This document shows positions 1 to 64,000 of a stretch of 64,000 nucleotides of DNA, in pieces; positions within the stretch are counted from its first letter, which is position 1; the number at the start of each line of letters is the position of its first letter. Source of the stretch: Candidatus Harrisonbacteria bacterium. Its GTDB lineage: Bacteria; Patescibacteriota; Minisyncoccia; UBA6257; 02-FULL-45-10c. The DNA lies in NCBI GenBank assembly GCA_016214655.1, contig JACROC010000005.1, forward strand, positions 131,078 to 195,077, in the 5' to 3' direction. Both the position numbers and the translations under genes were made by a program. The notes beneath the pieces are model-generated. The model searched no databases, was not told where the DNA came from, and saw nothing but the letters and a program-made list of their open reading frames with translations.

Positions 1-1055
1 CTAAGGCGCCGTGGAGCAAAAATAAGAAACGGAACAGCTAGCTGAATGAAAAACATTACCAATACCGATGATCTTTGGAACCATTCCGGCAATTGATGAG
101 CATACCAAGCTAGAATAGTAGGCAGGGGCTGAGTTTGATAATGATAGTTCAGAGCAGTTAAATTCCGCCAACTCGGATCACCACTCAATAATTTTACCGC
201 CCCCGATAAAAATATGAATTTAAACAATAATAGACGGAAAAGCCAGGTAACCGAAACCGAATAACTGAGTAAAATCGCTAAAAATCCGACTTCCAAAAGC
301 AAAATATCCCATTGATAAGACATAAAAATTTGACCTACTGGAACCAGCGACAAATAACTTAAAAACAAAACCAGCAAGGCCAGTTTTTCCCAAAATCCGG
401 TTATCAATACTAGAGAAAAAACCGCTCCAATAATACTTACAGCGACTAACAGCCAATCACCAGCATTCAGCCAAAAAATTGTCGGAGCCAGCCAATAGCC
501 CTCCAAACCGAAACGCTGCTGTATAATTTCTAAAAAAGAATTGGCCGGTAAAATGCCGCCTGCGCCGATTAATCCCAAAATCTGCCAGCCAAAAGAAACA
601 AAAGCGATTAAATAAATTACCCCAAAAATTCTCAAGAAAAGCCAGCGAACCAAAAAATACGTTGGCGGCTTAATTTCCTTACCCCAGAACCAGCGGGTTA
701 TTCTATAAAAGAATGCGCGGCGTCTAGAAATAAAATTATAAGCCAGTTCAGAAATCCAGGAGAATCCCGGCAAATAATTGTACAACCAGAGGATCCAGCT
801 TTTTTTACGGTTAACCGCCAAGGCGCGAAAAACCGCCTCGGCTCCCGCAAAAACTTCTCCGCCAGGCATTATTAAAATAACCGATTTTTGAAATTCTTCT
901 TTGGGTATGGCCGGAAATTTATCCGCTACCTCTTGAAAGGGTACATAAACTACTTTTGAGCCAGTCAAAACTTTCCAGTGATCAATCCAAATTCGGCAGA
1001 AGGCGCAATCGCCGTCATATATCAAAAATGGCTTGTCCAATTTCTTAATCTCCAT
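1..1055 (-). CDS. DCC1-like thiol-disulfide oxidoreductase (DUF393) fused to a lipase-maturation-factor-like membrane domain; the 3' end runs off the window
   Basis: Not in the ORF track because no stop lies in the window. My translation from the ATG at 1055 gives MEIKKLDKPFLIYDGDCAFCRIWIDHW (DxxCxxC motif), followed by multi-TM sequence with SYQWDILLLEVGFL typical of the LMF family. Confidence 0.6.
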   Translation of the reverse strand, partial: MEIKKLDKPFLIYDGDCAFCRIWIDHWKVLTGSKVVYVPFQEVADKFPAIPKEEFQKSVILIMPGGEVFAGAEAVFRALAVNRKKSWILWLYNYLPGFSWISELAYNFISRRRAFFYRITRWFWGKEIKPPTYFLVRWLFLRIFGVIYLIAFVSFGWQILGLIGAGGILPANSFLEIIQQRFGLEGYWLAPTIFWLNAGDWLLVAVSIIGAVFSLVLITGFWEKLALLVLFLSYLSLVPVGQIFMSYQWDILLLEVGFLAILLSYSVSVTWLFRLLLFKFIFLSGAVKLLSGDPSWRNLTALNYHYQTQPLPTILAWYAHQLPEWFQRSSVLVMFFIQLAVPFLIFAPRRL

Positions 1056-1142
1056 AATAACTATTTTAACAAAAAAAATTTATATGGTATAATAGCCGTA
1101 TAGTCGCAAATTATAAATTACATTTAATTAACCAACAAGAAT

Positions 1143-1535
1143 ATGAGTAAAAAATTGCTTTGGGGTATTTTAGCTTTAATAGTATTATTAGTTGCAGTTT
1201 TCTTAATTCGCCGCCAGCAGCCAACTGAAACCCCTGCTACAACGGCCACGACTGCCCCATCTGCCCAAAGGATAACTGTTACCTATGAAAATAATGCCTT
1301 TAATCCGCCTGAAGTAAAAATCAAGGTTGGTGATACTGTTATATTCGACAACCAGCACTCAGTTGCTATCCGGGTATCATCTGATCCGCACCCAATCCAT
1401 ACCAGTTTCCCAGAATTAGAATCCGATACTCTTGAACCGGGAAATACTTATCAGTTGACATTTACAAAGCCCGGAACCGTAAACTATCATAATCATTTAA
1501 ATCCAAAAGCTGGGGGTAAAATTATAGTGGAGTAG
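1143..1535 (+). CDS. membrane-anchored cupredoxin-like protein
   Basis: N-terminal TM helix, then a ~90-aa beta-type domain with conserved-looking His residues (SSDPHPIH, NYHNHLNPKAGGKIIVE) resembling plastocyanin/EfeO-type cupredoxins. Confidence 0.55.
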   Translation: MSKKLLWGILALIVLLVAVFLIRRQQPTETPATTATTAPSAQRITVTYENNAFNPPEVKIKVGDTVIFDNQHSVAIRVSSDPHPIHTSFPELESDTLEPGNTYQLTFTKPGTVNYHNHLNPKAGGKIIVE

Positions 1536-1537
1536 GT

Positions 1538-1566
1538 CAAAAATCCGCCTAAGGCGGATTTTTGAT
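1538..1566. terminator. bidirectional rho-independent terminator between convergent genes
   Basis: caaaAATCCGCCttaaGGCGGATTtttg, with A/T runs on both sides. Confidence 0.7.
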
Positions 1567-1569
1567 TTA

Positions 1570-1836
1570 TTAAACTAACTCTTTTTTCTTCTCCTCAAAT
1601 TCTTTCTTATCAATTTCTCCCTTAACATAACGCTCCTTTAAAATATTTAGCGCTGACTGGCTACCCATTTCTTTCCATGGTTCTGTGCGCCACAACCATT
1701 TTGCAAACCAAACAACAGCGGCAATTACCAATACCCACCAAGCAACCATCAATATAAAACCAAAAACTCCCATCCCCCAGCCGAACCCGCTATCCCCGTA
1801 TCCGGGATAACCATATCCCCACATATAACGCATCAT
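1570..1836 (-). CDS. SHOCT-domain membrane protein
   Basis: Start moved to the internal MMRYMWGYGYPGYG. Gly/Tyr-rich N-terminus, one TM helix, and the C-terminal SHOCT signature ALNILKERYVKGEIDKKEFEEKKKEL. Confidence 0.6.
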   Translation of the reverse strand: MMRYMWGYGYPGYGDSGFGWGMGVFGFILMVAWWVLVIAAVVWFAKWLWRTEPWKEMGSQSALNILKERYVKGEIDKKEFEEKKKELV

Positions 1837-1930
1837 AGATTTAGAATTAATAATTAATAATTGACCTTTAATCATATTATAGCAGAATATGCTATAATTA
1901 ATATGGTCGAAGAAGTTTAATAAATCATAT

Positions 1931-2131
1931 ATGAACAAAAGAAAAGTTTTAGGTTTAATAGTTACTTTTTTTGGTCTAATAATGGTAGGCGGAGCGGCAC
2001 AAAGCGGTTATGGATTAGTTGCGCCATTGAGCATGTCCCTGATAGTCCTTGCCGGCTTGGCAATGATGTTTTGGGATAAAGTAAGCACCTGGATGGGCAG
2101 CGACCAATCACAAAAACCACCAATGCAGTAA
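1931..2131 (+). CDS. small two-TM membrane protein
   Basis: 66-aa ORF with two hydrophobic helices, followed by a hairpin terminator. Confidence 0.4.
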   Translation: MNKRKVLGLIVTFFGLIMVGGAAQSGYGLVAPLSMSLIVLAGLAMMFWDKVSTWMGSDQSQKPPMQ

Positions 2132-2138
2132 TGAATAA

Positions 2139-2165
2139 AAACACTCCCTAGAGGAGTGTTTTTAT
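2139..2165. terminator. bidirectional hairpin terminator
   Basis: aaAACACTCCctagaGGAGTGTTttt between convergent genes. Confidence 0.7.
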
Positions 2166-2170
2166 TTCTG

Positions 2171-3769
2171 TTATTGTCCCGAAAGAACCCACTTCTTCCA
2201 CACCGCCTCTGCAGGTTTATTACGGATACTCGCCCCCAAATCGTTATAACGCACTGGCGTATACTCTGGTCCCATAAAATCATCCCACGCAAAAAATTGG
2301 GTTACCACGCCGGCAAAAGAAGTTCGTCCGGCTAGCGCCTGGAAAAACGCTTCGTAAGCATCAGCTTGCTCTTGCCAATTACGTTTGTATCCAGCTTGTT
2401 CAACCTCGATATAGTCCGCAAATTCCATGCCAGATTTCCCACTCGTGGCACCGTCATAACTCCCTGCTCCAACCTTCAAAAATATCGGCTTTTTGTAAGA
2501 TGCTAGATTCGCCTCAACTTGATTTAAAGCCCCTATCCATGCCTGGCGCATTTCAAGTATTGAGGCGTTAGGTCGTACTCTTATCCCAATAGAATAATAG
2601 AGTCCATCTACTACATCTCTAAATTTGGGATTTCCATCAAAATAAATTTTCCCTTTGTATACCTCGCGAATTGCCGTGATAATTTCTAGCCACTTTGCAT
2701 CAGCATAATCATTCAGCGGATCAACGGTTGGCGGCCTATAATGAGGATTAAGGTCAAAAGCGTCTATGCCAGCATTTTCTGCTCTTTTGGCCCAATCTAC
2801 CAAAACATTTTTCAACTGCCCGAAATACCTATCAAGCCATTCTTTCGTTTTTGACTCATATCTACCAAAATCTGTCCCCGCTCGGTTTTCTGCCGTGTTT
2901 CCTCCAGATCCCCTCGCCGCAAATGGATTAGGAGTAATATTAATATATTTTGTATAGTCAGCCCCCATATTGTAATAAAGCGTAGTTTTAAGTCCGTATT
3001 TTCGAGCCGTTTGCGCAATCATTTCCATTTCATCCGCGGTAATTGCGCCGTCACGCCCATATTTATGCTTCAACTGACCCCAAATAAATGTAGGCATTGG
3101 CGGATCTTCCTGAACAACAAAATTATCTTTATCGCCAAGCATTTCAATAAAACTATAAACACCGATTTCTTTACCACCCAAATCACGAATTCGCGCCATC
3201 GCAGAATCTAAATTCTTTCGAGTATCTTCAAAAAATTGAAAATTATAATTAATTGACCAGGTATCGTACATTTCAACACTGGGGAATAAAGCTTTTGAAA
3301 TAAACGGTATTTTCAGATCGCTCCAAGCTGACACATAATCATATATAGTTTTTTCAAACCATTTTACTTTGAGCTGTTTTTCTTCTGAAACAGAATTTTC
3401 ATTTTTTCGTAAATAGCGATAAACAAGATCTTCGCCAGTCGTAACTGGAACTGGAACTTCAAAAGTCGTACTATTTACTCGCTTCATTTCCGCCGGTTCT
3501 CTACCTTTAATTACTAGAAAGATTTTATCGGCAAGAGGAGTATTATACGGCACCGTTGTCCAAAAACTTAGCTTTGCCGGCTTCCCGACTGGCGCCTTAT
3601 CAAGCTTAGAAAACTCACAGACTTGCCGCGCCTGGGGGATTGGTAAAACCCCGCAGCTTGGCGGCCATACGTCAAAACGGATAGCCAAATACCCGAAAAA
3701 TATAAATATCAAAACCGGGCTAAGAAGAATCAGTGCCCAGCTTAATAAATTTAATAAGATTTTTTTCAT
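2171..3769 (-). CDS. membrane-anchored extracytoplasmic protein, possibly a TIM-barrel glycoside-hydrolase-like enzyme
   Basis: Start moved to MKKILLNLL, which gives an ATGA overlap with the upstream gene. Signal-anchor followed by a ~500-aa soluble domain. The hydrolase call is only a weak impression from alternating beta/alpha patterning. Confidence 0.4.
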   Translation of the reverse strand: MKKILLNLLSWALILLSPVLIFIFFGYLAIRFDVWPPSCGVLPIPQARQVCEFSKLDKAPVGKPAKLSFWTTVPYNTPLADKIFLVIKGREPAEMKRVNSTTFEVPVPVTTGEDLVYRYLRKNENSVSEEKQLKVKWFEKTIYDYVSAWSDLKIPFISKALFPSVEMYDTWSINYNFQFFEDTRKNLDSAMARIRDLGGKEIGVYSFIEMLGDKDNFVVQEDPPMPTFIWGQLKHKYGRDGAITADEMEMIAQTARKYGLKTTLYYNMGADYTKYINITPNPFAARGSGGNTAENRAGTDFGRYESKTKEWLDRYFGQLKNVLVDWAKRAENAGIDAFDLNPHYRPPTVDPLNDYADAKWLEIITAIREVYKGKIYFDGNPKFRDVVDGLYYSIGIRVRPNASILEMRQAWIGALNQVEANLASYKKPIFLKVGAGSYDGATSGKSGMEFADYIEVEQAGYKRNWQEQADAYEAFFQALAGRTSFAGVVTQFFAWDDFMGPEYTPVRYNDLGASIRNKPAEAVWKKWVLSGQ

Positions 3770-4152
3770 TTCCAAAGCCATTCTTTCCAATCTTTCGGCC
3801 AGCCGATGAACAGAAGCAGTGCAAGCGGAGCACCCCAATTTGCCCATCGTTCAACGAAATCCCAAACAGGCATTCCCACCAACGGACGCAAAAGCGCAGT
3901 CCAAAAACCCCAAAGAGTCATCCACAGAAGTGCAAGCGGCACTGGTCTAACTAAAACTAGAATTGCCAGCAAAACATCCATGACGCCAATCCAAAATAAT
4001 AAAGTTCCGGCAGTACCAGGATCCGCAACGCCAAATTGCGCAAACCAGCCAATCCAGTCTTTTTTGCCCTGCAAAGCAAACACGCCGTGACCTAAAAATT
4101 CTCCGGCCACAGCAACGCGTAATACCCACTCTGCCTTTTTGAATGAATCCAT
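3766..4152 (-). CDS. small 4-TM membrane protein (DoxX-like?)
   Basis: 128 aa, four hydrophobic helices, translationally coupled to the downstream gene. Confidence 0.45.
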   Translation of the reverse strand: MDSFKKAEWVLRVAVAGEFLGHGVFALQGKKDWIGWFAQFGVADPGTAGTLLFWIGVMDVLLAILVLVRPVPLALLWMTLWGFWTALLRPLVGMPVWDFVERWANWGAPLALLLFIGWPKDWKEWLWK

Positions 4153-4349
4153 GATTAAAAAATTGATTAATAATTTGTGACCTTTTATTATATTATATCA
4201 CTTTATTAAAAAAAATTCTCATCCCCAATAAGAACAAAATAATTGAGGTAATTGCAGAAAGCAGGCAATAAAGACAAAGCGCTTTTAATATAAAAACTTG
4301 TACAAAGACAAACTACAAAGATACAAGAAAACCGGCCATGGTTACGTCT

Positions 4350-6596
4350 TTATAATCGATGCCTACGGAGAAGAATAGCGTTGACGGCTACAATAACCGT
4401 TGAAAGCGACATAAAAACTGCGGAAATCGCCGGCTGAAGCAGAATACCTTTTGATACCAAAACTCCGGCCGCCAATGGCAAAGCTATAAGATTATAACCG
4501 GTAGCCCAAAAAAGATTTTGGATCATTTTATTATAGGTCAGACGGGAAAGTTTAATAATTTTTACGATATCCCGGGGGTCATTTCTCACTAGAATAATCC
4601 CTGCCGATTCAATCGCCACATTAGTACCGGCGCCGATTGCTATTCCCAAATCCGCCTGAGTAAGAGCCGGGGCATCATTAATGCCGTCGCCAACCATAGC
4701 AACTTTTAAAGCACGCGATTGAAGCCGCTTAACTCGATCAACCTTATCTTCCGGAAGCACCCTGGCAAAATATTCGTCTATCTGCAATTCATTGGCCACC
4801 CAATGCGCAACTTCTTCGGAATCACCGGTAAGCATTGCCGTTCTTACTCCCAAATTTTTTAATTCTTTGACTGCTTCTTTGGATTCTTCCCGGATTATAT
4901 CCGCCAGCACAATAACGCCAGCCGGCTGATCTCCGATTATTACATAATTAATCGTTTTGCCTTGCCGGGCTAAATCCAAAATCTGAGATTTCAATTCCTC
5001 CGGAATTTCCGCTTTAAACTCTTTTAAAATCTTTTCTCCGCCAACCGCCACTGTAATACTCTTCACCACCCCCCTGACGCCCTTACCCGGCAATCTCTCA
5101 AAATTTTCTACCGGCAATAATTCCACCCCCAATCTCTCAGCTTCTTTGACTATCGCCTTACTGGCAAAATGCTCAGACCGATTATCCACTGAAGCGGCGA
5201 ATTGCAGCAACTGGTATCCGGCAGCCGGAATATCCGTCCTCCTGGGCATAGTAAATTGCGACAAAGCAAATTTAAATATAGGAAACTGCGGATTGGGAAT
5301 TATTTTATCTATGCCATACTCGCCCCTGGTAAGAGTTCCGGTTTTATCAAAAAGCACGACATCAATCTTACGGGCGGCTTCCAGCGCCAGTCTTTGCCGC
5401 ACCAACAATCCATTTTGCGCGGATTTTGTGGTAGATATGGAAGCCACCAGCGGAACAGCGAGGCCCAAAGCATGCGGACAGGCGATTACCAGCACGGCAA
5501 CAAAACGCTCTAAGGCGAAAATCGCTCCCGCCCCGACGAAAATCCAATACCAAAAAGAGGATAGTCCGCTGACAATCGCTATAATAGTCAGATAGAATGC
5601 GGCGCGGTCGGATAAAATTTGAATACGCGATTTAGACGCTTGCGCTTCTTCCACCAATCTCATAACTCCGGATAAAAATGTATTTTCTCCTATTTTAGTT
5701 ATCCGTACCTTGAGGCTGCCGTCGCCATTGATGGTTCCGGCAATTACTTCGTCATTTTTTTTCTTTGCAACCGGCTTGGATTCACCGGTAACCATGGCTT
5801 CATTAATGTCCGAACTTCCATCAATTATCATCCCATCCGCCGGAATTTTTCCGCCAGGCCTGACCAAAACTACATTATCAACCCTCAATTCACTAATAGG
5901 AACGATCTTGGTTTTATCGTTCTTCATTAATATCTCCGCGGTATCCGGCAATAATTTAGAAAGTTCTTTAAGAGCGCGCTGCGCTCCCTGCACTGACCGC
6001 ATTTCTATCCAATGACCCAAAAGCATTATGGTAATCAAGCTTGTCAGCTCCCAGAACAAAGTGCTTGGCTCACCGGTAATGGTACCTAGCCGAATTAAAA
6101 GAATTTGTAAAACACTGTAAATATACGCCGCCCAGATTGCAATGCCAATCAAGGTCATCATCCCGGGAAGGCGTCCCTTAACCTCCAGCCATGCCCCGCG
6201 CGTAAATATCCAGCCGCCATAAAAAAATACAATTGTACTCAGGGCAAGCTGAATATAATCAGAACCGAGAAATGCCGGAGCTTGCCAACCCAAAAATCTT
6301 GCAGGAAGTTCCGAATAAAGCACTACCGGAATAGTCAGGGCTAAGCTAATCCAGAATTTCCGCAAAAACATCTGAGTACTGTGCCCAGCATGTTTGTCCG
6401 CAATAGATTCAGCATCGACGGATTTCCCTTCTTTTCTCTCTGCGGGTACCAGCTTCATTCCGCACTCCGGGCAAAGACCCGGTTTTTGCCGCTGAATCTC
6501 CGGATGCATCGGGCAGGTATAAATTATCCCCTCAGACACCTCTTTATCTTCATTCGCCATCTGATTATTTTTATTTTCCATATTGCAACAATCCAT
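4350..6596 (-). CDS. heavy-metal (copper) translocating P1B-type ATPase
   Basis: DKTGTLT phosphorylation motif, GDGINDAP hinge, TGES actuator motif, and the TM metal site ACPHALGL (CPH). The N-terminus has TCPMHPEIQRQKPGLCPECGMKL, a Cys-rich metal-binding module. Confidence 0.9.
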   Translation of the reverse strand: MDCCNMENKNNQMANEDKEVSEGIIYTCPMHPEIQRQKPGLCPECGMKLVPAERKEGKSVDAESIADKHAGHSTQMFLRKFWISLALTIPVVLYSELPARFLGWQAPAFLGSDYIQLALSTIVFFYGGWIFTRGAWLEVKGRLPGMMTLIGIAIWAAYIYSVLQILLIRLGTITGEPSTLFWELTSLITIMLLGHWIEMRSVQGAQRALKELSKLLPDTAEILMKNDKTKIVPISELRVDNVVLVRPGGKIPADGMIIDGSSDINEAMVTGESKPVAKKKNDEVIAGTINGDGSLKVRITKIGENTFLSGVMRLVEEAQASKSRIQILSDRAAFYLTIIAIVSGLSSFWYWIFVGAGAIFALERFVAVLVIACPHALGLAVPLVASISTTKSAQNGLLVRQRLALEAARKIDVVLFDKTGTLTRGEYGIDKIIPNPQFPIFKFALSQFTMPRRTDIPAAGYQLLQFAASVDNRSEHFASKAIVKEAERLGVELLPVENFERLPGKGVRGVVKSITVAVGGEKILKEFKAEIPEELKSQILDLARQGKTINYVIIGDQPAGVIVLADIIREESKEAVKELKNLGVRTAMLTGDSEEVAHWVANELQIDEYFARVLPEDKVDRVKRLQSRALKVAMVGDGINDAPALTQADLGIAIGAGTNVAIESAGIILVRNDPRDIVKIIKLSRLTYNKMIQNLFWATGYNLIALPLAAGVLVSKGILLQPAISAVFMSLSTVIVAVNAILLRRHRL

Positions 6597-6599
6597 ATA

Positions 6600-6869
6600 T
6601 TATTTTCGCTTTGAAAGTTTATAAATATCTAAAATCTCTTTCACTGACCTTGAAATGCTGCCCGACCTCATCTGATCCGCCGTATGCGTAGCAAGATGAT
6701 GCTCTAAAATCAGGTCCTCAATACCTGAAAGCGCCTGCTTTACCGCGGAAGATTGATGCAAGATCGTAACACAATATGCATCCTCATCGATCATTTTTTG
6801 AAGGCCGCGTATTTGCCCTTCAAGTATTTTTAATCTCCTCATGGCCCTTCTCTTTACCGCTTCTTTCAT
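6600..6869 (-). CDS. csoR: CsoR/RcnR-family metal-sensing repressor
   Basis: RLKILEGQIRGLQKMIDEDAYCVTILHQSSAVKQAL matches the DUF156/CsoR helix pattern with Cys/His ligands. Start moved to MKEAVKRR because the promoter and operator lie inside the longer ORF. Confidence 0.8.
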   Translation of the reverse strand: MKEAVKRRAMRRLKILEGQIRGLQKMIDEDAYCVTILHQSSAVKQALSGIEDLILEHHLATHTADQMRSGSISRSVKEILDIYKLSKRK

Positions 6870-6903
6870 ATTCCCATGATACCCTAGGGGGGTATTACTT
6901 GTC
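6863..6903 (-). promoter_or_regulatory. sigma70-like promoter with an embedded CsoR-operator-like inverted repeat
   Basis: The minus strand reads TTGACA-agtaATACCCccctaGGGTATCAT-gggaat-ATG. That is a -35 TTGACA, an 18-nt spacer and a -10 TATCAT. The GC-rich inverted repeat ATACCC-N5-GGGTAT (6879-6895) overlaps the spacer and the -10. Confidence 0.6.
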
Positions 6904-6908
6904 AAGAC

Positions 6909-8123
6909 CTATTCATATCTTAATGCCTCCGCCGGTTCCATTTGAGCAGCTTGCCGAGCCGGCAACAAACCGGAAACTATACCGGTAATAAAAGTTATAA
7001 TTAAAATAACTAAAAATCCGAAGAGGTCTAAGGCGGCAAATGAAAATAATCCCCGAATACCAAATTGAGCTGCGATTAATCCGACCAAATAAGCTGCAGT
7101 CACACCTAAAATAATACCCAAAATTCCGCCAACTAAACCTATCATCCCGGACTCGATCAAAAAGAGCGACAGAATACTGTCGGAAGATGCGCCAATTGCT
7201 TTCATAACTCCTATTTGCTTTGTCCGTTCCAAAACCGCTGTGTACATCGTATTCATAATGCCGACAGCGCCAACTAATAACGAGATAAGGGCAATAACAA
7301 ACAGAACTGTTTCCACGATAGTTAAAACATCCCCGATAATATTGCCGATTTTCTCCGGAGTCAGCACAGAAAAATCTTCCACTGCTTTTTGCTGGCTTAA
7401 CTGAAATTCAATCTGCTTGGTAACTAAATCCGGATTAACACCCGGTTCAATTTTAATAGCGGCAGAAATAATCCCCGGCCGCGCACCAGTTAATTGACGG
7501 AACATATTTAAAGACGCATATACAACGTTATCCGCCATTTGCTCCCCAATCGGCGAAAGCACGCCCACCACCTTCATTCTTTTAGATTTTAAAATTATTT
7601 CCTCGCCAACTCTCATTTTATTTTTAAAAAGATCTTCCGCAATCCTATGGCCGATTACTACTTCATTGATATCTTCATTTTCCGGCCAGCGACCATCGTG
7701 TAATTTTAATCCCTGCGACTCTTCATAGATTAATTTATATTTACTCCATGGGGCACCGTGAATCATGACGGGTTTTTTCTCGCCTCGAAATTCGCTATTA
7801 ACAACCGCTATATCCATTGGCGCCACAAATCTGACGCCTCTTATATTCGCCAAAGCCAGGATATCCTGATCTCTGAATCTGGCTCCACCCACTAACGTAG
7901 CGACAGATTCTATAGGATTAGTAACCTTACCCGGACGGATAATAATTAAATCAGATCCAAACATTTGCAGGGTCTTAGCGATACTATTTTTAATTCCGGA
8001 ACTTAGGGAAAGTATAATAACTACCAGCATTATTCCGATAATAATGCCCAAAATCGTGAGCCAACCGCGGATCGGGCGGTAACGGATACTTTTTAAGGTT
8101 AAAGATAAAAATTTCTTTAGCAT
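6909..8123 (-). CDS. ABC transporter permease, MacB/FtsX type
   Basis: N-terminal TM, a large periplasmic domain, and a C-terminal FtsX-like three-TM bundle. Adjacent to a MacB-type ATPase and an HlyD adaptor. Confidence 0.85.
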   Translation of the reverse strand: MLKKFLSLTLKSIRYRPIRGWLTILGIIIGIMLVVIILSLSSGIKNSIAKTLQMFGSDLIIIRPGKVTNPIESVATLVGGARFRDQDILALANIRGVRFVAPMDIAVVNSEFRGEKKPVMIHGAPWSKYKLIYEESQGLKLHDGRWPENEDINEVVIGHRIAEDLFKNKMRVGEEIILKSKRMKVVGVLSPIGEQMADNVVYASLNMFRQLTGARPGIISAAIKIEPGVNPDLVTKQIEFQLSQQKAVEDFSVLTPEKIGNIIGDVLTIVETVLFVIALISLLVGAVGIMNTMYTAVLERTKQIGVMKAIGASSDSILSLFLIESGMIGLVGGILGIILGVTAAYLVGLIAAQFGIRGLFSFAALDLFGFLVILIITFITGIVSGLLPARQAAQMEPAEALRYE

Positions 8124-8126
8124 AAA

Positions 8127-8984
8127 CTATTCGGTATAAATCTTTTGATGAACTTGGTGATTTCGCACTAAACGACCATCTTTTAAAGTAATGACTTGAT
8201 CCGCCTTTCCGGCAATATCTGCATCGTGAGTTATGATAATTAAAGTTTTTTTCTGAATTTTATTCAGATTAACCAGCATTTCTAAAATTTTATTGCCAGT
8301 TGCAGAATCCAAATTTCCAGTCGGCTCATCACCTAAAATTATTTTCGGGTCATTAGCCAAGGCCCGAAGCAACGCAGTCCGCTGCTGTTCGCCGCCAGAT
8401 AATTCAAAGGGGCGATGCGTCATCCGCTCCTTCAAGCCAGCCTCCCGGAAATTCGCCTCCAATCTGCTCTCATCAATCTTTGTCCCGGCAAATACCAGCG
8501 GCAAAATCACATTTTCATAAGCGGTCAGCCAGGGTATTAAATTATATTGTTGGAAAACAAAGCCAAAAACACTGGAACGAAGCTCAGCGCGTTCTTCATC
8601 CGAGAACAAAGAAATATCTTTTCCTTTAAAAAAAATTTTACCGGAAGTCGGGCGATCCAAGAGTCCAATCATATTCAAAGCTGTGCTTTTTCCGGAACCG
8701 CTGGCGCCAATGATAGAAACAAAATCTCCTTCCCAAACATGGAGATCCAATCCCTGCAATGCCATAGTTTCCGCCTTGCCGGTATTAAATACCTTCCACA
8801 CCGCACTTAGACGGATCAATGGTTCGCCCAGGAATTTTTCCGGATTTTTTTTAAACCGGCCCCCACATCCCCCGCTGCAAAAATAAACCGATTTCCCCTT
8901 ACGAATAATAGTAATAAGATCGGAAAATTCCGCGAGATCCATTCCGCAAACAGGATCAATTTTTTGATCAGACCATCCGCTCAT
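8127..8984 (-). CDS. ABC transporter ATP-binding protein (MacB/LolD type) with an N-terminal YHS/TRASH metal-binding domain
   Basis: Walker A GASGSGKST, signature LSGGEQQR, Walker B IILGDEPT. The N-terminal 50 aa are DPVCGMDL...YFCSGGCGGRFKKNPEKF. Confidence 0.85.
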   Translation of the reverse strand: MSGWSDQKIDPVCGMDLAEFSDLITIIRKGKSVYFCSGGCGGRFKKNPEKFLGEPLIRLSAVWKVFNTGKAETMALQGLDLHVWEGDFVSIIGASGSGKSTALNMIGLLDRPTSGKIFFKGKDISLFSDEERAELRSSVFGFVFQQYNLIPWLTAYENVILPLVFAGTKIDESRLEANFREAGLKERMTHRPFELSGGEQQRTALLRALANDPKIILGDEPTGNLDSATGNKILEMLVNLNKIQKKTLIIITHDADIAGKADQVITLKDGRLVRNHQVHQKIYTE

Positions 8985-9002
8985 AAATGAAATTTTTGTG
9001 TA

Positions 9003-10571
9003 TTATTCAGCCGAAACAGCAACCGTCTGTCCGTCTGTAAGTCCCTTGATTACCTCAACCAATTCTCCGTCAGATATTCCGGTTTCTATTTCGCTATCCA
9101 GTAAAACGCTTCCGGTACCCGCAGCTTTCTGTCCCGACGGCAACACTTTGACGAATTTTTTTCCTCCTTTTTCATAAACCGTCAAAGCTGGAATTTTAAT
9201 AACATCATTTTTAAAAGAAGTCATTATTTTAAGATCCGCACTCATGCCATTACGAACCGCTTCATCCGACTTCTCTAAATAAATAATAATCCGGTAATAT
9301 TTATCGCCTTCCTTGATAATTTCTTTCGGTTCAATAGAAAATACCTTGCCCTTAAAATCCTGCCCGGGAAACGCGTCAAACTGAACCGCAACATTATTGC
9401 CGTTAACTTCCCGGATTTTATATATATCCAACTCGGAAACATCGGCTTGAATTTTTTGACCCAAGGCATTCAAGGAAACTGCCGGCTGGCCCGGACGGAA
9501 AATTTCCCCCTCTTCCAGCCAGATCTTATTCAACATCCCCTGGGCCGGAGCAGATAATATTGATTTCCGCACTTTATCTCTTACTGAAGCAATCTGACTT
9601 TCTGCTTCTTTAATTCCAGCCTGAGCCGCGTCAAGATCTTCTTTTCGCGTACCAGATTTCTTAAAAATCAATTCATTCTCAGCGACCGATAAACTAGATT
9701 CGGCGCTCCGTAATTTTTCCTGCGCCGAAGAAAAATTGGTCAAAGCCGTATTGATATTGGCCCGAGCCGTAGATACATCTGATCGCCAGGAATCAATTGC
9801 AGTTTGGGTAAGATTAGCTCCGGGAGTAAGAGTGTTAATCGCGATTGCCGTAATATCCAAAAATTGTTTAGTTTGATTTAAATTCTTATTAGCCGTAAAA
9901 GCATAGTCACTTAAATTACTGCTTTTGTTAAGCAGAGACAGCGAAATATTCCAAGCAACCAGCATTGATTCAATTGCTACCCGCCCAGATTCCAAACTGG
10001 TTTTAAGCTGGCCATCCGATAATGAAAGGTTAACTTGCGGGTTAGAACTTCGCGGATTACTGAACCACTGATCGGTTTTACTTTTAATGGCATCGTCGGA
10101 TTTTGTATAAGCATCCTGAATTTTATCAATCAATCCCTGTTTGGCATCTTCTAATGCGATTTTAGCGCTGGAAACCTTTGCTTCCGAGATGTTTATCTCT
10201 TCCTGAGTTGCGCCCGATAAAAGCTTATTTAAATTCGCTTTTCTTTGATCCAAAACAGCTGATAATTTTTGTATTTCTATCTCCAAGTCGGTGGTTTCCA
10301 ATTTTACCAGCGGGGCACCCTTAGAAACGCTTTGTCCTTCCTTAACATAAATCTTTTCAATAATCCCGGAAAAGGGAAGCTCTAAGTTAAATTCTTTTTG
10401 TGACACGACTTCCCCCCTTACTCTCACCACTTCCTGAATACTTCCGCGTTCAACCGGGAATAACAAAAACGCCGGTTTTTCCTGCCGGAAATATTTCTGG
10501 TATACCCAAAAAGAGACAGTAGCCAACCCCGCAACTACAATTAAAATCAAATAATAAGATAGTTTTTTCAT
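9003..10571 (-). CDS. HlyD/MacA-family periplasmic adaptor with an extended coiled coil
   Basis: Signal-anchor, lipoyl-like motifs (KEGQSVSKGAPLVKL), a long alpha-helical hairpin and C-terminal beta domains. Confidence 0.75.
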   Translation of the reverse strand: MKKLSYYLILIVVAGLATVSFWVYQKYFRQEKPAFLLFPVERGSIQEVVRVRGEVVSQKEFNLELPFSGIIEKIYVKEGQSVSKGAPLVKLETTDLEIEIQKLSAVLDQRKANLNKLLSGATQEEINISEAKVSSAKIALEDAKQGLIDKIQDAYTKSDDAIKSKTDQWFSNPRSSNPQVNLSLSDGQLKTSLESGRVAIESMLVAWNISLSLLNKSSNLSDYAFTANKNLNQTKQFLDITAIAINTLTPGANLTQTAIDSWRSDVSTARANINTALTNFSSAQEKLRSAESSLSVAENELIFKKSGTRKEDLDAAQAGIKEAESQIASVRDKVRKSILSAPAQGMLNKIWLEEGEIFRPGQPAVSLNALGQKIQADVSELDIYKIREVNGNNVAVQFDAFPGQDFKGKVFSIEPKEIIKEGDKYYRIIIYLEKSDEAVRNGMSADLKIMTSFKNDVIKIPALTVYEKGGKKFVKVLPSGQKAAGTGSVLLDSEIETGISDGELVEVIKGLTDGQTVAVSAE

Positions 10572-11275
10572 GTTACTTTAATTCTATACCATTTTAGATG
10601 TTCATACACACTCGGCCAATAAAAGCCAAAGCTTAACGCGAAAATTAATTCTTCTATTGGCACGCCGAAGATTAAAATGCCAGAAATAGCGGACAAATTC
10701 CAAACTTGCTCAACATAACCAGGATAAAGAATGGTCAAGGTTAAAAAATATATGAAATATAAACCAATAAAAATAATAGCGCTGACAAACATCTTATTTT
10801 TAAGATCGGGGCGGCAATACCGGGTAAAAAGACCGGCCCCAACTAATGCCACAGACGCGGAATAAATATGATTCCAATCAGTGAAAATTAAAAGCAAGAC
10901 AAAAATTATCGGCCCAGAAACTAATGCCCAAAAATGATATCGGTGACGGGAATGCCGGCGCTCCTCATCAGACATCGCTTCATGCAAGGTTGGGAAAAAA
11001 TTCTCATAGATAACTACTGCCAATCCGCCTATTCCGAAAGAAAATAAAAAACTTTCAATATCAAATCCTGTTCTCAACGCTAAATCAAATAAAGACGGCG
11101 GGCTCCAATATTCCGGAACAAAAAGCGGCTCAGTTGCGCCAAGAAGCGATGTCCACAAGCTAACCCTCAACATCTCTTTACGGCTTTCTTGATTCCGCAA
11201 AAAAAAGTAGACCGCGAGCCAGATGGCCAAAAGCATTAGACTCCATACCAGCCAAGCGTAGTGCTGATCAAACAT
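10568..11275 (-). CDS. polytopic membrane protein, possibly a lycopene-cyclase-domain family member
   Basis: Seven hydrophobic helices. GVPIEELIFALSF resembles the PxEE motif of CrtYc/Yd-type domains. The family call is weak. Confidence 0.35.
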   Translation of the reverse strand: MFDQHYAWLVWSLMLLAIWLAVYFFLRNQESRKEMLRVSLWTSLLGATEPLFVPEYWSPPSLFDLALRTGFDIESFLFSFGIGGLAVVIYENFFPTLHEAMSDEERRHSRHRYHFWALVSGPIIFVLLLIFTDWNHIYSASVALVGAGLFTRYCRPDLKNKMFVSAIIFIGLYFIYFLTLTILYPGYVEQVWNLSAISGILIFGVPIEELIFALSFGFYWPSVYEHLKWYRIKVT

Positions 11276-11280
11276 AATTT

Positions 11281-11541
11281 TTATAAACGGTTATATAACG
11301 AAGCAAAAAGCCAGCCGCCTAGGTAAGAATAAACTACCGCCTGAATAAGTCCAGCCACAAATCCCCCGAAGGTTACAGCTACATCACCGGCAAACTTATC
11401 TACATTTACCAGATGAACTAACCAACCGAACGATTGCAAAGAAAACTCTGGCCATAAATACACAAATGCGGCGCAAATTAAATAGACAATACCCATTCCT
11501 AATGCAGCGGCTTTCGCAAATTTTGAAACATCTAATTGCAT
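11281..11541 (-). CDS. small membrane protein
   Basis: 86 aa with 2-3 TM helices, in an operon. Confidence 0.4.
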   Translation of the reverse strand: MQLDVSKFAKAAALGMGIVYLICAAFVYLWPEFSLQSFGWLVHLVNVDKFAGDVAVTFGGFVAGLIQAVVYSYLGGWLFASLYNRL

Positions 11542-11557
11542 AAATATTTTTTTAAAA

Positions 11558-12706
11558 TTAATTTAACGACCCTTTATTTAATACTTTTAAGACAAGTGAG
11601 GCGATATAATGGCCGTTAATAAAAGCATCCTCTGTGCCGGCCACATTGTGGTCATTAGCTAAAAATAGATTAGGTTCGGGATTTTCGTTTATATATTCAT
11701 TCCCATGGAAGAAAAGCGCCGGCCGCCACTCGCCCTTAGCAATGATCTCCCGTTCATCGAAATATTTGGCAATATTATCTTTGCTCCCGTAAAAATAGAG
11801 ATAGGTGCCATTTGGTTCACGAGAAATCGCCGCCTCTTCTTCTATCGGAAAAAAATTATACCAGGGAACATTGTATTCTTTTTTAATCCTTCCCCGTAGA
11901 TGGTAATAATTTACATTAATTCCGTCTTTAATTCTTTGCGGCTTTACTAATTGATTAGCAATATTCATCGGCGTGGCAAGGACTAAAATATCACCACCGT
12001 AGGCTTTGCCGGATTTGGTTTCGATTTTAAATTTTTGATTATCCAACCGCCTTACTTTTACAACTGAATCCAAAGTTATTTTATCCCGAAAAGGCGCCGT
12101 AAGCTTTCCAAAATTGAATTTAAAAGACCAGCTCGGGACAATAATTGTGTCCAAAACAGCGAGAAAGATAGCCGCAGAAACTTCCCGCGGATTAGTAAAA
12201 TACGCTGCCCATAAAAATTGCTCCAAATATTCCTTAGTTAGATCTTCCAATCCCTTTTCTTTTATATAATCCGCAGCTTTTTGATGATAGAATTTTTTAA
12301 GATAGGGGTCGGCTTCTATTAATTTTTGATAAGAAACATCCAGCGCTTGCTTGCGAATTTTTTGCACGTGGCTGCGGAATTTAAAAAGTTCCCGCAATAA
12401 TTTTATTCCAGCCGGAATATGCTTCAGCATCCGCAAAGAATAAGCATGATAATGCTCCTGGCCGCGATGAAAATGTGCCTTGGCAAAATGCATCAAATTC
12501 ACCTTTTCAATGTAAGGCAGAATATTATGGCAATCAGCGGTAACGTAATAAGCTCCATAATTCGTCTCGCCATCCGGAGAAGTCTTGATGCGCCCACCGA
12601 TATCTTCGGTAATTAATCTAAAATCGGCGCCATTCTCCTGAAAACGCTTGGCGCATCCGAGACCATTCAATCCGCCGCCAACAATTATGATCTTATAATG
12701 CTCCAT
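11558..12706 (-). CDS. FAD/NAD(P)-binding oxidoreductase (amine-oxidase / desaturase-like)
   Basis: N-terminal Rossmann dinucleotide motif IIIVGGGLNGLGCA...E. Confidence 0.7.
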   Translation of the reverse strand: MEHYKIIIVGGGLNGLGCAKRFQENGADFRLITEDIGGRIKTSPDGETNYGAYYVTADCHNILPYIEKVNLMHFAKAHFHRGQEHYHAYSLRMLKHIPAGIKLLRELFKFRSHVQKIRKQALDVSYQKLIEADPYLKKFYHQKAADYIKEKGLEDLTKEYLEQFLWAAYFTNPREVSAAIFLAVLDTIIVPSWSFKFNFGKLTAPFRDKITLDSVVKVRRLDNQKFKIETKSGKAYGGDILVLATPMNIANQLVKPQRIKDGINVNYYHLRGRIKKEYNVPWYNFFPIEEEAAISREPNGTYLYFYGSKDNIAKYFDEREIIAKGEWRPALFFHGNEYINENPEPNLFLANDHNVAGTEDAFINGHYIASLVLKVLNKGSLN

Positions 12707-12716
12707 AGCTCATTTA

Positions 12717-12971
12717 TTATCTTAAGCCCTCAAACTTTTTCCGAAACTGGTCTTCGGTCGCTCCGCCCATCATAAAAAATTCATCATTAACCAAAATGCC
12801 AGGGCTTGAAAGAATGCCATGCTTCTGAACCAGCGCCTGTCCTTCCGGCGTAACCATATCTATTTCCTCAACAACTAAATTTGAATTTTCTTTTAACAAT
12901 TTTTCTAAGACTTTCTTGACTGCAATGCAATGGGTACACCCCTTTGGCCTGATCAACGTTACTTTAATCAT
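12717..12971 (-). CDS. small thioredoxin/glutaredoxin-like protein
   Basis: 84 aa with the CxxC motif (GCTHC) near the N-terminus, and a Trx-fold length. Confidence 0.7.
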   Translation of the reverse strand: MIKVTLIRPKGCTHCIAVKKVLEKLLKENSNLVVEEIDMVTPEGQALVQKHGILSSPGILVNDEFFMMGGATEDQFRKKFEGLR

Positions 12972-12989
12972 AATTTTTTTATTAATTTA

Positions 12990-13181
12990 TTAGCCGACCT
13001 TATTCTCGGAAGAATCTTCTGTAATATATTTATTGGGATTTTTATCAAACTCTGCCGGACAGCTATCACAACAAAAATAATACTTTTTTCCTTTATATTC
13101 CCGAACCCACCCCATTTTTTCCGCAAACTCCTTGTCCGCAGGAATTTTCATAACCGGACAAATTATCTGGTCTTCCTTCAT
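12990..13181 (-). CDS. YHS/TRASH-domain metal-binding protein
   Basis: CPVMKIP...YYFCCDSCPAEFDKNPNKY. Confidence 0.75.
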   Translation of the reverse strand: MKEDQIICPVMKIPADKEFAEKMGWVREYKGKKYYFCCDSCPAEFDKNPNKYITEDSSENKVG

Positions 13182-13199
13182 AAAAGTTATTTAAATCTA

Positions 13200-13397
13200 T
13201 TAATTTTTGATATTCATTGACCTTTTGTGACGCATCCGCCGCGAAATAATAATTGTAAAAACAATAATAAGCAATGCTGTAATCGGGCCTGCCAATTCAG
13301 CTTCGGCCAAATTAGTTATTTCCTCTTCCGCCTCGCCGAGTTCATGAGCAAACGCGGATATCGGCACTAAAAAAAGATAAGTAATAAAAAATTTCAT
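13200..13397 (-). CDS. small exported/membrane protein
   Basis: Signal peptide (ISAFAHE), an acidic stretch, a TM helix and a basic tail. Confidence 0.4.
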   Translation of the reverse strand: MKFFITYLFLVPISAFAHELGEAEEEITNLAEAELAGPITALLIIVFTIIISRRMRHKRSMNIKN

Positions 13398-13404
13398 TTT
13401 TGTT

Positions 13405-14394
13405 TTATTGATCTAAATTATTATATTCCTTATTATAAGCCGCATCCCATAAAATAATTGCGCTAATGATGGCGGCAAAAACAATCCAGGGAATAATCCC
13501 GCCAATCCCCTCCGGCAAATTCAATGACGCTTCAATGATGGATGATTCGGCAATTTTCGGGAAAATAATTTCCAGCGCCCTATTCCAAGACTGATGAATG
13601 ATTGAGTTTTCGAACCAGGCCATTCCAAATGCGCCATAAGTGAAAATAAACGATCCTAATCCAACCAATGCCCAAGCAACCCAATGTTTAACTTTTATCT
13701 GGTAAGCACTCAGCCAATTCATGGCATTAACTCCCAAAACCGCCAAGACTACAAAAAATAATAGCGGCACCATTCTTCCTAAGCCATGCAACGCGCCCAG
13801 CGATGCGCCAATAACCGGATTTCCCAGCGTAGCGACATAACCAAAAATAATATAAAAAGCCGGGTTAGGACAACCCACTCCGGCGTTACCAAGGAAAAAC
13901 CCCAAAAAGAAACTGCGGATATAATCATTTTTATCCTGTAAAAAAACCGGGAGGATTGTTTGCTTAAAGGGTAATTTGAATTTAATCAGATCAAGTTCTG
14001 AAAGACCGAAAATCAACGCCGCCATCCCGCCGGCAATAAGCATATAACTGATGATCTTATATAACTCAATAAAACCGCCGAGCCAACCCAAGGCCATGCC
14101 ATAGATAGTAAAAGTTAACGTTAGTCCTGCTCCAAAAAGCAATGCCATTAGAATCCCCTTGCCATTTTTTTTAGAAAGCGCAAGTGGCACAATGATAAAT
14201 ATCAATGGGAAAGTGCATGGCAGAAAAATCATGGAAATGCCGGCAAGAAATGCCAGAGACAAGCCGGGAATAAACTGCGGCGAGGTCCAAAGGCTAAAAA
14301 GACCGATTAGAATAATCGAAAAAAGGATAAAGGCAGCAGCCACTAGCCATATTTTTATGCTATTCACTGGCATATTTATAATTATATACCACAT
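13405..14394 (-). CDS. divergent CcdA/DsbD-like thiol-disulfide transporter
   Basis: Polytopic membrane protein with two intramembrane Cys-Pro style motifs (IFLPCTFP and GVGCPNP), as in the DsbD/CcdA core. Its start overlaps the upstream stop by 13 nt. Confidence 0.55.
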   Translation of the reverse strand: MWYIIINMPVNSIKIWLVAAAFILFSIILIGLFSLWTSPQFIPGLSLAFLAGISMIFLPCTFPLIFIIVPLALSKKNGKGILMALLFGAGLTLTFTIYGMALGWLGGFIELYKIISYMLIAGGMAALIFGLSELDLIKFKLPFKQTILPVFLQDKNDYIRSFFLGFFLGNAGVGCPNPAFYIIFGYVATLGNPVIGASLGALHGLGRMVPLLFFVVLAVLGVNAMNWLSAYQIKVKHWVAWALVGLGSFIFTYGAFGMAWFENSIIHQSWNRALEIIFPKIAESSIIEASLNLPEGIGGIIPWIVFAAIISAIILWDAAYNKEYNNLDQ

Positions 14395-14564
14395 CCCCCG
14401 CCGCCTTTTATCGGCGTTGAAATTTCTTTTTGATCAGCCTGCCGAACCCCTTGCGTCTTGGCAGAAACTTGTTTACTGACCGAATAAATCCAGGAAGCAG
14501 AAACCAATAACGCGGCCATGACTATGCTTGCCGCTAAAAGATTATTCGCTGAATTATTCTTCAT
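14382..14564 (-). CDS. 60-aa signal-anchored protein ending in GGGGCGI
   Basis: One N-terminal TM helix, a polar linker and a C-terminal Gly4-Cys-Gly-Ile. Translationally coupled to the CcdA-like gene. Confidence 0.45.
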   Translation of the reverse strand: MKNNSANNLLAASIVMAALLVSASWIYSVSKQVSAKTQGVRQADQKEISTPIKGGGGCGI

Positions 14565-14583
14565 AATTTTTAGTTATTGATTC

Positions 14584-15501
14584 CTATAACCCGCAACCAC
14601 CTCCGCCGCCACCTTGAACCGGCTGTACTTGGGAAAGAATTCTTTGAAAACCAAGTGCGCTGGAAAAATCAGCCCCCAAAACTTCCCGGGGGTTAACAAC
14701 ATCCCAAGCAACCCCTTTTTGTTTAAAGTATTGCGCAATCGTCAAATAAGTATCCGGAAACCAATAAGAATTTACCCGGAGCGCAACCTTATACATCTCG
14801 GCTTCAGAAATTCCCTGCGAAGCCATAAGCTCCAAAAGACCAAGCATGGCCATGCCGTGATTGCAATCGGGAAAATAAGTTGAATTTCCACAGCACGGGC
14901 GATAAACATTTTTTGAAACTCTTTCCACTAAAGCCTTCTGCTCCGTAGTCAGCCGTAAAAATTCATGCGCGGAATAATGGTCCATCGCATCACCGACGGC
15001 CGCTGTCCATCCTCCGGTAGAAGCAAACCTGCCGGCGCCGCCGTAACGCGGATCTGACATCGGCCCCTCCTCCAAAACTTCACTTTTATTGCCGAGCCCC
15101 AAACCCCACAGCAAATTCAAAAGAAAACCTGAATTTTCCGGGGTAATCTTCAATCTTCCATTATCGGCTCCGTAAAGCAGTTTTCTTTCTTCTTCATTTA
15201 TTCCGCCCCGCTGGGAATAAATTTCCTCAAATTTTTCTTGATCCATCACGCCGCTTTCCGCCAGCCGCCTGCCCAGATCTCCCCACACTACTGGCAACTC
15301 TACGCCGTTGGACGGCAAAACCCGCTCCTCAAATTCCGTTTGTGAACCGATTTGCTTTGTAATCGCTGCCGTCTGGCGGCTAACCGGAGCCCCCAAACCA
15401 TTAGTGTATATCCATGCAAAAGCCATAATCACTAATGATAAAATCAGGCTAAACGGTAAATAATTCTTTTGATTTTCTATATTTTGATTTTGTTCTTCCA
15501 T
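14584..15501 (-). CDS. signal-anchored Cys-rich extracytoplasmic protein ending in GGGGGGCGL
   Basis: 305 aa with an N-terminal TM helix, the conserved-looking cluster RPCCGNSTYFPDCNHGMAM, and a C-terminal Gly6-Cys-Gly-Leu. Confidence 0.6.
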   Translation of the reverse strand: MEEQNQNIENQKNYLPFSLILSLVIMAFAWIYTNGLGAPVSRQTAAITKQIGSQTEFEERVLPSNGVELPVVWGDLGRRLAESGVMDQEKFEEIYSQRGGINEEERKLLYGADNGRLKITPENSGFLLNLLWGLGLGNKSEVLEEGPMSDPRYGGAGRFASTGGWTAAVGDAMDHYSAHEFLRLTTEQKALVERVSKNVYRPCCGNSTYFPDCNHGMAMLGLLELMASQGISEAEMYKVALRVNSYWFPDTYLTIAQYFKQKGVAWDVVNPREVLGADFSSALGFQRILSQVQPVQGGGGGGCGL

Positions 15502-15508
15502 AAATTTA

Positions 15509-15898
15509 TTAATTGTTTAATTTACACCTGCTCTCTTTAGCTAAATTCTCCAAGCCCTGTTCTCCGACTAATTTTTTGCCATCCGGAAAAATCCAAGTCG
15601 GGAAAGACTCAATTCCCGCAGCCAAACAACGCTTTGGATCTTTTGGACATTCAACATAAGGCACGAACCGGAAAGAGCGTCCGAATTGTTTTTTCTCGTT
15701 CTGGCAATGCGAACACCAATTCGCTCCATACATTACAATTTTTTCATCCGCTAAACATTGCGCAAATGAATCCATGATAGTATCGGTATTTCTATTATTC
15801 CATGAAATCCACCAAATGGAAAAGGCGGAAACTAAAACTATAATTGAAGCAATATAAGTTTTCTCAAGAAAATTATATTTATTCATCGCAGCAATCAA
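15509..15898 (-). CDS. membrane-anchored thioredoxin-like protein
   Basis: N-terminal TM helix. YGANWCSHCQNEKKQFG is the CxxC Trx-fold motif of the type fused to VKOR/DsbB analogs. Confidence 0.7.
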   Translation of the reverse strand: MIAAMNKYNFLEKTYIASIIVLVSAFSIWWISWNNRNTDTIMDSFAQCLADEKIVMYGANWCSHCQNEKKQFGRSFRFVPYVECPKDPKRCLAAGIESFPTWIFPDGKKLVGEQGLENLAKESRCKLNN

Positions 15899-16376
15899 CC
15901 AATTTATTTACGATATCCTGCAACGTCCATGGCTTCTCTTCCGCCGCGGCCTTTTTAAAACCGGAAACATCTATCAGCTTCAGCCGCAGACCCCAGAACA
16001 TTGAATAAATTTTATAGGCTTGCGAAAAGACTTCTTGCGCCTCGGTTTTTTTATTTTCCGAGTGAAGTTTAGTGCCGACTTCAATAAGTCTCATGGCAGT
16101 TGCAAGTAAATGCTTAGAAATACACCAGGTTTCTCCCTCGTGTTTATCAATCATCTTTCCTAGCAATACCTTTCTGATCGCGCGGGCATCATTTAGCAGA
16201 TCAAAATATTCCGGCTTACCAGTTTTAGCTCCCGTGAAAAAGAAATGTTCTTCCAAACTAATCAGGTTCATGACCGCAATACTCAAATCCTCTTCCGTTG
16301 ATAAATCGATTTGTCCAGATTTCTTCAATGCTTCAATTTTTTTAATCAATGCTTCCAAATTTTTTTGATTATCCAT
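15879..16376 (-). CDS. cytoplasmic helical protein ending in DCCDE
   Basis: 165-aa ORF with no TM helix and a C-terminal vicinal Cys pair. It overlaps the downstream gene by 20 nt. Confidence 0.5.
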   Translation of the reverse strand: MDNQKNLEALIKKIEALKKSGQIDLSTEEDLSIAVMNLISLEEHFFFTGAKTGKPEYFDLLNDARAIRKVLLGKMIDKHEGETWCISKHLLATAMRLIEVGTKLHSENKKTEAQEVFSQAYKIYSMFWGLRLKLIDVSGFKKAAAEEKPWTLQDIVNKLVDCCDE

Positions 16377-16382
16377 ATCAAT

Positions 16383-17210
16383 TTACAAAAAGAAAATTAA
16401 TAAACCCAAGACGACCATTGCTATGCCTCCCCAAAGACGCATATTATGGGTTTCTGCCTTTTTCCATTCCTGCACCTTAGCCAAAAGCAATTGATTGCTT
16501 GCAATCAGCAGAATGATAACTAATGGCAAAATGAAAATCGCGTTATATAGAAGGAGATAGCCAAGACCGCTGATAAATGTCGCTTTATCATGCAGCAAAC
16601 CAAGAATCATCAGATACGGTCCTCCAGTACAAGGAAACTCGCATAACCCGACTAAAACACCAAGTAAAAAGGCCGTTGGCGAAGACGCCTTTTCCATTAA
16701 TTCTGCCATTTTATGATGCGCCGCCTGCGGTATCCGCAATTTGACCGGAAAAGCCGGGAAAAACTCATTCATCAGATTAATCAATCCTAAAACCACCAGC
16801 AATCCCGCCCCTACTTTTGCCATAAAATGCGGGGTGTTAAAAAGATGAAGAACCTGCAAAATCCCGAGGCCGATCAAGATATAAACCAGAAAAATGCCGA
16901 ATATGTACATTCCGCCAATCTTAAGGATACCCGACCGCAGTTTACCGATACTAAGCAAAAAAGCGATCGTTAAAATTAGAATCGAAAAAGCGCAGGGATT
17001 AATACTATCTAGCAAGGAAGACACCAATACCAGAGGCAGCAGCCATTTCCCGCCATTGCTGAAACTCCACAAAAATGCCGTGCCGGCTCCGGTAAAACGG
17101 AAAAAGAAAAATAATCCGGCCAGCAAAATAACCGCCCCAACCAAAAATCCTAATTTTGATTTTGCATTATTGCCGCTTTGATTATTAAGCGGCTCATGAC
17201 AATTAGACAT
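16383..17210 (-). CDS. ccdA: cytochrome c biogenesis-type thiol-disulfide transporter CcdA
   Basis: Six-TM protein with DSINPCAF and CEFPCTGGPY motifs. Confidence 0.8.
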   Translation of the reverse strand: MSNCHEPLNNQSGNNAKSKLGFLVGAVILLAGLFFFFRFTGAGTAFLWSFSNGGKWLLPLVLVSSLLDSINPCAFSILILTIAFLLSIGKLRSGILKIGGMYIFGIFLVYILIGLGILQVLHLFNTPHFMAKVGAGLLVVLGLINLMNEFFPAFPVKLRIPQAAHHKMAELMEKASSPTAFLLGVLVGLCEFPCTGGPYLMILGLLHDKATFISGLGYLLLYNAIFILPLVIILLIASNQLLLAKVQEWKKAETHNMRLWGGIAMVVLGLLIFFL

Positions 17211-17231
17211 AGTTTTCGCAAAGATTAATTT

Positions 17232-17744
17232 CTACGGCCGGACCACTGCCGTAAATCCCAATTCAACTTCTCCGGAATCGGTTTCTACATAAACCGAGCG
17301 CTGGATCGGACCCACGCCAGCCGGACCATGCGCCGCCGGATCAAAAGTGGCTTCAATTCTTACTTCCTCGTCTCCGGAAATAACTTGGTTAATACGCGGC
17401 ACAACTCCATGCCCGGGCATGCCGAACGGCCCGCGAGCCTTCCCATCCTTCAGCATCAGCGTCGCCGTGGTGCACATGCAGGAAGTATAAATTTTATTGA
17501 TCGTCAGCGGATTCTCCGATCTATTTTTAAGAGTGAATACCTTGCTCACTTTGCCATCAGCCATAGAAATATCGCCAAAATCAAAATTAGACTCATCAGC
17601 AACTAATTTATTTTCCGAAACCGATGACACGGATGCCGTCTGAAGATTCTTGCTTGAAGAATCTGAAGATGCCAACCAAATAATTCCGCCAAAAACCAAG
17701 AAAGTAACGAGGGTGATTATAATGACTTCTTTGTAATGTTGCAT
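17232..17744 (-). CDS. DUF1573-domain exported protein
   Basis: Start moved to MQHYKEV. FDFGDI...FTLKNRSENPLTINKIYTSCMCTTA matches the DUF1573 pattern. Confidence 0.7.
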   Translation of the reverse strand: MQHYKEVIIITLVTFLVFGGIIWLASSDSSSKNLQTASVSSVSENKLVADESNFDFGDISMADGKVSKVFTLKNRSENPLTINKIYTSCMCTTATLMLKDGKARGPFGMPGHGVVPRINQVISGDEEVRIEATFDPAAHGPAGVGPIQRSVYVETDSGEVELGFTAVVRP

Positions 17745-17836
17745 AATAACTAAAAAATTAATTTTAAAAAAATAAAATGCCCCGTAAAAGGGGTTAGAGG
17801 ACGGCAAAACCGGAAGCTGTCGACAAACAACTCCGA

Positions 17837-18244
17837 TTAAGCGCCCGAAACTAACGCCGGACTATTCTCATGCAAAGCAATCCAACTGAGTAAAGGTTGA
17901 TTGATACTGCCCAGAACCACTGCCGCGCCCAATCTCCAAAAAGAATCTGAATGCGGCGAGACTAGAGATGCCGTAAAAGCTAAGCCAAGCAAAATAAAGG
18001 CCAATGCAGTTAGAAAAATCGAAGCCCAGCCCGCCACCGCTCTAGTAAAGGTGTGAAATGCCTGCATATGGAATCCAACCACCGCAAAAGGGTTGTTGCT
18101 TGTGCAAATCTTACCCTGAAGCATTTCGGCAACGCAGCCATGCCCATGAGCCATTGTAGAAAAACCAAAAATAGCAATAGCGGCAAGAACTACAATAAGA
18201 AGAATGGCCAGTATCGATTTCATATGATTAAAGTATACCACCAA
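17837..18244 (-). CDS. membrane protein with a His/Cys-rich loop
   Basis: 135 aa with 3-4 TM helices and MAHGHGCVAEMLQGKIC. Confidence 0.45.
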   Translation of the reverse strand: MVVYFNHMKSILAILLIVVLAAIAIFGFSTMAHGHGCVAEMLQGKICTSNNPFAVVGFHMQAFHTFTRAVAGWASIFLTALAFILLGLAFTASLVSPHSDSFWRLGAAVVLGSINQPLLSWIALHENSPALVSGA

Positions 18245-18264
18245 ATTAACTGTGACGCAAATTA

Positions 18265-19479
18265 CTATTCTTGCGCCTGATATTTTACCAAATAAACAAC
18301 TCCCGCTTTATCGTCGGAGATATAGATTTTTCCTCCGGGTTGGACTAAAATATCCACCGGCCGGCCGACTGCTGTCCCATCCGGGCGCAACCAGCCGGTA
18401 ATAAAATCTTCTTCGCCAAAATAAGCTTCCTGATTATCAAATTTATAACGCACAATCTTATAACCAGTCGGGACGCTGCGATTCCAAGATCCATGGTAAG
18501 CAACCAATAAATTGTGCCAATATTGCTGAGACCACCCCTCTTCTGGAATAAAAGCCAACCCCAATGGCGCCGAGTGCGCCGGAATATCTATATAAGATGC
18601 CGCCTCAAACGGCTCTGTACACGGGTTCCTAATATATACATTCCTATCAAACTCCGCGTCATGAACGTTTTTCCCGTAACAAATTGGCCAGCCGTAATTT
18701 TTCCCCTTTTCAATAATATTAATTTCATCCGGCGGCAAATCATCTCCCAATAGATCGCGTCCCATATCAGTTGCCCAAACCTTTCCGCTAACAGGATGCA
18801 AGGCCATAAATACCGAATTTCTGAGACCGGCCGCAAACCCCTTTAAATTGCCCCCATCCGCATCTGCAACCAAAATTTTTGCCCGCCGCCAATCACTTTC
18901 ATTGCACACATTACAGCCGGAACCGACAGAAATCAAAAGCTTATCATCGTTTGGCGGCGGTAAAAACATCAAAGTTCTGGTTACATGATTCCCGCCGCCC
19001 GGCAAATCGATAATTTTCCTTTTATTAATTGCTTTTAAGTCTTTATCATCGTAGTCATAAATTGCCACTTGGTCAGTTTCAGCGATATACAGCTTGCATT
19101 TTTCAGCGCATTTAAAAGCAAGCCCGTGCGGACGATTTAAATTTTCTATAACCGTTACAGCTTCATCCGCCAATCCATCTCTATTTTTATCAGGCAAAGC
19201 TACTACTTTCCCGGCCGAAGGAATGCTAACTAATAAATTTCCCCCTGGATCCCAAGCCATAACTCGCGGAGATTCCAAGTTTTGCGCAAAAACGGAAATA
19301 GAAAATCCGGGCGGCAATTGCAATGGCATACCGGTAGTATTAATAATTTTTGAAATATCCTCCGCCGGCTTATTAATAGCCGGGCCGATGCCGCGCAAAT
19401 TGCGCCAATAAAATATCCCAATCCAGACAACTAAAAACAATAAAATTATTCCAATTGCAATAAGAGAAAATCTTTTCAT
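18265..19479 (-). CDS. PQQ-dependent sugar (glucose/sorbosone) dehydrogenase-like beta-propeller
   Basis: Signal-anchor, GKNYGWPICYG motif, and repeated propeller blades. Confidence 0.75.
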   Translation of the reverse strand: MKRFSLIAIGIILLFLVVWIGIFYWRNLRGIGPAINKPAEDISKIINTTGMPLQLPPGFSISVFAQNLESPRVMAWDPGGNLLVSIPSAGKVVALPDKNRDGLADEAVTVIENLNRPHGLAFKCAEKCKLYIAETDQVAIYDYDDKDLKAINKRKIIDLPGGGNHVTRTLMFLPPPNDDKLLISVGSGCNVCNESDWRRAKILVADADGGNLKGFAAGLRNSVFMALHPVSGKVWATDMGRDLLGDDLPPDEINIIEKGKNYGWPICYGKNVHDAEFDRNVYIRNPCTEPFEAASYIDIPAHSAPLGLAFIPEEGWSQQYWHNLLVAYHGSWNRSVPTGYKIVRYKFDNQEAYFGEEDFITGWLRPDGTAVGRPVDILVQPGGKIYISDDKAGVVYLVKYQAQE

Positions 19480-19482
19480 GAT

Positions 19483-20082
19483 TTAACTTAGGTATTCATA
19501 AAACTCCGGCCAAGAATGAATTTTTTTATAAAAGTCTGTTTCCGGGAAAACCCGGTGGCGGTCAAATAAAAATCTATGCCTCACATCTGCCAATTTTTCC
19601 AATACCCGCCTTTCATCGTCTATATAATGAGTTACCCCGAATTCAGCGGCCTTAATATTTTTGTCTTCCGGCTCAACTACAAAAAAAGTATTTTTATCAT
19701 TGAAATATTCAGGCCATAAACCACGCTTTTCCAAAAGCTTCAGCGCTTGAACGGTGCTTTTTCTCCTGGAAATCAGCAGATAATCAATCTTATTTTTTTG
19801 GAAATTATTAAGCATGGATTTTGCGCCCCGCATTAAAGGAGACAAAAGCGATAATTTCGGATCTGAATATAACAAATGCTGCAATTCCCGCCAGCGCCCT
19901 TCAGGCAAAATCTTATTCATTACCTCGGTTGGAGTGTCTTTTGGCAACAAATTAAAACCCAATCTTTTCGCCAAACGGATTTTTAAATCAGTATGGTCAA
20001 CTAATACCCCATCCAAATCAAGCCCAATAACCATATTGATATTCCTCTTTGACATAAATGAATTTTGCCTTAATATTAACAA
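19483..20082 (-). CDS. HAD-superfamily phosphatase (5'-nucleotidase-like)
   Basis: The DLDGVLVD motif I follows the internal Met (MVIGLDLDG), so the true start is probably at that Met. Confidence 0.6.
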   Translation of the reverse strand: MLILRQNSFMSKRNINMVIGLDLDGVLVDHTDLKIRLAKRLGFNLLPKDTPTEVMNKILPEGRWRELQHLLYSDPKLSLLSPLMRGAKSMLNNFQKNKIDYLLISRRKSTVQALKLLEKRGLWPEYFNDKNTFFVVEPEDKNIKAAEFGVTHYIDDERRVLEKLADVRHRFLFDRHRVFPETDFYKKIHSWPEFYEYLS

Positions 20083-20110
20083 TAAATCAGCACCTTAACA
20101 AAACGGAAAT

Positions 20111-20830
20111 ATGGAGAGAGAAGCTGCCTTTGAAGAAAAGGCCAAGAGAATACTCGCATATCTGAAAACCGATCTCCGCTATGACGAAAAATTCCTGCCT
20201 CGGCCGTTTTTCCTGGAATTCACAGGGTCTCCTTCGGCCGGAAAAACCACTACCATTACCGAACTAGATAAATTTTTCCGGCGGCAAGGTTTCCGCGTGC
20301 TACGACCACAGGAAGGCGCTGAAGTTATCCGTCACATTTCCAGAACCACTCCGCTTTATAATATACGGACCGGCTTATATGCTCTGGAACTCTTAATTGA
20401 CCTGTCCAGCAGCCACCAGTATGACATTGTCATTTTCGACCGCGGAATATTCGATGTTTATTGCTGGATGATGTACTGGGAAGAAAAATTAAGGCTAGCT
20501 GGAAATCAAAAAAAATTAATCCAGTCATTTTTTCTGTCCCAGTTCTGGGTGGATAAAATCGATGTCGCCTATTTCATGATCGCCGATCCGAAAATCGCAA
20601 TGGAGCGCGAACTCCGCATTGCGCTTTCTAGCAAGCTAGGAGAAACCACCAATCCCAAAACTATTCAAACTCTGGTAGAAAGATACCGAATTGCCTATGA
20701 ACAGCTTTCGCCCCAATATCCTCAGCTCCACCTTCTGAATACCACCGAGATATCGGAACAAGAAATGATAGAACGGGTTGCTATCAATGTTTTGAATATC
20801 CTGGAACAAAAAGCAAAAAACAGCCGCTAG
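20111..20830 (+). CDS. P-loop NTPase / nucleoside(nucleotide)-kinase-like protein
   Basis: Walker A GSPSAGKTT and a Walker B-like IVIFDRG. Confidence 0.6.
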   Translation: MEREAAFEEKAKRILAYLKTDLRYDEKFLPRPFFLEFTGSPSAGKTTTITELDKFFRRQGFRVLRPQEGAEVIRHISRTTPLYNIRTGLYALELLIDLSSSHQYDIVIFDRGIFDVYCWMMYWEEKLRLAGNQKKLIQSFFLSQFWVDKIDVAYFMIADPKIAMERELRIALSSKLGETTNPKTIQTLVERYRIAYEQLSPQYPQLHLLNTTEISEQEMIERVAINVLNILEQKAKNSR

Positions 20831-20840
20831 GCTGTTTTTT
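20815..20840 (+). terminator. rho-independent terminator
   Basis: aaaaaaCAGCCgctaGGCTGtttttt, overlapping the stop codon. Confidence 0.6.
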
Positions 20841-20844
20841 AAAT

Positions 20845-21027
20845 CTATCTGGACTCTCGCCACAAGCCCCAGCCAAGAACCGCCGCCGCTAAAAAAGCGG
20901 CTGCGCTGGCCCAAAGCGGAATTTCCACGCCGCCGATTACCGCCTCCCAGCCATAAACTAAGCGCAGTCCATGTAATAAAGCGATAATTCCAAAAATAAC
21001 GGCAGTTAATTTTAAAAATGTTCTCAT
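20845..21027 (-). CDS. small 2-TM membrane protein
   Basis: 60-aa hydrophobic ORF. Confidence 0.4.
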   Translation of the reverse strand: MRTFLKLTAVIFGIIALLHGLRLVYGWEAVIGGVEIPLWASAAAFLAAAVLGWGLWRESR

Positions 21028-21105
21028 AATATATTAATTAGAAATCAATTTTCCGGCCTTTATTTAATTTTAACACTAATTTCTCTAATCCTGTTATTAA
21101 TATAA

Positions 21106-21948
21106 TCAAGACAGAATCACAAAAAGATAAGAAAGCAGGGCAGCCAAAAAATATAATAACAAACCGGCTGACCAGCGGGATGGAATAAAATTCTTAGCCA
21201 GGATATACAATGCGACAGTACTCATGGCAAAAGGTATAAAACCTATATAGCCGTAAACCGGCATCTCAAAAATATGCGGCGCATCCGGAAGAATAATATA
21301 TTGCCATTTCCCGCCAGCCCAATAATTTAAAAATTCCCAAAGAAAACCGCCGGTTAATCCGGTAGCTACCGCCAGCCACCAAAAATCTTTGTTGATAGAT
21401 TCCCTTGGGCCGCTGACAAACGGCAACAGCATAAAAAGAGGCCCTAACCACATCAGCTGATTCAAATAAAAATTGTTGCTGAAAAGCGGCAGAACTAAAA
21501 AAATCCATCCGATGGACATAAAGACAACCGGATATCTTTTTATTAAACTCAAATTTTTCTCGGAAAACGGCAACCGTTCCACCGGACCGTTTAAAAACCA
21601 AAGAATCTCTACGATAATCGGTATCACTGTTCCAAATGATAAAATCGAAAGCGGAACCCGGATCCAAATTCCGGAAATTATCCCCGCATAACCCCATTGC
21701 GGATATACAACATTGACTAATTCATAATAAAGCCAAAAAAGCGTGGATAACGGTAAAAGAATTAAAAAGAATTTTTTTGTTTGATTATGAATAATAGATT
21801 GCTTCCACTTCCAGAAATTAAGCGCATCAATAATAAAAATAATCCCCCACCAAAGGATGGGGTACACTACCGCCGAAATCACGCCGAAAGAAAATAACAA
21901 AACTGCAACGCCAAAAGTAACTAGAATCAAACCGGCTAGAAATTCCAT
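21106..21948 (-). CDS. polytopic membrane protein
   Basis: 280 aa with about 8 TM helices and no recognised motif. Confidence 0.5.
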   Translation of the reverse strand: MEFLAGLILVTFGVAVLLFSFGVISAVVYPILWWGIIFIIDALNFWKWKQSIIHNQTKKFFLILLPLSTLFWLYYELVNVVYPQWGYAGIISGIWIRVPLSILSFGTVIPIIVEILWFLNGPVERLPFSEKNLSLIKRYPVVFMSIGWIFLVLPLFSNNFYLNQLMWLGPLFMLLPFVSGPRESINKDFWWLAVATGLTGGFLWEFLNYWAGGKWQYIILPDAPHIFEMPVYGYIGFIPFAMSTVALYILAKNFIPSRWSAGLLLYFLAALLSYLFVILS

Positions 21949-21958
21949 CTTAATTTAA

Positions 21959-23347
21959 TTATACCCCAAATTTATTTTTATCTTCCCGGTTATAAAGCAA
22001 AGCCCAATCCTGCGAAGCATTTCGCAAAAAATCGCCTAATTTTAAGCTGGACGGCTTTTCAAAATCTTCTTTACTGATAGTATGTAATTCAATGTTACGG
22101 AAAGGATAAGATGAAGAAGGGCCTAAATAACTGCCAATCGCATCATGAATTAACTTTTCCTCCTGGCCATGCGGACCTTTTAAAAACCCATTTAAAGATT
22201 GCAATAAATCCCATCTAGTTTCTACCACTGCCAAAATATCAATATCCGATTGCAATTGCTTATAGCCGCGCGGGATACTCCCATAAAAATAAACTTTAAC
22301 CAGACTCCGGCCAAAAGAAGATTTTAACTTTTCCAGGATGGAATGCAAATCTTTATCCACCTCCGGATCCACCAATATTTCTGAACCTAAATTTATATCT
22401 TCTTGTCTTTGGATTTTCACTCCGCCAGCCCACCTGGTTGGCCGGCCGCTGGCCAAATCTTCCATCACCCTCCTTTCATTAAGCTTTTGCGGTAATTGTA
22501 AAACCACCTTCCCGTCCGCCAGCGATAATTCTTTCGGGACCTCTTCAGCTGGCGCCTGCTCCAAGACTTTCAGTAGCGACTCCGGATTCTCCCGTAAAAT
22601 TTCTTCAAAGATGGGGAGATTCTCCAGTAAAATTGTCCTGCTGATAATTCTTAATAAATTGCCGTCCTGATATTCACCGGCAACAAAAATCGTCTCATTA
22701 TTTCTATCGCGCGACTGGACTTTAATAAAAGAAACTAATCTGGAAGGATCTTTTTTAGAGACTACAATGCCATGCGTGACATAATCAATAGATTTTTCTC
22801 CAAACTCCGGCTGGGCATCTTCCCGGAAAACAGTCTCAATAATCGGATCTTTCTGGCCAACATTTAAATAGTTATATTGCTTATGTTCTTCTCCTTTGAG
22901 ATTAGATCCGGTTACAATCCGCGAAAGCCACACTTCCCGCTTCTCCTTAACTAAATCCGAAAACTGGGACTTCTGCCTAATCTGAAGATTTTTAACATCA
23001 AAGCCCGCATCGAATTCGGGCGGATTTCCTTCAGCCGCTCCCAGAAAAGAAAAAAATAAGTGCGGGGAATCGCCGCGATTGCTCTTAATAATCACGTATT
23101 CCCTTTGGGAAAGCGGGTTAATAAAAGACTTGCGATTAACTTTTCTGCCCACATACTGATACGGATGCCTTTCGGAACCTGTCTCCTGGGCCATTTCTGC
23201 CCTGGTAACCAATTGACGGGCTGGCAAAGCTTCATAAGGAATTTTAAAATCAGTGCCAGCTAAAACTTCCGGCATTAATTTTTTATTAAGCTTTTCCCAA
23301 AGATTCTCTTCGGGTGATTCTTTTATTAAAGTTTCTTCTTTAAACAT
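21959..23347 (-). CDS. protein with a C-terminal minimal nucleotidyltransferase (Pol-beta-like) domain
   Basis: VKVYFYGSIPRGYKQLQSDIDILAVV is the G[SG]-x(9-13)-DxD NTase signature. The ~340 N-terminal residues are unassigned. Confidence 0.6.
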   Translation of the reverse strand: MFKEETLIKESPEENLWEKLNKKLMPEVLAGTDFKIPYEALPARQLVTRAEMAQETGSERHPYQYVGRKVNRKSFINPLSQREYVIIKSNRGDSPHLFFSFLGAAEGNPPEFDAGFDVKNLQIRQKSQFSDLVKEKREVWLSRIVTGSNLKGEEHKQYNYLNVGQKDPIIETVFREDAQPEFGEKSIDYVTHGIVVSKKDPSRLVSFIKVQSRDRNNETIFVAGEYQDGNLLRIISRTILLENLPIFEEILRENPESLLKVLEQAPAEEVPKELSLADGKVVLQLPQKLNERRVMEDLASGRPTRWAGGVKIQRQEDINLGSEILVDPEVDKDLHSILEKLKSSFGRSLVKVYFYGSIPRGYKQLQSDIDILAVVETRWDLLQSLNGFLKGPHGQEEKLIHDAIGSYLGPSSSYPFRNIELHTISKEDFEKPSSLKLGDFLRNASQDWALLYNREDKNKFGV

Positions 23348-23350
23348 AAA

Positions 23351-26300
23351 TTAGCCGGCCGTTAATTTACGGAATATGGCTAAAATATCATCTCGCCTTT
23401 GCGATAGGGCTTTTTTTAAATAACCGGCCTCACCGCCCGCTTGTATTGCTTTAGAATAAGTATTAATAGCGGCCTCAGTTCTTATCCTGTCAGCGCCGGA
23501 CAAATCAGGCAGATCATTTTTTAAATCCCCGATTCTTTCCTGCAATGCCTTGATAGACCCTTCACCGTCCAAAAAACCCGCTTCGTCAATTACTGAATGA
23601 ATAAACGCGTCATCGATTTCCTCAAAACGCTTTAATATATTCTCTAATAACAATTTATTTTTTACAGTCACCTGGCCGTTTTTAATCTCAATTAAACTAT
23701 AGTATGCCTCGTTAACCGGTTTGCCCGCAAATTGCGGATTCGCTAAAATCTCTTCCAGCTGCTTAATGGTGAAATGCTCATCAAAGCCCTTATGTCCGCC
23801 CCGCGCCCGGGAAAAAAGACTGGCGCCATTATCAATAAAAGCTACTCCGCCATCCTTAGAAAATAGCAGGTTCCAGGGAGTCCGGTCGTATTGTCCAAGC
23901 AAGGCATCCACCAGCAGCCCCGCTTGAATTTTAGGATTGTTATGATGCTCTTCGGGCAAAGTAATCCCGCCCTCTCTCCAGCCTTCTAAAAATTCCATTT
24001 TTAATTTTAACTTTCTCTCTAAAGAAATCAATTCGGTTTTGGGAACCCTTATTCCAACTCGCTCCAAAAACCTCTGGCCGACAAAATCTGCCCGCACTGT
24101 ATGTTCCGGCCCGCCTTTTAAGAGAAATTTCCTTTTCTGGACATCCTCCCAAACTTGAATCATGTGCGTTCCGATATAATTGCCCCTCAACTCCTGAATA
24201 AAATGAAGGCCCTTAATCGGATTTTCCCGGTCATACTTAATCCGCATTTCCGGATTCAAACGCGGCGCAAAATTCCGAAAAGAAGAATGTTCCGCGGTCC
24301 AGGCTTTTAATTGCTCGTTAACTGCCCTGGGTTTTAATTCCGGCTGCAACTTCCCTTTTTCATCCAGTACTAACATTCTAGGCTTATCAATTGCTTTTGG
24401 CCGGTTCTCAAAACGTTCGATTGAATGAACTTGCTCACTGCTACCGCGTCGTTTTCTTGAGAGTTCTTTTCTCCCCATCATGGCGGAAGAAAATAATTTA
24501 ATTTTTTCATCAATAGCCTCGCGCGATAAAGATACTCCACCGGCTTCTGCCAATGATTTAATTGCGATTTCCGGCACCGATCCCCGAAAACCGGAATCCA
24601 CAAAGGTAAATTCCAAGGTCACGCCGTTTTGCTTTAAATATTCCGCGATAATTTTCATCTCTTGAATATCCTCGCGAGCCCTCTCTTTCATCGGACTGGT
24701 AATAACAACATACTTAATCTTTTTAGTTTTTAATCCCAATTCGCCGGCTTTAAGCGCGGTAAAAAAATAACGGCCGTCTCTTCCAAAAATAGCCAGCCGA
24801 TCCGCTCCAAAATTCTCCAGTTTTTCTTTGGCTTCCCAATAAAGCGGCACGTCTTCTTCTTCCAAAGTTTGGTATAAATTTAAATTTACCTGATATTGCC
24901 TGGCAATTTCCTGTAATCTTGCAAATGACGGTCCGGTAATCGGCAAAATATTTTCTCTTTCCCGCGAAAGCTGCAGATCGGTAAGATTATGAGAAAGATC
25001 ATTGGCAAGATACCAGCGGATTTTTTCTGCCAATAATTGCCGGAAGTCCGGTATTTGCCGGCTTTTTTCCAGAGATGGGTGATAAAGCATAAATGCCTTA
25101 GCGCTTTCCGGAAGCTTTGGCTCTTCCGCTATTCCCTTTTCCGAAATCTGGCCCTGCAATTCGCTTAACTGCCGGAAAAGCCCGATCATAAAACCGATTT
25201 CTTTCGGATCGGCAAGTTTTTCCGCCGAAACGCTTAAAAATTCTTTTAAGAATCCGATTTCAGCCACTGCGTCATTCGGACGATTTTCTAAATTCGCCAA
25301 ACTTAAAGCTCTGGCAAAAGCCAGCGCGGCCATACGATAGCCATCTTCAGAACTAATTTGTTCCGGAAGCTTAGTTTCCGCAAATTCTTTAGAAATGATT
25401 CCTGAAAGAAAATTTAAATAATCTTCCTGCTTCTCCTTGCCAGCGGCAGAAACCGTTGCCAAAAGCCCGGCTAAATAGGTATCACGATTTACCTCCGCCC
25501 CCTGTTCCGCCCTGGAAGTAAAACGGCCGTAAAAATTAAGAAATTTTCCTCTTTCCCATTCGCGTGACCGGGCGGCAAGGCCAAAACTAGATTCGGAAAA
25601 ACCAGTTGGCTCTTCTTTTTCCGGCATCCCTTGAATAACATCTCCGTGATAAATCTGCTCCGGTTCCAATTCCTGCCCCCAACTCCAATCGCTCTGTTCT
25701 ACAGACTTTTTCGGCTCTCCGGCCGCCACTGCTTTTTTATACTCTTCCTCTAAATTCTTTAATCTTTGCGCCTCTGCTTTTTCATTAAATTCATCAAATA
25801 CTAATTTGAGGGGGGCGTAATATGATTGTTCGCTAAATAAAGCCGCTTTTCTTTTTTCAAACCATCCGGAAAAAGTCTGATCTTCGTTAGCCAGCGTTTC
25901 TAAAATTTCTTTAGCCCCGTCTCCGAGAACTGACTTTAAGGCGCGGGCGGCTTCTCCTAAATCGCCGTCTAAAAATACTTTTCGTTTATATTCTTCCGAA
26001 GTGGCATTTTTTATAAAGCGGGTAATCGCTTCAGTGACAGCCGGATCTTTTTGGCTCGCAAAAAATTCTAAAATAACGTGCTGAGCGCTTCCATCCGCAC
26101 CAGCCCAGACAGTCTTATGATTCAATAATCCTCCAAGGGTAACCGGCGCATTTTTATATCCTAAAGATTTATAAATCCTAATATGTTCACACAGACTATA
26201 ATAACTAGCTTCACTGCCCTGGTCAGCGATTTTTTTAATTTTATCTTCAAAAAATGTTTCAAAAGCCGCTCCGCTTTTTTTCATTTCAAACCATAACCTT

Positions 26301-26536
26301 CGCGCCTCCAAAAGCTTTCCCGCGCCATATATATTGGAATGGCTCCAACTAGCCAAAAAACTATCAAAATTGCTTTGCTTCTCCAACTTTACCGATACAG
26401 GATAATGAAGAGAGTCGGCTACTAAAAATTCAAATTTTCCGATTTCTTCTGGAGACAATATCCCGGCTTCCAGTTTCTGCTTTTCAGATTTTTCTTTCTT
26501 GCCCGCTCTTTCTAAATTAAACGATCTGGTAGTCAT
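23351..26536 (-). CDS. 1061-aa multidomain protein: helical N-terminal half, HAD-like middle, protein/lipid-kinase-like C-terminus
   Basis: The C-terminus has FLLKGGPEHT, then DRTPWNLLFSKDGGVAFIDNGAS (a D-x4-N catalytic loop plus a DxG). The middle has IFGRDGRYF...FVDSGFRGS. Confidence 0.55.
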   Translation of the reverse strand: MTTRSFNLERAGKKEKSEKQKLEAGILSPEEIGKFEFLVADSLHYPVSVKLEKQSNFDSFLASWSHSNIYGAGKLLEARRLWFEMKKSGAAFETFFEDKIKKIADQGSEASYYSLCEHIRIYKSLGYKNAPVTLGGLLNHKTVWAGADGSAQHVILEFFASQKDPAVTEAITRFIKNATSEEYKRKVFLDGDLGEAARALKSVLGDGAKEILETLANEDQTFSGWFEKRKAALFSEQSYYAPLKLVFDEFNEKAEAQRLKNLEEEYKKAVAAGEPKKSVEQSDWSWGQELEPEQIYHGDVIQGMPEKEEPTGFSESSFGLAARSREWERGKFLNFYGRFTSRAEQGAEVNRDTYLAGLLATVSAAGKEKQEDYLNFLSGIISKEFAETKLPEQISSEDGYRMAALAFARALSLANLENRPNDAVAEIGFLKEFLSVSAEKLADPKEIGFMIGLFRQLSELQGQISEKGIAEEPKLPESAKAFMLYHPSLEKSRQIPDFRQLLAEKIRWYLANDLSHNLTDLQLSRERENILPITGPSFARLQEIARQYQVNLNLYQTLEEEDVPLYWEAKEKLENFGADRLAIFGRDGRYFFTALKAGELGLKTKKIKYVVITSPMKERAREDIQEMKIIAEYLKQNGVTLEFTFVDSGFRGSVPEIAIKSLAEAGGVSLSREAIDEKIKLFSSAMMGRKELSRKRRGSSEQVHSIERFENRPKAIDKPRMLVLDEKGKLQPELKPRAVNEQLKAWTAEHSSFRNFAPRLNPEMRIKYDRENPIKGLHFIQELRGNYIGTHMIQVWEDVQKRKFLLKGGPEHTVRADFVGQRFLERVGIRVPKTELISLERKLKLKMEFLEGWREGGITLPEEHHNNPKIQAGLLVDALLGQYDRTPWNLLFSKDGGVAFIDNGASLFSRARGGHKGFDEHFTIKQLEEILANPQFAGKPVNEAYYSLIEIKNGQVTVKNKLLLENILKRFEEIDDAFIHSVIDEAGFLDGEGSIKALQERIGDLKNDLPDLSGADRIRTEAAINTYSKAIQAGGEAGYLKKALSQRRDDILAIFRKLTAG

Positions 26537-26580
26537 TTTTTTATGATAATACCATAAATTTTATTAATTGGCAAATTTAT

Positions 26581-26901
26581 TTAGCTGATTTTAGTTCCGG
26601 GCAACACTTCTTTGTCCGGCATAAGTATAACCGGACCGCCTTCATCACTTGCCGCCAAAAGCATCCCCTGGCTTTCCAATCCCATCAGCATTCTTGATTC
26701 AAGATTGGCAACGATCACTATTTCCCTGCCAAGCAAAGATTCCGGTTCATAAACCCTGCCTACGCCGGCAATAATCTGCCTTTTTTCCTCGCCTAAATCA
26801 ACCTGCAATTTTAACAACTTATCCGAACCCTCAACCTGTTCTGCCCCCAATATTTTTGCCACCCTTAACTCTACTTTTTGAAAGTCTTCAAAATTAATCA
26901 T
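26581..26901 (-). CDS. tRNA-binding domain protein (CsaA/Trbp111/MetRS C-terminal type)
   Basis: FEDFQKVELRVAKIL...EKLLKLQVDLGEEKRQIIAG...LVANL pattern. Confidence 0.8.
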   Translation of the reverse strand: MINFEDFQKVELRVAKILGAEQVEGSDKLLKLQVDLGEEKRQIIAGVGRVYEPESLLGREIVIVANLESRMLMGLESQGMLLAASDEGGPVILMPDKEVLPGTKIS

Positions 26902-27262
26902 TATTAATTTTATAACAAAAAATTTGCCTTAATTCAAAAGTTAGAAAACTATATTCGCCTAACAAAAAACTTAATACGCATTAAAATTCATACCCTGTCA
27001 ATTAAACAAATTTGCTTTATAAGATAGTCAGCACTCCAAACTCAAATTAAGAGCAGGTCATGAAGCGCCTCTCCGGACTGAAAATAGCTTCATTCGGACC
27101 GACCGCAGAAGATAAACTGGAATTATAAAGCCCTTCGAGGCTTTTTATTTATGTCCTTAGATTATTAAGGCCTATTGCCAAAAATAATATACTGGCATAT
27201 AGTAATATGCTTGCTCGGGTAATACGGGCAAGCGTACGTTGACAAAACAAGGAGGCAACAAA

Positions 27263-28336
27263 ATGACGGAAAAGGAAAATATTGAGGTAGTTTTCTCATT
27301 TGATACCACCGGTTCAATGTATCCCTGCCTTAGCCAAGTAAGACAAAGAGTTGAATGGGCGGTCAGAAAACTTTTCAGCGAAGTTCCGAATATCCGTATC
27401 GGAATTATCGCCCATGGAGATTACTGCGATAAAAACAGCACATATGTCGTTAAAAAGCACAATCTTTCCAGAGATGCGGAAAGCCTTTGCAGATTTGTAA
27501 GAAACGTTGAGCCGACCGGTGGCGGCGACGCCCCCGAATGTTATGAGCTGGTGCTTCACGAAGCGCGGTCGCTTGACTGGACTCACGGTAAATCTAAAGT
27601 CGTAGTACTGATTGGCGACGATGTGCCCCATGGCCCGAATGAAGCCCAAAATTATAAAAAACTGGATTGGCGGAACGAAATCAATTTGCTCCTGGAAATG
27701 GGAGTAAATGTTTATGGCGTCCAAGCGCTTAACCGCTCTCATGCTACCCAATTCTATCGGGAAATCGCCCATAAAACTGGCGGCTATCATCTTACTCTTG
27801 ACCAATTTGCCAGCGTGACGGATATGCTTCTTGCGATCTGCTATAAGCAGGCCGGATCCGCGCAACTACAGGCATGGGAAAGCGAAGTTGAAAAAAGCGG
27901 CCGTATGAACCGCAATCTGGACAGCGTCTTTGCAACCCTCTCTGGACGAAAAGCCAAAACCCGCTATGCAAGAGCAAGAGACTTGGAAGCTGTGCCGCCT
28001 GGGCGATTTCAGGTCATGACCGTTGATGAAGACCAGGTTATTCGCGACCTCGTGGAAGATAATGGACTTCTTTTCCAAAAAGGACGAGGATTCTATGAAC
28101 TCACTAAGGCCGAAACAATCCAAGGATACAAAGAAGTTGTTCTTATGGATAACGCGACTGGCGATTTATACACCGGCGCCAAAGCGCGCCAAATGCTAAG
28201 TTTACCCGAAGGCGAGACGGCCAAAATAAGGCCAGTAGTGCCGGATGGATTCACTGCCTTTGTACAAAGCACTTCATATAATCGCCGGTTGGTCGGTGGA
28301 ACCAGATTCCTATACGAAGTTGATCTATCAAGATAG
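27263..28336 (+). CDS. von Willebrand factor A (vWA) domain protein with an unassigned C-terminal domain
   Basis: Start moved to the ATG preceded by AAGGAGG. MIDAS-like FSFDTTGSM, then the GGGDAPE and VVLIGDDVPH strand pattern. Confidence 0.65.
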   Translation: MTEKENIEVVFSFDTTGSMYPCLSQVRQRVEWAVRKLFSEVPNIRIGIIAHGDYCDKNSTYVVKKHNLSRDAESLCRFVRNVEPTGGGDAPECYELVLHEARSLDWTHGKSKVVVLIGDDVPHGPNEAQNYKKLDWRNEINLLLEMGVNVYGVQALNRSHATQFYREIAHKTGGYHLTLDQFASVTDMLLAICYKQAGSAQLQAWESEVEKSGRMNRNLDSVFATLSGRKAKTRYARARDLEAVPPGRFQVMTVDEDQVIRDLVEDNGLLFQKGRGFYELTKAETIQGYKEVVLMDNATGDLYTGAKARQMLSLPEGETAKIRPVVPDGFTAFVQSTSYNRRLVGGTRFLYEVDLSR

Positions 28337-28364
28337 AAAAATATTAGCTCGACTCTGTGTCGGG

Positions 28365-28712
28365 CTATTTTAATTCCATCGCAATCAAGCCGGACTTTCT
28401 AATTTTTTCTTTATAGTCCGGGAAGGTGTAATACATTTTTTCTAATTCTTCCCCCGATCTTACATTCGGATTTATTTGCTTGGCTTTGTATTTTTTAAGA
28501 AGCGCAGTAATAGTCTTAAAAACTTTGACTCTCTTAATTTTCTTTTCCAGTTTATTTTTACCGCAAATTAGTATCAGCGTATCCCCCACTTTTATATTTT
28601 TGTATCTTTCGGTCGCGGCCCGGGTTTCCACAGTCTTTCGTCCGCTTTTAACCGCCTCAAAAATATCCCTATCCACTTCACGAAATTTTAATTTTATTTT
28701 TTTATATTCCAT
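28365..28712 (-). CDS. ASCH-domain protein
   Basis: FEAVKSGRKTVETR...IKVGDTLILI is the typical ASCH N-terminal pattern. Confidence 0.55.
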   Translation of the reverse strand: MEYKKIKLKFREVDRDIFEAVKSGRKTVETRAATERYKNIKVGDTLILICGKNKLEKKIKRVKVFKTITALLKKYKAKQINPNVRSGEELEKMYYTFPDYKEKIRKSGLIAMELK

Positions 28713-28814
28713 AACATTATTGTAATTATGATCTCACACATTGACAATAACCGGAAATTTTGATAATATATAGTCACGTTCGTTAAAATCACTAACCTAA
28801 CAAAGGAGAATGAA

Positions 28815-29093
28815 ATGGAACATGAACGCTGGCCGAAAGATACAAAAGATACGCTCTACATCGAGAGTAGCTACAACAGCATTAATCTCGGAGAACTCTG
28901 GGGAAAAATCCAACTTAAATGGCCCAGCATCACTATGAAGGAATTGGAAATCACTGCGGAACACATCCATACCGACCATCTAAGTTATGACTTGTACGAC
29001 TCGAGCGATTATACTAACTTCCTCTGCATCACTGCTTCTCCGGAGTACTTCAAACGAACCGCCAAGCCGGAGGTCCTGACCGCGACAAAATGA
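28815..29093 (+). CDS. hypothetical protein
   Basis: 92-aa ORF with an upstream TTGACA-N17-TAATAT promoter, an AAGGAG site and a downstream terminator. Confidence 0.4.
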   Translation: MEHERWPKDTKDTLYIESSYNSINLGELWGKIQLKWPSITMKELEITAEHIHTDHLSYDLYDSSDYTNFLCITASPEYFKRTAKPEVLTATK

Positions 29094-29102
29094 TATTCAC
29101 CC

Positions 29103-29140
29103 AAGCACCCGTTGCATACGCAGCGGGTGCTTTTCATTTC
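29103..29140 (+). terminator. rho-independent terminator
   Basis: AGCACCCGttgcatacgcagCGGGTGCTTTT. Confidence 0.6.
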
Positions 29141-29151
29141 TAAATGAATAA

Positions 29152-29736
29152 CTAACTATCTAAAACCTCACCAAGTAATTTTTTAAGTAACGCCTTAGGT
29201 AAGCCCATAACGCTGTCTTTAGTTCCCTTAAACCCTTTAAGATATGGATCTAAAAGCGGATGTTCGGTGATAAAAGCCCCGGCGGAATTAAGAATATCTT
29301 CATCTTGAGATAATTTTTCTATAACCTCATCCGGAATCGGGTCAAAATACGCCGTGGCAATATCCGTGCCCTTAGCACTTTTACCGTTTGCGGTATTGGT
29401 AACCAGTACCGAACTGTAAGTCGAGGGCGGATACTGCGCATAACTTTTTAAAAATTCCTTCGCCTGCTCCGGATCATTCGGCTTTTCCCGGATTTCTCCG
29501 CGGCACACCACCACCTGATCGGCAGTTATTAAAATATGCGGTTCCTTTACCCGCCTCTTCAGCTCCTCTGCCTTTGCCTCGGCTAATGCCTGAGTTAATT
29601 TAGTCGGATCATCAAAACGTATCATCTTCTCATCAATTCCGGGCGAAATAGCCTCAAACTCGTAACCCATTTCTTCAAGCACTTTTTTCCGCCACTTAGA
29701 AGAAGAACCTAAAATTATTTTCATATCCATACTCAA
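29152..29736 (-). CDS. maf: Maf-like nucleoside triphosphate pyrophosphatase
   Basis: IILGSSSKWRKKVLEEMGY.FE start and the ADQVV..G.I.EKP motif. Confidence 0.85.
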   Translation of the reverse strand: MSMDMKIILGSSSKWRKKVLEEMGYEFEAISPGIDEKMIRFDDPTKLTQALAEAKAEELKRRVKEPHILITADQVVVCRGEIREKPNDPEQAKEFLKSYAQYPPSTYSSVLVTNTANGKSAKGTDIATAYFDPIPDEVIEKLSQDEDILNSAGAFITEHPLLDPYLKGFKGTKDSVMGLPKALLKKLLGEVLDS

Positions 29737-30515
29737 TATTTAAATTCTAAAAATAACGGTGCGTGGTCAGAAGCCATATCCGGCAAAACTTCAAATCGCT
29801 CTACGTTAATATCAGGCGAAGTCAGAACATAATCTGCGAAATTCGGTTCACTGGGATTTTCATAATGCCGATATAAAGGCGTGCGCGTAGATTTAATTTT
29901 ATAATCTTTCACCAGATTACGCATTCCTTTTTCTAATATCTTCAGCGATTCAGTATCAGGAAGCAGATTAAAATCGCCGCATAATATTTTAGGCCCATCA
30001 AAGCCGTCTAAAAATTGCTTAATCCGTTTGGATTGGCCGATCCGTTCAGGAGTATCAGTTTTTGGGCCATTATTCCAAAGACCGTGATAATTCGCAATCA
30101 GCATCTCGCGACCATTTAAGTCTAAAGTAATATATTGCAACTTGCGCGCTGAAAATACGGCGCTACCCGTTTCTTTGGGCTGTTCCGGTTTATAAACTAT
30201 AAAATCTTCGATTGTCTTAAGCGGTACATCCTGGCGCGCAAACACTGCCAAACTCATCCGATTCGGGTCGTCATCAAAATAAGCAAATGACCCCTCAAAA
30301 CCCTTCAGCTCTGCAGAAATTTTATCAAATAGCGGACCGTGTAAATGCTCATCCGGATGCCGCTGATCAGCAACCGCTTGCGGACTATTCCGAACTTCCT
30401 GCAGACAAAATATATCCGCATCCCCTGCCCGCCTGCGAAAAAATCGCATCAGCGGATGCAACGCCCGACCGCTCCAAGTATTCAAAGAAATTAGTCGTAT
30501 AGATTTATTTTTCAT
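29733..30515 (-). CDS. endonuclease/exonuclease/phosphatase (EEP) family protein
   Basis: LSLNTW...CLQEV, GDFN and SDHAPL motifs. Confidence 0.75.
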   Translation of the reverse strand: MKNKSIRLISLNTWSGRALHPLMRFFRRRAGDADIFCLQEVRNSPQAVADQRHPDEHLHGPLFDKISAELKGFEGSFAYFDDDPNRMSLAVFARQDVPLKTIEDFIVYKPEQPKETGSAVFSARKLQYITLDLNGREMLIANYHGLWNNGPKTDTPERIGQSKRIKQFLDGFDGPKILCGDFNLLPDTESLKILEKGMRNLVKDYKIKSTRTPLYRHYENPSEPNFADYVLTSPDINVERFEVLPDMASDHAPLFLEFKY

Positions 30516-30711
30516 TTTTCTTTCTCTTTATATATCGCGCCAATTCAATGACCAATCCGATTGGTAAACTGACTGCCATCATTATTCCAAAAAAATTAGA
30601 CGCCAGCTTAAAATGCCCTCCGGTTATAACCGCGAAAACCACAAAAACGACCCAACCCGCTGCTCCTATTATCGTTAAAATTGTCCAAAATAATAAGTTC
30701 CGCATTTCCAA
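30505..30711 (-). CDS. small 2-TM membrane protein
   Basis: 68 aa. It overlaps the EEP gene start by 11 nt. Confidence 0.45.
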   Translation of the reverse strand: MEMRNLLFWTILTIIGAAGWVVFVVFAVITGGHFKLASNFFGIMMAVSLPIGLVIELARYIKRKKNEK

Positions 30712-30978
30712 CTATTCCAGCGAAATAATCTGGATTCCATTTTGTTTAATCTGCTCTTCTGGCCAAAACAACTTATCAATCTTAAATTTCCCGATATAAG
30801 TGACTTTCTTTTCCTTTTTCCTGCCGGTATATTTTCCTATCTTGGGATCCCATTCTTCTAAAACCAGAACGTCGCCTTCTCCTACTTCAAAGTCATCTAA
30901 TCTCAATTCATATTTCTTTTTCCCGGAAGCTACCGCATCAAAATACTCCGGCCAGATTTTTTTCTTTATAATAGACAT
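30712..30978 (-). CDS. ASCH-like / DUF3850-like small protein
   Basis: KIWPEYFDAVASGKKKYELRLDDFEVGEGDVLVLEEW pattern. Confidence 0.55.
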   Translation of the reverse strand: MSIIKKKIWPEYFDAVASGKKKYELRLDDFEVGEGDVLVLEEWDPKIGKYTGRKKEKKVTYIGKFKIDKLFWPEEQIKQNGIQIISLE

Positions 30979-31069
30979 ATTATTTACACTATAATATTAC
31001 ACGATTCTTGATTGTTACGGCAAAATTTTATTATAATTAAAATTAGTTAATTGGCATTACTCGATAAAA

Positions 31070-31276
31070 ATGAAGAAGCGATGTCCGCGATGTAAGAGAG
31101 CCTTAATTGATGTCACCGCTGTCCGAGGAGTGTTATATTGCGAAGAATGTCCCTATTATCAATGTCCGAAGTGTAATAGCAAAATGACGGAGACTGGTAG
31201 AAGAGTGTGTGGTCATGCAGATTACCTAAAACTGAGGTGTACTAGGTGTGGCCACAGAACGGAGATCGAAAGTTAA
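31070..31276 (+). CDS. double zinc-ribbon protein
   Basis: Four CxxC pairs in 68 aa, followed by the terminator AAGCCCaaacGGGCTTTTT. Confidence 0.5.
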   Translation: MKKRCPRCKRALIDVTAVRGVLYCEECPYYQCPKCNSKMTETGRRVCGHADYLKLRCTRCGHRTEIES

Positions 31277-31316
31277 CGTAACCCCCCACAGAAGCCCAAA
31301 CGGGCTTTTTCTTTTC

Positions 31317-31667
31317 TCAGCGGCCTATGGCCCATAACATTCTGTCCGCATTGATTATCTGTTTCCCTATAGCTCCCGCAAAAAGTCGGTAGGCCGGACG
31401 CTTTTCTTTTTGATAAATGACTCGGATCCCTATCAAAGTTTTACACTTTTTACAGACCAAATCCTTTCCGTAGAACTCCGGGTTTACAATTCGGTCAATA
31501 TATAAACGCTTTAATATTCCGGGACCGTCTTTTTGATATGTCAATAATGGCTTTTTGCATTTTTCACAAAAAATGAGCAGCCATCTAGAATAACTGCCTC
31601 TGACTCTCTTAAATCTGTCATTCTTGAATTTTAGTGCTCTATTTTTCATAACATTTTTATACCTCAC
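31317..31667 (-). CDS. zinc-ribbon protein
   Basis: CEKCKK...CKKCK pairs in a basic protein. Confidence 0.45.
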   Translation of the reverse strand: MRYKNVMKNRALKFKNDRFKRVRGSYSRWLLIFCEKCKKPLLTYQKDGPGILKRLYIDRIVNPEFYGKDLVCKKCKTLIGIRVIYQKEKRPAYRLFAGAIGKQIINADRMLWAIGR

Positions 31668-31873
31668 AGCATTTTAAACAAAAGCTCATTTAATTCGCGC
31701 AATCGGGATTCTAAAACATAAAGCTCAGAATTAGCCTGGTCGAATGCCGAGTTCTCGTGCCAGCCGCCGCCTTCACGTATTGCCTCTCCCCTTTCCCGTA
31801 ATTTATTTTTTATCTTATCTTTTAAATCTTTTATTTGATTTTCTAAATCTATCCTATTATTTATATTTTCCAT
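31664..31873 (-). CDS. GreA N-terminal-domain-like coiled-coil mini-protein
   Basis: Start moved to MENINN to avoid a 65-nt overlap with secA. GGGWHENSAFDQANSELYVLESRLRELNELL resembles the Gre-factor coiled-coil tip region. No C-terminal globular domain is present. Confidence 0.45.
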   Translation of the reverse strand: MENINNRIDLENQIKDLKDKIKNKLRERGEAIREGGGWHENSAFDQANSELYVLESRLRELNELLFKML

Positions 31874-31925
31874 GGCACTTTTTATCCCGCAAAATTCGCT
31901 TCGCTTATCGCGGGATTGCGAGATA

Positions 31926-34289
31926 TCACTTGCCGTGACATCTCTTATATTTCTTTCCACTACCGCAAGGACACGGATCATTGCGCCCAACTTTGCCCGC
32001 CGTGGCCTTAACGAAAGCAGGCTTTATATTCATTTGTAAGTCTCCCGAGTGCTGTTCCTGTGTCTGGATTGGCTTTGGTGCGTGTTTATGTTCTGCTGCA
32101 GCTTGCGCAATGCGTTCTTTATTTTCTTCCATCCATTTATCAAAATCGGCTAACAATTGATCATATAACATCCGGCTTTCTCGGCGATATTCTACCAGAG
32201 GATCATGCTGGCCATAAGCTCTCAAACGTACGGATTCCCTAAGCGCCTCAATATTTTCCAGATGATTCATCCAAAGCATATCCAGCATCATCAGCACTTG
32301 AGGTTGCGTACCGTCTTCCAGCATTTTTTGTCTTTTTTCATAAATAGCCGTACGTTGTTTATTAAAAATATCATCATATTCAAGCAAGTGCTTACGCGCA
32401 TCAAAATTAAAACCCTCCACCCTACTTTGCGCCTGCGTAACAGCTTTAGACACCAATCCTGATTCAATCGGCATATCCTCCGGCACATCCAAAGTTTCCA
32501 TCAGGCTTTTAATCCGGTCCCCGCCGAAAATACGCATAAGATCATCTTCTACCGACAAAAAGAATTGAGAGGAGCCAGGATCGCCTTGGCGCCCGGAACG
32601 GCCGCGAAGCTGATTATCAATGCGCCGCGCGTCATGCCTTTCCGTACCAATCACATGAAGCCCGCCAAGCGTTTTCACTTTTTCTGATTCTAAAATATCC
32701 GGCGGATTCCCGCCTAAAATGATATCCACGCCCCGGCCGGCCATATTAGTTGCAACCGTCACTGATCCGGCTCTGCCAGCCTGCGCAATAATTGCGCCTT
32801 CACGTTCATTGTTTTTGGCATTCAACACTTCATGCCGCACCCCTTCTCGATTCAAATACTGCGACAATAATTCGTTTTTCTCTATTGAGATAGTACCGAT
32901 AAGAACCGGTTGTCCCTGTTTCTGTTTTTCTTTTACTTCCTTGGCTACGGCCTGAAATTTGGCATCGGCGGTTTTATAAATAACATCCGGCAAATTTTTA
33001 CGCTGAACGGGCTTATTAGTCGGAATCGTCACTGCCGGAAGCCCATAAACTTTATCAAACTCTTCAGCTGAAGTTTGGGCAGTGCCAGTCATGCCGGCCA
33101 ATTTTTTATACAAACGAAAATAGTTTTGAATAGTGATCTGCGCGTAAGTACGCGATTCTTGCTGAACTCGCACTCCTTCCTTAGCTTCAATCGCCTGATG
33201 CAATCCGCCGGAATAGCGCCGGCCGAGCATCAAACGGCCAGTATTTTGATCAACAATAATAATTTCGTTATCTTTAACTACGTAATCCTTATCACGCTTG
33301 AAAAGAGCATGTGATTTTAAACTTTCTTCCAGATAATGCGTCAATCTCAAATTTTCCGGCGCGTAAATATTATCTATCCGCAACGCCTTTTCAACTCTAT
33401 CAATTCCCGCTTCGGTAATATCCACCGAACGGTACTTCTCGTCCACAATATAATCTTCGTCTTTTTGCAATGAAGCGGCTAACCGTGAAAAAGTTTTATA
33501 AAGTTCGCTGGATTCTGTGTCCGGCGCGGAAATAATAAGCGGAGTGCGCGCTTCATCAATCAAAATACTGTCAATTTCATCAACGATCGCATAGTTATTT
33601 CCTCGGTATTGTACCTGCTGTTCTTTGGAATACGCTAAATTATCCCTTAAATAATCGAACCCAAATTCATGGTTAGTTCCGTAAGTAATGTCCGCAAAAT
33701 AGGCATCTCTCCGGGAGATCGGCCGAAGATATTCCTGCTGGACTAAAAAACTGCCGGTGGTATCCCGTTCTTTATCCACTAACTTTTCTGCATCTTGGGC
33801 AATGTATGCCGGATCATAGATAAAAGCTCCTTCGTGCACCAGACAGGCCACACTTAATCCCAGAAAATTATAAATCTGTCCCATCCACACCGCGTCTCTT
33901 TTAGCCAAATACTCGTTTACTGTTACTACGTGTACTCCTTTACCCTCAAGCGCATTCAAATAAACCGGCGCCGTAGAGGCCAAAGTCTTACCTTCACCAG
34001 TAGACATCTCGGCAATTTTTCCTTCATGCAAAACCATGCCGCCTATCAATTGAACGTCAAAATGCCGCTGGCCCAAAGTGCGCTTAGCGGCTTCCCGGAC
34101 TAAAGCAAAAGCCCTTGGCAAAAGACCATCTAAGTCAGAACCACCCTGCGCTGAATTCCGCAGTTTATTGCCTTCCTCCCGGATTTGAACATCAGTTAGT
34201 TTTGATATTTCCAGCTCCAGTGCATTGATTTCCCCAACTTGTTTCTCTAATTTTTTTGTCGGATTAAACAGAAAATTCAACAATCGCAT
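31926..34289 (-). CDS. secA: preprotein translocase ATPase SecA
   Basis: MSTGEGKT Walker A, DEID/DEAR box, [10 protein letters not shown], and the C-terminal zinc motif [14 protein letters not shown]. Confidence 0.95.
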
Positions 34290-34388
34290 ATTAAGATACT
34301 TTAATACAAAAAACTCTTAACTTAAAGTGGTTGCGCCGATCTGTCCAGTGTAGTACCCTGTATATAGCTAATTTACAACTATGAGTCA

Positions 34389-35156
34389 GTGGTGAAACAG
34401 CTCGAAGGCGGATTTATTAATAAAGTATATCTAGAAAATGGCATAGTTATAAAAGTTTTTGGCAACGATGAGCTGGTGGGCATACCTTCCGCAGAACGGC
34501 TTAAAAGAGAAAAAACAGCGCTGGAAATTTTTGGAGGTATGGTAGCGCCTCGCCTGTTGCATTCCGAAGGACTTATTCTGCATCAAGAATATATTGAGGG
34601 AGAAACGTACGAAATCAAAGCCCGGCGCGGTGAACAAGTATTTGAAGTAGCCGGAAAAATTTTAGCAAGAATTCATCGGCACCAAATAAACCGTGATCAA
34701 ACTTCTCAATCTTACTATGAAGCACGGTTTGCCAAGGCCTTGGCAATCGCAAAACCAATACTAGACACGGAACAACTGCCGGTAAAATTTGAGGTAGATT
34801 GGAAACTGGTACGCGCCTTTGGCGCATGCTACATTCACGGAGACTTTTGGCTGGCAAACATCATCGGCAAAGAAGAGGCGCCGAAAGTGATCGATTGGGA
34901 GTTTTCCGGCCCCGGATCCCCATATGAAGATTTCGCTATTGCTGATCTCTGGATACTTCGTGAATTTCCAGGATCAGAAACCAACTTCTGGAAGGGATAC
35001 GGCAGGAAGCCAGACCCAAAAACGGTCAATGCCTTCCTAGTTTTGAGGTGCATAGAATTCTTGGCAACAACAACGCTTGATAAATATCTTCTGGAAGAAA
35101 AAGACGGATTCTATCATAATAAAGTTGCTACCCTACATGAAATTAATCAAAGATAA
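34389..35156 (+). CDS. aminoglycoside/choline-kinase-family phosphotransferase (APH-like)
   Basis: YIHGDFWLANII catalytic loop (HGD...N) and IDWEFSG (DxE metal site). Confidence 0.7.
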   Translation: MVKQLEGGFINKVYLENGIVIKVFGNDELVGIPSAERLKREKTALEIFGGMVAPRLLHSEGLILHQEYIEGETYEIKARRGEQVFEVAGKILARIHRHQINRDQTSQSYYEARFAKALAIAKPILDTEQLPVKFEVDWKLVRAFGACYIHGDFWLANIIGKEEAPKVIDWEFSGPGSPYEDFAIADLWILREFPGSETNFWKGYGRKPDPKTVNAFLVLRCIEFLATTTLDKYLLEEKDGFYHNKVATLHEINQR

Positions 35157-35697
35157 TCACATAGACAGCGGCCACTTTCATGCCTGGTGCCGGTATGATC
35201 CGACTTCCTGGAAGCACTACGCCTATCTTTTCGCAAGTATCATGGTTTGTAAAATCCGCAGATTTAAAAGTGTAACTACCCACTTGCCACTGGAGCTGCA
35301 GCATCACATTTATCCTCGCCGAAAAAAAGGAGAAAGGTTAATAAAATTCGGTGAGTTTTTAGCGGCGCTTATCCAAGTAAATTTATACTGGGAGAATGCG
35401 CCGCTTTTTAATTTTGGAACCTGGGATTTAAAACATGGCCAAATCGAATGGGAACTTGTGCCAAAAAACATTCCTCTATGCTTTGATACCGGTCATGCCA
35501 TGCTCGGCGCGAAATCATCCGAAAAAGCAAGGGAATCGATACTGACTATTTTCAAAAAGCGGGCGGGGCAAATTAAACACCTCCATGTTCACGAAAATGA
35601 CTTAATACATGATACGCATACTACGCCAAATAAAATAATTACCAAAGAACTACTCCTAGAAATAACAAAAGGCAAAACTTATATTTTTGAAAAATAA
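35137..35697 (+). CDS. short xylose-isomerase-like TIM-barrel (sugar phosphate isomerase/epimerase-like) protein
   Basis: FDTGHAM and IKHLHVHEND...HDTH metal-ligand-like pattern. It is shorter than typical family members, and the start is uncertain. Confidence 0.4.
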   Translation: MKLIKDNHIDSGHFHAWCRYDPTSWKHYAYLFASIMVCKIRRFKSVTTHLPLELQHHIYPRRKKGERLIKFGEFLAALIQVNLYWENAPLFNFGTWDLKHGQIEWELVPKNIPLCFDTGHAMLGAKSSEKARESILTIFKKRAGQIKHLHVHENDLIHDTHTTPNKIITKELLLEITKGKTYIFEK

Positions 35698-35706
35698 AAA
35701 GAAATT

Positions 35707-36027
35707 TCAATGATCCGCCAGCTTTTCTTTATACTTGCTTAATTCTTTCTTCAATCTGTCCTTCAGCTTGTCTATGGCGGCATGCATTTCTTCATTTGTT
35801 TCTTCTATCCGCAAAACCTTCATTGGCAAATCCAGATTCGCCTCGGCATAAAATATATTTCCTTTATTGTGATGCTTAGTATTCTTGGCTAGTTCTACTC
35901 TTAAAAGAACTTCGGATTTTCTCTCCCACCGCGCCAATAACTTAGCTATTCCGCTCAGTTTCTGCTCAACTAATTGATTCAGCGACGGGGTCAAATCAAA
36001 TCCGGTTGCCTTAACTTGAATTTTCAT
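35707..36027 (-). CDS. hpf: ribosome hibernation promoting factor (short HPF/RaiA)
   Basis: Start moved to MKIQVKATGFDLTPSL. The length and pattern are typical of HPF. Confidence 0.8.
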   Translation of the reverse strand: MKIQVKATGFDLTPSLNQLVEQKLSGIAKLLARWERKSEVLLRVELAKNTKHHNKGNIFYAEANLDLPMKVLRIEETNEEMHAAIDKLKDRLKKELSKYKEKLADH

Positions 36028-36047
36028 AAAAATGCTATTTGCCTGTC

Positions 36048-36168
36048 CCGCACCAAAATTGAGCACTGAATCACTCTATGGAGTCATAATGGTGACCTCC
36101 AAAATGCTATTTGTATTTAGTGAGTGCTCTCTTATGACTCCAGAGAGCAATCCAATTTTTGGTGCGGG
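36048..36168. repeat. long imperfect inverted repeat in the hpf upstream region
   Basis: CCCGCACCAAAATTG...GGAGTCATAA pairs with TTATGACTCC...CAATTTTTGGTGCGGG. There are also the direct repeat TATTTAGTGAGTGCTCTC (36113 and 36170) and AAAATGCTATTTG (36029 and 36101). Confidence 0.6.
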
Positions 36169-36239
36169 ATATTTAGTGAGTGCTCTCCTACCACTCAAAA
36201 ATAAGTATAAAGTATAAGGTAAAAAGTGAAAAGAGGGTT

Positions 36240-36375
36240 AAAAACCAAAAGCCCCTTGCGGGGCTTTTGGCTACAAATAGCGGAGCATTCCTTAGTCGAT
36301 ATCATCGCTGAGGAACGGACTTCTGCTTTCGCCGAAGCCAAGACTTCTACTTGCGTAGAAACCTCACACTCACTA
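36240..36375 (-). ncRNA. candidate ~135-nt small RNA with its own promoter and terminator (family unknown)
   Basis: On the minus strand there is TTGCTT-N17-TATACT (36381-36409). Downstream are the hairpins UUCUAC-GCAA-GUAGAA and C(UUCG)G, enclosed by GAGG/CCUC, then the terminator AAAAGCCCCgcaaGGGGCUUUUGGUUUUU. No credible ORF or SD is present. Confidence 0.3.
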
Positions 36376-36459
36376 TAAATAGTATAGCATATACATATTT
36401 AAAAAGCAATAGTTTTAAGAAGCAATAATTTATGTATCATATATAAAAACGCCTCTTAA

Positions 36460-36735
36460 TTAAAGGCGTTTCCGCGGCTCGCAAAGTTCTTTCGGCATCC
36501 GGTAACAAAAGCCAAGCTTATCTTCCCACATTGATACAACAACAATCAACAATCCGATTAGTCCACAAAAAACCAGTGCAAGACACGATAACTCCTCCAT
36601 CCATGTATAACCAAAATTTCTGAATCTAAGAAGATATAAATTTTTTAAATGATTCTTAACTAAACCATAAGCCAAAATACCACAGACTAGCCAAAACACA
36701 AGCAATACAAGCACGACTCCGATATCAAACATCAC
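36460..36735 (-). CDS. small 2-TM membrane protein
   Basis: 91-aa ORF whose stop is embedded in the terminator AACGCCtttaattaagaGGCGTTTTT. Confidence 0.45.
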   Translation of the reverse strand: MMFDIGVVLVLLVFWLVCGILAYGLVKNHLKNLYLLRFRNFGYTWMEELSCLALVFCGLIGLLIVVVSMWEDKLGFCYRMPKELCEPRKRL

Positions 36736-36826
36736 CCACCCCCTTCCTGCAAGTTTTAACTGCCAACGATCTGGAAATATTATATATCAAAATCACGTAT
36801 TCGTCAAACCCCCGCTCACTCATCTC

Positions 36827-37056
36827 AAAAAAACACCCTAACTTTAAAAGCTGGGGTTCGGTATTATAGTATATTCAAATTTTTGGCTGATTTTCCGTGT
36901 TGTCGTAGAGAAACTACGGAACGCCGGCGCAGCTTGGTACTCCGACTTTAGTCGGAGACCGCCGGCGTGAGGCGTAGCGGGCTCTCGCCGCTGGAGCGAG
37001 AGAACCGCGGTTCTCATAGACAATCCGGTAAAGCAGCCATCTTCAATAATCGAACA
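36827..37056 (-). ncRNA. candidate GC-rich structured RNA downstream of the gtrA-like gene (family unknown)
   Basis: Four or five strong hairpins in an AT-rich genome: GAGAAC-CGCG-GUUCUC, CUCUCGC-N7-GCGAGAG, CGCCGGCG[..CUCCGAC-UAAA-GUCGGAG..]CGCCGGCG and CGUAG-N5-CUACG. A terminator with a U7 run follows at 36827-36857. Confidence 0.3.
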
Positions 37057-37650
37057 CTACCTCTTAAAAACAACAAACTTCATACCGATAAAATTCCAAA
37101 AAAGCGCAGTAACAGATGCAGTTACCGCACCCACATTTGCCCAAATCGTTTCGCTGATTCCCGGCGGCGCCCCAACCAAATTAACCACTGCCGAAGCTAC
37201 GCTGACATTAATTCCAAAGCCAATTAAGTTAACAGCAATAAACTTAGTAAATTCAACTGCTTGCGGCGCGCCCTCCACGTGAAAAGTCCAATACTTATTC
37301 CAGAAATAACTGTTAATAACAGCAAGAACAAACGAAGTTGCCTTAAAAGCGGTGTAGAAGTAACCAACGCTGATACCCGACAGAAAAATCAAAAAATTCA
37401 GCACCGCAAGATCAATAGTAAAATTCAGTCCGCCGACAATCGCAAATTTGATAAATTGCAGCATTACTGGCCACCATTGGCTTAACCAATAAGCCGCCGC
37501 ATAACCAGCGGGAGTAAGTACTGTTAAACCAACAATACTAATAGCTACAGAAGATAAATTAAATTGGACACCAAGGTTGCGCAACGTCGGCAAAAGCAGA
37601 ACGCCAGCCATGAAACCAACCAGCACGCTGATCTGAAAATCTTTTTTCAT
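37057..37650 (-). CDS. GtrA-family membrane protein
   Basis: FIKFAIVGGLNFTIDLAVLNFL motif and four TM helices. Confidence 0.75.
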   Translation of the reverse strand: MKKDFQISVLVGFMAGVLLLPTLRNLGVQFNLSSVAISIVGLTVLTPAGYAAAYWLSQWWPVMLQFIKFAIVGGLNFTIDLAVLNFLIFLSGISVGYFYTAFKATSFVLAVINSYFWNKYWTFHVEGAPQAVEFTKFIAVNLIGFGINVSVASAVVNLVGAPPGISETIWANVGAVTASVTALFWNFIGMKFVVFKR

Positions 37651-38426
37651 TTCATTAAAAATTCTTTAATTGCTTCAGTTAAATCTGGCTTCTCACTGAA
37701 GCCAAGTAAATCAGTTCCGTGTCCGGCGCTCTCATATAAAATCAATTGCTTATCAGAGGTCGGAGCCGAATCGTAATACTGCTGATTTTGAACCGCATTA
37801 TTTCCGGCTGCCCGATCATCTTTCTTACTGGCCACAAATAAAACTTTCTGATTTAGGCGTAATTTTCCCACCAAATGGCCGCTATCCAATCCTCGATAAT
37901 CGCCAGCCGACAATAAAACACCCCTCTGGACTTCCGGATTTTTGATCAAAAATTGGAGACTAAGATTTGCGCCTATTGATGCTCCGATAACGGTTAATTT
38001 ATCCGGAGTTGCGCCTCGCGACTTTAGAAATTCCCAAGCGGCCATTAAGTCTTGAATGCTCACTTGGTGTTCGGTGTCAGAAAATTTTTGATATCCATTC
38101 GGTCCCCCGTCTGATTCTCCGTGACCGCGAAGATCGATCGCTATACTCTCATATTTTTCTTTCTGCATTGCCGTGGCAAAATCCTTCCAAGATTCTTTAG
38201 TAGCCGGCATCATATGCACCAGAAAAAGCCATTCCTTGGGATTGCTAACCGGATACAAAGATCCAACTATTTTCACGTCATCCGAAGTGGTTAAATTAAT
38301 TTTTTCTATCATAAAATCAATTTCCCTTGCCCTTTGCCCATAATTAAGTAATAGAATCAATGCCAAAATCGCCGCAACAATCGATATAATAACGCCTGCC
38401 ACTTTACCTAATTTCATAGGTAACAC
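37647..38426 (-). CDS. alpha/beta hydrolase
   Basis: Signal-anchor, the HGESDG segment, and the nucleophile elbow GASIGAN. Confidence 0.7.
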   Translation of the reverse strand: MLPMKLGKVAGVIISIVAAILALILLLNYGQRAREIDFMIEKINLTTSDDVKIVGSLYPVSNPKEWLFLVHMMPATKESWKDFATAMQKEKYESIAIDLRGHGESDGGPNGYQKFSDTEHQVSIQDLMAAWEFLKSRGATPDKLTVIGASIGANLSLQFLIKNPEVQRGVLLSAGDYRGLDSGHLVGKLRLNQKVLFVASKKDDRAAGNNAVQNQQYYDSAPTSDKQLILYESAGHGTDLLGFSEKPDLTEAIKEFLMK

Positions 38427-39165
38427 TCACATTCACAGTCACCTCTTGACTGCCCGATTCAATACTCGGGGCCTTGGCTGCCGCAAAAGCGCCTCCGCGG
38501 CCAAATGTCTCATAAACAGGTATTGGGGGCGGATACCCGCCGGCAGACTCGGAAAAAGTCACTACCCGGCCTATCCGGACCCGATTTTGTTTTGCCATCT
38601 CTTTAGCTTTGATAGATGCTTTTTCAAAAGCTTCTTCCCTGGCTACTTTCAGATATTTATCCGGCTCATCAATATTAAAGTTCAGCGATCCAATCTGGTT
38701 AATACCCAATTCCGGCAAGGAGCCTAAAATTTTACCAATTTTAGAAAAATTGCGTATCTTCACCAAAACGGTTTGCGTTAAAGTATAGCCGCTGATAAAA
38801 GTTTTCTTCGCCTTTTCATCATATTCATAACGCGGAAACAAATTATATCCGACAGTCTTTACATCTTTATCCGCAACGCCTTGTTCTTTTATAAATTGAA
38901 TTGTGGTATTCATTGTTTTATTATTCTCATCCGCAATTTTCTCAGGATCTGCTCCCTCGCTTACTACCGAAAATGTAAAAGTTGTTACATCCGGAGAAAC
39001 CGTGGTTTTACCTTCCGCGCTGACTATTAAAGTCCGTGACGGATATAAAGATCCCTGATATTTATAAAGCGTTTTCAAAGAAGACAGCCCTAATAAAATT
39101 AATACTAATAAAGACGCGTTGACCAACCACCAAAACCAATTTTTTAATTTCTCTGGATTAAACAT
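38404..39165 (-). CDS. SIMPL (DUF541) domain protein
   Basis: Signal-anchor and the periodic pattern of 26-kDa periplasmic immunogenic-protein-like proteins (GYTLTQTVLVKIRNF..., VTVNVSVTYEI). Confidence 0.65.
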   Translation of the reverse strand: MFNPEKLKNWFWWLVNASLLVLILLGLSSLKTLYKYQGSLYPSRTLIVSAEGKTTVSPDVTTFTFSVVSEGADPEKIADENNKTMNTTIQFIKEQGVADKDVKTVGYNLFPRYEYDEKAKKTFISGYTLTQTVLVKIRNFSKIGKILGSLPELGINQIGSLNFNIDEPDKYLKVAREEAFEKASIKAKEMAKQNRVRIGRVVTFSESAGGYPPPIPVYETFGRGGAFAAAKAPSIESGSQEVTVNVSVTYEIR

Positions 39166-39877
39166 AAGAAATCATTTTTTTTACTTCTTCTTTTTTCAGA
39201 CTGGCGCCGCCGACAAGGGCGCCGTCCACCTCCTTATATTTTAAGTAGTCTCTTAGATTTCGGGAATCAACTGAACCGCCGTACAATATTTTAGGGTTTA
39301 GGGTATAGGGTTTAGCGTTCAGGATCTTTCTGATATATTTTATAGTTTCTAATGCTGATTCTGGGGTTTCGGGATTGCCAGTGCCGATTGCCCAAACAGG
39401 TTCATAAGCTACGATAAAAGGGTTTAGGGTATAGGGTCTAGGGTATAGAAAGAGGCCAATTTTTAATTGGCGCTCGATTACTGCTTCTTTTTTGCCAGCA
39501 TTTTTTTCTTCAATAGTTTCGCCAACGCAAAGAACCGGGATCAGTTTATTCTCGGCGGCGGCTTTCATTTTTTTAGCTACCATTTCATCTGTTTCATCAA
39601 ACTTATGCCGGCGCTCTGAATGGCCAATGATAACGTATTTCACCCTAACGCTTTTAAGTTCTTTTGCTGAAACTTCTCCGGTAAAAGCGCCTTTTTCTTC
39701 GTAAAAAAGATCTTGGGCTCCCAGCCGAGATTTTTTTAAAACTTTTCCTACTTCTTCCAAAAAAGGAAATGGCGGCGCCACTACGACATTTTTATAATCA
39801 CTGGCTTTTGCCAAAGAAAGCGCCTCTTTGAGAGTGGCTGGATTCATTTTCCAGTTTAAAATCAGCAGCTTTGTCAT
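39158..39877 (-). CDS. tpiA: triose-phosphate isomerase
   Basis: NWKMN, IIGHSERR and AYEPVWAIGTG motifs. Confidence 0.9.
   Translation of the reverse strand: MTKLLILNWKMNPATLKEALSLAKASDYKNVVVAPPFPFLEEVGKVLKKSRLGAQDLFYEEKGAFTGEVSAKELKSVRVKYVIIGHSERRHKFDETDEMVAKKMKAAAENKLIPVLCVGETIEEKNAGKKEAVIERQLKIGLFLYPRPYTLNPFIVAYEPVWAIGTGNPETPESALETIKYIRKILNAKPYTLNPKILYGGSVDSRNLRDYLKYKEVDGALVGGASLKKEEVKKMISYV
39292..39315. repeat. G-tract heptamer repeat copy inside tpiA (encodes KPYTLNPK)
   Basis: The plus strand reads AGGGTTTAGGGTATAGGGTTTAG. Confidence 0.8.
39419..39449. repeat. G-tract heptamer repeat copy inside tpiA (encodes YPRPYTLNPF)
   Basis: The plus strand reads GGGTTTAGGGTATAGGGTCTAGGGTATAG, with four GGG tracts spaced by 4 nt. 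Confidence 0.8.
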
Positions 39878-39926
39878 TGCCTAAATTATATAATTTTATC
39901 TATAAAAAGGGAAAGTTAAAAAATAT

Positions 39927-41001
39927 TTAATTTCGTAAAGAAAACCAAACCTCATTTAAAAGTCTCTCGCGTAACTCATAAGTGTTAGCATGAGACAAAG
40001 CGCCAAGATAAGATTGTAATGATTGTTCAAGTGTTATTTTAGTAATATATCCTAGGTTATATTCTTTGATGCGTTTCCGTATTTTTGTAAATATGCGATG
40101 TTTTGTCTTGATTCGTATCAACCGATACTTTGGAAATATCACATGGCCAAGAAAATCAATGCCTTGATGTAACTTACGAATTATGATTTTCTTTGGATGT
40201 AGCTCCAAAGCAAGTTTCGTCTCAAGAAACTCATTGATCTGCGGCAAAAATTTTTCTAAATAATCCTGATTTTTCGAAACAATAACAAAATCATCGGTAT
40301 AGCGAATATAGTATTTTACTTTTAACCTATGTTTCATAAACTGATCAAATTCGTTCATATAGATATTGGCGAAAAGCTGCGAAGTCAAATTCCCTATCGG
40401 AATACCTTGCGCGGCGATTCTACTCTCTCTCTCTCTCTCTCTCTCGGGCAAACGTCACGCTTTTATAACTTTCAATAATAGATTCCAGAAGCCAAATGGT
40501 GTCACTATCTTTGATACGCTTTTTGATGATGGAAAGCAGGGTTACGTGATCAACGCTGTCAAAAAACTTCCTAATATCGCATTTCAATATAAAGCAAGGA
40601 TTGGCGCCATTCTTACTGACCTTTCTCACTGCTCTTTCCAAAGCTTCCACGCCTCTATGAGTTCCGTAACCGATGCGACAGGAAAACGAGGTAGAAATAA
40701 AGGTCGATTCAAAAATCGGATTGATAATCGAGAAAATAGCATGGTGCAGAACACGATCCCGAACTACCGCTTTATGAATGTGCCGTTGTTTCGGATCCTG
40801 TATATAAAAACCGGTATATGGACCGTGTTGGTAAGTTTTATTTTTCAATTCTCGTTGAAGCTGAAAAATATTTTCCTCCAGATTCCATTCAAACCGAAGC
40901 GCATCAGATTTTTTCCGCTTATCGATTTTAAAAGCCTCCCAGGCTGAAAAAAGATTCTCCGATGAAATAATTTTTGTAAACAGATTTTTATAAATTTTCA
41001 T
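39927..41001 (-). pseudogene. DGR-type reverse transcriptase, split into two ORFs by a frameshift in a (GA)11 tract
   Basis: ORFs 40420-41001 and 39927-40451 are contiguous RT halves. The N-terminus is LFSAWEAFKIDKRKK, followed by KCDIRKFFDSVDH, GIPIGNLTSQLFANIYMNEFDQF (DGR hallmark) and the catalytic RYTDDFVIV. The downstream half is offset by 1 nt. Confidence 0.85.
40423..40445. repeat. dinucleotide microsatellite (CT)11C on the plus strand, which is (GA)n on the RT coding strand
   Basis: Read directly. It encodes the RERERERE at the junction of the two RT ORFs. Confidence 0.95.
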
Positions 41002-41015
41002 AAATAATTACCACT

Positions 41016-41366
41016 ATGGATGACTTCGATATACCAATCTTTAAAAAATCATATGAGCTCTATAAGACCTTTTACGGATATCGGCTCATGGTCTCCAAAC
41101 AAGATCGCTATACCCTGTGGCAGCGCTGTGAAAATACTATTTTGGATCTCTTGGAAAACATCTTATTGGCCAGCCAATTATCCAAAGAAGCTAAATTGCC
41201 GGCATTGGAAAAATCCAGCCTGAAATTGAATCTCCTTCGGATTCTCCTCAGGCTTTCCAAAGAAACCAAGGCAATCGACAATAAAAAATATCTTTACTTG
41301 GAAGAAATAATAGATGAAATAGGCAGGATGCTCGGCGGCTGGATCAAATCCACCAAAGATCGCTAA
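41016..41366 (+). CDS. avd: Avd-like accessory variability determinant (four-helix-bundle protein)
   Basis: 116 aa, basic and all-helical. It has the typical pattern IPIFKKSYELYKTFY...DRYTLWQRCENTILDLLENIL.A......LRILLRLSKE...IDEIGRMLGGWIK. Confidence 0.8.
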   Translation: MDDFDIPIFKKSYELYKTFYGYRLMVSKQDRYTLWQRCENTILDLLENILLASQLSKEAKLPALEKSSLKLNLLRILLRLSKETKAIDNKKYLYLEEIIDEIGRMLGGWIKSTKDR

Positions 41367-41368
41367 AC

Positions 41369-41400
41369 AAAACGCTCTCCAATTATTGGAGAGCGTTTTT
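41369..41400. terminator. bidirectional hairpin terminator between avd and the TR
   Basis: aaAACGCTCTCCaattattGGAGAGCGTTttt. Confidence 0.6.
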
Positions 41401-41416
41401 AGCGATGGGAGAAATG

Positions 41417-41535
41417 ACTTCCGAGAGGCACCGAGACCAATGTTGTTCCACCTGTTGTCATCCCAGTTGTTGTTGACGTTCAGGCCATTGCCGTCGAAGT
41501 TGCCCACATTGACGCGGTTGCCGTCCGACGTGACA
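41417..41535 (-). repeat. DGR template repeat (TR)
   Basis: 119 bp that align without gaps to 41952-42070. The TR reading frame carries 11 AAC codons (VTSDGNRVNVGNFDGNGLNVNNNWDDNRWNNIGLGASRK). Confidence 0.85.
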
Positions 41536-41821
41536 AATTTGCTCGCCCCCGTCTTTGGCACTGAAAGTCGAGGTTTGCTGTCGCCTAAGGCGACTTATAT
41601 CCTCTTCTTTCTGAATTTTATTTAGGAGCACTCCGATGTTCATCGGAGACCTCCGCTAGAAGCAAGCAAGAAGTTCTGTTCTCCATCTTTATTCACACGC
41701 TATCGCACTCCGTAGAGATGCGACACTCTGGTGACGTCTCAAAGATGAGACATCTTGCGGGATTAAACCGTGGCCTAATCTACATTAGCAAGATATTTAT
41801 ATTGTAATAAATTTGTAGAAA

Positions 41822-41861
41822 TAAAAAAAGAAGCCCCCGGCGCAAAAATCGCGCCGGAGGC
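41822..41861 (-). terminator. rho-independent terminator of the DGR target gene
   Basis: The minus strand reads GCCUCCGGCGCgauuuuuGCGCCGGGGGCUUCUUUUUUU. Confidence 0.6.
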
Positions 41862-41905
41862 TCAAGAGTTCAAGAGAGACAATCCCTCCAGAACTCAAAC
41901 TTCAT

Positions 41906-41945
41906 CCTTCGACTTCGCTCAAGATGACCCTGAGCTTGTCGAAGG
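41906..41945 (-). promoter_or_regulatory. two-part hairpin immediately 3' of the VR
   Basis: CCTTCGAC-aa-GCTCA-gggtcatct-TGAGC-gaa-GTCGAAGG (minus strand), starting 1-2 nt after the target stop codon. Confidence 0.5.
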
Positions 41946-41946
41946 G

Positions 41947-42774
41947 TCAGAACTTCCGAGAGGCACCGAGACCAAGGGAGCCCCCCCTGCCGTCATCCCA
42001 GCCGCGGAAGACGAACAGGCCATCGCCGTCGAAGAAGCCCACAACGACGCGGTAGCCGTCCGACGTGACATCCGTGGTTCGCGCATACCTCGTCGGGTTC
42101 AGATAGATGCCGTTTTTCCGGTAATAGAGAATGTCCTTGAGGACTTCCTCTACTGCGGTCGGCACCTCGTACCCTTGAGGCAGCATAGCCACTTGGTCCT
42201 GGTAGGTCTTAGACTCGGAGTTCGGAACGATCTCCAGAGGCATCAGATACCACCGGAACTTCGCGGTCAGCTTGGTTGCCCAGGTTTGCTGAGAATACCA
42301 CGAACTGGGCGCGTAGCTTGCGAACTTTGGCTGGCCGTTTTGCGGATGCAGCTCCTGCAAGTGGAGGATGGTGAGCGGTTTCCCGTTCACGTTCTCGAGC
42401 CCCAGAAACGCGAAGTGCGTTTCTTTGACTGTCTTGCCTTTGACGAGCGGGCAAGGGGCGTTGAGAACATCCTCTCCCCACGGGAACTCAGCCACTTCTC
42501 GGAGCTGCTTCTTGGTGAACTTCACGCTGTACAGCGCGGTCCACTCTTCCACTCCGAAGAAGTTCTTGCCCTGAATGGCGCGAACCACCTGGTGATTCGC
42601 CGAACCCGACGCTTTGCCGCGAAGCATGAACTCGGCTACGCGTTTCGCGTAATCCGGCTCAGCCCGCAAGCGAGCGAGGTGCTCGGTTGAGACTCCGTGA
42701 TCCTGGAGCGCTTTCAAGGTCGCTCCGACTTCTCCGTAACTGGCTTTCCAGAGACCGCCTGGGTTTGTGCTCAT
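41947..42774 (-). CDS. DGR target (variable) protein, 275 aa, with no signal peptide
   Basis: GC-rich ORF with AGGAGG 8 nt upstream of the ATG. The C-terminal 40 aa (VTSDGYRVVVGFFDGDGLFVFRGWDDGRGGSLGLGASRKF) are encoded by the VR. Confidence 0.85.
   Translation of the reverse strand: MSTNPGGLWKASYGEVGATLKALQDHGVSTEHLARLRAEPDYAKRVAEFMLRGKASGSANHQVVRAIQGKNFFGVEEWTALYSVKFTKKQLREVAEFPWGEDVLNAPCPLVKGKTVKETHFAFLGLENVNGKPLTILHLQELHPQNGQPKFASYAPSSWYSQQTWATKLTAKFRWYLMPLEIVPNSESKTYQDQVAMLPQGYEVPTAVEEVLKDILYYRKNGIYLNPTRYARTTDVTSDGYRVVVGFFDGDGLFVFRGWDDGRGGSLGLGASRKF
41952..42070 (-). repeat. DGR variable region (VR)
   Basis: There are 22 mismatches to the TR. 21 of them fall where the TR coding strand has A, and all 11 TR AAC codons are changed. 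The one exception is T->G (TGG->GGG). An invariant 3' block GGTCTCGGTGCCTCTCGGAAGT is shared with the TR. Confidence 0.85.
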
Positions 42775-42971
42775 GACACTTACCTCCTTTGTTTTCCGTC
42801 TTTCTCTCTTTGTCTTTTGGAGACTTTAGAGAGTTTGCCCTGTCCGGGGCACGGCCTCATCTCGGTAATGAGACGAGTATTTTAAAAACCAATTTTTGAT
42901 TTCCAAAATACTCGTCTCATATGTTTCAGTTTCAAGGTACATCAATCCCGCACTTTGCGAGAATTAAAACA

Positions 42972-43001
42972 AAGATAGCATATTTAGTGCTATTTTGTCA
43001 A
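42972..43001 (-). promoter_or_regulatory. promoter of the DGR target gene
   Basis: The minus strand reads TTGACA-N18-TATCTT. The same TTGACAAAATAGC module occurs at 55823-55852. Confidence 0.5.
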
Positions 43002-43634
43002 CCTCTCAGTCAAAAATTTCTTCTTCACTAAACCCCAAATCCTCTGTCGTTCATCCTTCTCCCGCCAGATATGTACCAAACTCGGCAAAATAGACAAGAA
43101 AATTATAAGCAGTATTATCGGCAATAAATATTGGTCAATGCCGGGAATCGTACTGCCAAGATAATATCCGAGTAACGGCAAACCCGCCCCCCAGAGTAAT
43201 CCGCCAATCAAGTTATATACAAAAAAAGTCGGGTAATGCATTTCCCCTACTCCGGCAAGAATCGGCGCAAAAGTCCTAATGCCAGGCATAAAACGCGCAA
43301 GAACAATTGCTTTTTTACCGTATTTTTCATAAAAAATCCGCGCCTTTTCTAAATGATCTTTATGAAACAAAATTGATTCTTCCCGGCTAAAAATCATCGG
43401 ACCGACTTTTTGACCGAAAGCGTAGCCGACGTTATCTCCCAAAACCGCACCAATAAAAACTAAAAGCGAAAGTGCCCAGATATTCAAGAATCCTTGCGAG
43501 GCTAAAAATCCGGCGGTAAAAAGCAAACTGTCTCCGGGCAAAAAAAATCCGATAAAAAAACCGGATTCGGCAAAGACAATGCCGAATACTCCAAGATAAC
43601 CGGCGGTTTTAATTAGAGATATTAAATCAAACAT
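42990..43634 (-). CDS. DedA/VTT-family membrane protein
   Basis: Typical DedA pattern: FIGFFLPGDSLLFTAGFLA, GDNVGYAFG and ARFMPGIRTFAPILAG. Confidence 0.8.
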   Translation of the reverse strand: MFDLISLIKTAGYLGVFGIVFAESGFFIGFFLPGDSLLFTAGFLASQGFLNIWALSLLVFIGAVLGDNVGYAFGQKVGPMIFSREESILFHKDHLEKARIFYEKYGKKAIVLARFMPGIRTFAPILAGVGEMHYPTFFVYNLIGGLLWGAGLPLLGYYLGSTIPGIDQYLLPIILLIIFLSILPSLVHIWREKDERQRIWGLVKKKFLTERLTK

Positions 43635-43638
43635 TCAA

Positions 43639-44634
43639 TTATTTCCTTAATAAATCGGCTGCTTCATCCGGATCCACGACATTAATAGTCACTCCGGTGC
43701 CAAGCTCAAATCCCGCTCGAATGGTCACCTTAGGAATCACTTCCAAATGCCAATGGTAATGGTTATATTTTTCTTTATCCCTGATTGGCGCAGTATGAAT
43801 AAAAAAATTATAATCTGGATCTTTCAAATTCTTTTTCATCTTTTTTAGAGACTTTTGCAATGCCTCAACCACATAATCCAAATCAACATCCAGGGTATTT
43901 TCAAAATACGGCAAATGTTTCTTGGGAAAGACCCGGAACTCAAACGGCTCCTTAGAAACAAACGGCACGAAAACCGCCGCTCCCTCATTTTGATAGATAA
44001 CCCGCTTACGATGCCTTAATTCCCAATCCATCATCACGCAATGAACGCATTGTTTATTTTCCCCAAAATACCTGCCGGAACCGTTTAAAGAGTGTTGGAC
44101 ATCCGGAGGCACTACCGGGATAGCGACAATCTGATAATGAGGGTGATAAACCGATGCGCCTGCCTTTAATCCCCAATTAAAGAAAATGGAAATATAAGCC
44201 ACGCAAGGATCATTAAGAAGCATCAAATAGCGGTCCCGAAAAGATTCAAACACCTGCTGGGCTTCATTTAAAGTCAAATCTGCCAAAGTTTTATCATGGG
44301 CTCTGGTTATCACCAGATCATGATGGCCGTCGGCTCCGCTAACCGAAAACGGGCCGTTTTTGGAAATAACCGAACAAACGTCCTGGTGCACAAAAGCCGG
44401 ATATTTATTCTCTATCACTTGGAGCTGCCAATCATTATTATTGCCGTAACTTAAAATCGGCCGCCCTTGGCCGGTCTTTTGTAAATCTTCAAACGGACAG
44501 TTTCTCTTAGGCGTCCCAATCCGAGGCTCAGTTTTTTTAATAATCGCATATGGACGCTTAGCCCGGCCAGGCGCAATTACAATCCAATCGCCGGAAACCA
44601 AATCCTGACGAAGTTGAGATTTCGATTTAGACAT
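43639..44634 (-). CDS. galactose-1-phosphate uridylyltransferase-family (HIT-like) protein
   Basis: HPHYQ active-site motif (His-Pro-His) and a duplicated HIT-like half-domain length. Confidence 0.65.
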   Translation of the reverse strand: MSKSKSQLRQDLVSGDWIVIAPGRAKRPYAIIKKTEPRIGTPKRNCPFEDLQKTGQGRPILSYGNNNDWQLQVIENKYPAFVHQDVCSVISKNGPFSVSGADGHHDLVITRAHDKTLADLTLNEAQQVFESFRDRYLMLLNDPCVAYISIFFNWGLKAGASVYHPHYQIVAIPVVPPDVQHSLNGSGRYFGENKQCVHCVMMDWELRHRKRVIYQNEGAAVFVPFVSKEPFEFRVFPKKHLPYFENTLDVDLDYVVEALQKSLKKMKKNLKDPDYNFFIHTAPIRDKEKYNHYHWHLEVIPKVTIRAGFELGTGVTINVVDPDEAADLLRK

Positions 44635-44650
44635 AATATCCTCAAAAATC

Positions 44651-44896
44651 TTATTTGAGTCCCAATTTCGCTTCTACTCTTTTAAGTCTTCGCTCCAGCC
44701 CCTGAACCTCAAAACGAAAGGCGGCTTGGCTAACACGTAACTTGAGATCTTCTAATTCCATTTTGATAGCCGAAACTTCTTCGCGTAATAAAGCAATATC
44801 ATTTTCTACCTTATCAAATCTCCCAGACATTTCATCAAATCCTTTTTGTACCATTCTAGCCAATTTTTCAATTGTCATATCTTTTTTCTTAGCCAT
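44651..44896 (-). CDS. coiled-coil hypothetical protein
   Basis: 81-aa ORF with heptad-like periodicity. Confidence 0.4.
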   Translation of the reverse strand: MAKKKDMTIEKLARMVQKGFDEMSGRFDKVENDIALLREEVSAIKMELEDLKLRVSQAAFRFEVQGLERRLKRVEAKLGLK

Positions 44897-44986
44897 GCTG
44901 AAATTATATCATGACTAAACTTTAAAAACAAAAACCCGATCTATAAAAGCATCGGGCACCCAGTGAAACGCTGGGATTTTACATAT

Positions 44987-45208
44987 TTATCGAGCAATCT
45001 TCTGCTTAATACTTGAAACATCCAAATCAATACTGCTTATCTTTCGCTCAACATTGCTAAGCTTTTGTTCCGCACTGCAACTGGCCATCATAGTTATGAA
45101 AAGCCAAAATATGATCAGGCCATGACCCTTGTCAGACGCCTCCTTCTTAACCTGGCCAATATCATCGCGAATATTCTTTAATTCCCTCCGCAGTTCACTG
45201 TCGTCCAT
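44987..45208 (-). CDS. hypothetical small membrane protein
   Basis: 73-aa ORF with one TM helix, followed by a terminator (CCCGATgcttttatagATCGGGTTTTT). Confidence 0.35.
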   Translation of the reverse strand: MDDSELRRELKNIRDDIGQVKKEASDKGHGLIIFWLFITMMASCSAEQKLSNVERKISSIDLDVSSIKQKIAR

Positions 45209-45257
45209 TGCTCCCCCTGGTTAAATTCAACCTAGGATGATAATAACATATGAATCC

Positions 45258-47132
45258 TTATTTTGTCAAGCGATTCCAGTAATACCAATTCAGAACATCT
45301 TTACCCACCGGAACTGCGTTCAAGCTCCCCTCTTTGGCATTTTCAATAAGAACTAAAATCGCGATCTGCGGATTATCTGCCGGCGCATAAGCAACAAAAA
45401 AAGCGTTTGTCCTGGTATTGTTGGCAACCTGGGAGCTGCCGGTCTTACCGGCAACGCTAATTGGAAGATCAGCAAGCAGGTGCGCGGTGCCGTATGGTTT
45501 ACGCACTGTATCTTTCATGCCCTCCCGCACCTCCTTCAGATAATTCCCTAAGTAAGAAAAATCCCTTGATAATTCCGGCTGAACTTCTCGCAAAACCATA
45601 TCTTCTTTTCCCTTTTCGCTTTTTACTATCTTCTTAATGATGTGCGGCTTAAAATACTTTCCCCCGTCTGCGAACGACGCAATATAAGCGATAAGCTGAA
45701 TCGGGGTCACCTGAAAATCTCCCTGGCCGATTGAAACGTTATAAGTATCGCCAAGCCGCCAAATATCTTTGGTGCGAATTTCTTTTTCTTCCGGATCAGG
45801 CAGAAAACCAACGCTCTCTGCGTCAAGATCAATGCCGGTTTTCTCTCCAAAACCGAACTTCTGCCAATATTCTTTTAATTTGTCAATGCCCAGACCTTTT
45901 ATACTTTCAGATCCCTGACCAGGCAGACCGCCGCCGACTTCATAAAAATACACATTACTGGAACGGGCGATCGCCGACCGTAAATCAACCCAGCCATGCG
46001 CCTTCCAATCAAGGAAACGGCCTGGCTGATCGGGAAAATAAGGATTGGGGATTTCTATAAAACCAGCAGAGTAAATTTGTTTTTGGGGAGTAATCACCTG
46101 CTCATTCAGCGCCGCCAGCGCCACCATCGGCTTTACAGTTGACCCAGGAGTGTACACGCCGGAAACCGCCCGGTTAAAAAGCGGCTCAAAAGATGCATTC
46201 AATAATGCGGCCCGCTTTTTACTTTCCTCAGTTCTAGTAAATACGTTATTATCAAAACTGGGCGCGTTTACCATAGCCAGAACTTCTCCGTTTTGCGGAT
46301 TAAGCGCAATTCCGACTCCCGCATTTCGGCCCAAAGAGCGCAAGGCTTCGCTCAAGCGATTATAAAAATATTCCTGCAAACCAGCGTCAATCGTCGTATA
46401 AACATGCGCGCCGTTTTTCGGCTCATCTAATAATTTTTCATCTAAAATATTTCCCCTCGCATCGCGATACATCAGCCGTACTCCATCTGACCCGGACAAA
46501 ACTTCATCGTAATATTTTTCCAGCCCTGCTTTGCCGCGCAGATCGTTAAATTTTGCGAGCCCGGTGTAGCCAAGCACATGCGAAAATGCCGGACCTTTAA
46601 TATAATTCCTCCGGTAATCATCCTGTATTTCCAGAGCTTTAACTTTAATCTTTTTAATTGCCTCCACTTGTTCACTGGATAAATTGCGTCCCAAAGTTAT
46701 CAAACCGCTTTTTTCCAAATCAGCTTTAGTAACGGCAGATAAAAGCTCGGCTTTATCTATTTCTAAAACCTCAGACAGATCTTCAAGAACCGTATCTAAA
46801 TCAAAGCTATCCCTTTTTGCCAAGCCCACATTTAACACGACCCGATAAGAAGATTCGTTCCCAGCTAACAATTCACCAAACCGATCATGAATAGATCCGC
46901 GAATTGCAGGGATGGTAATCGGATCTTCTACGTTCATATCTGCACGAGTTTTATAAAAATCCCCTCTTTCTCCTGCTAAATAGAAAACCCGCAACAAAAC
47001 AATACCGCTAAGAACAACTGCAGTAACACCCAAAAGCTGAAAAGTTTGCCTGGAAAGAGGCAACTCCAAAACTTCATAATGTTTCGTATTGCTTTCTATT
47101 ATGGCATGCTCTAAATCAAATTCGTCTCGCAT
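45258..47132 (-). CDS. mrdA: penicillin-binding protein 2 (elongasome transpeptidase)
   Basis: N-terminal TM helix, and the SxxK (GSTVKP), SxN (SSN) and KTG (GKTGSS) motifs. Confidence 0.85.
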   Translation of the reverse strand: MRDEFDLEHAIIESNTKHYEVLELPLSRQTFQLLGVTAVVLSGIVLLRVFYLAGERGDFYKTRADMNVEDPITIPAIRGSIHDRFGELLAGNESSYRVVLNVGLAKRDSFDLDTVLEDLSEVLEIDKAELLSAVTKADLEKSGLITLGRNLSSEQVEAIKKIKVKALEIQDDYRRNYIKGPAFSHVLGYTGLAKFNDLRGKAGLEKYYDEVLSGSDGVRLMYRDARGNILDEKLLDEPKNGAHVYTTIDAGLQEYFYNRLSEALRSLGRNAGVGIALNPQNGEVLAMVNAPSFDNNVFTRTEESKKRAALLNASFEPLFNRAVSGVYTPGSTVKPMVALAALNEQVITPQKQIYSAGFIEIPNPYFPDQPGRFLDWKAHGWVDLRSAIARSSNVYFYEVGGGLPGQGSESIKGLGIDKLKEYWQKFGFGEKTGIDLDAESVGFLPDPEEKEIRTKDIWRLGDTYNVSIGQGDFQVTPIQLIAYIASFADGGKYFKPHIIKKIVKSEKGKEDMVLREVQPELSRDFSYLGNYLKEVREGMKDTVRKPYGTAHLLADLPISVAGKTGSSQVANNTRTNAFFVAYAPADNPQIAILVLIENAKEGSLNAVPVGKDVLNWYYWNRLTK

Positions 47133-47151
47133 AATGTCGTTGTTAGTTTAA

Positions 47152-47430
47152 AACAAAAAAGCCCCTCTTTAAAGGGGCTCTCGGGTATTTTAATAAACCG
47201 CATTAAAACCCTACCTATTTATCTGCCGGCACCGGCGTTCGTCCCGTCCAGCGCGGGACGCCGCCCATGTCTCGGCGCCAAAAACCTGGTTTTGCTAAAG
47301 CAAAAACTCCGCTTCGCGGAGTACGGTTCCTAGCTTTTGGCGCCTCCGAAATTGCCGTACAACAAACAGATAGGGTTTCTAAAGAATTTCTATTTCGGTT
47401 TAATAAAATAACCTCACTTAACTATATAAA
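47152..47430 (-). ncRNA. candidate GC-rich structured RNA upstream of mrdA (family unknown)
   Basis: The minus strand has GGCGCCAAAA...UUUUUGGCGCC enclosing CUCCGC-GAA-GCGGAG and UUUUGC-UUUA-GCAAAA. It also has GGCG-UCCCG-N7-CGGGA-CGAA-CGCC and the long-range pairing CCGAAAU/AUUUCGG. It ends in the terminator GCCCCUuuaaagAGGGGCUUUUUUGUUUU (47152-47179). Confidence 0.3.
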
Positions 47431-47466
47431 AAGCCCTCACAAAGAAGGCTTTCAGACAATTACCGC

Positions 47467-48210
47467 TTACCTAAGGACGCTTTCTAGATTTCTAAGCAAT
47501 CGCAGACCCTGACCAGCGCGAACGGGATTGGCATTTTTAAAATTATTTATTAGAGTTCCAAAAAGTTTGGAAATACGAACCCGTTCTCTCTTATCTACGC
47601 CACGCCAACGCTTACGAAAAGATTTTGATTGAGCTAAAATCTTTAAGGCATTAGTCCTTTTTGCTAGTCCCCACAATAACTCAAAAATTTTCTTATCAAT
47701 CTTATCAATAAATGCATGGTCAAGTTTCTCATCCAATGTTTCATCTCCTTCCACCTTTACACAATTAGGACAAACATAAATTGTTTGACCGACAGATTCC
47801 CCGAAATCCGGCATCACCAACCCTCCATAATGATAAGGATAATGACTTTGCCTCAACTCTGTTTCTACAAATTGAACGGGCGGTTGCGGGTTTAATTTTT
47901 CGCCAGAATAAGTGGGGTTTGCCACCTCCATCGGTCTAATTTCAAACAATCTGGCGTTTGACAATTTTTCAGCCAATTTTGCATCTAGCGGTGGCCAATG
48001 CGGTTCAATACATGCACGGGCATCCAGAGATTGACCACCGTGGCCGTAGTCTGGCCTATAAACGCGAAATTTTAACGGGTCGCCATTACAAATAAAACAC
48101 GGAATCTCGCGCCTATCACCAAAGCCTGTCGAATCTAGCGCCATATGATATATCCTCATATTCTTTAAATGTTCTGAACAGAGCTTAACAACGATTATAG
48201 ATTTTGTCAA
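47467..48210 (-). CDS. hypothetical protein with two CxxC pairs
   Basis: 247-aa ORF with PCFICNG and YVCPNCVK. No family is recognised and the start is uncertain. Confidence 0.5.
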   Translation of the reverse strand: MTKSIIVVKLCSEHLKNMRIYHMALDSTGFGDRREIPCFICNGDPLKFRVYRPDYGHGGQSLDARACIEPHWPPLDAKLAEKLSNARLFEIRPMEVANPTYSGEKLNPQPPVQFVETELRQSHYPYHYGGLVMPDFGESVGQTIYVCPNCVKVEGDETLDEKLDHAFIDKIDKKIFELLWGLAKRTNALKILAQSKSFRKRWRGVDKRERVRISKLFGTLINNFKNANPVRAGQGLRLLRNLESVLR

Positions 48211-48246
48211 TAATCAAAAAACGAAAACCCCTCGGTTAAAGGGGTG

Positions 48247-48336
48247 TTAATCTCCAAAAATCAGCCAATAGAGAAAAGTAGATGCGACTGAGATCAAAAC
48301 CGCGACAGAACTAAAGACAATCAGTTCTTTCCACAT
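48247..48336 (-). CDS. candidate 29-aa single-TM peptide
   Basis: MWKELIVFSSVAVLISVASTFLYWLIFGD, preceded by AAAGGGGA and followed by the terminator CCCCTTTAACCGAGGGGTTTTCGTTTTTT. It is not in the ORF track because it is too short. Confidence 0.3.
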   Translation of the reverse strand: MWKELIVFSSVAVLISVASTFLYWLIFGD

Positions 48337-48395
48337 TCAATCTTCCCCTTTCATGAACCAAATATATAATACAATATTTTAACTAAAAAAGCAAC

Positions 48396-49445
48396 TTAGA
48401 TCTTTATATCGCGAGGCCGTAAAGGATTGTTGACTACTTGGTAGTACTTATCAAATTGCTCAACTGCAATGCCGCAGCCGCGAACTACGGCGGTAAGCGG
48501 GTCGTCAATAATTCTCACCGGAACCATCAATTCTTTTTCTAATAATTTATCTAGTCCCCTCAACAGCGATCCGCCGCCGCACATATGAATTCCATTTTTC
48601 AAAATATCGCCGACCAATTCCGGCGGAGTTGCCTCAATAACTTCCCGGATAGATTCCAACATTATTCTTAACGAGCGGGCTAACGCAGTCCGAACGTGTG
48701 TTTCTTTTAGTAAAACTTCTTTAGGAAGACCAGTAGCCATATCCCGTCCCCGGATAGCCATTTCCAATTTCTGATCAACCGGCAAAGCACTGCCAATCGT
48801 AATTTTCACCTCTTCCGCAGTCGGCTCGCCAATAGCTAATTTAAATTCGTCACGGACAAACCTGATAATATCATCATTTAACTTGTCACCTGCTAACTTT
48901 AGGCTCTTAGAAGTAACAATGCCACCCATGGAAATAATGGCAATTTCCGTAGTGCCGCCGCCAATATCAATAACCGCGTTAGCAGTTGGAGCGTCGATCG
49001 GCAATCTGGCTCCAATCGCTGCCGCTAACGGTTCTTCTAATACATAGGCTTTATTCGCACCAGCGCCAATAACCGCGTCTTCCACAGATTTTCTTTCTAC
49101 TTCGGTTAAATTGCTAGGCGCGCCAATCACAGCGCGATGATAATGAAAAAGACTATTAGTAGCTCCAATTTTCCTAAAAAAATACTTCAACATTTCCTGA
49201 GTCATTTCAAAATCAGAAATAACCCCGTTAATCAGCGGGCGGATAACAGTAATATGCGCCGGGGTCCGTCCAACCATTTTTTTTGCTTCATCGCCAATTG
49301 CCAGCACTTGGCCGGTCTTATTGTTTACTGCGGCAACTGACGGCTCGCTGATGACAATTCCGCGACCGGCTACATAAACCAGCGAATTGGCGGTTCCCAA
49401 ATCAACTCCGATACTTTTTGAAAAATAATTGGATAAATTTGCCAT
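48396..49445 (-). CDS. mreB: rod-shape-determining actin homolog MreB
   Basis: IGVDLGTANS, DIGGGTTE and CGGGSLL phosphate/adenosine motifs. Confidence 0.9.
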   Translation of the reverse strand: MANLSNYFSKSIGVDLGTANSLVYVAGRGIVISEPSVAAVNNKTGQVLAIGDEAKKMVGRTPAHITVIRPLINGVISDFEMTQEMLKYFFRKIGATNSLFHYHRAVIGAPSNLTEVERKSVEDAVIGAGANKAYVLEEPLAAAIGARLPIDAPTANAVIDIGGGTTEIAIISMGGIVTSKSLKLAGDKLNDDIIRFVRDEFKLAIGEPTAEEVKITIGSALPVDQKLEMAIRGRDMATGLPKEVLLKETHVRTALARSLRIMLESIREVIEATPPELVGDILKNGIHMCGGGSLLRGLDKLLEKELMVPVRIIDDPLTAVVRGCGIAVEQFDKYYQVVNNPLRPRDIKI

Positions 49446-49449
49446 GAAA

Positions 49450-49659
49450 TTATTCTCCGCTTTCTTCTTCAGATCCCTTAAATCCGGCTGCTGGCTGACG
49501 CCCTTCTATTGGCAAACCGGTTCCAAAATGTTTCCGTCCCCGGAGACGCGGGTTATTTTTCTGCAGCTTCTTCTCCGCAAGCGTCCTTATCTCCTCTAAA
49601 GTTTTTTCGTAGTCCAATTTTTTTGGATTTTTTTCTTTTTTAAATTTAGGATTTTCCAT
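49450..49659 (-). CDS. hypothetical basic protein
   Basis: 69-aa ORF in an operon between proS and mreB. Confidence 0.35.
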   Translation of the reverse strand: MENPKFKKEKNPKKLDYEKTLEEIRTLAEKKLQKNNPRLRGRKHFGTGLPIEGRQPAAGFKGSEEESGE

Positions 49660-49660
49660 T

Positions 49661-50914
49661 TTATGCCGCTAGTTTAAAAAACTCCTTAATACTCACCAAT
49701 TTAGCAGTTTTTTCCGATCGCCTTTTTACTTCAACCCTTTTTTCCGCCATAGTCTTCTCGCTAACTACTATCCTCCACGGCGCGCCTAAAAGATCGGCGT
49801 CATTAAGTTTCTCTCCCGCCGATGCATTTCTTTCGTCATATAATACCTCCAGTTCCCCGAAATGTCTAACCAAGTTTTCATAAGTCTTATCGGCTTCTTT
49901 TTGTGCCTTGGCTGAATCTCCAAGAACGATTAAATGAACCTTGAAAGAAGCAACTGAATCCGGCCAAATAATGCCTTTTTCATCATTGTATTCTTCAACT
50001 AATGTTCCCATTAATCTGGTCGGGCCAATGCCGTAAGAACCCATAACTACCATTTTTTTCTCCCCATTCTGATCAAGATAATTCAAGTTAAAGTCTTTGG
50101 AAAATTTCGTGCCTAAACGAAAAACATTGGCGACTTCAATCCCCCGATCTGATTTAACAACGCCCCCGCACTTCGGACATTTTCCGCCTTCCGCAACTTG
50201 CGTAATTTCTTTATTTTGAGCCCAGTCACATTTCTCGCAATGCATAACCGTATCCTCGCCGGCAGAATTTAAAACTTGAAATTCGTGAGTAAACTCTTTA
50301 GTAAATGCGCCGCCGCTGGCTTCGGTAACCAATGCCTTAAGGCATAACCGGTCCATTATTTTTTTATAAGCGTCAATTACCTTCCGGTAAAAATCGTTTA
50401 AATCTTTTTCATCCAGATGAAAACTATATAAATCTTTCATCAGAAACTCTCTGCCGCGCAAAAGTCCCGCCTGAGCTCTTGGTTCTGCCCGGAATTTTGT
50501 CTGAATCTGATAAACTGCCTTTGGCAAGTCCTTATAAGAATTAATAAAATGTTTTGCAATGGCGGAAATTACTTCTTCATGAGTCCATCCGAGTCCATAC
50601 TGCAAATCCTTCTCTGACTTTATCGTCTCACCGGTTTTATAAATTACATCAACGCCCCACCTTACAGACTGCTCCCAATATTTTTTCTGAACAAGCGATG
50701 GCATCAATAATTCCTCTCCGCCGATAGCATTCATTTCTTCCCGGATAATCTGATTAATCTTATTTAAAACCTTCAGCCCCAATGGCAGCATTGAATATAC
50801 GCCGGCAGAAGATTTATTAACAAAACCGCCCTTAGTTAAAAGCTGGGCATTTTTAGACTCCTCCCCCTCCGGGAGATTTTTAGTAGTCCGGCTGAATAAC
50901 TTGGATTGTAACAT
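49661..50914 (-). CDS. proS: prolyl-tRNA synthetase (compact form with a Zn-ribbon insert, no INS editing domain)
   Basis: Class II motifs (FRAEPRAQAGLLRGREFLMKD, GSYGIGPTR), a C-terminal anticodon-binding domain, and the insert CEKCDW...CPKCGG. Confidence 0.8.
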   Translation of the reverse strand: MLQSKLFSRTTKNLPEGEESKNAQLLTKGGFVNKSSAGVYSMLPLGLKVLNKINQIIREEMNAIGGEELLMPSLVQKKYWEQSVRWGVDVIYKTGETIKSEKDLQYGLGWTHEEVISAIAKHFINSYKDLPKAVYQIQTKFRAEPRAQAGLLRGREFLMKDLYSFHLDEKDLNDFYRKVIDAYKKIMDRLCLKALVTEASGGAFTKEFTHEFQVLNSAGEDTVMHCEKCDWAQNKEITQVAEGGKCPKCGGVVKSDRGIEVANVFRLGTKFSKDFNLNYLDQNGEKKMVVMGSYGIGPTRLMGTLVEEYNDEKGIIWPDSVASFKVHLIVLGDSAKAQKEADKTYENLVRHFGELEVLYDERNASAGEKLNDADLLGAPWRIVVSEKTMAEKRVEVKRRSEKTAKLVSIKEFFKLAA

Positions 50915-51948
50915 TACAGTAATGTTAATATATCTTTCACGGTTATCGCAAGAATAAGCAAAAGCAAAAATGCAAAGCCGGCGGCATTTACAATCATTTC
51001 TGTCCTTTGATTAATCGCCTTGCCTTTAATTTTTTCTATCAGCAAAAAAAACAATCTTCCGCCATCTAAGGCTGGTATCGGAATCACATTAAAAACGGCG
51101 AGATTCAAAGAAATCAAAGCTAGCAGCTGCAAAAAATGCGCCACTCCCAGTCTGGTACTCTGGATAGCGACATTCACTATACCAACCGGGCCTATAAAAC
51201 GCTCTAAAATACTGATGTCTGTAAAAATGCCGACAACCAGATCGATAATACCAACAAAAATGGCTCCCGTCATTTTAAGCGAAGTTTTCAAGCCGTCCCA
51301 AAAACTCCGGAAAAATCCGGTCTTCGGCAAACCGGATTCCACAATAAAGATCCCCAAATTACCCTCGCCTTCTGGGACATCAGCGCGAGGAATTACATTA
51401 ATGGTTAACTTTTCCTTACCTCGTTCGACATTCAAAATCATTTCTCCGCCCTTATTCTGTTCGACTGCCCCTAATAACTCCGGGATAAGCTTGAAATCAA
51501 CCAATCTATCGCCTTTTTGAATCCCAGCCAGCGCCGCAATACTGCCCTCCTTGATATCAGTAACCAAAACTGCCTGCGGAATACCAACCATAAAAACAAT
51601 GGTTATCAAAAGCCATCCCAGCAAAAAGTTCATCAAGACGCCGGCGACAATGATCAATGCTCGCTTAAAAATACTTTGATGGCTGAAGCTTCTCTGGACA
51701 TCCGCATAAGAAGTTTCATCCGCATGCCGCTCGCCGTAAATTTTTACGAAACCGCCAAACGGCAGCCAATTAAAACTGTAAATCGTCTCGCCGATTTTCT
51801 TGCCCCAAAAACGGGGCGGCAATCCAAAACCGAATTCTTCCACCAAAAGCCCGAACCACTTGGAGGCAAAAAAATGTCCGGCTTCATGAATAACTACTAA
51901 TACAGAAAGGCCGACAACTATTAAAATAACGGAAAGCACTTCAAACAT
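50914..51948 (-). CDS. rseP: RIP site-2 metalloprotease RseP
   Basis: HEAGHF zinc motif, a PDZ domain, and C-terminal NLLPIPALDGG. Confidence 0.85.
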   Translation of the reverse strand: MFEVLSVILIVVGLSVLVVIHEAGHFFASKWFGLLVEEFGFGLPPRFWGKKIGETIYSFNWLPFGGFVKIYGERHADETSYADVQRSFSHQSIFKRALIIVAGVLMNFLLGWLLITIVFMVGIPQAVLVTDIKEGSIAALAGIQKGDRLVDFKLIPELLGAVEQNKGGEMILNVERGKEKLTINVIPRADVPEGEGNLGIFIVESGLPKTGFFRSFWDGLKTSLKMTGAIFVGIIDLVVGIFTDISILERFIGPVGIVNVAIQSTRLGVAHFLQLLALISLNLAVFNVIPIPALDGGRLFFLLIEKIKGKAINQRTEMIVNAAGFAFLLLLILAITVKDILTLL

Positions 51949-51994
51949 TGCTTCTAATTATAACCTTGCCGCATTGATCTGGCTACATCAAAAA

Positions 51995-52021
51995 CAAAAT
52001 CCTCCTGGCACACAGGAGGAA
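51995..52021 (-). terminator. rho-independent terminator
   Basis: The minus strand reads UCCUCCUGugugcCAGGAGGAUUUUGUUUUU. Confidence 0.6.
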
Positions 52022-52029
52022 TAATCCTA

Positions 52030-53247
52030 TTAAGACAAGAGGAAGAGATATGTCTTAAAAACTTCGGGGCTACTCTTCACGTACATACAAAACCAATAAG
52101 TCAGTCCGGACATCACCAATCCCAACATCGCATAACCCCTCATACTTTCTACTGGTATCTCGGAAAGCTTCGTTAAAATGTAGAGAACAAAGAAAGTCCC
52201 TCCGATCTTCTGCAACTCGCCAATTCCATAAACTGAACCGAAGAACAGCGCCGCTACGCCCGCAGCAATAGTTATCATCTGAAACAGGATGTAATTGTAC
52301 CTCCGGTGGTCATACCACCGGGTAGAAGCAATCAAAAGACCCAGATAACCAACAAAACTGCCTAGAAAAAGAGAACCTCTTTCAAATATCTGAAACAATT
52401 GCGGATCTGCACCCGTCACTTTCACTGCCACGAAAAAAGTCAAAATAGCAAAAGCCACGGTTGTTGCCCGCCCCATAGCATCCTTATCATCAAATCCCAT
52501 TATTACTACAAACGGAAGAACAATCACCGCAAAACCAAGTAAGCCCATTAAGGCGCCGACAGAGATGAAACCGATAATCGCACTTTTATAAAGAAGTGCT
52601 ACGGCTGTCCATACCGCGAACAATATAGAAAAAACACCGGTAGGACTTCCTTTCCATTTACGGACACTGCGGGTAAAGAGCACTGCTCCGCCAAAACCAA
52701 GGCAACCAGTCAGTCCAACATATTGACCCACATCCGCTCCTAAGCTAGTGCCGTACCAAACCAGACCCAAACTCAACGCATAGAAAACTGATTCGTAAAG
52801 AATGGCAGGAATCTCCATTAACAACATCATTAAATCTTTAACAATCAATCCGAATAAATAAGAAAAACAAGCTACTCCGATGACAATTGCCAAGACCCAA
52901 AGGATATTTACAAAAGTGATCAGGCCAGCAAATCTCTGCAGCGGAGTAAGTTTTTGAACCGGCGCTAAAGTCGCATCTTCTAAAGAAAGTAAGTCTTCCA
53001 AAGATACCCGCTTCTTAACGAGTTTGGATGCTTGATCTAAATATTTCGCCGTGGCCAGAACTGACTCTTTCTGCGTGATTACTCCCGCGTCCGAAATTTC
53101 CTTAAGCACCAAAACAGACTGCTTCAGCGGAAGAAGCTGGCTGACTTCATATTCGCTAAATTGTGTTTTTTCCTGACCGGCAAAGCTATTACCGGTTATC
53201 AACAATAAAGCAATAAGCCACCCGCTCACTATCTGGATCGCCTTCAT
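52030..53247 (-). CDS. exported domain plus ~8-TM membrane protein
   Basis: 405 aa with a signal peptide, a ~100-aa soluble segment and a polytopic region. Confidence 0.5.
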   Translation of the reverse strand: MKAIQIVSGWLIALLLITGNSFAGQEKTQFSEYEVSQLLPLKQSVLVLKEISDAGVITQKESVLATAKYLDQASKLVKKRVSLEDLLSLEDATLAPVQKLTPLQRFAGLITFVNILWVLAIVIGVACFSYLFGLIVKDLMMLLMEIPAILYESVFYALSLGLVWYGTSLGADVGQYVGLTGCLGFGGAVLFTRSVRKWKGSPTGVFSILFAVWTAVALLYKSAIIGFISVGALMGLLGFAVIVLPFVVIMGFDDKDAMGRATTVAFAILTFFVAVKVTGADPQLFQIFERGSLFLGSFVGYLGLLIASTRWYDHRRYNYILFQMITIAAGVAALFFGSVYGIGELQKIGGTFFVLYILTKLSEIPVESMRGYAMLGLVMSGLTYWFCMYVKSSPEVFKTYLFLLS

Positions 53248-53388
53248 CGACTACCTCCTCTCAGTTTTCAACCGAGCTATCAACTCTGTTCTGGCTAGAT
53301 ATTATCATATAATTCTTCAGTTGTCAAAAATAAAAAACTGTGGTAATATACAAAACATTCACTTTAACAACCCGCGGAAAGGAGAAAT

Positions 53389-53712
53389 ATGATCCCAATC
53401 GAACCAAAATGGCTTTCTGCCCTGCCAGTTGTTGGTAACGATGTCAAAGTCCTTTTAAAAACCGGCGGCTATCTCCGCTCACCCCAAGCTCGAATCCGTC
53501 ATGACACCGTAAAACTTCATGTCGAGACTATTTCGACACCCCATACAACCAATAAATATCCCTATATTAGGCACACCGCCGAACTGCCAATTTCACTTTT
53601 ATTACTAATTCGGTTCACGGATCAAAATAACGAAATACAAACTCTAAGAAGTCCTTGTGTTGATTCAATTATCGATCTCGAATCACAAAATTTACAACTT
53701 ATAACATTATAA
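53389..53712 (+). CDS. hypothetical protein
   Basis: 107-aa ORF with AAAGGAGA 5 nt upstream of the ATG. Confidence 0.4.
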   Translation: MIPIEPKWLSALPVVGNDVKVLLKTGGYLRSPQARIRHDTVKLHVETISTPHTTNKYPYIRHTAELPISLLLLIRFTDQNNEIQTLRSPCVDSIIDLESQNLQLITL

Positions 53713-54247
53713 TTTCTTTAATCTTATTTAGTAAAAGTATTTCGATTTCACTATTTATCTCATCTACTAATTTTTGAACCTCTTCTTTTTGCTTAAAAGC
53801 CGCGTCCTCGGATAAATTTTTACCCTCCTCCATCTTTTTTATTTCTTTATTAGCCTCGTCCCGCGCGCCCCTTATCCTGATTCTAATTTCTTCCGTCATT
53901 TTGCGGACTACTTTTTCAAACTCCTTCTTACGCTCATCGGTTAAAGATGGGAGGTTAATTCTTATCAGATTGCCGTCAGTATTTGCCGGGACATTAAGAG
54001 ATGAGGTTTCAATGGCTTTTGCAACCGCAGCCACGACCGACTTATCCCAGACGCTTATCTGAATTTCCCGCGGCGGCACCACTGAAATAGAACCAAGCGC
54101 TTTCACCGGCATCTGCTGGCCATATACTTCAACTTTAATATCCTCCACCATCCGCGGAGACGGCCTCCCGCTCCGGATAGTCTGGAATTCGGTTCTAAGA
54201 GACTCCACTGCAGATTTTAATTTTTGTTCTAATGGTTTTAAGTCCAT
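53699..54247 (-). CDS. frr: ribosome recycling factor
   Basis: Full-length match to the RRF pattern (FQTIRSGRPSP, LNVPANTDGNLIRINLPSLTDERKKE). Confidence 0.9.
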   Translation of the reverse strand: MDLKPLEQKLKSAVESLRTEFQTIRSGRPSPRMVEDIKVEVYGQQMPVKALGSISVVPPREIQISVWDKSVVAAVAKAIETSSLNVPANTDGNLIRINLPSLTDERKKEFEKVVRKMTEEIRIRIRGARDEANKEIKKMEEGKNLSEDAAFKQKEEVQKLVDEINSEIEILLLNKIKEIIML

Positions 54248-54410
54248 TTTCTTATTTTAATTGATAAAAATTTTATTGTCATCAATACTTATCGCTTTAC
54301 CTGTTTATCTATCAACCACAAACTTTATTCAAATTCTGCCCAATAAACCAGCTAACCCTACTATCCTATCAGATAGCGATTCAAATATAATATAATTTTA
54401 AATTTTCTTT

Positions 54411-54869
54411 TTATAAAACTCGTCTTTTATTTAAAAATTTCCACCGCGGCCCATTTTTCTGTGGCATATTGTCAAACATAAATGCAATGTGATTAAACCA
54501 ATCATCCAAGAAAGAGCTAGCTTCAATTTTAAAATGGCCGGACTTTGGTTTTCTTATATTTTCTTTTTTACTGCGATGATAGCTTTTATATTTACCGTTA
54601 CCAAGTATAGATTTTTTAATGGCGCTAATGGTAAGAGGAGAAACCCACAATTTTCTGCTAATTTCTTTATAACTGACGTCTTTTCTTATAAGTGAGATAG
54701 TAGCCATGCGCCTTGCCATGGTTTCCCTTTCTTGATCCGTTGTAAATAAATTAAATAATCGTTCAATTTCTTTTGACGATTTCGCCTTAAAAAACTCCTC
54801 TATCAGCTTTTGCCAAATCAAATTTTCTATATCTTTAGCCGTTCTAATTATTCTTCTATCCACCTTCAT
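54411..54869 (-). CDS. TrpR/YerC-like helix-turn-helix protein
   Basis: TTDQERETMARRMATISLIRKDVSYKEISRKLWVSPLTIS. Confidence 0.6.
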   Translation of the reverse strand: MKVDRRIIRTAKDIENLIWQKLIEEFFKAKSSKEIERLFNLFTTDQERETMARRMATISLIRKDVSYKEISRKLWVSPLTISAIKKSILGNGKYKSYHRSKKENIRKPKSGHFKIEASSFLDDWFNHIAFMFDNMPQKNGPRWKFLNKRRVL

Positions 54870-55089
54870 AATATTTTTACTACCCCACTATCTTATAAGA
54901 TAGTATTTATAAAATACAAATAAAATTTATAGTAAAAGTAATTTTTACTCTCGGAGTTGAATCTTATTTGGGATATTTAATCCTCCAGTTTTGCGCACCA
55001 ACTCTTATTTTTTAATCTGAAATCATGACACAAAAGCCGTAGCCGTTGCGTGATGCATAACTTCCTAATCAAGATATCAAATTAATGTA

Positions 55090-55127
55090 AAATAGAAAAC
55101 CCCTGCATACGCAAGCGTATGCAGGGG
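55090..55127 (-). terminator. rho-independent terminator of the GC-rich paralog
   Basis: CCCCTGCATACGC-aa-GCGTATGCAGGGG, followed on the minus strand by a U-rich run. Confidence 0.65.
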
Positions 55128-55157
55128 TCTGTCCTAGGAACCAAAGTCCCAAGGTTC

Positions 55158-55694
55158 CTAAGAGTTGCGGGAGAAGACCTGGAAGCCGTCGTACCACACG
55201 TACGGATTCTCAACCGAGATGGCATCGACGCTCCAGCCAGCGCTGCGCCAGCGGACGCTCACCGCCCAGAGAACTCCTTTGGCATCGCGGACATAGAAGA
55301 TGTTCGCGTAGCCATTGGTAAGGAGTTTTCCGGACTCGCCTTTGGGCTGCTTTTTGAGAAGCTCCCAGATGCTGGCTAGGGTGGTCTCCGCCTTATCTCC
55401 CAGTTCTGCCAGGATCGGCGCCTCCGGAGAGGCCTTCTTGAGCTTACTGATGCGGAGCTCGGTTTCGGCTTGCGGCTCCTCCACTTTAGCGAGGAAGTGC
55501 TGCCGGAAGTTGTCTCCGAGGTAGGCGATCTTTACCTTTTTGTTGGTCGTAGTGAGGTGGTCGCTGGCGACGAACCTGCCAGCAGACATAAGCCTAAACG
55601 CGCTAACGAATTCCAAGAACAGCGAGTCCCAAGTCTTCTCCTTGCGGAGAAACTTCTTGAACTCTCTCAGCCACTGCGCGCCTTCTTCGCTCAC
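55158..55694 (-). CDS. GC-rich paralog of the DGR target protein (no cognate TR)
   Basis: 178-aa ORF with a GTG start. Its C-terminus VSVRWRSAGWSVDAISVENPYVWYDGFQVFSRNS parallels the target's VVVGFFDGDGLFVFRGWDDGRGGSLGLGASRKF. The promoter and leader box are shared with 42925-43001. Confidence 0.55.
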   Translation of the reverse strand: MSEEGAQWLREFKKFLRKEKTWDSLFLEFVSAFRLMSAGRFVASDHLTTTNKKVKIAYLGDNFRQHFLAKVEEPQAETELRISKLKKASPEAPILAELGDKAETTLASIWELLKKQPKGESGKLLTNGYANIFYVRDAKGVLWAVSVRWRSAGWSVDAISVENPYVWYDGFQVFSRNS

Positions 55695-55822
55695 CAGCTT
55701 CGTTAAGAAGTCTGTGAACGGTCAACTACGTCTTGGAGCGTCAACCGAGTGTCTTCCATGACAGTCAGTCTCCTTGCTTCAGTTTTAAGGTACATCAATC
55801 AAGCCTAAGCCTGATCAAAATA

Positions 55823-55852
55823 ATAATAGCACGTTTTTAGCTATTTTGTCAA
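55823..55852 (-). promoter_or_regulatory. promoter of the GC-rich paralog
   Basis: The minus strand reads TTGACA-N18-TATTAT, followed by the shared box GATTGATGTACCTTAAAACTGAA (55778-55800). Confidence 0.5.
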
Positions 55853-56024
55853 ATCTGAAACTAGCCCTAAACCCTACAAACGTACGGCAAAAAATAGAGT
55901 AAGATACCCAAGAAAATTACCATTACTATGAGAAAAAAAGCCTTATCCATTGCGGAGGACGCAGTACGTAGAACGTAGCCCGTAGAATAAATAAACCTAT
56001 GAACTACTGCCTATGACCCGCGGA

Positions 56025-56870
56025 CTAAATAGCTTCCAACTGAAGCCGTTTATTTACATTATAACTCTTTATCAAAAATAATCTATGCAGAACCGACTTT
56101 AACGCATCTAAATTTTTAACCGGATCCTGGCGCAGTTTTAAGATTAACGATTCAAAAAATTTATCCAATAATTCCGGCTTTTCTTTCTGTTCTTCCACCA
56201 GTTCCTTAATAAGATCAGATTTTGCTTTACCGTTCATTCTTAAAAAATTATTTACATAACCTTCGGCTTGTTTCATAAGATCATCGCTTAATAAGCGCAC
56301 TGCTCTCCCTGGCCTCCCCAGAGATAATTTCACAATTTTTTGGTCATCCGATGACCCAAAATTATCACTCTCAATATTAAGGTCATCCGATGACCTTATA
56401 TTTAGACATTTATATATCTCTTCATCGCTAAGGCGCCCAAAATAGATCTTCTGCATACGAGACAATAATGGCAGTAATAAATTATCCAATTGATTTACTA
56501 TTAAAATAATCAGAGAATGCTCCGGCGGCTCTTCGGTAATTTTCAAAATAGCATTCTGCGCCTGCGGAGTCAGATTTTCCGCGTCATTGATTACCACTAA
56601 ACGCTTTGAAGAAATATTTGGTTTCTGCCATAAAAAATTTTTAATCTCCCGCATGGCATCTATCCCACTTGAATCCGCCAAAATTAAAGCGTCGCTTAAC
56701 GGTCTAGCCGACAAATTTAATTCCCCGCTTTCCAATAAATTAGCCAAATGTTTTGCAAAATAGAACTTCCCCACCTCCGGCTCGCCAAAAAAAATATAGC
56801 CATGAGCTAACTTTCCGGATTTAACCAGCGTCTTAAAATCTTTAACTAAGTGTTCGTGGCCAACAAACAT
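56025..56870 (-). CDS. holB: DNA polymerase III delta-prime subunit
   Basis: LAHGYIFFGEPEVGKFYFAKHLA (degenerate P-loop) and LKITEEPPEHSLIILI (sensor region). Confidence 0.75.
   Translation of the reverse strand: MFVGHEHLVKDFKTLVKSGKLAHGYIFFGEPEVGKFYFAKHLANLLESGELNLSARPLSDALILADSSGIDAMREIKNFLWQKPNISSKRLVVINDAENLTPQAQNAILKITEEPPEHSLIILIVNQLDNLLLPLLSRMQKIYFGRLSDEEIYKCLNIRSSDDLNIESDNFGSSDDQKIVKLSLGRPGRAVRLLSDDLMKQAEGYVNNFLRMNGKAKSDLIKELVEEQKEKPELLDKFFESLILKLRQDPVKNLDALKSVLHRLFLIKSYNVNKRLQLEAI
56342..56395. repeat. two copies of the 15-nt palindrome GGTCATCCGATGACC inside holB
   Basis: The copies are at 56342-56356 and 56381-56395. Each encodes SSDD in RSSDDLNIESDNFGSSDDQK. Confidence 0.85.
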
Positions 56871-57880
56871 TATCGTTTATTAAGCAAAGTCCTTTTATAT
56901 ACATCTAAATGATTCAAGATAATGCCGGCGCCTTTGGCTACGCAGAAGATCGGTTCTTCGGCTATATAAGTTTCTACGCCGGTCATGCGCTTAAAAAATT
57001 CATCAATATAGCGGAGCTGAGCGCCGCCGCCGGATACGATAATCCCCTTTTCCATAATATCCGCCACCAATTCCGGAGGAGTTTCGTTAAACACATTTTT
57101 AACCGATCCGGCAATATCAATAAGATGCTGATTCAAGGCATCGGCGACCTCGTTGGAATTGACAATAATATCCTTCGGCAATCCGGAAACCATGTCCCGG
57201 CCCCGTATCTGCAATTCCAGCTTGTCTTTAGAGGGAAGCGCGGCGCCAACTTCAATTTTAATCAGCTCGGCAGTTTGTTCACCTATGTGAAGCGCGTATT
57301 TCTTTTTAATATAATCTGTAATAGCTTGGTCAAATTTATTACCGGCCACCCGCAAACTGGACCAAGATACAATACCACCAAGAGAAATAACCGCAACTTC
57401 CGATGTGCCCCCGCCGATGTTAATAATCATATTTCCGGAAGAATTATTAATAGGAATACCAGCTCCAAGCGCAGCCAGCAGCGGTTCTTTAACGATATAA
57501 GCCTCTTTAGCGCCTGCTTCTTTAGCGGCATTCATAATTGCCCGCCGTTCAGTCGGCGTAATGCCCGCCGGAGCGGAAATAACCACATCCGGCCTGACTA
57601 AATTAAATCGCCCGGTGGCTTTAGCAATGAAATATTTAAGCATTGCTTTGGTAATGTAATAATCAGCAATCACGCCGTCCTTAAGCGGCCGATAAGCGGC
57701 AATGTCGCCTGGAGTTTTACCAACCATATCTTTGGCTTCTCGGCCGACAGCTAAAACACCGTTATCAGGCAAACTAAGCGCAACAATAGTCGGCTCATTG
57801 ATAATAAATCCTTTCCCCGGAACAAATACGATTGTATTTGCCGTACCAAGGTCTATGCCTATTTTTCTAGTAAACATCAA
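56870..57880 (-). CDS. mreB: second MreB paralog
   Basis: IGIDLGTANT, NIGGGTSE and SGGGAQL motifs. Confidence 0.9.
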   Translation of the reverse strand: MMFTRKIGIDLGTANTIVFVPGKGFIINEPTIVALSLPDNGVLAVGREAKDMVGKTPGDIAAYRPLKDGVIADYYITKAMLKYFIAKATGRFNLVRPDVVISAPAGITPTERRAIMNAAKEAGAKEAYIVKEPLLAALGAGIPINNSSGNMIINIGGGTSEVAVISLGGIVSWSSLRVAGNKFDQAITDYIKKKYALHIGEQTAELIKIEVGAALPSKDKLELQIRGRDMVSGLPKDIIVNSNEVADALNQHLIDIAGSVKNVFNETPPELVADIMEKGIIVSGGGAQLRYIDEFFKRMTGVETYIAEEPIFCVAKGAGIILNHLDVYKRTLLNKR

Positions 57881-57883
57881 TTT

Positions 57884-57951
57884 AGTGGACTAGCCACTAG
57901 CGATTAGCCACTAGTATTTTTCTAGTCGCTAATCACTAAACACTAGTCGCT
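57884..57951. repeat. long imperfect intercistronic hairpin built from CTAG-containing short repeats
   Basis: AGTGGACTAGCCACTAGCGATTAGCCACTAG-tattttt-CTAGTCGCTAATCACTAAACACTAGTCGCT. The right arm overlaps the murA stop. Confidence 0.6.
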
Positions 57952-59202
57952 TCTTATAATGTCCGCTCCTAACTCTCTTAATCGTTCATCAAATTTTTCA
58001 TACCCCCTGTCGATCTGTTCAATGCTGCCAATCGCGCTCTGTCCTTTGGCAACTAAAGCGGCTATTACCAAAGTAGCGCCTGCCCTTAGATCTAAACTTT
58101 GAATTTCCGCGCCATGAAGCACTGTCGGGCCGTTAATTATCGCGCGATGCGGATCTAAAATTACCGCGTCTGCTCCCATTTTTCGGAGCTCATCAATGTA
58201 TTTTAATCTACCCTCATACATTATGTCAAAAATTAATGATGATCCCTTAGCCTGAGTAGCTAAAACCCCAAAAGGCGCTTGCAAATCCGTCGGCAAACCA
58301 GGATAAGGCAAGGTCTGAATTTTAGCCGCATGCAATCCAGATCTCATGCCATCAATCCCCAATACACTGCCCCTCAAATTAAAAACAACCCCGAATTCTT
58401 TGAGTTTGCGCAACGGCAATTCCAGATGACTTTCCTCAACGCCAACAATATTAATATTACTTCTGGTTGCCGAAGCCAGAACCGCAAGCGTCCCAGCTTC
58501 AATGGGATCATTAATAATGGTGTGTTCTATTGCGCCGCTTAATCCCTTACCGCTGTTAACTTTAAAAGTGTGGCTTTTGTCGCCGGCAACCGTAACTCCT
58601 AATTTAGCCAAAAAATCAATCAAATCCAGAACATGGGGCTCAATTGCCGCCAAAGCAATAGCGAAGGGGTGCGCTTTTGCCAGCATTAATAAATTTTCCG
58701 TAGCCGTAACGCTAAACTCTTTTAAACAAACCCGGTCATTTTTAAAATTTTTCAAAAAGATAGTATGTATTCCGGATCCATCATCAAATTCCACTATCGC
58801 ACCCAAATCCCGGAAAGCTTCCAAGTGTGTATCTATAGGACGACTCCCAATCTTACATCCTCCAGGAGTTACAAAACTCACCTTTCCAAACCTGGCTAAC
58901 AATGGACCCACTAATAAAATGGATGACCTTATTTGGCACATTAGGTTTTGATCCAGTTTTTCGGGATTAATATCGCTATTATCGATTTCTATACTGTGTC
59001 CCGAAAGCCATTTTTGTCTTGAACCGATGCTCTTTAATATTTCCAGAATAACCAGGACGTCACCTATCCGTGGAATATTGTGAAGGATGCAAGTTTGATC
59101 AGTTAATAAAGTAGCGGCGATAATCGGGGTAGCGGAATTCTTACAGCCGCCGACCCGAATATCCCCATCCAAAGCTTTCCCGCCATTGATAATAAACTTC
59201 AT
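57943..59202 (-). CDS. murA: UDP-N-acetylglucosamine 1-carboxyvinyltransferase
   Basis: GGCKNSATPIIAA and GGCKIGSRPID (active-site Cys loop). Confidence 0.9.
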   Translation of the reverse strand: MKFIINGGKALDGDIRVGGCKNSATPIIAATLLTDQTCILHNIPRIGDVLVILEILKSIGSRQKWLSGHSIEIDNSDINPEKLDQNLMCQIRSSILLVGPLLARFGKVSFVTPGGCKIGSRPIDTHLEAFRDLGAIVEFDDGSGIHTIFLKNFKNDRVCLKEFSVTATENLLMLAKAHPFAIALAAIEPHVLDLIDFLAKLGVTVAGDKSHTFKVNSGKGLSGAIEHTIINDPIEAGTLAVLASATRSNINIVGVEESHLELPLRKLKEFGVVFNLRGSVLGIDGMRSGLHAAKIQTLPYPGLPTDLQAPFGVLATQAKGSSLIFDIMYEGRLKYIDELRKMGADAVILDPHRAIINGPTVLHGAEIQSLDLRAGATLVIAALVAKGQSAIGSIEQIDRGYEKFDERLRELGADIIRSD

Positions 59203-59243
59203 GGAAACTAAGATGATGCTAAGTTATAATTCAATTATATATC

Positions 59244-60578
59244 ATGACCCTTCGAACTAGAAGAATCTTATTCTACGGATTAACGCTGGTTTTCATATTT
59301 ATCGGTACAATCGTTATTTTCTACTCCAGCGGCTGGAGGTTTGATCTGGAAACCATGCAAATCAATAAATTGGGGGCACTATTTTTTGAAACCATAACCC
59401 CCACCGACGCAACTATCACTATCGACAAAAACAAATTCGAATTCCACCAAGGGTTTCTGCAATCCGGAATTTTAATCGCCAATCTCTTTCCCAAAACCTA
59501 CACAGTCAGAATCACCAAGGAAGGCTATCAAAATTGGATCAAAGAGCTGGAAGTTTTTCCTTCATTAGTGACCACGGCCCCGCCAATCGTCCTTCTTCCG
59601 GAAAAACCGGATTTAAATAAACCGCTGGTGAACAAAATCGCTGATTTTTGGGTTACTCCTGAACATTTAATTACTCTTGCCAGTGACGGAACACTTGAAT
59701 TCGGAGGGCAAAAAATTATCGGCAACCAAATTTATAAATGGTCAAAAACCGAAAATTTAATTATCACCACCCAAAAAAAAGGTTCTTATTTTCTAATAGA
59801 TCTAGACCATCCAAGCAGCGCCACCAATCTCAGTTTAATATTCGCTAATCTTAAACCGGCAAAAATGCGGCGCGCGCAAATTCAAAGCATTGATTTTCAT
59901 CCGCTTAACGAAAATCAATTTATAATTTCTACCACCGAAGGACTTTTTATTTTAAATATTGACAAATTAGCCCTTGCATCTATTCACGAAAATCCGGTCA
60001 GCTCTTTAGATATAAATAATGCCGAGATTATTTTTACCGACAAAAATAAAATCTTTTTATACAATCTAACCATAGACACCAAAGAATTCCTGACTGATAA
60101 AGAATTTCAGGACATAAGAGACATTCAAATCTCTCCCTCGAAATATTTGGTGTCCTTACTGGAAAAGAACGGCCAGCTTTATATTTTCGACCGTAAATCT
60201 CTGAATTTAACAGAAATCGCGGAAAATATTTCTAAAGCGATCTTTGCTCCGGACAGTAAAAAAATCGCGGCGATCGGTAATAATAAAGAATTATCCATTT
60301 ATTATCTTGCGGACCCAAATCAAGAAAGTGAAAAAAATGAAAAACCGGCTCATTTCAACATCGGCTCCATCCAGGAAGAAGCCCTGAGCTGGCATAAAAA
60401 TTCTAATTATCTTTTTATTAAATATCCGTCCAATCTTTATCTCCTAGAGGCTAATAACTTATTGCCGATAAATTTTCAAATGATTGACCTGGAAAATAAG
60501 AAATATCAGTATGGCGCCGGAGAAAATTCCGTCTACCTATTAAAAAATGGCAGTTTATACAAACTGCCGTTAAATTGA
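59244..60578 (+). CDS. membrane-anchored PEGA-domain plus beta-propeller-like protein
   Basis: N-terminal TM helix and a PEGA-like segment (LFPKTYTVRITKEGYQNW), then a repetitive beta-rich C-terminus. Confidence 0.45.
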   Translation: MTLRTRRILFYGLTLVFIFIGTIVIFYSSGWRFDLETMQINKLGALFFETITPTDATITIDKNKFEFHQGFLQSGILIANLFPKTYTVRITKEGYQNWIKELEVFPSLVTTAPPIVLLPEKPDLNKPLVNKIADFWVTPEHLITLASDGTLEFGGQKIIGNQIYKWSKTENLIITTQKKGSYFLIDLDHPSSATNLSLIFANLKPAKMRRAQIQSIDFHPLNENQFIISTTEGLFILNIDKLALASIHENPVSSLDINNAEIIFTDKNKIFLYNLTIDTKEFLTDKEFQDIRDIQISPSKYLVSLLEKNGQLYIFDRKSLNLTEIAENISKAIFAPDSKKIAAIGNNKELSIYYLADPNQESEKNEKPAHFNIGSIQEEALSWHKNSNYLFIKYPSNLYLLEANNLLPINFQMIDLENKKYQYGAGENSVYLLKNGSLYKLPLN

Positions 60579-60968
60579 TCGTTGAGAAAAAAGATAAGTG
60601 ACGCCACCCAATATTCCCCCGACTAGATCAAAAAATAAATCAGATAATGTGTCAGTCAGGCTAAGTTCCAAGGTTTGTAAAAAATAATTAGTTGAATATT
60701 CATAAAATTCCCACAGCACTCCGATAAGCATCACAAAAGATACAATAAAAAGAAAGTTGGCATACCTGTTTCCGTTTGGCAGTAAGTTAAAATATTCAGC
60801 GGAAAAATTTAAAAACAGAGATGCAGTCAATAGTCCGCCAAGAAAATGCATAACCATATCCAGCCACCAAATTGCCTCAAGATCCGCAATTGAACTATTA
60901 GAATAGATCTGCCCGGCAATTAATAATAGAGCCGAAGCTAAAATAAATTTTTTATCAGCGAGAAACAT
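60570..60968 (-). CDS. 4-TM membrane protein (VanZ-like?)
   Basis: 132 aa and hydrophobic. The family call is weak. Confidence 0.4.
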   Translation of the reverse strand: MFLADKKFILASALLLIAGQIYSNSSIADLEAIWWLDMVMHFLGGLLTASLFLNFSAEYFNLLPNGNRYANFLFIVSFVMLIGVLWEFYEYSTNYFLQTLELSLTDTLSDLFFDLVGGILGGVTYLFSQRSI

Positions 60969-61418
60969 TTACCTCTTTGCCCATTGCGGAGCTCTTCTGG
61001 CCTTTTTAAGTCCGTACTTCTTACGTTCTACCATCCTGGCATCGCGAGTTAAAAATCCATGCCGCCTTAATCGCTTCCTGAAATCTGCATTAAAAAGCAC
61101 TAAAGCTCTAGAGATACCGTGGCGCACGGCCTCTGCCTGGCTGCTTAGTCCCCCGCCACTTACCTTAACCGTACCGCCAAGTTTATCTATAATATTCATA
61201 GTCTCCAAAGGTTTTAAAACCTCCTTCTGGAGATAGCTATCCTTAAAATATTCTTTATAATCCTTACCATTAATAGTCACGCCTTGATATTTGGTAGATA
61301 ATCTTACCCGCGCTACAGCAGTCTTTCTCCCGCCCCTGGCTTCGAAATACCTGGTCGGCTTAACCTCCGCCGGCCTCGCTGTTATTTTTTTTGTGGTTGT
61401 AGTTGATTTTTTCACCAT
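60969..61418 (-). CDS. rpsI: 30S ribosomal protein S9
   Basis: GGG.SGQA-like VSGGGLSSQAEAVRHGISRAL and a C-terminal KKARRAPQWAKR. Confidence 0.9.
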   Translation of the reverse strand: MVKKSTTTTKKITARPAEVKPTRYFEARGGRKTAVARVRLSTKYQGVTINGKDYKEYFKDSYLQKEVLKPLETMNIIDKLGGTVKVSGGGLSSQAEAVRHGISRALVLFNADFRKRLRRHGFLTRDARMVERKKYGLKKARRAPQWAKR

Positions 61419-61423
61419 ATAAC

Positions 61424-61762
61424 TTATTTTATTGTTAATCTTTTCATCCTTTTCGGCTTTAATGAATTCTTCGGCAGCATATGCCCTACCGCATCCCGCA
61501 AAACTTTGCCGGGATTCTTTTCAAATAATTCTTTAAGAGTCGCAGACTTAAGATGGCCCATATAACCGGTATGCCAATGATATTGCCTCGTTATGGGCTT
61601 ATTTCCGGAAAACGCCAATTCTTTGACATTCTCCACTACGACTTTATCCGCGCCAGCAAGACGAGGTTCGTAGTACGCGCTTTTCTTACCCTGCAAAATA
61701 CAAGCTATCTCTGAAGCCAACCGTCCTAGTCTTTTATTTTTAGCATCTAATCGATATTCCAT
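61424..61762 (-). CDS. rplM: 50S ribosomal protein L13 (short form)
   Basis: LGRLASEIACILQGK, HTGYMGHLK and AVGHMLPKN. Confidence 0.85.
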   Translation of the reverse strand: MEYRLDAKNKRLGRLASEIACILQGKKSAYYEPRLAGADKVVVENVKELAFSGNKPITRQYHWHTGYMGHLKSATLKELFEKNPGKVLRDAVGHMLPKNSLKPKRMKRLTIK

Positions 61763-61786
61763 AAACCAGATAAGTCCGATAGGACC

Positions 61787-62122
61787 TTATTGAACAAACT
61801 CAATTACTGCTTGTTGCGCCGCATCTCGTTTACGGCGAAGCGCTGTTTTTAAAATCCGCAAATATCCACCGGCGCGATTCTGATATTTCGGAGCGATATC
61901 ATAATAAAGTTTGGTAGCCGATTTTTTAGGAAGCTTGGACAACAAACGCCGCAGACTGGCTAAATTCTGCTCTTTAGCAATAGTTACCAGCTTTTCCACT
62001 AATGGCCTAACCTCTTTAGCGCGAGCCTCGGTTGTCTGCATTTTTTCTTTCATTATTAAATTATGTACAAGGGTTTGAACAAATAATTTTCTTCGCCCCC
62101 GAATTCTGTGGAATTTTCTCAT
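61787..62122 (-). CDS. rplQ: 50S ribosomal protein L17
   Basis: TTEARAKEVRPLVEKLVT.AK and GGYLRILK. Confidence 0.85.
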   Translation of the reverse strand: MRKFHRIRGRRKLFVQTLVHNLIMKEKMQTTEARAKEVRPLVEKLVTIAKEQNLASLRRLLSKLPKKSATKLYYDIAPKYQNRAGGYLRILKTALRRKRDAAQQAVIEFVQ

Positions 62123-62896
62123 CTATTTTTTCTTTTTTGAAGTCTTCTTTTTCGCGATTTTCTTTTCTTTTTCTGCTTCAACTGGTTTCACTTCTAATTC
62201 CTTGACTTCGATATTGGAAATTTTTTCAAAATGATCCTTCAGGATATTACTGGCTTTATGCAGGGCCGCCGAAGGAGTGATACTGCCATCCGTGGTAATG
62301 GAAACAATCAAACGATTATAATCGGTCCGGTCTCCAACGCGCATGTTTCCTACCGAAAAATTAGCCTTTACTACCGGAGAAAAAGAGGCGTCCAAAGCGA
62401 TTGCGCCAATTGGCAACTTTTCAGATTTAGCCGATTCAACTGGAACAAAACCCAATCCCCGTTCAACTCGTAATTCCATTTCCAATTCAGATGACTTACT
62501 GGTTAAAGTAGCAACTTTGACATCCGGAGTGATCAAGTCTACTTCAGAATTTAATTCGATATCAGAAGCCGTAACAGCTTTCCCGCCTTTTACTTTAAGA
62601 GTCAAAGTCTGCGGCTCGTCAGTATGCAGGCGGAAACGGATCTTTTTCAAATTCAATCCCATTTCTACCATGTCCTCCATAACGCCACTCAAACTGGAAA
62701 ATTGATGCTGTACATTTTTAACTTTAAATTGAGTTATGGCTGCGCCGGGCAAAGACGAAAAAAGAACCCGCCTCAGAGCGTTTCCGACAGTCAAACCATA
62801 ACCAGTATAGAGACCCTCAATTTCAAAAACTCCCTCGGTATCCGTCTCCGAAACCTTTTTAATAGTTACCGACTCACTTAAATAAGCAAATTGCAT
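62123..62896 (-). CDS. rpoA: RNA polymerase alpha subunit; N-terminal domain only, followed by a Lys-rich tail
   Basis: GYGLTVGNALRRVLFSSLPGAAIT and the rest of the alpha-NTD. The protein ends after ~235 aa of NTD with EKEKKIAKKKTSKKKK. Confidence 0.9.
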   Translation of the reverse strand: MQFAYLSESVTIKKVSETDTEGVFEIEGLYTGYGLTVGNALRRVLFSSLPGAAITQFKVKNVQHQFSSLSGVMEDMVEMGLNLKKIRFRLHTDEPQTLTLKVKGGKAVTASDIELNSEVDLITPDVKVATLTSKSSELEMELRVERGLGFVPVESAKSEKLPIGAIALDASFSPVVKANFSVGNMRVGDRTDYNRLIVSITTDGSITPSAALHKASNILKDHFEKISNIEVKELEVKPVEAEKEKKIAKKKTSKKKK

Positions 62897-62900
62897 TTTA

Positions 62901-62973
62901 GTTAGGGGTTAGGGGTTAGGGGTTAGGGGTTAGAAATTTACTAAACCCTCAACCCTATACCCTCGACCCTCAA
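62901..62973. repeat. (GTTAGGG)4 tandem heptamers facing a CCCT-rich inverted arm; rpsD-rpoA intercistronic hairpin
   Basis: GTTAGGGGTTAGGGGTTAGGGGTTAGGGGTTAG-aaattta-CTAAACCCTCAACCCTATACCCTCGACCCTCAA. Confidence 0.85.
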
Positions 62974-62982
62974 TTTATTAAT

Positions 62983-63594
62983 TTATTTAGAATAATAATC
63001 GACGACCATATTTACATCAAACAAAACCTCCATATCTTTAGGCAAGGAAACCACTTCGCCTTCAAATTTTTCCTTGTCCAATTTTAGCCAAATTGGCGCT
63101 TCGTATTTTTTTAATCGTTCTCCCAAATCTTTTAATTGCGCGATATCTTTAGATTGCGGTCGGATACCAATTTTATCTCTAACCCGCACCAAATAAGAAG
63201 GGATACCGACTTTTTTTCCGTTAACAACAATATGCCCGTGGCTGACCAATTGGCGCGCCAGAGATCTCGACGGAGCAAGGCCTAACCGAAAAACCGCATT
63301 ATCCAGTCTGCGCTCCAATAATTGAATGATCATCTGTCCGGTTACACCCGGATTCTTAACGGCAGTGACAAAAATCTTTTTCATCTGTGCTTCCCGGATG
63401 CCATAACTGTATTTAATTTTTTGCTTTTCCTGCAGCTGTTGGCCAAATTCCGAATAAGCATGCCGGTCTTTACCATGCAATCCAGGCCGATATGCTTTTT
63501 TGATCATTACACATTTTGGTGAATTACAACGATGCGCTTTCAAGAAAAGCTTAGTTCCCAATGACCGTTCTTTTTTTTCTCTGGTATCAAACAT
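62983..63594 (-). CDS. rpsD: 30S ribosomal protein S4
   Basis: The N-terminus has LFLKAHRCNSPKC, and the S4 domain has RLDNAVFRLGLAPSRSLARQLVSHGHIVVNGK. Confidence 0.9.
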   Translation of the reverse strand: MFDTREKKERSLGTKLFLKAHRCNSPKCVMIKKAYRPGLHGKDRHAYSEFGQQLQEKQKIKYSYGIREAQMKKIFVTAVKNPGVTGQMIIQLLERRLDNAVFRLGLAPSRSLARQLVSHGHIVVNGKKVGIPSYLVRVRDKIGIRPQSKDIAQLKDLGERLKKYEAPIWLKLDKEKFEGEVVSLPKDMEVLFDVNMVVDYYSK

Positions 63595-63612
63595 GTTGAA
63601 AAAATTAATTTA

Positions 63613-64000
63613 CTAAACGCGCCGAACCTTTGGCGGCCTAGGTCCATTATGCGGGATAGGGGTCATGTCTTTGATTGATAATATGTTAAAACCTTGATTC
63701 GCGAAAGAGCGGATTGCAGAATCCCGTCCACTGCCAACGCCATTCACAAAAACGTCTAAATCCGCTAAACCGGTTTTCTTCAATTTTTCGGCAATTGCCG
63801 AAACCACCCTAGAAGCGGCAAAAGGAGTCGCCTTTTTCGGTCCGGAAAAACCAAGTGATCCGGCAGATGCCCAAGCCAAAGTATTACCCTGCTGATCGGT
63901 AACAGTAATGATAGTATTATTGTACGAAGCGCCGATATAAACATTACCGCGCATCAATTTCTTTGCACCGGAAACAACCCTGGCTGATGTCTTGGCGATA
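63613..64000 (-). CDS. rpsK: 30S ribosomal protein S11; the 5' end runs off the window
   Basis: ASYNNTIITVTDQQGNTLAWASAGSLGFSG.KK.TPFAA and a C-terminal PHNGPRPPKVRRV. The frame stays open upstream of the listed Met to the window edge. Confidence 0.9.
   Translation of the reverse strand, partial: IAKTSARVVSGAKKLMRGNVYIGASYNNTIITVTDQQGNTLAWASAGSLGFSGPKKATPFAASRVVSAIAEKLKKTGLADLDVFVNGVGSGRDSAIRSFANQGFNILSIKDMTPIPHNGPRPPKVRRV

What the first reader, a model, noticed from the sequence alone, without database searches (positions are those of the whole stretch)
39292..39449. The same G-tract heptamer repeat family is inserted twice, in frame, inside tpiA
Two segments on the plus strand belong to the same GGGT(N)3 heptamer family as the rpsD-rpoA spacer, sharing the core GAGGGTATAGGGTT. 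They are AGGGTTTAGGGTATAGGGTTTAG (39292-39315) and GGGTTTAGGGTATAGGGTCTAGGGTATAG (39419-39449).

Both lie within the triose-phosphate isomerase ORF and are read in the same frame as PYTLNP (KPYTLNPK and YPRPYTLNPF). Both fall in regions that are variable loops flanking the conserved AYEPVWAIGTG segment. The enzyme motifs remain intact, so a repeat that is otherwise intergenic appears to have been domesticated as, or tolerated in, a coding sequence. The second copy places a four-tract G4 motif on the template strand of an essential glycolytic gene.
Basis: partly seen in the sequence, partly recalled or inferred. Interest (0 to 1): 0.55.

Follow-up and report, generated by a model that had tools for sequence, protein, structure and literature searches.

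The report
Seven-base repeats encode two TpiA loops
Two surface loops of an otherwise normal triose-phosphate isomerase in a tiny-genome (Candidate Phyla Radiation) bacterium are encoded by short tandem arrays of a 7-base G-rich repeat that also forms intergenic hairpins, and related bacteria carry 7-base repeat arrays of many different sequences at the same two loops.

Summary
tpiA (39158-39877, minus strand) carries two tandem heptamer arrays, at 39290-39323 and 39419-39448. Both contain the exact 18-mer GGGTTTAGGGTATAGGGT. The only other place this family occurs in the 64 kb window is the rpsD-rpoA spacer (0 matches expected by chance).

The arrays are not net insertions. They encode the alpha5-beta6 and alpha6-beta7 loops on the non-catalytic face of the barrel, and these loops are no longer than in solved TIM structures.

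The shared unit is the DNA, not the peptide. PYTLNP uses rare codons (P about 4.5e-5 given codon usage). (CCCTAAA)3 has a stop in every frame, which TAA to TAT removes.

This is an instance of bacterial heptameric simple-sequence repeats (STRR, GGGNATC and TAACTGA types). Period 7 is the only over-represented tandem period in the window and in related Parcubacteria loci.

The unexpected part is the recurrence. Among 120 orthologs, 179 of 184 heptamer-derived peptide windows fall in these two loops. At least 15 unit families occur per site, and the PYTLNP-type repeat shows no phylogenetic signal. One related strain has lost exactly two units (14 nt), which frameshifts tpiA.

Best reading: slippage-prone repeat DNA tolerated as linker peptides. 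A nucleic-acid function is not excluded. Moderately interesting.

The parts
39158..39877 (-). tpiA, triose-phosphate isomerase, 239 aa, with intact catalytic motifs (NWK, GHSERR, AYEPVWAIGTG, YGGS)
   Evidence: ORF. Pfam TIM 3.3e-75. PDB 1b9b 1.1e-55. AlphaFold2 model with pLDDT 92.5.
39419..39448 (-). Heptamer array 1. Coding strand: CTATACCCTAGACCCTATACCCTAAACCC. It encodes LYPRPYTLNP(F), residues 144-154, the alpha5-beta6 loop.
   Evidence: TRF period 7 x4.3. Lag-7 match 18/21. Loop lies between H130-143 and E155-158 in the model.
39420..39443 (+). Canonical four-tract G-quadruplex motif GGGTTTAGGGTATAGGGTCTAGGG on the template strand of tpiA
   Evidence: Regex scan and ViennaRNA fold with G4 allowed (-10.0 vs -3.0 kcal/mol, RNA parameters). 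Sequence-level prediction only.
39290..39323 (-). Heptamer array 2. Coding strand: CTGAACGCTAAACCCTATACCCTAAACCCTAAA. It encodes LNAKPYTLNPK, residues 186-196, the alpha6-beta7 loop. The two distal units are degenerate (TTTAGCG, TTCAGGA on the + strand).
   Evidence: TRF period 7 x4.9. Codon view. Loop lies between H172-187 and E196-199.
62897..62982 (-). rpsD-rpoA spacer. A (GGGGTTA)x4.7 arm (62901-62933, G-rich on +) and an inverted arm CTAAACCCTCAACCCTATACCCTCGACCCTCAA (62941-62973) form a hairpin of 4-5-bp stems (two 4-bp stems at the apex) spaced by 1-3-nt internal loops. It ends about 7 nt before the rpoA start codon.
   Evidence: RNA fold -29.7 kcal/mol, z = -3.35. G4 motifs on both strands.
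57881..57942 (-). murA-mreB spacer. Hairpin whose two arms are heptamer arrays of a different family (GACTAGT / CTAGTGG).
   Evidence: Sequence. TRF 57889-57914. RNA fold -26.6 kcal/mol, z = -5.4.
55950..56024 (-). Spacer downstream of the holB-like gene. Heptamer-periodic hairpin of the CTACGTA family, with the same family at the orthologous spacer in L204 (806-840).
   Evidence: RNA fold z = -2.6.

Best explanation
The two segments are short arrays of a heptanucleotide simple-sequence repeat of the STRR-like, G-rich class. In this Parcubacteria lineage such repeats are generated and reshaped genome-wide by replication slippage and recombination.

In spacers between co-directional genes the arrays occur as inverted pairs that fold into periodic hairpins.

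In coding DNA an array survives only under three conditions:
- The net length keeps the reading frame. Three units equal 21 nt, or 7 residues.
- The coding strand has no stop codon. The C-rich strand is used because the G-rich strand has TAG in every frame, and the one TAA per (CCCTAAA)3 has been changed to TAT, giving PYTLNPK.
- The protein tolerates arbitrary sequence at that position.

In TIM that position is the alpha5-beta6 and alpha6-beta7 loops, on the barrel face opposite the active site.

The arrays therefore now simply encode linker peptides. The template-strand G4 motif is a by-product.

Shown: the periodicity, the rare-codon signature, the structural location, clade-wide occupancy of the two loops by many heptamer families, and a unit-sized deletion in a related strain.

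Inferred: the slippage and recombination origin, and the absence of a dedicated function.
For: - Period 7 is the only over-represented tandem period. The window has 7 arrays against 0.15 in shuffles, with at most 1 array at every other lag from 4 to 15 except 14 (the double period, 4 arrays). Ten related loci have 36 arrays at lag 7 against at most 5 at other lags.
- PYTLNP is encoded by CCC TAT ACC CTA AAC CCT although CCC is 12%, CTA 5%, AAC 21% and CCT 16% of their synonymous sets. P(codons | peptide) = 4.5e-5, and the string is used twice.
- Both segments are alpha-to-beta loops in a confident model, with no net insertion against 1b9b.
- 16 of 22 loop sites in 11 Parcubacteria tpiA genes reach at least 15/21 lag-7 matches. 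The rest of each gene reaches at most 14. In 72 unrelated tpiA genes the lag-7 identity at these sites is 0.10-0.45.
- 179 of 184 heptamer-derived 8-aa windows in 120 orthologs lie in the two loops. None lies there in 73 control TpiA proteins.
- A strain variant (L209) of the Yanofskybacteria ortholog has an exact 14-nt, two-unit deletion inside the site-1 array, which splits tpiA.
- The same family is found in frame in Mur ligase, KsgA, PGM and BipA.
- The literature describes the class: heptamers with a preference for four units, lying between aligned ORFs (PMC4692102), and a few in-ORF copies (PMC4679880).
Against: - The exact 18-mer CCCTATACCCTAAACCCT is retained in 6 of 9 PYTLNP-like sites across genes whose same-codon rate at conserved residues is only 0.43-0.55. 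This hints at DNA-level maintenance or repeated re-creation, which a pure passenger model does not predict.
- The PYTLNP-type character shows no phylogenetic signal: 10 Fitch steps for 12 positives and 15 steps for 16 positives. The simple model needs heavy recombination or recurrent gain to explain this.
- No unit-number polymorphism was seen within eight strain-level clusters.
- The single deletion variant comes from one metagenome contig and could be an assembly error.
- No experiment bears on function.
- Only 64 kb of this genome was available.
Confidence: 0.62

Rival explanations
1. The arrays are functional nucleic-acid elements. Candidates are a G-quadruplex on the template strand, or a binding site for a repeat-recognising protein or RNA. 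Such an element would modulate transcription, replication or mRNA fate of tpiA, and it is the DNA or RNA that is under selection.
For: - The 18-mer is conserved beyond the synonymous expectation.
- Site 1 has exactly four G-tracts, the number preferred by G4-forming heptamers in Xanthomonas and Nostoc (PMC4692102).
- Three of the window's four loci with a canonical G4 motif belong to this family.
- The intergenic arrays abut start codons, like the TAACTGA repeats proposed to be regulator sites (PMC4679880).
Against: - Site 2 has only three G-tracts.
- Orthologs carry non-G-rich heptamers (AGTCAAA, TGTCAAA, GTCATTA, AATTGGA, ACTTTCG) at the same loops, so no single motif is required there.
- In the closest relative (L199), site 1 has drifted by synonymous changes that destroy the repeat but keep the peptide.
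Confidence: 0.15
2. The peptide PYTLNP is what is selected, for example as a proline-rich turn that stabilises the barrel bottom or mediates an interaction. On this view the nucleotide periodicity is incidental.
For: - The peptide recurs at two equivalent alpha-to-beta loops.
- In L199, 4 of 5 differences in the site-1 array are synonymous.
- The loops are modelled with high confidence, with pLDDT about 89-95.
Against: - The codon choice is rare for this genome and identical across lineages.
- The same nucleotides occur in non-coding spacers.
- Most orthologs have unrelated peptides at these loops, and these are themselves translations of other heptamers.
Confidence: 0.1
3. The segments are copies of a small mobile element that inserted in frame, comparable to Rickettsia palindromic elements, MITEs or REP sequences.
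For: - Dispersed copies of one family occur in coding and non-coding DNA.
- The distribution among orthologs is patchy.
- The family is present in many phyla.
Against: - There is no net length gain.
- The arrays are only 30-34 nt, with no terminal inverted repeats or target duplications.
- The tpiA copies are single arms, not palindromes.
- The unit-sized deletion points to slippage.
- Nothing nearby encodes a transposase. The adjacent reverse transcriptase belongs to a diversity-generating retroelement that is absent from relatives which still have the arrays.
Confidence: 0.08

Closest known systems
G-rich heptameric repeats GGGNATC / GGGGA(C/T)T of Xanthomonas and Nostoc (Rehm et al. 2015, PMC4692102)
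   Same: - A 7-nt unit containing a G3-4 tract.
- Arrays of about four units.
- A four-tract G4 motif.
- Dispersed copies, preferentially between co-directional ORFs and close to start or stop codons.
- Inverted arrangements that can form stem-loops.
- The G-rich strand is avoided as the coding strand.
   Different: - The unit sequence differs (GGGTTTA / GGGTATA / GGGGTTA).
- The host is a Candidate Phyla Radiation bacterium.
- Here two arrays lie inside the catalytic domain of an essential enzyme and are translated.
- G4 formation was not tested.
TAACTGA direct repeats of Beggiatoaceae, cyanobacteria and Bacteroidetes (MacGregor 2015, PMC4679880)
   Same: - Heptamer arrays of 2-6 copies immediately upstream of start codons, including in ribosomal-protein operons.
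- Stop codons in all three frames in one orientation.
- A minority of copies lie in ORFs in the open orientation, giving a cyclic heptapeptide (LSVISYQ there, PYTLNPK here).
   Different: In that study the in-ORF copies sit mostly at protein termini or in hypothetical proteins. Here they form internal loops of a conserved enzyme, and the same two loops host many unit families across a clade.
Cyanobacterial STRR (short tandemly repeated repetitive) heptanucleotides (Calothrix PCC 7601; cited in PMC4692102 as ref. 39; the name STRR and the attribution to Mazel et al. 1990 are from my own knowledge)
   Same: Several distinct tandem heptanucleotide families coexist in one genome, and their function is unknown.
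   Different: STRR are described as non-coding. The lineage, unit sequences and array lengths differ.
Rickettsia palindromic elements inserted in frame in protein genes (Ogata et al. 2000; from my own knowledge, not checked here)
   Same: Repeat DNA is translated as part of housekeeping proteins, at surface positions that do not disturb the fold.
   Different: RPEs are palindromic elements of about 100-150 bp that add residues. Here the arrays are 30-34 nt tandem heptamers, with no net insertion and no palindrome within tpiA.
Tandem repeats of Borg elements that create disordered protein regions (PMC9879509; only the abstract was seen)
   Same: Rapidly evolving tandem nucleotide repeats within ORFs generate new peptide segments.
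   Different: From general knowledge, in-ORF Borg repeat units are multiples of 3 nt. Here the unit is 7 nt, so only three-unit blocks keep the frame.

Membership tests
Bacterial heptameric simple-sequence repeats (STRR-like / G-rich heptamer class) | Head-to-tail copies of a 7-nt unit | tested here: met
   TRF finds period 7 with 4.3 and 4.9 copies. Lag-7 matches are 18/21 at both sites.
Bacterial heptameric simple-sequence repeats (STRR-like / G-rich heptamer class) | Period 7 specifically over-represented in the genome relative to other periods | tested here: met
   The window has 7 arrays at lag 7 against at most 1 at other lags apart from 14 (the double period, 4 arrays), and 0.15 in shuffles. 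Related loci have 36 against at most 5. Only 64 kb of this genome was available.
Bacterial heptameric simple-sequence repeats (STRR-like / G-rich heptamer class) | Dispersed copies, mainly between co-directional ORFs and near start or stop codons | tested here: met
   Copies lie in the rpsD-rpoA, murA-mreB and holB-downstream spacers. The two tpiA copies are the coding exceptions.
Bacterial heptameric simple-sequence repeats (STRR-like / G-rich heptamer class) | Unit-number change by slippage | tested here: inconclusive
   One related strain contig has an exact two-unit (14 nt) deletion. No length polymorphism was seen in eight strain-level clusters. No population data exist for this genome.
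Bacterial heptameric simple-sequence repeats (STRR-like / G-rich heptamer class) | G-quadruplex formation by the G-rich strand (for the G-rich subclass) | not testable with these tools
   Only the sequence motif (G3N4)x4 at 39420-39443 and an RNA-parameter prediction are available.
Triose-phosphate isomerase (Pfam PF00121) | Full-length TIM-barrel match with the catalytic Lys (NWK), His (GHSERR), Glu (AYEP), loop 6 (PVWAIGTG) and YGGS | tested here: met
   Pfam match covers 4-238 of 239 residues at 3.3e-75. H86, E159 and Y199-S202 are invariant in 50 orthologs. The model shows an eight-fold beta/alpha pattern.
In-frame selfish palindromic elements (Rickettsia RPE type) | A palindromic element of about 100-150 bp that adds residues relative to orthologs | tested here: not met
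   The arrays are 30-34 nt and are not palindromic within tpiA. The loops are 1 and 3 residues shorter than in 1b9b.
MITE / REP elements | Terminal inverted repeats, target-site duplication, defined ends | tested here: not met
   None is visible at either array. Unit composition varies between copies.
Phase-variable contingency locus | A perfect repeat tract whose unit number varies between close strains and switches the frame | tested here: not met
   The units are imperfect. The loops are identical within strain clusters. The single frameshift variant is in another species-level lineage.

The most novel reading that the evidence does not exclude
In Parcubacteria the alpha5-beta6 and alpha6-beta7 loops of TpiA, and comparable loops of other housekeeping enzymes, may be standing landing pads. 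Tandem heptanucleotide arrays of many unit families would be repeatedly written, homogenised and replaced there at constant length. That would imply an active, still unidentified heptamer-generating or heptamer-converting process, rather than ordinary slippage plus drift. These orthologous sites would then give a natural time series for working out why bacterial genomes favour 7-nt repeats, an open question since the STRR were described.
Probability: 0.3. Interest if true: 0.65.

Novelty: new variant of a known kind. Interest (0 to 1): 0.48.

Why it matters
Heptameric repeats are known to be over-represented in many bacteria, but their origin and function remain unexplained. They have been regarded as essentially non-coding.

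This locus shows them being translated inside the core domain of an essential enzyme. Comparison with 120 orthologs shows that two specific loops are encoded by heptamer arrays in about 44% of a whole clade, with many unit families.

If this holds genome-wide, three things follow:
- Heptamer repeats are a major source of loop sequence novelty in Candidate Phyla Radiation proteins.
- They are a source of gene-inactivating slippage.
- They are a confounder for alignment, phylogeny and 'lineage-specific insertion' calls in these genomes.

The locus also offers orthologous, datable sites for studying the turnover of these repeats.

Tried and rejected
- **Metagenome scan for TpiA relatives.** These were useless as orthologs and were reused as negative controls.
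- **Genome-collection scan for GGGTWTAGGGTWTAGGGT.** It did not return this MAG, so no whole-genome census was possible. Many hits are pure (TTTAGGG)n at contig ends and look like eukaryotic telomere contamination.
- **Link to the adjacent reverse transcriptase.** Rejected. It belongs to a diversity-generating retroelement inserted between the VTT-domain gene and tpiA. Relatives without it have the same arrays.
- **Hairpin between the two tpiA arrays.** Rejected. They are direct, not inverted, repeats, and no complementary arm exists nearby.
- **Unit-number polymorphism within strain clusters.** None was found. Length differences come from start-codon calls or truncations.
- **The extra 57 nt in the L207 site-1 loop.** No repeated copy was found in the held loci.
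- **Literature search for heptamer repeats in Patescibacteria or Candidate Phyla Radiation bacteria.** Nothing was found in the held library.

Full report
**1. What is there.**
The ORF at 39158..39877 on the minus strand encodes a 239-aa triose-phosphate isomerase. It matches Pfam TIM at 3.3e-75 and Thermotoga TIM 1b9b at 1.1e-55. It is 100% identical to a protein of a 'Candidatus Harrisonbacteria' MAG on a 271,595-bp contig.

Tandem Repeats Finder reports two period-7 arrays inside the gene. One is at 39290-39323 (TTTAGGG x4.9) and one at 39419-39448 (x4.3). Both contain the exact 18-mer GGGTTTAGGGTATAGGGT.

The three-unit pattern GGGTNNNGGGTNNNGGGT occurs 7 times in the window: 3 times in tpiA and 4 times in the rpsD-rpoA spacer. 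None is expected in 100 dinucleotide-preserving shuffles. Even the two-unit pattern is found in only one other place.

On the coding (minus) strand the arrays read as follows:
- CTA TAC CCT AGA CCC TAT ACC CTA AAC CCT = LYPRPYTLNP
- CTG AAC GCT AAA CCC TAT ACC CTA AAC CCT AAA = LNAKPYTLNPK

The exact core shared with the spacer is AGGGTATAGGGT(T), not the 14-mer quoted.

**2. The intergenic relative.**
rpsD (62983-63594) and rpoA (62123-62896) are both on the minus strand. The 86-nt spacer between them consists of (GGGGTTA)x4.7, a 7-nt loop, and an inverted arm CTAAACCCTCAACCCTATACCCTCGACCCTCAA.

As RNA it folds into a hairpin of 4-5-bp stems (two 4-bp stems at the apex) separated by 1-3-nt internal loops (-29.7 kcal/mol, z = -3.35). 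It ends about 7 nt before the rpoA start codon.

Two further spacers have the same architecture with other heptamers. The murA-mreB spacer (57881-57942) folds with z = -5.4. The spacer downstream of the holB-like gene (about 55950-56024) folds with z = -2.6.

**3. Period 7 is special in this genome.**
I counted windows in which at least 16 of 21 positions match at a given lag. The window has 7 arrays at lag 7. It has at most 1 at every other lag from 4 to 15, apart from 14, the double period. Shuffles give 0.15.

Ten loci around tpiA orthologs from related Parcubacteria give 36 arrays at lag 7 and at most 5 at any other lag. That is 22.6 arrays per 100 kb there, 10.9 in the window, and 4.4 in 770 kb of unrelated bacterial loci.

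The unrelated loci also show a milder lag-7 excess, often as inverted pairs. This agrees with published reports that heptamers are over-represented among bacterial simple-sequence repeats (PMC4692102).

**4. The shared unit is the nucleotide repeat, not the peptide.**
In long ORFs of the window, CCC is 12% of Pro codons, CCT 16%, CTA 5% of Leu codons and AAC 21% of Asn codons. The probability of encoding PYTLNP as CCC TAT ACC CTA AAC CCT is 4.5e-5, yet the gene does so twice.

(CCCTAAA)3 reads CCC TAA ACC CTA AAC CCT AAA. Because 7 and 3 are coprime, it contains a stop in every frame. The TAT variant sits exactly where the frame would read TAA. The G-rich strand has TAG in every frame, which explains why all in-ORF copies found anywhere use the C-rich strand.

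**5. Structure.**
An AlphaFold2 model built on 50 orthologs is confident (pLDDT 92.5, pTM 0.91). Its elements around the arrays are:
- alpha5 = 130-143, loop = 144-154 (LYPRPYTLNPF), beta6 = 155-158
- alpha6 = 172-187, loop = 188-195 (within KPYTLNPK), beta7 = 196-199

Both arrays therefore encode alpha-to-beta loops. By the established geometry of TIM barrels, these lie on the N-terminal face of the barrel. That face is opposite the catalytic C-terminal face and away from the loop-1-to-4 dimer interface.

Against 1b9b the two regions are 1 and 3 residues shorter. In the ortholog alignment they have the usual length. There is therefore no net insertion. The repeats occupy the place of ordinary loop sequence.

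**6. Orthologs.**
Ortholog DNA was fetched for ten relatives of 53-83% identity. Wherever a PYTLNP-like peptide is present, it is encoded by the same heptamers. The exact 18-mer CCCTATACCCTAAACCCT occurs in 6 of 9 such sites. Elsewhere in these genes the same-codon rate at conserved residues is only 0.43-0.55.

The closest relative (L199, 80% nucleotide identity) has site 1 with mostly synonymous drift. At site 2 it has a different heptamer array of the same length (ACTTTCG type, STFDFPLST).

Other relatives carry AGTCAAA/TGTCAAA, GTCATTA, AATTGGA or GTCAAAT arrays at one or both loops.

In 11 genes, 16 of 22 loop sites reach at least 15/21 lag-7 matches. The rest of each gene never exceeds 14. 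In 72 unrelated tpiA genes, lag-7 identity at these sites is 0.10-0.45, which is background.

**7. Protein-level survey.**
I compared every 8-residue window of the 120 best orthologs with the translations of all 16,380 non-homopolymeric tandem heptamers, allowing one mismatch. Of 28,241 windows, 184 match, and 179 of those lie in the two loops (97 at site 1 and 82 at site 2). Fifty-three orthologs have at least one such loop and 19 have both. At least 15 unit families occur per site.

Seventy-three control TpiA proteins have no hit at these loops.

On a neighbour-joining tree built with the loops masked, the PYTLNP-type character needs 10 Fitch steps for 12 positives at site 1 and 15 steps for 16 positives at site 2. 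This is indistinguishable from shuffled labels.

A read-derived member of the P0005 cluster (P0130) is a mosaic. Its N-terminal part is almost identical to P0005 (one difference in the first 113 residues), but its site 1 is encoded by a CCAATTA-type array (LPITNYQL). This suggests that recombination between alleles contributes to the scatter.

**8. Slippage.**
One contig (L209) from a strain of the Yanofskybacteria ortholog is identical to L202 over 131 nt around site 1, apart from one substitution and an exact 14-nt, two-unit deletion inside the array. The deletion splits tpiA into 160-aa and 67-aa ORFs.

This is the signature of unit-wise slippage. It also shows the cost of carrying a 7-nt repeat in a gene. 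It rests on a single metagenome contig. Within eight strain-level clusters the loops were otherwise invariant.

**9. Not unique to tpiA.**
The truncated genome-collection scan found the same GGGT(A/T)TA family in many phyla. It is in frame within the Pfam-defined domains of a Mur ligase (Patescibacteria, L089), KsgA (Staskawiczbacteria, L040) and a phosphoglucomutase (Elusimicrobia, L118). In BipA (L019) it lies between two domains, as an in-frame inverted pair.

In the related loci, other heptamer arrays sit in frame in SecA, a penicillin-binding protein, DNA ligase, a Mur ligase and ProS.

**10. G-quadruplex.**
The canonical motif (G3+N1-7)x4 occurs at only four loci in the window: 39420-39443 (+), both strands of the rpsD-rpoA spacer, and 1797 (-). 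The other array has three G-tracts.

Whether a G4 forms, or matters, cannot be tested here. Orthologs with non-G-rich heptamers at the same loop argue that it is not required.

**11. Interpretation and comparison with the literature.**
The arrays match the known class of bacterial heptameric repeats:
- G-rich GGGNATC and GGGGA(C/T)T repeats, with a preference for four units, located between aligned ORFs, and under-represented in coding regions (PMC4692102).
- TAACTGA repeats next to start codons, with a few in-ORF copies at protein termini that give a cyclic heptapeptide (PMC4679880).
- The tandem heptanucleotides of Calothrix (cited in PMC4692102).

Three things differ here. The host lineage is new: no report for Candidate Phyla Radiation bacteria was found in the held library. 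The arrays are translated inside the core domain of an essential enzyme. Two fixed loops are occupied clade-wide and repeatedly by many unit families.

The most economical mechanism has three parts. A high rate of heptamer-array formation and slippage supplies the arrays. Selection confines survivors to frame-preserving, stop-free arrays in loops that tolerate any sequence. Recombination shuffles the alleles.

The excess nucleotide conservation of the 18-mer and the lack of phylogenetic signal are not fully explained by this model. They keep open a DNA- or RNA-level function, or an active repeat-writing or repeat-converting process.

Noticed in passing
window 39927-42774 (minus strand): A complete diversity-generating retroelement lies immediately upstream of tpiA. 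The reverse transcriptase spans 39927-41001 and carries an IGNLTSQ motif. The template repeat is at 41417-41535. The variable repeat is at 41952-42070, at the 3' end of a 275-aa target gene (41947-42774) with no Pfam match. Nearly all of the TR/VR mismatches fall at TR adenines. The cassette sits between the VTT-domain gene and tpiA, which are adjacent in relatives.
   Followed up: partly
window 40423-40445: A (CT)11.5 dinucleotide tract, translated as RERERERE, splits the reverse transcriptase into two overlapping ORFs (40420-41001 and 39927-40451). This could be a frameshift, a phase-variable switch or an assembly error.
   Followed up: no
window 57881-57942 and 55950-56024; L204 806-840 and 8338-8369: Intergenic hairpins have heptamer arrays of other families (GACTAGT/CTAGTGG and CTACGTA) as both arms. 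They lie directly upstream of the next gene's start codon. The CTACGTA array is conserved at the orthologous holB-downstream spacer in L204.
   Followed up: partly
L199 8152-8247 (SecA); L019 3327-5261 (BipA): Inverted pairs of heptamer arrays, which are potential hairpins, lie in frame inside conserved genes. In SecA the peptides are EQISNSQLPISN and FRNWKLDIGNS. In BipA they are GLGFRVEGIG and GPKPYTLNPIPS.
   Followed up: no
L209 1880-2010 versus L202 10392-10540: A strain variant of a Yanofskybacteria tpiA has an exact two-unit (14 nt) deletion in the site-1 heptamer array. This yields a split gene of 160 aa plus 67 aa.
   Followed up: yes
P0130 (read-derived member of the P0005 cluster): This is a mosaic TpiA. 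Its first ~115 residues are almost identical to P0005 (one difference in the first 113). The sequence then diverges, and site 1 is encoded by a different heptamer (LPITNYQL, CCAATTA type). This hints at recombination between alleles.
   Followed up: no
L207 10421-10542 (tpiA site 1); also P0039, P0064, P0071 at site 2: Some orthologs have an extra 20-40 residues inserted within the heptamer-array loop. In L207 the insert is GC-rich and flanked by ATTGAAAAT on both sides. This recalls small elements that insert into heptamer arrays in cyanobacteria (from my own knowledge). No second copy was found in the held loci.
   Followed up: partly
L001, L022, L029, L037, L099, L112 and others: Long pure (TTTAGGG)n runs occur at the ends of contigs in MAGs assigned to Alphaproteobacteria, Rhodothermales and other groups, with up to 260 pattern matches in 8 kb. 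They look like plant-type or other eukaryotic telomere contamination, or mis-binned contigs.
   Followed up: no
window 39294 and 39420: The two tpiA arrays are exactly 126 nt apart, which equals 42 codons and 18 heptamer units. They are therefore in phase for both the codon and the heptamer. The same 42-residue spacing holds in L200. It is probably just the length of one beta-alpha unit, with a 1-in-7 chance of heptamer phase.
   Followed up: no
window 5277-5300 (P-type ATPase, 4350-6596 minus strand): A degenerate AATTCCC-type heptamer trace (IPNPQFPI) follows the DKTGT motif. The same unit family is seen in frame in the L199, L200 and L206 genes.
   Followed up: no

Follow-up and report, generated by a model that had tools for sequence, protein, structure and literature searches.

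A conserved, length-variable GA tract that splits a DGR reverse transcriptase gene in CPR bacteria is a candidate slipped-strand switch

Introduction

How can a gene for a DGR reverse transcriptase (RT) be broken inside a dinucleotide repeat while both of its halves remain intact? We met this question in a stretch of 64,000 nucleotides from a Candidatus Harrisonbacteria genome, referred to here as the window, where two RT open reading frames adjoin at a GA run. An earlier note on this DNA suggested an on/off switch, a decaying gene or an assembly artefact. The outer-membrane protein genes of Helicobacter pylori carry CT/GA dinucleotide tracts and undergo slipped-strand phase variation, and the phase-variable restriction-modification mod genes (phasevarions) carry repeat tracts as well. 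In nature, many DGRs seem to be inactive, or active only now and then, and to our knowledge little has been established about the regulation of DGR activity. Simple-sequence repeat (SSR) contingency loci and their slipped-strand phase variation are outlined in general reviews (PMC11868660, PMC3315296). We searched the literature for a connection between DGRs and simple-sequence repeats, or for a DGR RT under phase-variable control, and met nothing relevant, though Paul et al. 2017 (Nat Microbiol), the principal survey of these elements in CPR bacteria, may mention one. The DGR surveys that were searched for interrupted RT genes gave no mention of them. Here we describe the tract, its relatives in other genomes and the explanations that can be given for it.

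Results

The GA tract lies between two halves of one RT gene

The features of the locus are listed in Table 1. Tandem Repeats Finder gives the tract a period of 2, 11.5 copies and 100% matches. Its immediate context on the minus strand is CCC-(GA)11G-TAG, and the wider sequence is ...AAAGCGTGACGTTTGCCC-(GA)11G-TAGAATCGCCGCGCAAGGTATTCCGATAGGGAATTTGACTTCGCAG.... In a regular-expression scan of the 64 kb, the longest homopolymer was 8 nt and the GA tract was the only dinucleotide run of more than four units. Thus, it is not a chance feature. Each of the three frames of (GA)n gives Arg-Glu repeats with zero stops. The N-terminal half of the RT ends in ...FARERERERE and its TAG stop abuts the tract. 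The C-terminal half follows in the +1 frame relative to the upstream frame and has, in order, a linker, GIPIGNLTSQ (motif 4), YTDD (motif 5) and the thumb. The RT of the consensus allele in the window is therefore not uninterrupted, as that of a DGR is expected to be; it is split by the +1 offset at the tract.

The earlier note had described two RT ORFs that join at a 23-nt CT/GA run, and every detail of this description is confirmed by Tandem Repeats Finder, the ORFs and the RVT_1 matches. It had also stated that the halves are displaced by 1 nt and that a gain of 2 nt or a loss of 4 nt would fuse them into an RT of about 355 aa. This agrees with our computed products, since adding GA gives an RT of 358 aa and removing GAGA gives one of 356 aa, both with all motifs in order. 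In the NCBI annotation the halves are listed separately, the N-terminal half as a hypothetical protein (MBI4992071.1) and the C-terminal half as an RNA-directed DNA polymerase (MBI4992070.1), both on one 271,595-nt contig of a Candidatus Harrisonbacteria MAG (CPR/Patescibacteria).

Table 1. Positions in the window of the split RT gene, the GA tract and the other parts of the DGR
Feature	Position	Strand	Remarks
RT C-terminal half, +1 frame	39927-40422	-	RVT_1 positions 111-205
Stop codon of the C-terminal half	39927-39929	-	
C-terminal half as a mechanical ORF, 174 aa	39927-40451	-	Extends back to TTG at 40451; reads MPERERERESRIAAQGIPIGNLTSQ...
Linker of the C-terminal half, 22 nt	40401-40422	-	
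(GA)11G dinucleotide tract, 23 nt	40423-40445	-	(CT)11.5 on the + strand; proposed slipped-strand switch
RT N-terminal half, 193 aa	40420-41001	-	Fingers, motifs 1-3; RVT_1 positions 9-99
bAvd-like accessory protein gene, 116 aa	41016-41366	+	PF22296, E=1.6e-15
Template repeat (TR), 119 nt	41417-41535	-	Direct-repeat pair with VR
Variable repeat (VR), 119 nt	41952-42070	-	3' end of target gene
DGR target gene, 275 aa	41947-42774	-	Closed by VR

The surrounding DGR is complete

The DGR around the split RT is complete, with both RT halves, bAvd, TR, VR and target gene present. The RT passes the test for the DGR clade, in that the motif 4 signature (I/L)GNxxSQ occurs as GIPIGNLTSQ and YxDD as YTDD, both in the C-terminal half. 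Its best solved homologue is bRT (8ub7, E=1.5e-43) from the DGR of Bordetella phage BPP-1, with which the system shares a homologous RT, the motif GIPIG(N/S)LTSQ, a bAvd partner and the TR/VR pattern of adenine mutagenesis. The avd gene is divergent from the RT gene, unlike in the BPP-1 DGR, and the relatives show the same arrangement. TR and VR are 82% identical, and we assign the TR from the mismatches, because all of them but one fall at adenines of this copy. The VR ends 5 nt ahead of the stop codon of the target gene. Hence an adenine-specific TR/VR pair with a 3'-terminal VR is present, together with Avd. The GC content of the target gene is about 57%, compared with about 42% for the window, and its protein had no Pfam match even at E=10.

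The same tract is found in many relatives

Full-length CPR homologues of the fused window RT number in the thousands in the protein database, and the best is 70% identical to it; no allele from the same species was present there, the sole 100% match being the window's own C-terminal half. An exact look-up of the two half-proteins in a contig index found neither. When the top 120 homologues were aligned, 9-10 of them had in-frame RE repeats of varied lengths exactly at the loop before GIPIGNLTSQ, and pure GA runs of 35, 31 and 17-18 nt were seen in the DNA of RTs that are 59-70% identical to the window RT. Because protein searches favour intact genes, we used a frame-blind DNA pattern, which consists of GAGAGAGAGAGAG, then 10-40 nt, then CCN ATH GGN AAY YTN ACN TCN CA. 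Species-representative genomes yielded 69 loci, nearly all titled CPR/Patescibacteria (six are titled Gammaproteobacteria or Pseudomonadales, with record labels taken as given). Metagenomes yielded at least 120 contigs with a pure GA tract before the PIGNLTSQ motif, and the 2.9 million viral contigs of IMG/VR yielded 0 matches. These genome loci and metagenome contigs rule out that relatives are without the tract, a result that, together with reads of a single out-of-frame length, the earlier note would have read as a sign of plain pseudogenisation.

The closest relative among the matches listed, L194, has 81% amino acid identity in the C-terminal half. Its linker is 22 nt long, like that of the window (TAGAAT(C/T)GCCGCG...), and its tract of 21 nt puts it in the other OFF frame. 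Only one other dinucleotide run of at least six units was seen in the 1.09 Mb of CPR sequence examined, and therefore CPR genomes are not generally microsatellite-rich. We built a neighbour-joining tree from 237 RTs, in which those with a tract group in a few deep pure clades (35, 33, 14, ... members) with distances up to 0.7-0.95. About 10 gains or losses of the tract are estimated across these 237 RTs, where the tract-less sample is biased towards the neighbours of the window. On this phylogenetic distribution the GA tract appears to be old, and the retention of a pure repeat over such divergence points to selection for the repeat itself.

Out-of-frame alleles predominate and are under purifying selection

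The reading frame of each locus was called from the long ORF that ends at the tract and the frame of the PIGN motif, with five loci checked by three-frame translation. The evaluable set consists of 117 dereplicated loci, among the matches listed, in which both halves are intact. In this set the tract, at the same codon position as in the window, is 13-71 nt long (median 21), and 23 loci are in frame, 52 at +1 and 42 at +2. The earlier note had proposed checking related genomes for the RE-repeat linker and for in-frame alleles, and both were found, with ON as well as OFF alleles occurring in nature. The in-frame fraction among the matches listed is 19.7% (23/117) against a random expectation of 33% (binomial p=0.0016). 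This deficit suggests that the ON state may be costly and usually the minority state.

All 94 out-of-frame loci among the matches listed have YxDD in the C-terminal half, the D(I/V)xx(F/Y)F motif 3 in the N-terminal half, and halves of normal length. For the nine informative OFF-versus-OFF pairs with unsaturated dS, the median dN/dS is 0.07 for the N-terminal half and 0.14 for the C-terminal half. Since purifying selection acts 3' of the frameshift, the C-terminal half must have been translated over evolutionary time, and the OFF loci are thus not pseudogenes. Where the upstream sequence sufficed, 36 out-of-frame and 5 in-frame loci were all found to adjoin adenine-biased TR/VR pairs. These data bear on plain pseudogenisation, in which the DGR was recently inactivated by a frameshift and is now decaying. 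The interrupted RT gene fits this, as do the VR/TR differences, which attest past activity only. However, both halves in the window are intact with all motifs, the configuration is conserved across the clade under purifying selection, the tract is pure and not degenerate, the DGR cassette is complete, and the orthologous tract is intact in L194. We regard simple decay as highly improbable.

Tract length changes by whole GA units

When loci were clustered by their 250-nt flanks, 28 groups with flank identities of 95-100%, mostly 100%, were obtained. The tract length differs within 13 of these 28 groups, always by an even number of nucleotides and thus by whole GA units (2-10 nt). Table 2 gives examples. 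Repeat-number polymorphism between homologous loci, as is typical of SSR contingency loci, is also seen between the window (23 nt) and L194 (21 nt).

Table 2. Tract lengths and frame states of loci that share their flanks
Loci	Tract length (nt)	Frame state
L075/L092/L142 vs L085	18 vs 20	OFF vs ON
L071 vs L160	23 vs 25	ON vs OFF
L039 vs L109	25 vs 27	Both OFF (+2, +1)
L111 vs L151	15 vs 19	Both OFF (+1, +2)
L141 vs L190	31 vs 27	Both OFF (+2, +1)
L157 vs L175	31 vs 21	Both OFF (+2, +1)
L149 / L029 / L166	21 / 31 / 33	All three frames, L166 ON

A sequencing or assembly error has to be considered at such a site. The consensus would then have the wrong length, and the true tract of the window, with 25 or 19 nt, would be in frame. 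PCR stutter readily affects dinucleotide repeats, and there is a single assembly for the species of the window. But a tract of 23 nt is shorter than typical assembler k-mers, 94 of the 117 independent loci among the matches listed are out of frame, and the nearest relative, L194, is likewise out of frame. In addition, assemblies that are independent of one another agree in tract length, as three samples do with 18 nt, which argues against random assembly noise. An error of this kind is very unlikely.

Changes in the VR accompany changes in the tract

Some of the loci are similar enough for the recent history of the VR to be compared with that of the tract; VR/TR mismatches were counted on the main alignment diagonal only. 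L111 and L151 show 20 differences over 7.1 kb, namely the 4-nt tract indel and 16 substitutions in the VR, 16/16 of which are at TR adenines. Between L142 (OFF) and L085 (ON), the tract is the sole difference in the stretch that runs from the TR through the RT, and 18 of the 19 differences between their VRs are at TR adenines. No VR difference separates the three assemblies with the 18-nt OFF allele, which differ from one another at 7 to about 25 sites elsewhere. Across these comparisons, of which very few are informative, differing VRs go with differing tracts and identical VRs with identical tracts, a pattern that an ON/OFF switch would predict. DGRs with an out-of-frame consensus RT display very recent adenine-specific change in the VR and, judged from these comparisons, they appear to be active over the same span of time in which the tract changes. 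The VRs of L111 and L151 differ although the consensus allele of either locus is OFF. An intermediate of 17 nt, which would be ON, or leaky expression would fit this pair equally well.

The repeat is predicted to form a disordered loop

An AlphaFold model of the RT, built with a 61-sequence alignment, shows an RT fold predicted with confidence, at a mean pLDDT of 87 and a pTM of 0.82. The sole segment with pLDDT below 50 is residues 183-196, FARERERERESRIA. In the alignment with bRT 8ub7 the segment appears as an insertion of about 18 residues, directly before GIPIGSLTSQ; the Bordetella enzyme has no insert at this loop, unlike the window RT with its RE repeat. The model thus predicts, for the RE repeat, a disordered loop on the surface and immediately 5' of motif 4, where changes in length should be harmless. 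Because the loop is predicted to be disordered and the RE repeats are free of stops in all frames, the frame would be the only thing that the tract controls.

A break in a disordered surface loop also makes fragment complementation physically conceivable, with the two halves made as separate polypeptides that assemble across the loop. However, about 24% of OFF and 26% of ON loci among the matches listed have a start codon (ATG/GTG/TTG) that lies between tract and PIGN in the frame of the C-terminal half. Such codons are no commoner in OFF than in ON loci, and we reject independent initiation of the C-terminal half. The window has no canonical start between the TAG and motif 4, and in-frame, single-chain alleles exist. 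A split enzyme is the least probable of the explanations considered here.

Discussion

We propose that the tract is a slipped-strand switch of the RT. Replication slippage (slipped-strand mispairing) would add or drop GA units of 2 nt each and so generate three reading-frame states. One of these would be ON, giving a full-length RT of about 357 aa, and the other two would be OFF, giving an N-terminal fragment without motif 4 and the catalytic YxDD. In the OFF states no cDNA synthesis is expected and the VR would be frozen. Each OFF state would be one unit step away from ON. The 23-nt tract of the window would be an OFF allele, from which one unit gained (25 nt) or two lost (19 nt) would restore the RT. 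In this way, targeted hypermutation would arise stochastically in a minority of cells and be both heritable and reversible. We are highly confident that the GA tract is a real and conserved region of DNA-level hypervariability with the character of a switch. That it serves mainly as the ON/OFF gate of DGR hypermutation, as a slipped-strand contingency locus, is probable on the comparative evidence. We infer the functional silence of OFF alleles, the rate of switching, and the limiting of mutator cost as the adaptive rationale. The phase-variable RT proposed in the earlier note is thereby supported by the conservation of the tract, its unit-step polymorphism, the selection on both halves, the mixture of ON and OFF alleles and the recent adenine-specific change in VRs.

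A different explanation is that the frame is restored during expression. The GA tract would be slippery, so that RNA polymerase gains or drops GA units, or ribosomes shift by +2 or -2 with perfect re-pairing of the GAG/AGA tRNAs. Full-length RT, in small proportion, would then come from every DNA allele, with the tract as a constitutive attenuator of a dangerous enzyme and its length variation as incidental. Frameshifted genes of endosymbionts are rescued by transcriptional slippage at their poly(A) tracts, and the GA tract is similar in that repeat tracts could let part of the transcripts regain the frame. The programmed slippage cases known to us are homopolymer runs, and we know of no description of a dinucleotide tract in such a role. 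Transcriptional slippage at repeats has been reviewed in general terms (PMC5009743), and in E. coli RNA polymerase can drop 2 nt from the transcript at dinucleotide repeats (PMC5574713). Since every frame of the tract is open and yields the same RE repeat, slippage products would be equivalent. About 80% of natural alleles among the matches listed are out of frame and yet selected, and the difference in VR between the two OFF loci L111 and L151 would also be accounted for. Quimbyvirus, a gut phage, offers a precedent. Its DGR RT lies in three overlapping frames and was proposed to be active nonetheless, by way of two programmed ribosomal frameshifts; according to the same account, DGR RTs are otherwise predicted only as single ORFs (Benler et al. 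2021, PMC8008677). Finally, one sub-lineage has a GC-rich hairpin with compensatory changes 3' of the tract.

Several observations do not fit this explanation. There is no preferred direction of shift (52 loci at +1 and 42 at +2 among the matches listed), and in-frame alleles exist as well. If the frame were neutral, one-third of the loci would be in frame, whereas 20% are among the matches listed. The VR is frozen across three diverged OFF assemblies. The position of stop codons at the tract end is not consistent, and the hairpin is missing from most loci and unlinked to the frame class. Programmed ribosomal frameshifting would be expected to show one direction of shift and a conserved slippery site with a stimulator (a stop codon, an SD-like element or downstream structure) at constant spacing, and the loci do not follow this pattern. 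As a universal frameshift stimulator we reject the hairpin, since no more than 25 of the 82 long linkers have a stem of at least 5 bp, 35 of the 117 linkers lack the length for one (below 16 nt) and there is no link with the frame, all for loci among the matches listed. A tract-abutting stop as a prfB-like signal is rejected too, since only 15 of 94 OFF loci among the matches listed have their 0-frame stop no more than 3 nt from where the tract ends. We consider recoding unlikely as the main explanation, though it could coexist with the DNA switch as leakiness. A stronger form, in which the out-of-frame allele is the selected resting state and the RT is made by slippage on the dinucleotide tract (realignment of RNA polymerase by GA units or ribosomal +2/-2 shifts), is somewhat less likely again. 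If it were true, slippage from the OFF state would be a new class of recoding signal over a DNA switch, metering a self-mutagenic enzyme across a major bacterial radiation.

The slipped-strand switch, which we favour, can be compared with known systems. As in SSR contingency loci, the tract of the window is a perfect intragenic repeat, (GA)11.5 at 100% purity, with a unit that is not divisible by 3 and a length sufficient for hypermutability; homologous tracts are polymorphic in unit steps between otherwise identical or near-identical genomes; ON and OFF alleles both occur in nature, the OFF alleles being otherwise intact and under selection; and the repeat is confined to one gene in an otherwise repeat-poor genome. 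The SSR loci used for comparison are in surface or modification genes of host-adapted pathogens and near the 5' end of the gene. Here, in contrast, the hosts are environmental CPR bacteria, the tract is mid-gene in a structural loop, and the gated gene is the RT of a DGR, so that one mutational switch would act on a second mutational mechanism. As in Quimbyvirus, the DGR RT is not a single ORF and the DGR has adenine-specific variation in the VR. Unlike in Quimbyvirus, for which no repeat tract or length polymorphism is reported as far as that account goes (PMC8008677), the RT is interrupted at one site by a polymorphic GA microsatellite in cellular CPR genomes. Both SSR phase variation and DGRs are known separately. 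What appears to be new here is the application of the first to the reverse transcriptase of the second.

These findings also concern how such elements are recorded. A survey that accepts as DGRs only elements with one intact RT ORF would count about 80% of these elements, among the matches listed, as broken or partial, and the public annotation of the window genome lists the two RT halves as unrelated proteins. For CPR bacteria, whose genomes are tiny and whose regulators are few, a microsatellite gating the RT would be a means of confining costly hypermutation to a subpopulation, heritably and reversibly, and one evolvability device would control another.

Sequence around the GA tract in related loci

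In one sub-lineage of the homologous GA-tract reverse transcriptase (RT) loci from CPR genomes and metagenome contigs, comprising about 15 loci, a GC-rich hairpin lies 0-4 nt 3' of the tract (examples are listed in the table). The stems carry compensatory changes (TTGCGC/GCGCAA, CGGCGC/GCGCCG, TGGCGC/GCGCCA and TTTCGC/GCGAAA), and the loop is TTC, TCC or TGC. Since the hairpin is within coding sequence, a role at the nucleic-acid level is suggested, for example in polymerase or ribosome stalling. No GC-rich hairpin follows the tract in the window or in most loci.

Directly 3' of the GA tract, L029, L149, L166 and L051 have a poly-G run of length at least 8. This run itself varies between contigs with identical flanks (GGGGGGGG versus GGTGGGGGGG), so the GA-tract site holds a second repeat that is potentially unstable. 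In locus L017, a CT run is located 5' of the GA tract, and the protein reads ...SLSLSRERES...; together the two runs make a palindrome, (CT)n(GA)n, with the potential to fold into a hairpin or cruciform.

Split RT genes in genomes and catalogues

Contig CAVRXN010000002.1 has two tract-bearing DGR RT genes, L021 and L048, separated by about 2.6 kb in the fetched stretches. Each is out of frame at its tract; the two tracts measure 14 and 17 nt. When the C-terminal half of the window RT was used alone as a protein-database query, it retrieved more than 100 fragmentary RTs (141-290 aa) from CPR metagenomes, and not one of the best 120 matches was a full-length protein. This suggests that public gene catalogues very commonly contain RT genes called in split form.

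Organization and composition of the DGR cassette

The RT gene and the gene for the accessory protein bAvd (41016-41366) are divergent, with start codons just 3-14 nt apart, and this orientation is kept in relatives (L002, L003, L004 and the closest relative, L194). The arrangement is different from that of the Bordetella phage, where the order is avd-TR-brt. The cassette is also divided in composition. In the window, the target gene and template repeat (TR), within 41400-42800, have a GC content of about 57%, versus 31-42% for the RT gene and elsewhere in the genome. The clade medians are 56% for the target, 55% for the TR and 39% for the RT (loci L005-L193), and 40 of 41 loci across the clade show a gap of more than 5 points. 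The compositional split within a single DGR cassette is conserved.

Between the TR and the variable repeat (VR), the lone difference at a non-adenine is at window position 41425 (alignment A1, column 111; T in the TR, G in the VR). All other TR-to-VR differences are adenine-specific.

Telomere-like heptamer arrays

The window also holds telomere-like heptamer arrays (see table), and a 13-mer of the heptamer motif has 12 matches in the window versus 2.3 expected. The repeats within the triosephosphate-isomerase-like ORF encode a duplicated peptide, PYTLNP. Because the unit is 7 nt, any variation of such repeats within coding sequence would also shift the frame.

Repeat arrays in the window and post-tract hairpins in related loci
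Feature	Position	Context
TTTAGGG/TATAGGG-type repeats, two sites	39290-39323, 39419-39448	Inside triosephosphate-isomerase-like ORF 39158-39877(-)
Perfect (GTTAGGG)x4.7 array, 12-nt gap, then inverted ACCCTNN array	62901-62973	
Hairpin, examples: L005, L022, L024, L053, L058, L067, L077, L093, L141		Linker (tract to PIGN motif), just 3' of tract

Follow-up and report, generated by a model that had tools for sequence, protein, structure and literature searches.

The window, that is, the whole 64-kb stretch of DNA analysed here, carries a DGR whose features are collected in Table 1. A 119-nt direct repeat is present both as the variable repeat (VR) and as the template repeat (TR), the two copies being 82% identical with 22 mismatches. 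As expected of a DGR, the differences are found at TR adenines: 21 of the 22 (95%) are at adenines of the minus-strand TR, and the single exception is a T-to-G difference. These adenine-restricted differences record past activity of the element. Because they lie at adenines of the minus-strand TR, the TR has the same sense as the target gene and the RT gene and is antisense to avd, in agreement with what had been proposed for its orientation. The VR (42070-41952) occupies the 3' end of the target gene, as is typical of DGRs, and stops 3 nt short of the stop codon. The GC content of the target gene is 57-60%, versus about 40% in its surroundings, and its protein has no relative in Pfam, NCBIfam or the PDB. 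The target-gene terminator is kept in related loci with compensatory changes. The inverted repeat between this terminator and the stop codon is a locus-specific insertion, missing in 17 aligned relatives.

Table 1. Features of the DGR locus (window coordinates; leader elements are given 5' to 3' on the minus strand)
Feature	Position	Strand	Description
RT C-terminal piece	39927..40451	-	ORF; RVT_1 profile positions 111-205, E=2.4e-12
RT N-terminal piece	40420..41001	-	ORF; Pfam RVT_1 profile positions 9-99
(CT)11 tract	40423..40444		(GA)11 in RT sense; breaks the RT frame
Head-to-head RT/avd junction	41002..41015		14 nt; -10-like hexamers on both strands, candidates only
avd	41016..41366	+	Accessory variability determinant, 116 aa; bAvd and DivGenRetAVD matches
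Hairpin	41369..41399		Perfect 15 bp; A-/T-run flanks on both strands; likely bidirectional intrinsic terminator
Linker 3' of TR	41400..41416	-	UUCUCCCAUC (41413-41404) pairs with leader GAUGGAGAA (41687-41679)
TR	41417..41535	-	119-nt direct repeat with VR
TR RNA leader	41539..41794	-	About 255 nt; conserved structure directly 5' of TR
Leader P1	41790-41756	-	RNAalifold structure
Leader P2	41735-41692	-	UACG loop
Leader pairing segment GAUGGAGAA	41687-41679	-	Pairs with linker
Leader junction motif GAACUUC	41676-41670	-	
Leader P3	41669-41658 with 41550-41539	-	Long-range, 12 bp; ends about 3 nt before TR
Leader P4	41654-41625	-	Followed by A-rich single strand
Leader P5	41611-41563	-	Two interior loops
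-10-like box TACAAT	41801..41806	-	Predicted TR-RNA start near 41794, where conservation starts
Target-gene intrinsic terminator	41831..41863	-	Terminator scan; fold -28.7 kcal/mol, z=-7.4
Inverted repeat	41906..41945	-	Directly 3' of VR and stop codon; fold -24.2 kcal/mol, z=-5.2
DGR target gene	41947..42774	-	ORF, 275 aa
VR	41952..42070	-	3' end of target gene

The accessory protein of DGRs, Avd, is present. Its sequence matched Pfam bAvd above the cut-off (E=1.6e-15; 57.9 bits, cut-off 40) and NCBIfam DivGenRetAVD just below the cut-off (E=1.9e-21; 76.3 bits, cut-off 80), and an exact look-up found the identical Avd sequence nowhere else in the databases. The start codons are those originally assigned: the RT starts with the ATG at 41001 (minus strand) and avd with the ATG at 41016 (plus strand), 14 nt apart. 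An in-frame stop lies three codons upstream of the RT ATG, and the RT N-terminus, MKIYKN, lines up with residue 1 of homologues. The RT reading frame itself is not intact as assembled. It is split at the (CT)11 tract (40423-40444), the C-terminal piece being shifted 1 nt relative to the N-terminal piece; the original prediction had overlooked that the RT consists of two ORFs with a frameshift within this tract. Both halves matched RVT_1 (Pfam), and an alignment with 27 intact homologues placed motifs 4-7, including IPIGNLTSQ and YTDD, in the C-terminal piece. The DGR-clade signatures [ILV]GxxxSQ and YxDD are both present, IPIGNLTSQLFAN and RYTDDF being invariant in the 27 homologues. The RT family has thousands of homologues of about 349 aa, the closest database RT is 70% identical to that of the window, and retron models match the window RT weakly. 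The RT probably belongs to the DGR clade, a placement made from its homologues and gene context rather than from a tree.

The frame of the RT is regained by adding one repeat unit to, or removing two from, the (CT)11 tract, which is the sole dinucleotide repeat of at least 5 units in the 64-kb window. In four related loci (L022, L024, L043 and L058) an in-frame (GA)n of 6-11 units occurs in the same RT loop (ORFs checked); in L013 a (GA)n lies in that loop within an uninterrupted tblastn match, and P0010 carries an RE repeat there. In 603 kb of related loci, 14 of the 17 SSRs fall within RT or avd (P about 3e-8). As the RT is out of frame as assembled, either the element is currently off or the tract has been mis-assembled; a reversible switch, decay and an assembly error are all conceivable causes of the frame break at (GA)11. 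Dinucleotide tracts in RT and avd may nevertheless add an on/off switch to these elements. The tract resembles SSR contingency loci such as the phase-variable Type III mod genes, which carry (AG)n (PMC3498834, PMC5909438): a dinucleotide tract lies within a coding region, a change of one unit switches the frame, and relatives have a tract at this site too, with differing unit numbers. Unlike contingency loci, it is known from one assembly rather than from length variants in a population, and an assembly error is possible. A search of the literature turned up nothing that connects DGRs with phase variation.

The layout of the locus had been described as unusual. It is so only in comparison with the Bordetella phage prototype; in CPR bacteria it is standard. 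Among 80 species-level related loci, all from Patescibacteria/CPR MAGs, avd abuts the RT head-to-head in 73, whose RTs are only 46-66% identical, and the TR lies just past the avd stop codon in the RT sense in 45 of the 50 loci with a detectable TR. L036, L046 and L055 have their TR unit antisense to the RT; that of L036 lies, together with avd and inverted, 2.5 kb from the RT. According to Wu et al. 2018 (Nucleic Acids Res 46:11, PMC5758913), architecture B3, TR-(avd)-RT, accounts for 90% of CPR DGRs; the window has this order, its TR having the sense of the RT and its avd running against both. The locus is thus an ordinary CPR/Patescibacteria DGR of type B3, target(VR) - TR - (avd, reversed) - RT. 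Its four parts (target/VR, TR, reversed avd, RT) are ordered and oriented as in the published B3 elements, and the host group is the same. The window copy differs from them in being absent from databases and in having a frameshifted RT, the layout showing no difference. The comparison of gene orders also disposes of the idea that avd was recently inverted here or that the divergent pair is an assembly artefact: nothing but the contrast with the Bordetella phage order speaks for it, the arrangement is old and shared by 73 of the 80 relatives despite their diverged RTs, and it is the published architecture (PMC5758913), so that this explanation has practically no chance of being correct. As the layout is both conserved in relatives and published as B3, it is neither a recent inversion nor new; the tight avd/RT pair with the TR beyond the avd stop is conserved clade-wide and involves no local rearrangement. 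The start-to-start spacing, a TR-proximal hairpin and an upstream structured RNA are not mentioned in the searched sections of Wu et al. (PMC5758913).

The 14 nt separating the two start codons are AAATAATTACCACT, and in close relatives the junction length ranges from -2 to +14 nt. Such a gap had been thought to leave no room for Shine-Dalgarno (SD) sites or promoters, each promoter thus having to lie inside the other gene. This is partly right. An SD-like motif precedes only 6 of the 48 long ORFs of the 64-kb window. Any -35 element would fall in the partner gene; -10-like hexamers fit the gap on both strands (AATAAT, 41003-41008, plus strand; GGTAAT, 41012-41007, minus strand). In this genome, -10-like hexamers are concentrated 5-24 nt upstream of start codons, and short or absent leaders are therefore normal. 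The RT and avd mRNAs would accordingly be expected to begin within or beside the junction, with very short leaders or none. A promoter consensus scan returned 4 sites versus 4.6 expected, none of which accounts for RT or avd expression, and the junction alignment of 44 loci yielded no callable RT/avd promoter. A conserved GGTATATC block in this alignment was considered as a promoter and rejected, its conservation being due to the Avd DIPI codons, with synonymous change tolerated; for the RT IYK codons, both TAT and TAC are used.

The original prediction also placed a bidirectional terminator hairpin between avd and the TR. The hairpin itself is confirmed: a perfect 15-bp stem occupies 41369-41399, with the TR 17 nt beyond it. 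The two 15-nt arms (41369-41383 and 41385-41399) are 100% complementary, the fold is stable on both strands (-29.3 kcal/mol, z=-7.4 on the plus strand; -28.7 kcal/mol, z=-8.6 on the minus strand), and tails of TTTTT or TTTTGTTT follow on both strands. A simple consensus terminator scan did not list it. The hairpin would be a likely terminator of both the avd mRNA (plus strand) and the TR RNA (minus strand). A hairpin of at least 9 pairs lies between TR and avd in 52 of 73 loci (median 12 pairs); the stems of different loci have unrelated sequences, and the distance from TR end to avd stop, which brackets the hairpin, differs widely. In L055, where the avd stop is on the opposite side of the TR unit, a hairpin is still 3' of the TR. 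Handa et al. (bioRxiv 10.1101/2023.10.23.563531) reported that 207 of 278 DGRs, among them CPR ones, have putative Avd-binding stem-loops immediately past the TR, and on that reading the hairpin may be more than a terminator.

The conserved structured RNA of the locus lies on the other side of the TR. RNAalifold on 29 loci predicted 59 pairs in the leader, 49 of them with compensatory changes, and 9 pairs covary in the long-range helix P3 (Table 1). Across loci, 94.6% of the leader cells are paired, compared with 70% in shuffles and 37-48% when partners were slid, and double-change cells number 473 versus 61-81 with slid partners; the structure came from the same alignment and is thereby favoured over the slid controls, a minor concern given the margin. 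The leader folds at -67 kcal/mol on the TR strand as against -39 on the reverse strand. It was found by nhmmer in 54 of the 80 related loci as well as in the window, adjoins the TR wherever the TR was mapped, and has the TR orientation in every locus checked. It adjoins the TR even in L036, with its remote, inverted unit, and in L046 and L055, with units antisense to the RT. That the leader might belong to the 3' UTR of the target mRNA was considered and rejected, as the target terminator and a -10 box intervene and as in L046 and L055 the leader goes with the TR and not with the target. Rfam gave no match to the leader and no RT-x motif, either across the whole window at gathering thresholds or in 41300-41960 at E up to 10, where sub-threshold chance matches near the target terminator were all that appeared.

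The leader also appears to pair with the 17-nt linker on the 3' side of the TR. The duplex between leader GAUGGAGAA and linker UUCUCCCAUC has -16.7 kcal/mol in the window; over the loci, cognate pairs average -10.2 kcal/mol versus -7.8 for permuted ones, none of 20000 permutations reached the observed value, and three control segments were not significant. This cognate-versus-permuted test was used in place of a search for further covarying helices in alignment A2, which found no linker helix because the linker columns are poorly aligned. The junction motif has no such advantage with the TR 3' end (-3.1 kcal/mol for cognate versus -3.6 for permuted pairs) and does not covary, so that covariation points to no priming nucleotide. 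A 9-nt match of this motif to the antisense of the VR flank was noticed, for which there is no statistical support. Upstream of the leader, all 26 evaluable loci have a TAnnnT hexamer whose distance from an invariant column is fixed (10-16 nt), and 12 of them also have an upstream TG.

These results lead us to infer strongly, from sequence comparison, that the TR resides in a small RNA gene of its own, about 430 nt long (from ~41794 to ~41365 on the minus strand). The gene would consist of: a -10 box directly after the target terminator; a leader of ~255 nt; the TR; the 17-nt linker, which would pair back to the leader; and the hairpin, which would end both the TR RNA and the convergent avd mRNA. 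Its start, its 3' end and termination at the hairpin are predictions. The original proposal of a separate TR RNA ending at the hairpin is thus supported at the comparative level, by the conserved -10 box, leader and hairpin and by the antisense TR units of relatives. Taken as a whole, the explanation that the locus is a B3 DGR with a separate TR RNA gene, a Spacer-like upstream leader and near-leaderless RT and avd mRNAs has, in our estimation, a probability of about 0.75.

The Spacer in question is that of the Bordetella phage. In the BPP-1 DGR RNA, 20 nt of avd precede the TR and a 140-nt Spacer follows it (Handa et al. 2018, PMC6182149; bioRxiv 10.1101/2023.10.23.563531). The window and BPP-1 DGRs are alike in their adenine-specific TR-to-VR differences, Avd and RT, and the similarity extends to the RNA. 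In each, two duplexes, predicted ones in the window, hold the TR ends together: the first involves the TR 3' end or flank, the second, of 12-13 bp, the sequence just 5' of the TR. Next on the same strand come a stem-loop, unpaired A's, a single-stranded part and a long stem that has two interior loops, and both RNAs have UNCG-type tetraloops. In the phage, these elements all lie downstream of the TR and avd-TR-brt are co-directional, whereas in the window they lie upstream of the TR, only the linker and a terminator-like hairpin lie downstream, avd runs the other way, and the TR comes with a promoter-like box of its own. A structured RNA directly downstream of the TR, as in the phage type, is accordingly missing here, its place being taken by the 17-nt linker and the hairpin; the two TR-flank duplexes with a common strand are present (P3 and leader-linker), with that strand upstream of the TR. 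Neither by sequence nor by Rfam does the leader resemble the phage Spacer (RT-10 motif), and the likeness is one of topology only.

The leader and the phage RNA would share one order of elements. It begins with a UNCG-capped stem-loop, a strand pairing with the TR 3' flank and the P3 strand, which pairs with the sequence immediately 5' of the TR; then come a stem-loop, an A-rich single strand and, last, a long stem interrupted by two interior loops. Since this order matches the phage Spacer, it suggests that the Spacer lies upstream of the TR here, and by analogy we infer that the leader may be the functional counterpart of the phage Spacer, placed upstream rather than downstream. The two long-range duplexes would hold the TR ends together, cDNA synthesis would be primed in cis from the leader beside the TR 3' end, and it would halt at P3. 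A more specific version, which we hold tentatively and at somewhat under even odds, is that the B3 DGR RNA is a circular permutation of the phage RNA, an autonomous RNA gene of ~430 nt with the whole Spacer upstream and cis-primed from the leader. The stem-loops that bind Avd and RT would all be part of the permuted Spacer, as would the primer strand and the stop duplex, leaving the RT and avd free for head-to-head, near-leaderless mRNAs. We found no earlier description of an upstream Spacer or of phase-variable DGRs in the literature; Paul et al. 2017 (PMC5436926), the principal paper on CPR DGRs, which lay outside the search, may cover part of this.

Retrons offer a second comparison. The retron msr-msd RNA is a structured RNA, encoded beside the RT, that serves as the template of its own RT and primes it in cis from an internal 2'-OH. 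It is co-transcribed upstream of the RT and yields msDNA rather than a homing cDNA, and retrons have no TR/VR pair, Avd or adenine mutagenesis. The DGR locus is similar in that a structured templating RNA is encoded next to the RT gene, with cis-priming predicted.

The explanation that competes most directly with a separate TR RNA gene is read-through, in which TR and RT would be carried on one minus-strand transcript as in the phage, the RT would be translated from an RNA running antisense through avd, and the hairpin would be an Avd-binding stem-loop or a leaky attenuator. TR and RT do share a strand in 45 of 50 loci, neither the consensus scan nor the junction alignment found an independent RT promoter, and intrinsic terminators are seldom fully efficient. 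The Avd-binding stem-loops proposed downstream of the TR in 207 of 278 DGRs, including CPR (bioRxiv 10.1101/2023.10.23.563531), would also fit. However, the hairpins are long perfect stems with A-/T-runs, no bulged bases and no common sequence; RNAalifold predicts no conserved pairs in antisense avd (350 nt), i.e. no conserved RNA structure over the region to be read through; such a transcript would collide with avd transcription; and L036, L046 and L055 manage with a TR unit that is antisense to the RT or lies far from it. We consider read-through unlikely, though not to be neglected. Poorer odds still attach to the original suggestion that the hairpin at 41369-41399 replaces the priming element, for example if a terminated 3' end folded back on itself, its U-run pairing with the A-run, and its 3'-OH were then extended into the TR. 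The A- and U-runs would indeed lengthen the stem, so that a terminated 3' end would be paired 17 nt from the TR, and the 3'-OH of a nicked template RNA has been proposed as the primer for the phage DGR (Naorem et al. 2017, PMC5703328). Against this, the conserved covarying RNA lies upstream of the TR and not in the hairpin, whose terminator-like stems have no common sequence; the linker between TR and hairpin is already engaged in the covarying duplex with the leader; the distance from TR end to avd stop is very variable; and a cryo-EM structure backs a 2'-OH cis-priming model (bioRxiv 10.1101/2023.10.23.563531). We regard priming by the hairpin as quite improbable.

A different objection to the separate-gene reading is that the split RT marks a pseudogene remnant, so that the layout would be functionally meaningless. 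The RT lies in two frames, and as the exact Avd is not recorded elsewhere there is no second assembly to compare. The break, however, is a one-unit change in a (GA)n whose counterparts in L022, L024, L043 and L058 are in frame; all invariant residues are kept in both RT halves; avd, TR, leader and hairpins are intact; TR/VR differences are nearly all at adenines; and the layout is common to 73 intact relatives. Decay is therefore a rather doubtful explanation, and a B3 DGR with its own TR RNA gene is the reading we retain.

A large proportion of the DGRs known so far come from CPR bacteria, while the mechanistic model of DGRs rests on one phage, in which the essential RNA elements are downstream of the template. 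In its layout, the present locus adds another CPR element to the published B3 type, and it should no longer be called unusual. The covarying, predicted promoter-to-terminator TR RNA (41794 to ~41365, ~430 nt), with its structured domain upstream, provides a concrete RNA that can be tested. If the phage analogy is true, the architecture seen by cryo-EM would be conserved but permuted, and this would explain why avd can be reversed in B3. Surveys that look no further than 40 nt 5' and 100 nt 3' of the TR (Handa et al., methods) would miss the leader domain. Finally, the recurrent repeat tracts suggest a testable way for hosts to switch hypermutation on and off.

The start codons, the gap between them, the repeat pair and the hairpin of the original prediction are all present in the sequence of this diversity-generating retroelement (DGR). 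The product of avd, the accessory variability determinant gene, matched Pfam bAvd with E=1.6e-15 and scored 76.3 bits against NCBIfam DivGenRetAVD, for which the cut-off is 80. Each of the two reverse transcriptase (RT) pieces matched one half of RVT_1, a split that had been overlooked. The template repeat (TR) and the variable repeat (VR) differ at 22 positions, 95% of which are minus-strand TR adenines, with a T-to-G change as the sole exception; because the mismatches lie at minus-strand adenines, the TR has the sense of the target gene (the gene carrying the VR) and of the RT. This almost pure adenine specificity also shows past activity of the element. On the minus strand, the order from 5' to 3' is target terminator, −10-like box, leader block, TR, linker and hairpin. 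The hairpin begins 2 nt past the avd stop, is separated by 17 nt from the TR end, and folds at about −29 kcal/mol on both strands (z −7.4 and −8.6). The RT signature, the TR/VR pair, the VR placement and Avd expected of a DGR were all found, but the RT is not intact.

Features of the DGR locus (window positions)
Feature	Position	Strand	Remarks
RT ORF start	ATG 41001	minus	in-frame stop 3 codons upstream
avd start	ATG 41016	plus	Pfam bAvd and NCBIfam DivGenRetAVD
RT/avd start-codon gap			14 nt, AAATAATTACCACT
RT pieces	40420-41001 and 39927-40451	minus	frameshift inside (CT)11, 40423-40444
TR	41417-41535	minus sense	119-nt direct repeat with VR
VR	41952-42070	minus	119-nt direct repeat with TR
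Target gene	41947-42774	minus
Hairpin	arms 41369-41383 and 41385-41399		perfect, 15 nt each
Intrinsic terminator of target	41863-41831	minus	terminator scan and fold
−10-like box TACAAT	41806-41801	minus
Conserved leader block	~41794 to 41539	minus
Linker		minus	17 nt, between TR and hairpin

A search with the RT whose frame had been repaired in silico returned thousands of homologues of about 349 aa with at most 70% identity, the named ones belonging to Patescibacteria/CPR. Scanning species-representative genomes yielded 80 related loci, all from CPR MAGs. In 73 of these, avd lies directly upstream of the RT on the opposite strand; among the remainder, two are truncated at a contig end, three lack a detectable avd, one has the gene at another place and one retains an avd remnant only. 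Where a TR/VR pair was detectable near the RT (50 loci), the TR lies in RT sense just past the avd stop in 45, with the VR ~280-470 nt further upstream of the TR. Among relatives whose RT is at least 53% identical, the start-codon gap runs from −2 (CATG) and 0 (CATATG) up to 14 nt, the window being at the upper end of this range. The locus has the features of architecture B3, written TR-(avd)-RT by Wu et al. 2018 (PMC5758913), in whose notation parentheses denote the reverse strand and who assign 90% of their CPR set to it. Judging from these comparisons, the arrangement is ancient, conserved and already described, and not the unusual layout it was first taken for. A recent inversion of avd at this locus is excluded by this conservation and by its publication as B3.

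Architectural variants exist inside the same RT clade. In one (L036; TR 1411-1529, avd 1018-1362, RT 4001-5035), the block, TR, hairpin and avd are all inverted, 2.5 kb from the RT, and there are two VRs. In two others (L046 and L055), the TR unit is antisense to the RT and co-directional with avd, in the order avd, block, TR, terminator, and the target lies downstream of the RT. L047 and L049 have lost avd or keep it in reduced form, and their TR is ~100 nt upstream of the RT. Two loci (L005, 366-1907; L063, 7620-8990) carry a second, distant DGR with co-directional genes and an RT ~37-44% identical, ordered TR-avd-RT in L005 and avd-TR-RT in L063, so that some CPR genomes hold two DGR types side by side.

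The gap between the RT and avd start codons had been thought to leave no room for promoters or Shine-Dalgarno sites. However, −10-like hexamers do fit, both for avd (AATAAT, 41003-41008, 7 nt before the ATG) and for the RT (GGTAAT, 41012-41007). Shine-Dalgarno-like motifs at −20 to −4 are rare anyway, occurring in 6 of the window's 48 long ORFs, and 19 good −10-like hexamers lie 5-24 nt upstream of start codons, the two bins beyond holding 2 and 0. With Shine-Dalgarno motifs rare and −10-like boxes close to the starts, short or absent mRNA leaders seem normal in this genome, which suggests that short-leader or leaderless mRNAs are widespread in it. What stands of the earlier claim is that any −35 element would have to fall inside the partner gene, as would the −10 in relatives with 0-5-nt gaps. 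No RT or avd promoter could be demonstrated by a consensus scan of the window, which performed at chance level, and the junction blocks conserved among relatives can be put down to Avd and RT codons and tolerate synonymous changes.

The TR itself appears to be a separate RNA gene. The spacer from VR to TR is highly conserved among aligned relatives, even at ~55-65% RT identity. All 26 evaluable loci carry a TAnnnT hexamer whose distance from an invariant column is fixed, with an upstream TG in 12, and this spacing puts the predicted TR-RNA start near 41794, right at the onset of conservation. RNAalifold on 29 loci gave 59 pairs in nine helices, 49 of the pairs with compensatory changes. In an independent count, 94.6% of cells were paired, versus 70% after column shuffling and 37-48% with partners slid by 1-3 columns; double-change cells numbered 473, versus 61-81 with slid partners. 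The leader folds at −67 kcal/mol on the TR strand and at −39 on the opposite strand, and many pairs are G-U, which argues that the TR strand is the transcribed one. A sequence-only HMM found the block in the window and in 54 of the 80 related loci; it adjoins the 5' side of the TR in every locus with a mapped TR, and it keeps the TR's orientation in all three loci with a TR antisense to the RT (L036, L046 and L055), which therefore cannot share a TR/RT transcript. Rfam gave no match to the block, and over the whole 64-kb window no family at gathering score and no tRNA, rRNA or riboswitch match. Taken together, the −10 box, the structured leader and the antisense TR units give the predicted separate TR transcript good support by comparison among loci.

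The hairpin has the form of a bidirectional intrinsic terminator. Between TR and avd stop, a stem of at least 9 pairs occurs in 52 of 73 loci (median 12 pairs, median z −2.6); the stems are unrelated in sequence, the loops are 3-6 nt, and A-rich/T-rich extensions flank both sides. In L055, where avd flanks the TR unit on its opposite side, a hairpin is still found 3' of the TR; it is therefore part of the TR unit and not an avd terminator only. Handa et al. (bioRxiv 10.1101/2023.10.23.563531) surveyed the stretch from 40 nt before to 100 nt after the TR and classed stem-loops just 3' of it as putative Avd-binding elements in 207 of 278 DGRs, among them CPR ones; the hairpin may therefore have a second role, such as Avd binding. 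The proposal that it replaces the element for cDNA priming is unsupported, since the conserved structured RNA is on the opposite side of the TR. The antisense avd sequence, whose 350 nt would come next after the hairpin on a read-through RNA, showed no conserved pairing across relatives.

The assembled RT is out of frame, and the (CT)11 tract at the break is the only dinucleotide repeat of at least 5 units in the 64 kb. This RT loop carries an in-frame (GA)6-11 in four relatives (L022, 1865-1880; L024, 1233-1254; L043, 919-930; L058, 4543-4562) and a GA tract (2534-2553) within an uninterrupted match in L013; the RT homologue P0010 has an RE repeat there. In a more distant subclade (L045, L048, L060, L061, L067, L073 and L079), (GT)n or (CT)n occupies the first avd codons. 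Of the 17 such repeats found over 603 kb of related loci, 14 lie within RT or avd, although these genes cover 19% of that sequence (P ~3e-8). These tracts are candidates for a phase-variable, slipped-strand on/off switch of the DGR, although the frameshift in the window could also be an assembly error or decay; its exact Avd was found in no other record.

Several observations concern the target gene and the VR flank. Without the VR, the target body is far GC-richer than the RT and avd of its own locus (57% vs 37% and 40%), the excess averaging +13.7 points across 41 related loci, and it has a strong AAAGGAGG Shine-Dalgarno site, against the 6/48 long ORFs having one. A (C)TTGA array with a period of ~8 nt lies in the target 3' UTR just past the VR (41865-41905); in the 90 nt after the VR of the 80 loci, its mean density is 3.4 vs 0.5 in shuffles, with spacings clustering at 7-9, 15-18 and 24-25 nt. 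Its position is that of the phage DGR's IMH-proximal hairpin, and it could be a target-recognition or protein-binding element. Directly past the VR and the stop codon, an inverted repeat of ~40 nt (41906-41945; −24.2 kcal/mol, z=−5.2) is an insertion absent from 17 aligned relatives; it is similar to the GC-rich inverted repeat that follows the IMH in the DGR of the Bordetella phage. At 41678-41670, the invariant leader junction CAGAACUUC is exactly antisense to the sequence flanking the VR 3' end, GAAGTTCTG (41944-41952), which extends past the end of TR/VR homology; matches in relatives are 7-9 nt, and in one subfamily the junction motif ACUGC fits VR (GCAGT) better than TR (GAAGT). Pairing between RNA and target at the IMH is a possible reason; a covariation test of the motif's pairing gave no support.

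Two long-range pairings would clamp the TR. Helix P3 of the leader (41669-41658 with 41550-41539; 12 bp, 9 covarying) ends ~3 nt before the TR, and the leader segment GAUGGAGAA (41687-41679) pairs with UUCUCCCAUC (41413-41404) in the linker. In 29 loci, cognate leader-linker duplexes average −10.2 vs −7.8 kcal/mol for permuted ones, the cognate value being attained in 0 of 20000 permutations; three control leader segments gave no cognate advantage in the same test. The leader runs from P2 with a UACG tetraloop through the linker-pairing segment, the invariant junction GAACUUC and the P3 5' strand to stem-loop P4, an A-rich single strand that is invariant (AAUAAAAUUCAG), the long stem P5 with two interior loops, the P3 3' strand and the TR. 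The phage Spacer of Handa et al. (bioRxiv 10.1101/2023.10.23.563531) comprises, in order, a UNCG-capped stem-loop that binds Avd, a primer strand pairing with the TR 3' end and a stop-duplex strand pairing with sequence 5' of the TR; then come a short stem-loop, unpaired A's, the "thumb ring", which is single-stranded, and a stem that binds the RT and has two interior loops. The element order is thus alike in the Bordetella phage and the window, the only difference being that the whole set is 3' of the TR in the phage and 5' of it here. No structured Spacer of the phage type was found downstream of the TR, while the duplex clamp around it is found in what would be permuted form. The simplest reading, to which we give a probability of about 0.45, is that B3 DGRs have a circularly permuted arrangement in which the Spacer precedes the TR. 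The likeness is one of topology only, as the leader and the phage Spacer showed no sequence similarity, and no priming nucleotide could be named in the leader.

In Rfam and the accessible literature, which did not include Paul et al. 2017, we found no description of an autonomous TR gene with an upstream structured leader, of near-zero start-to-start spacing, of RT/avd repeat tracts or of a phase-variable DGR, and priority is claimed for none of these. If true, a permuted Spacer would explain: why nothing structured is needed between TR and RT; and how avd can be reversed in these DGRs.
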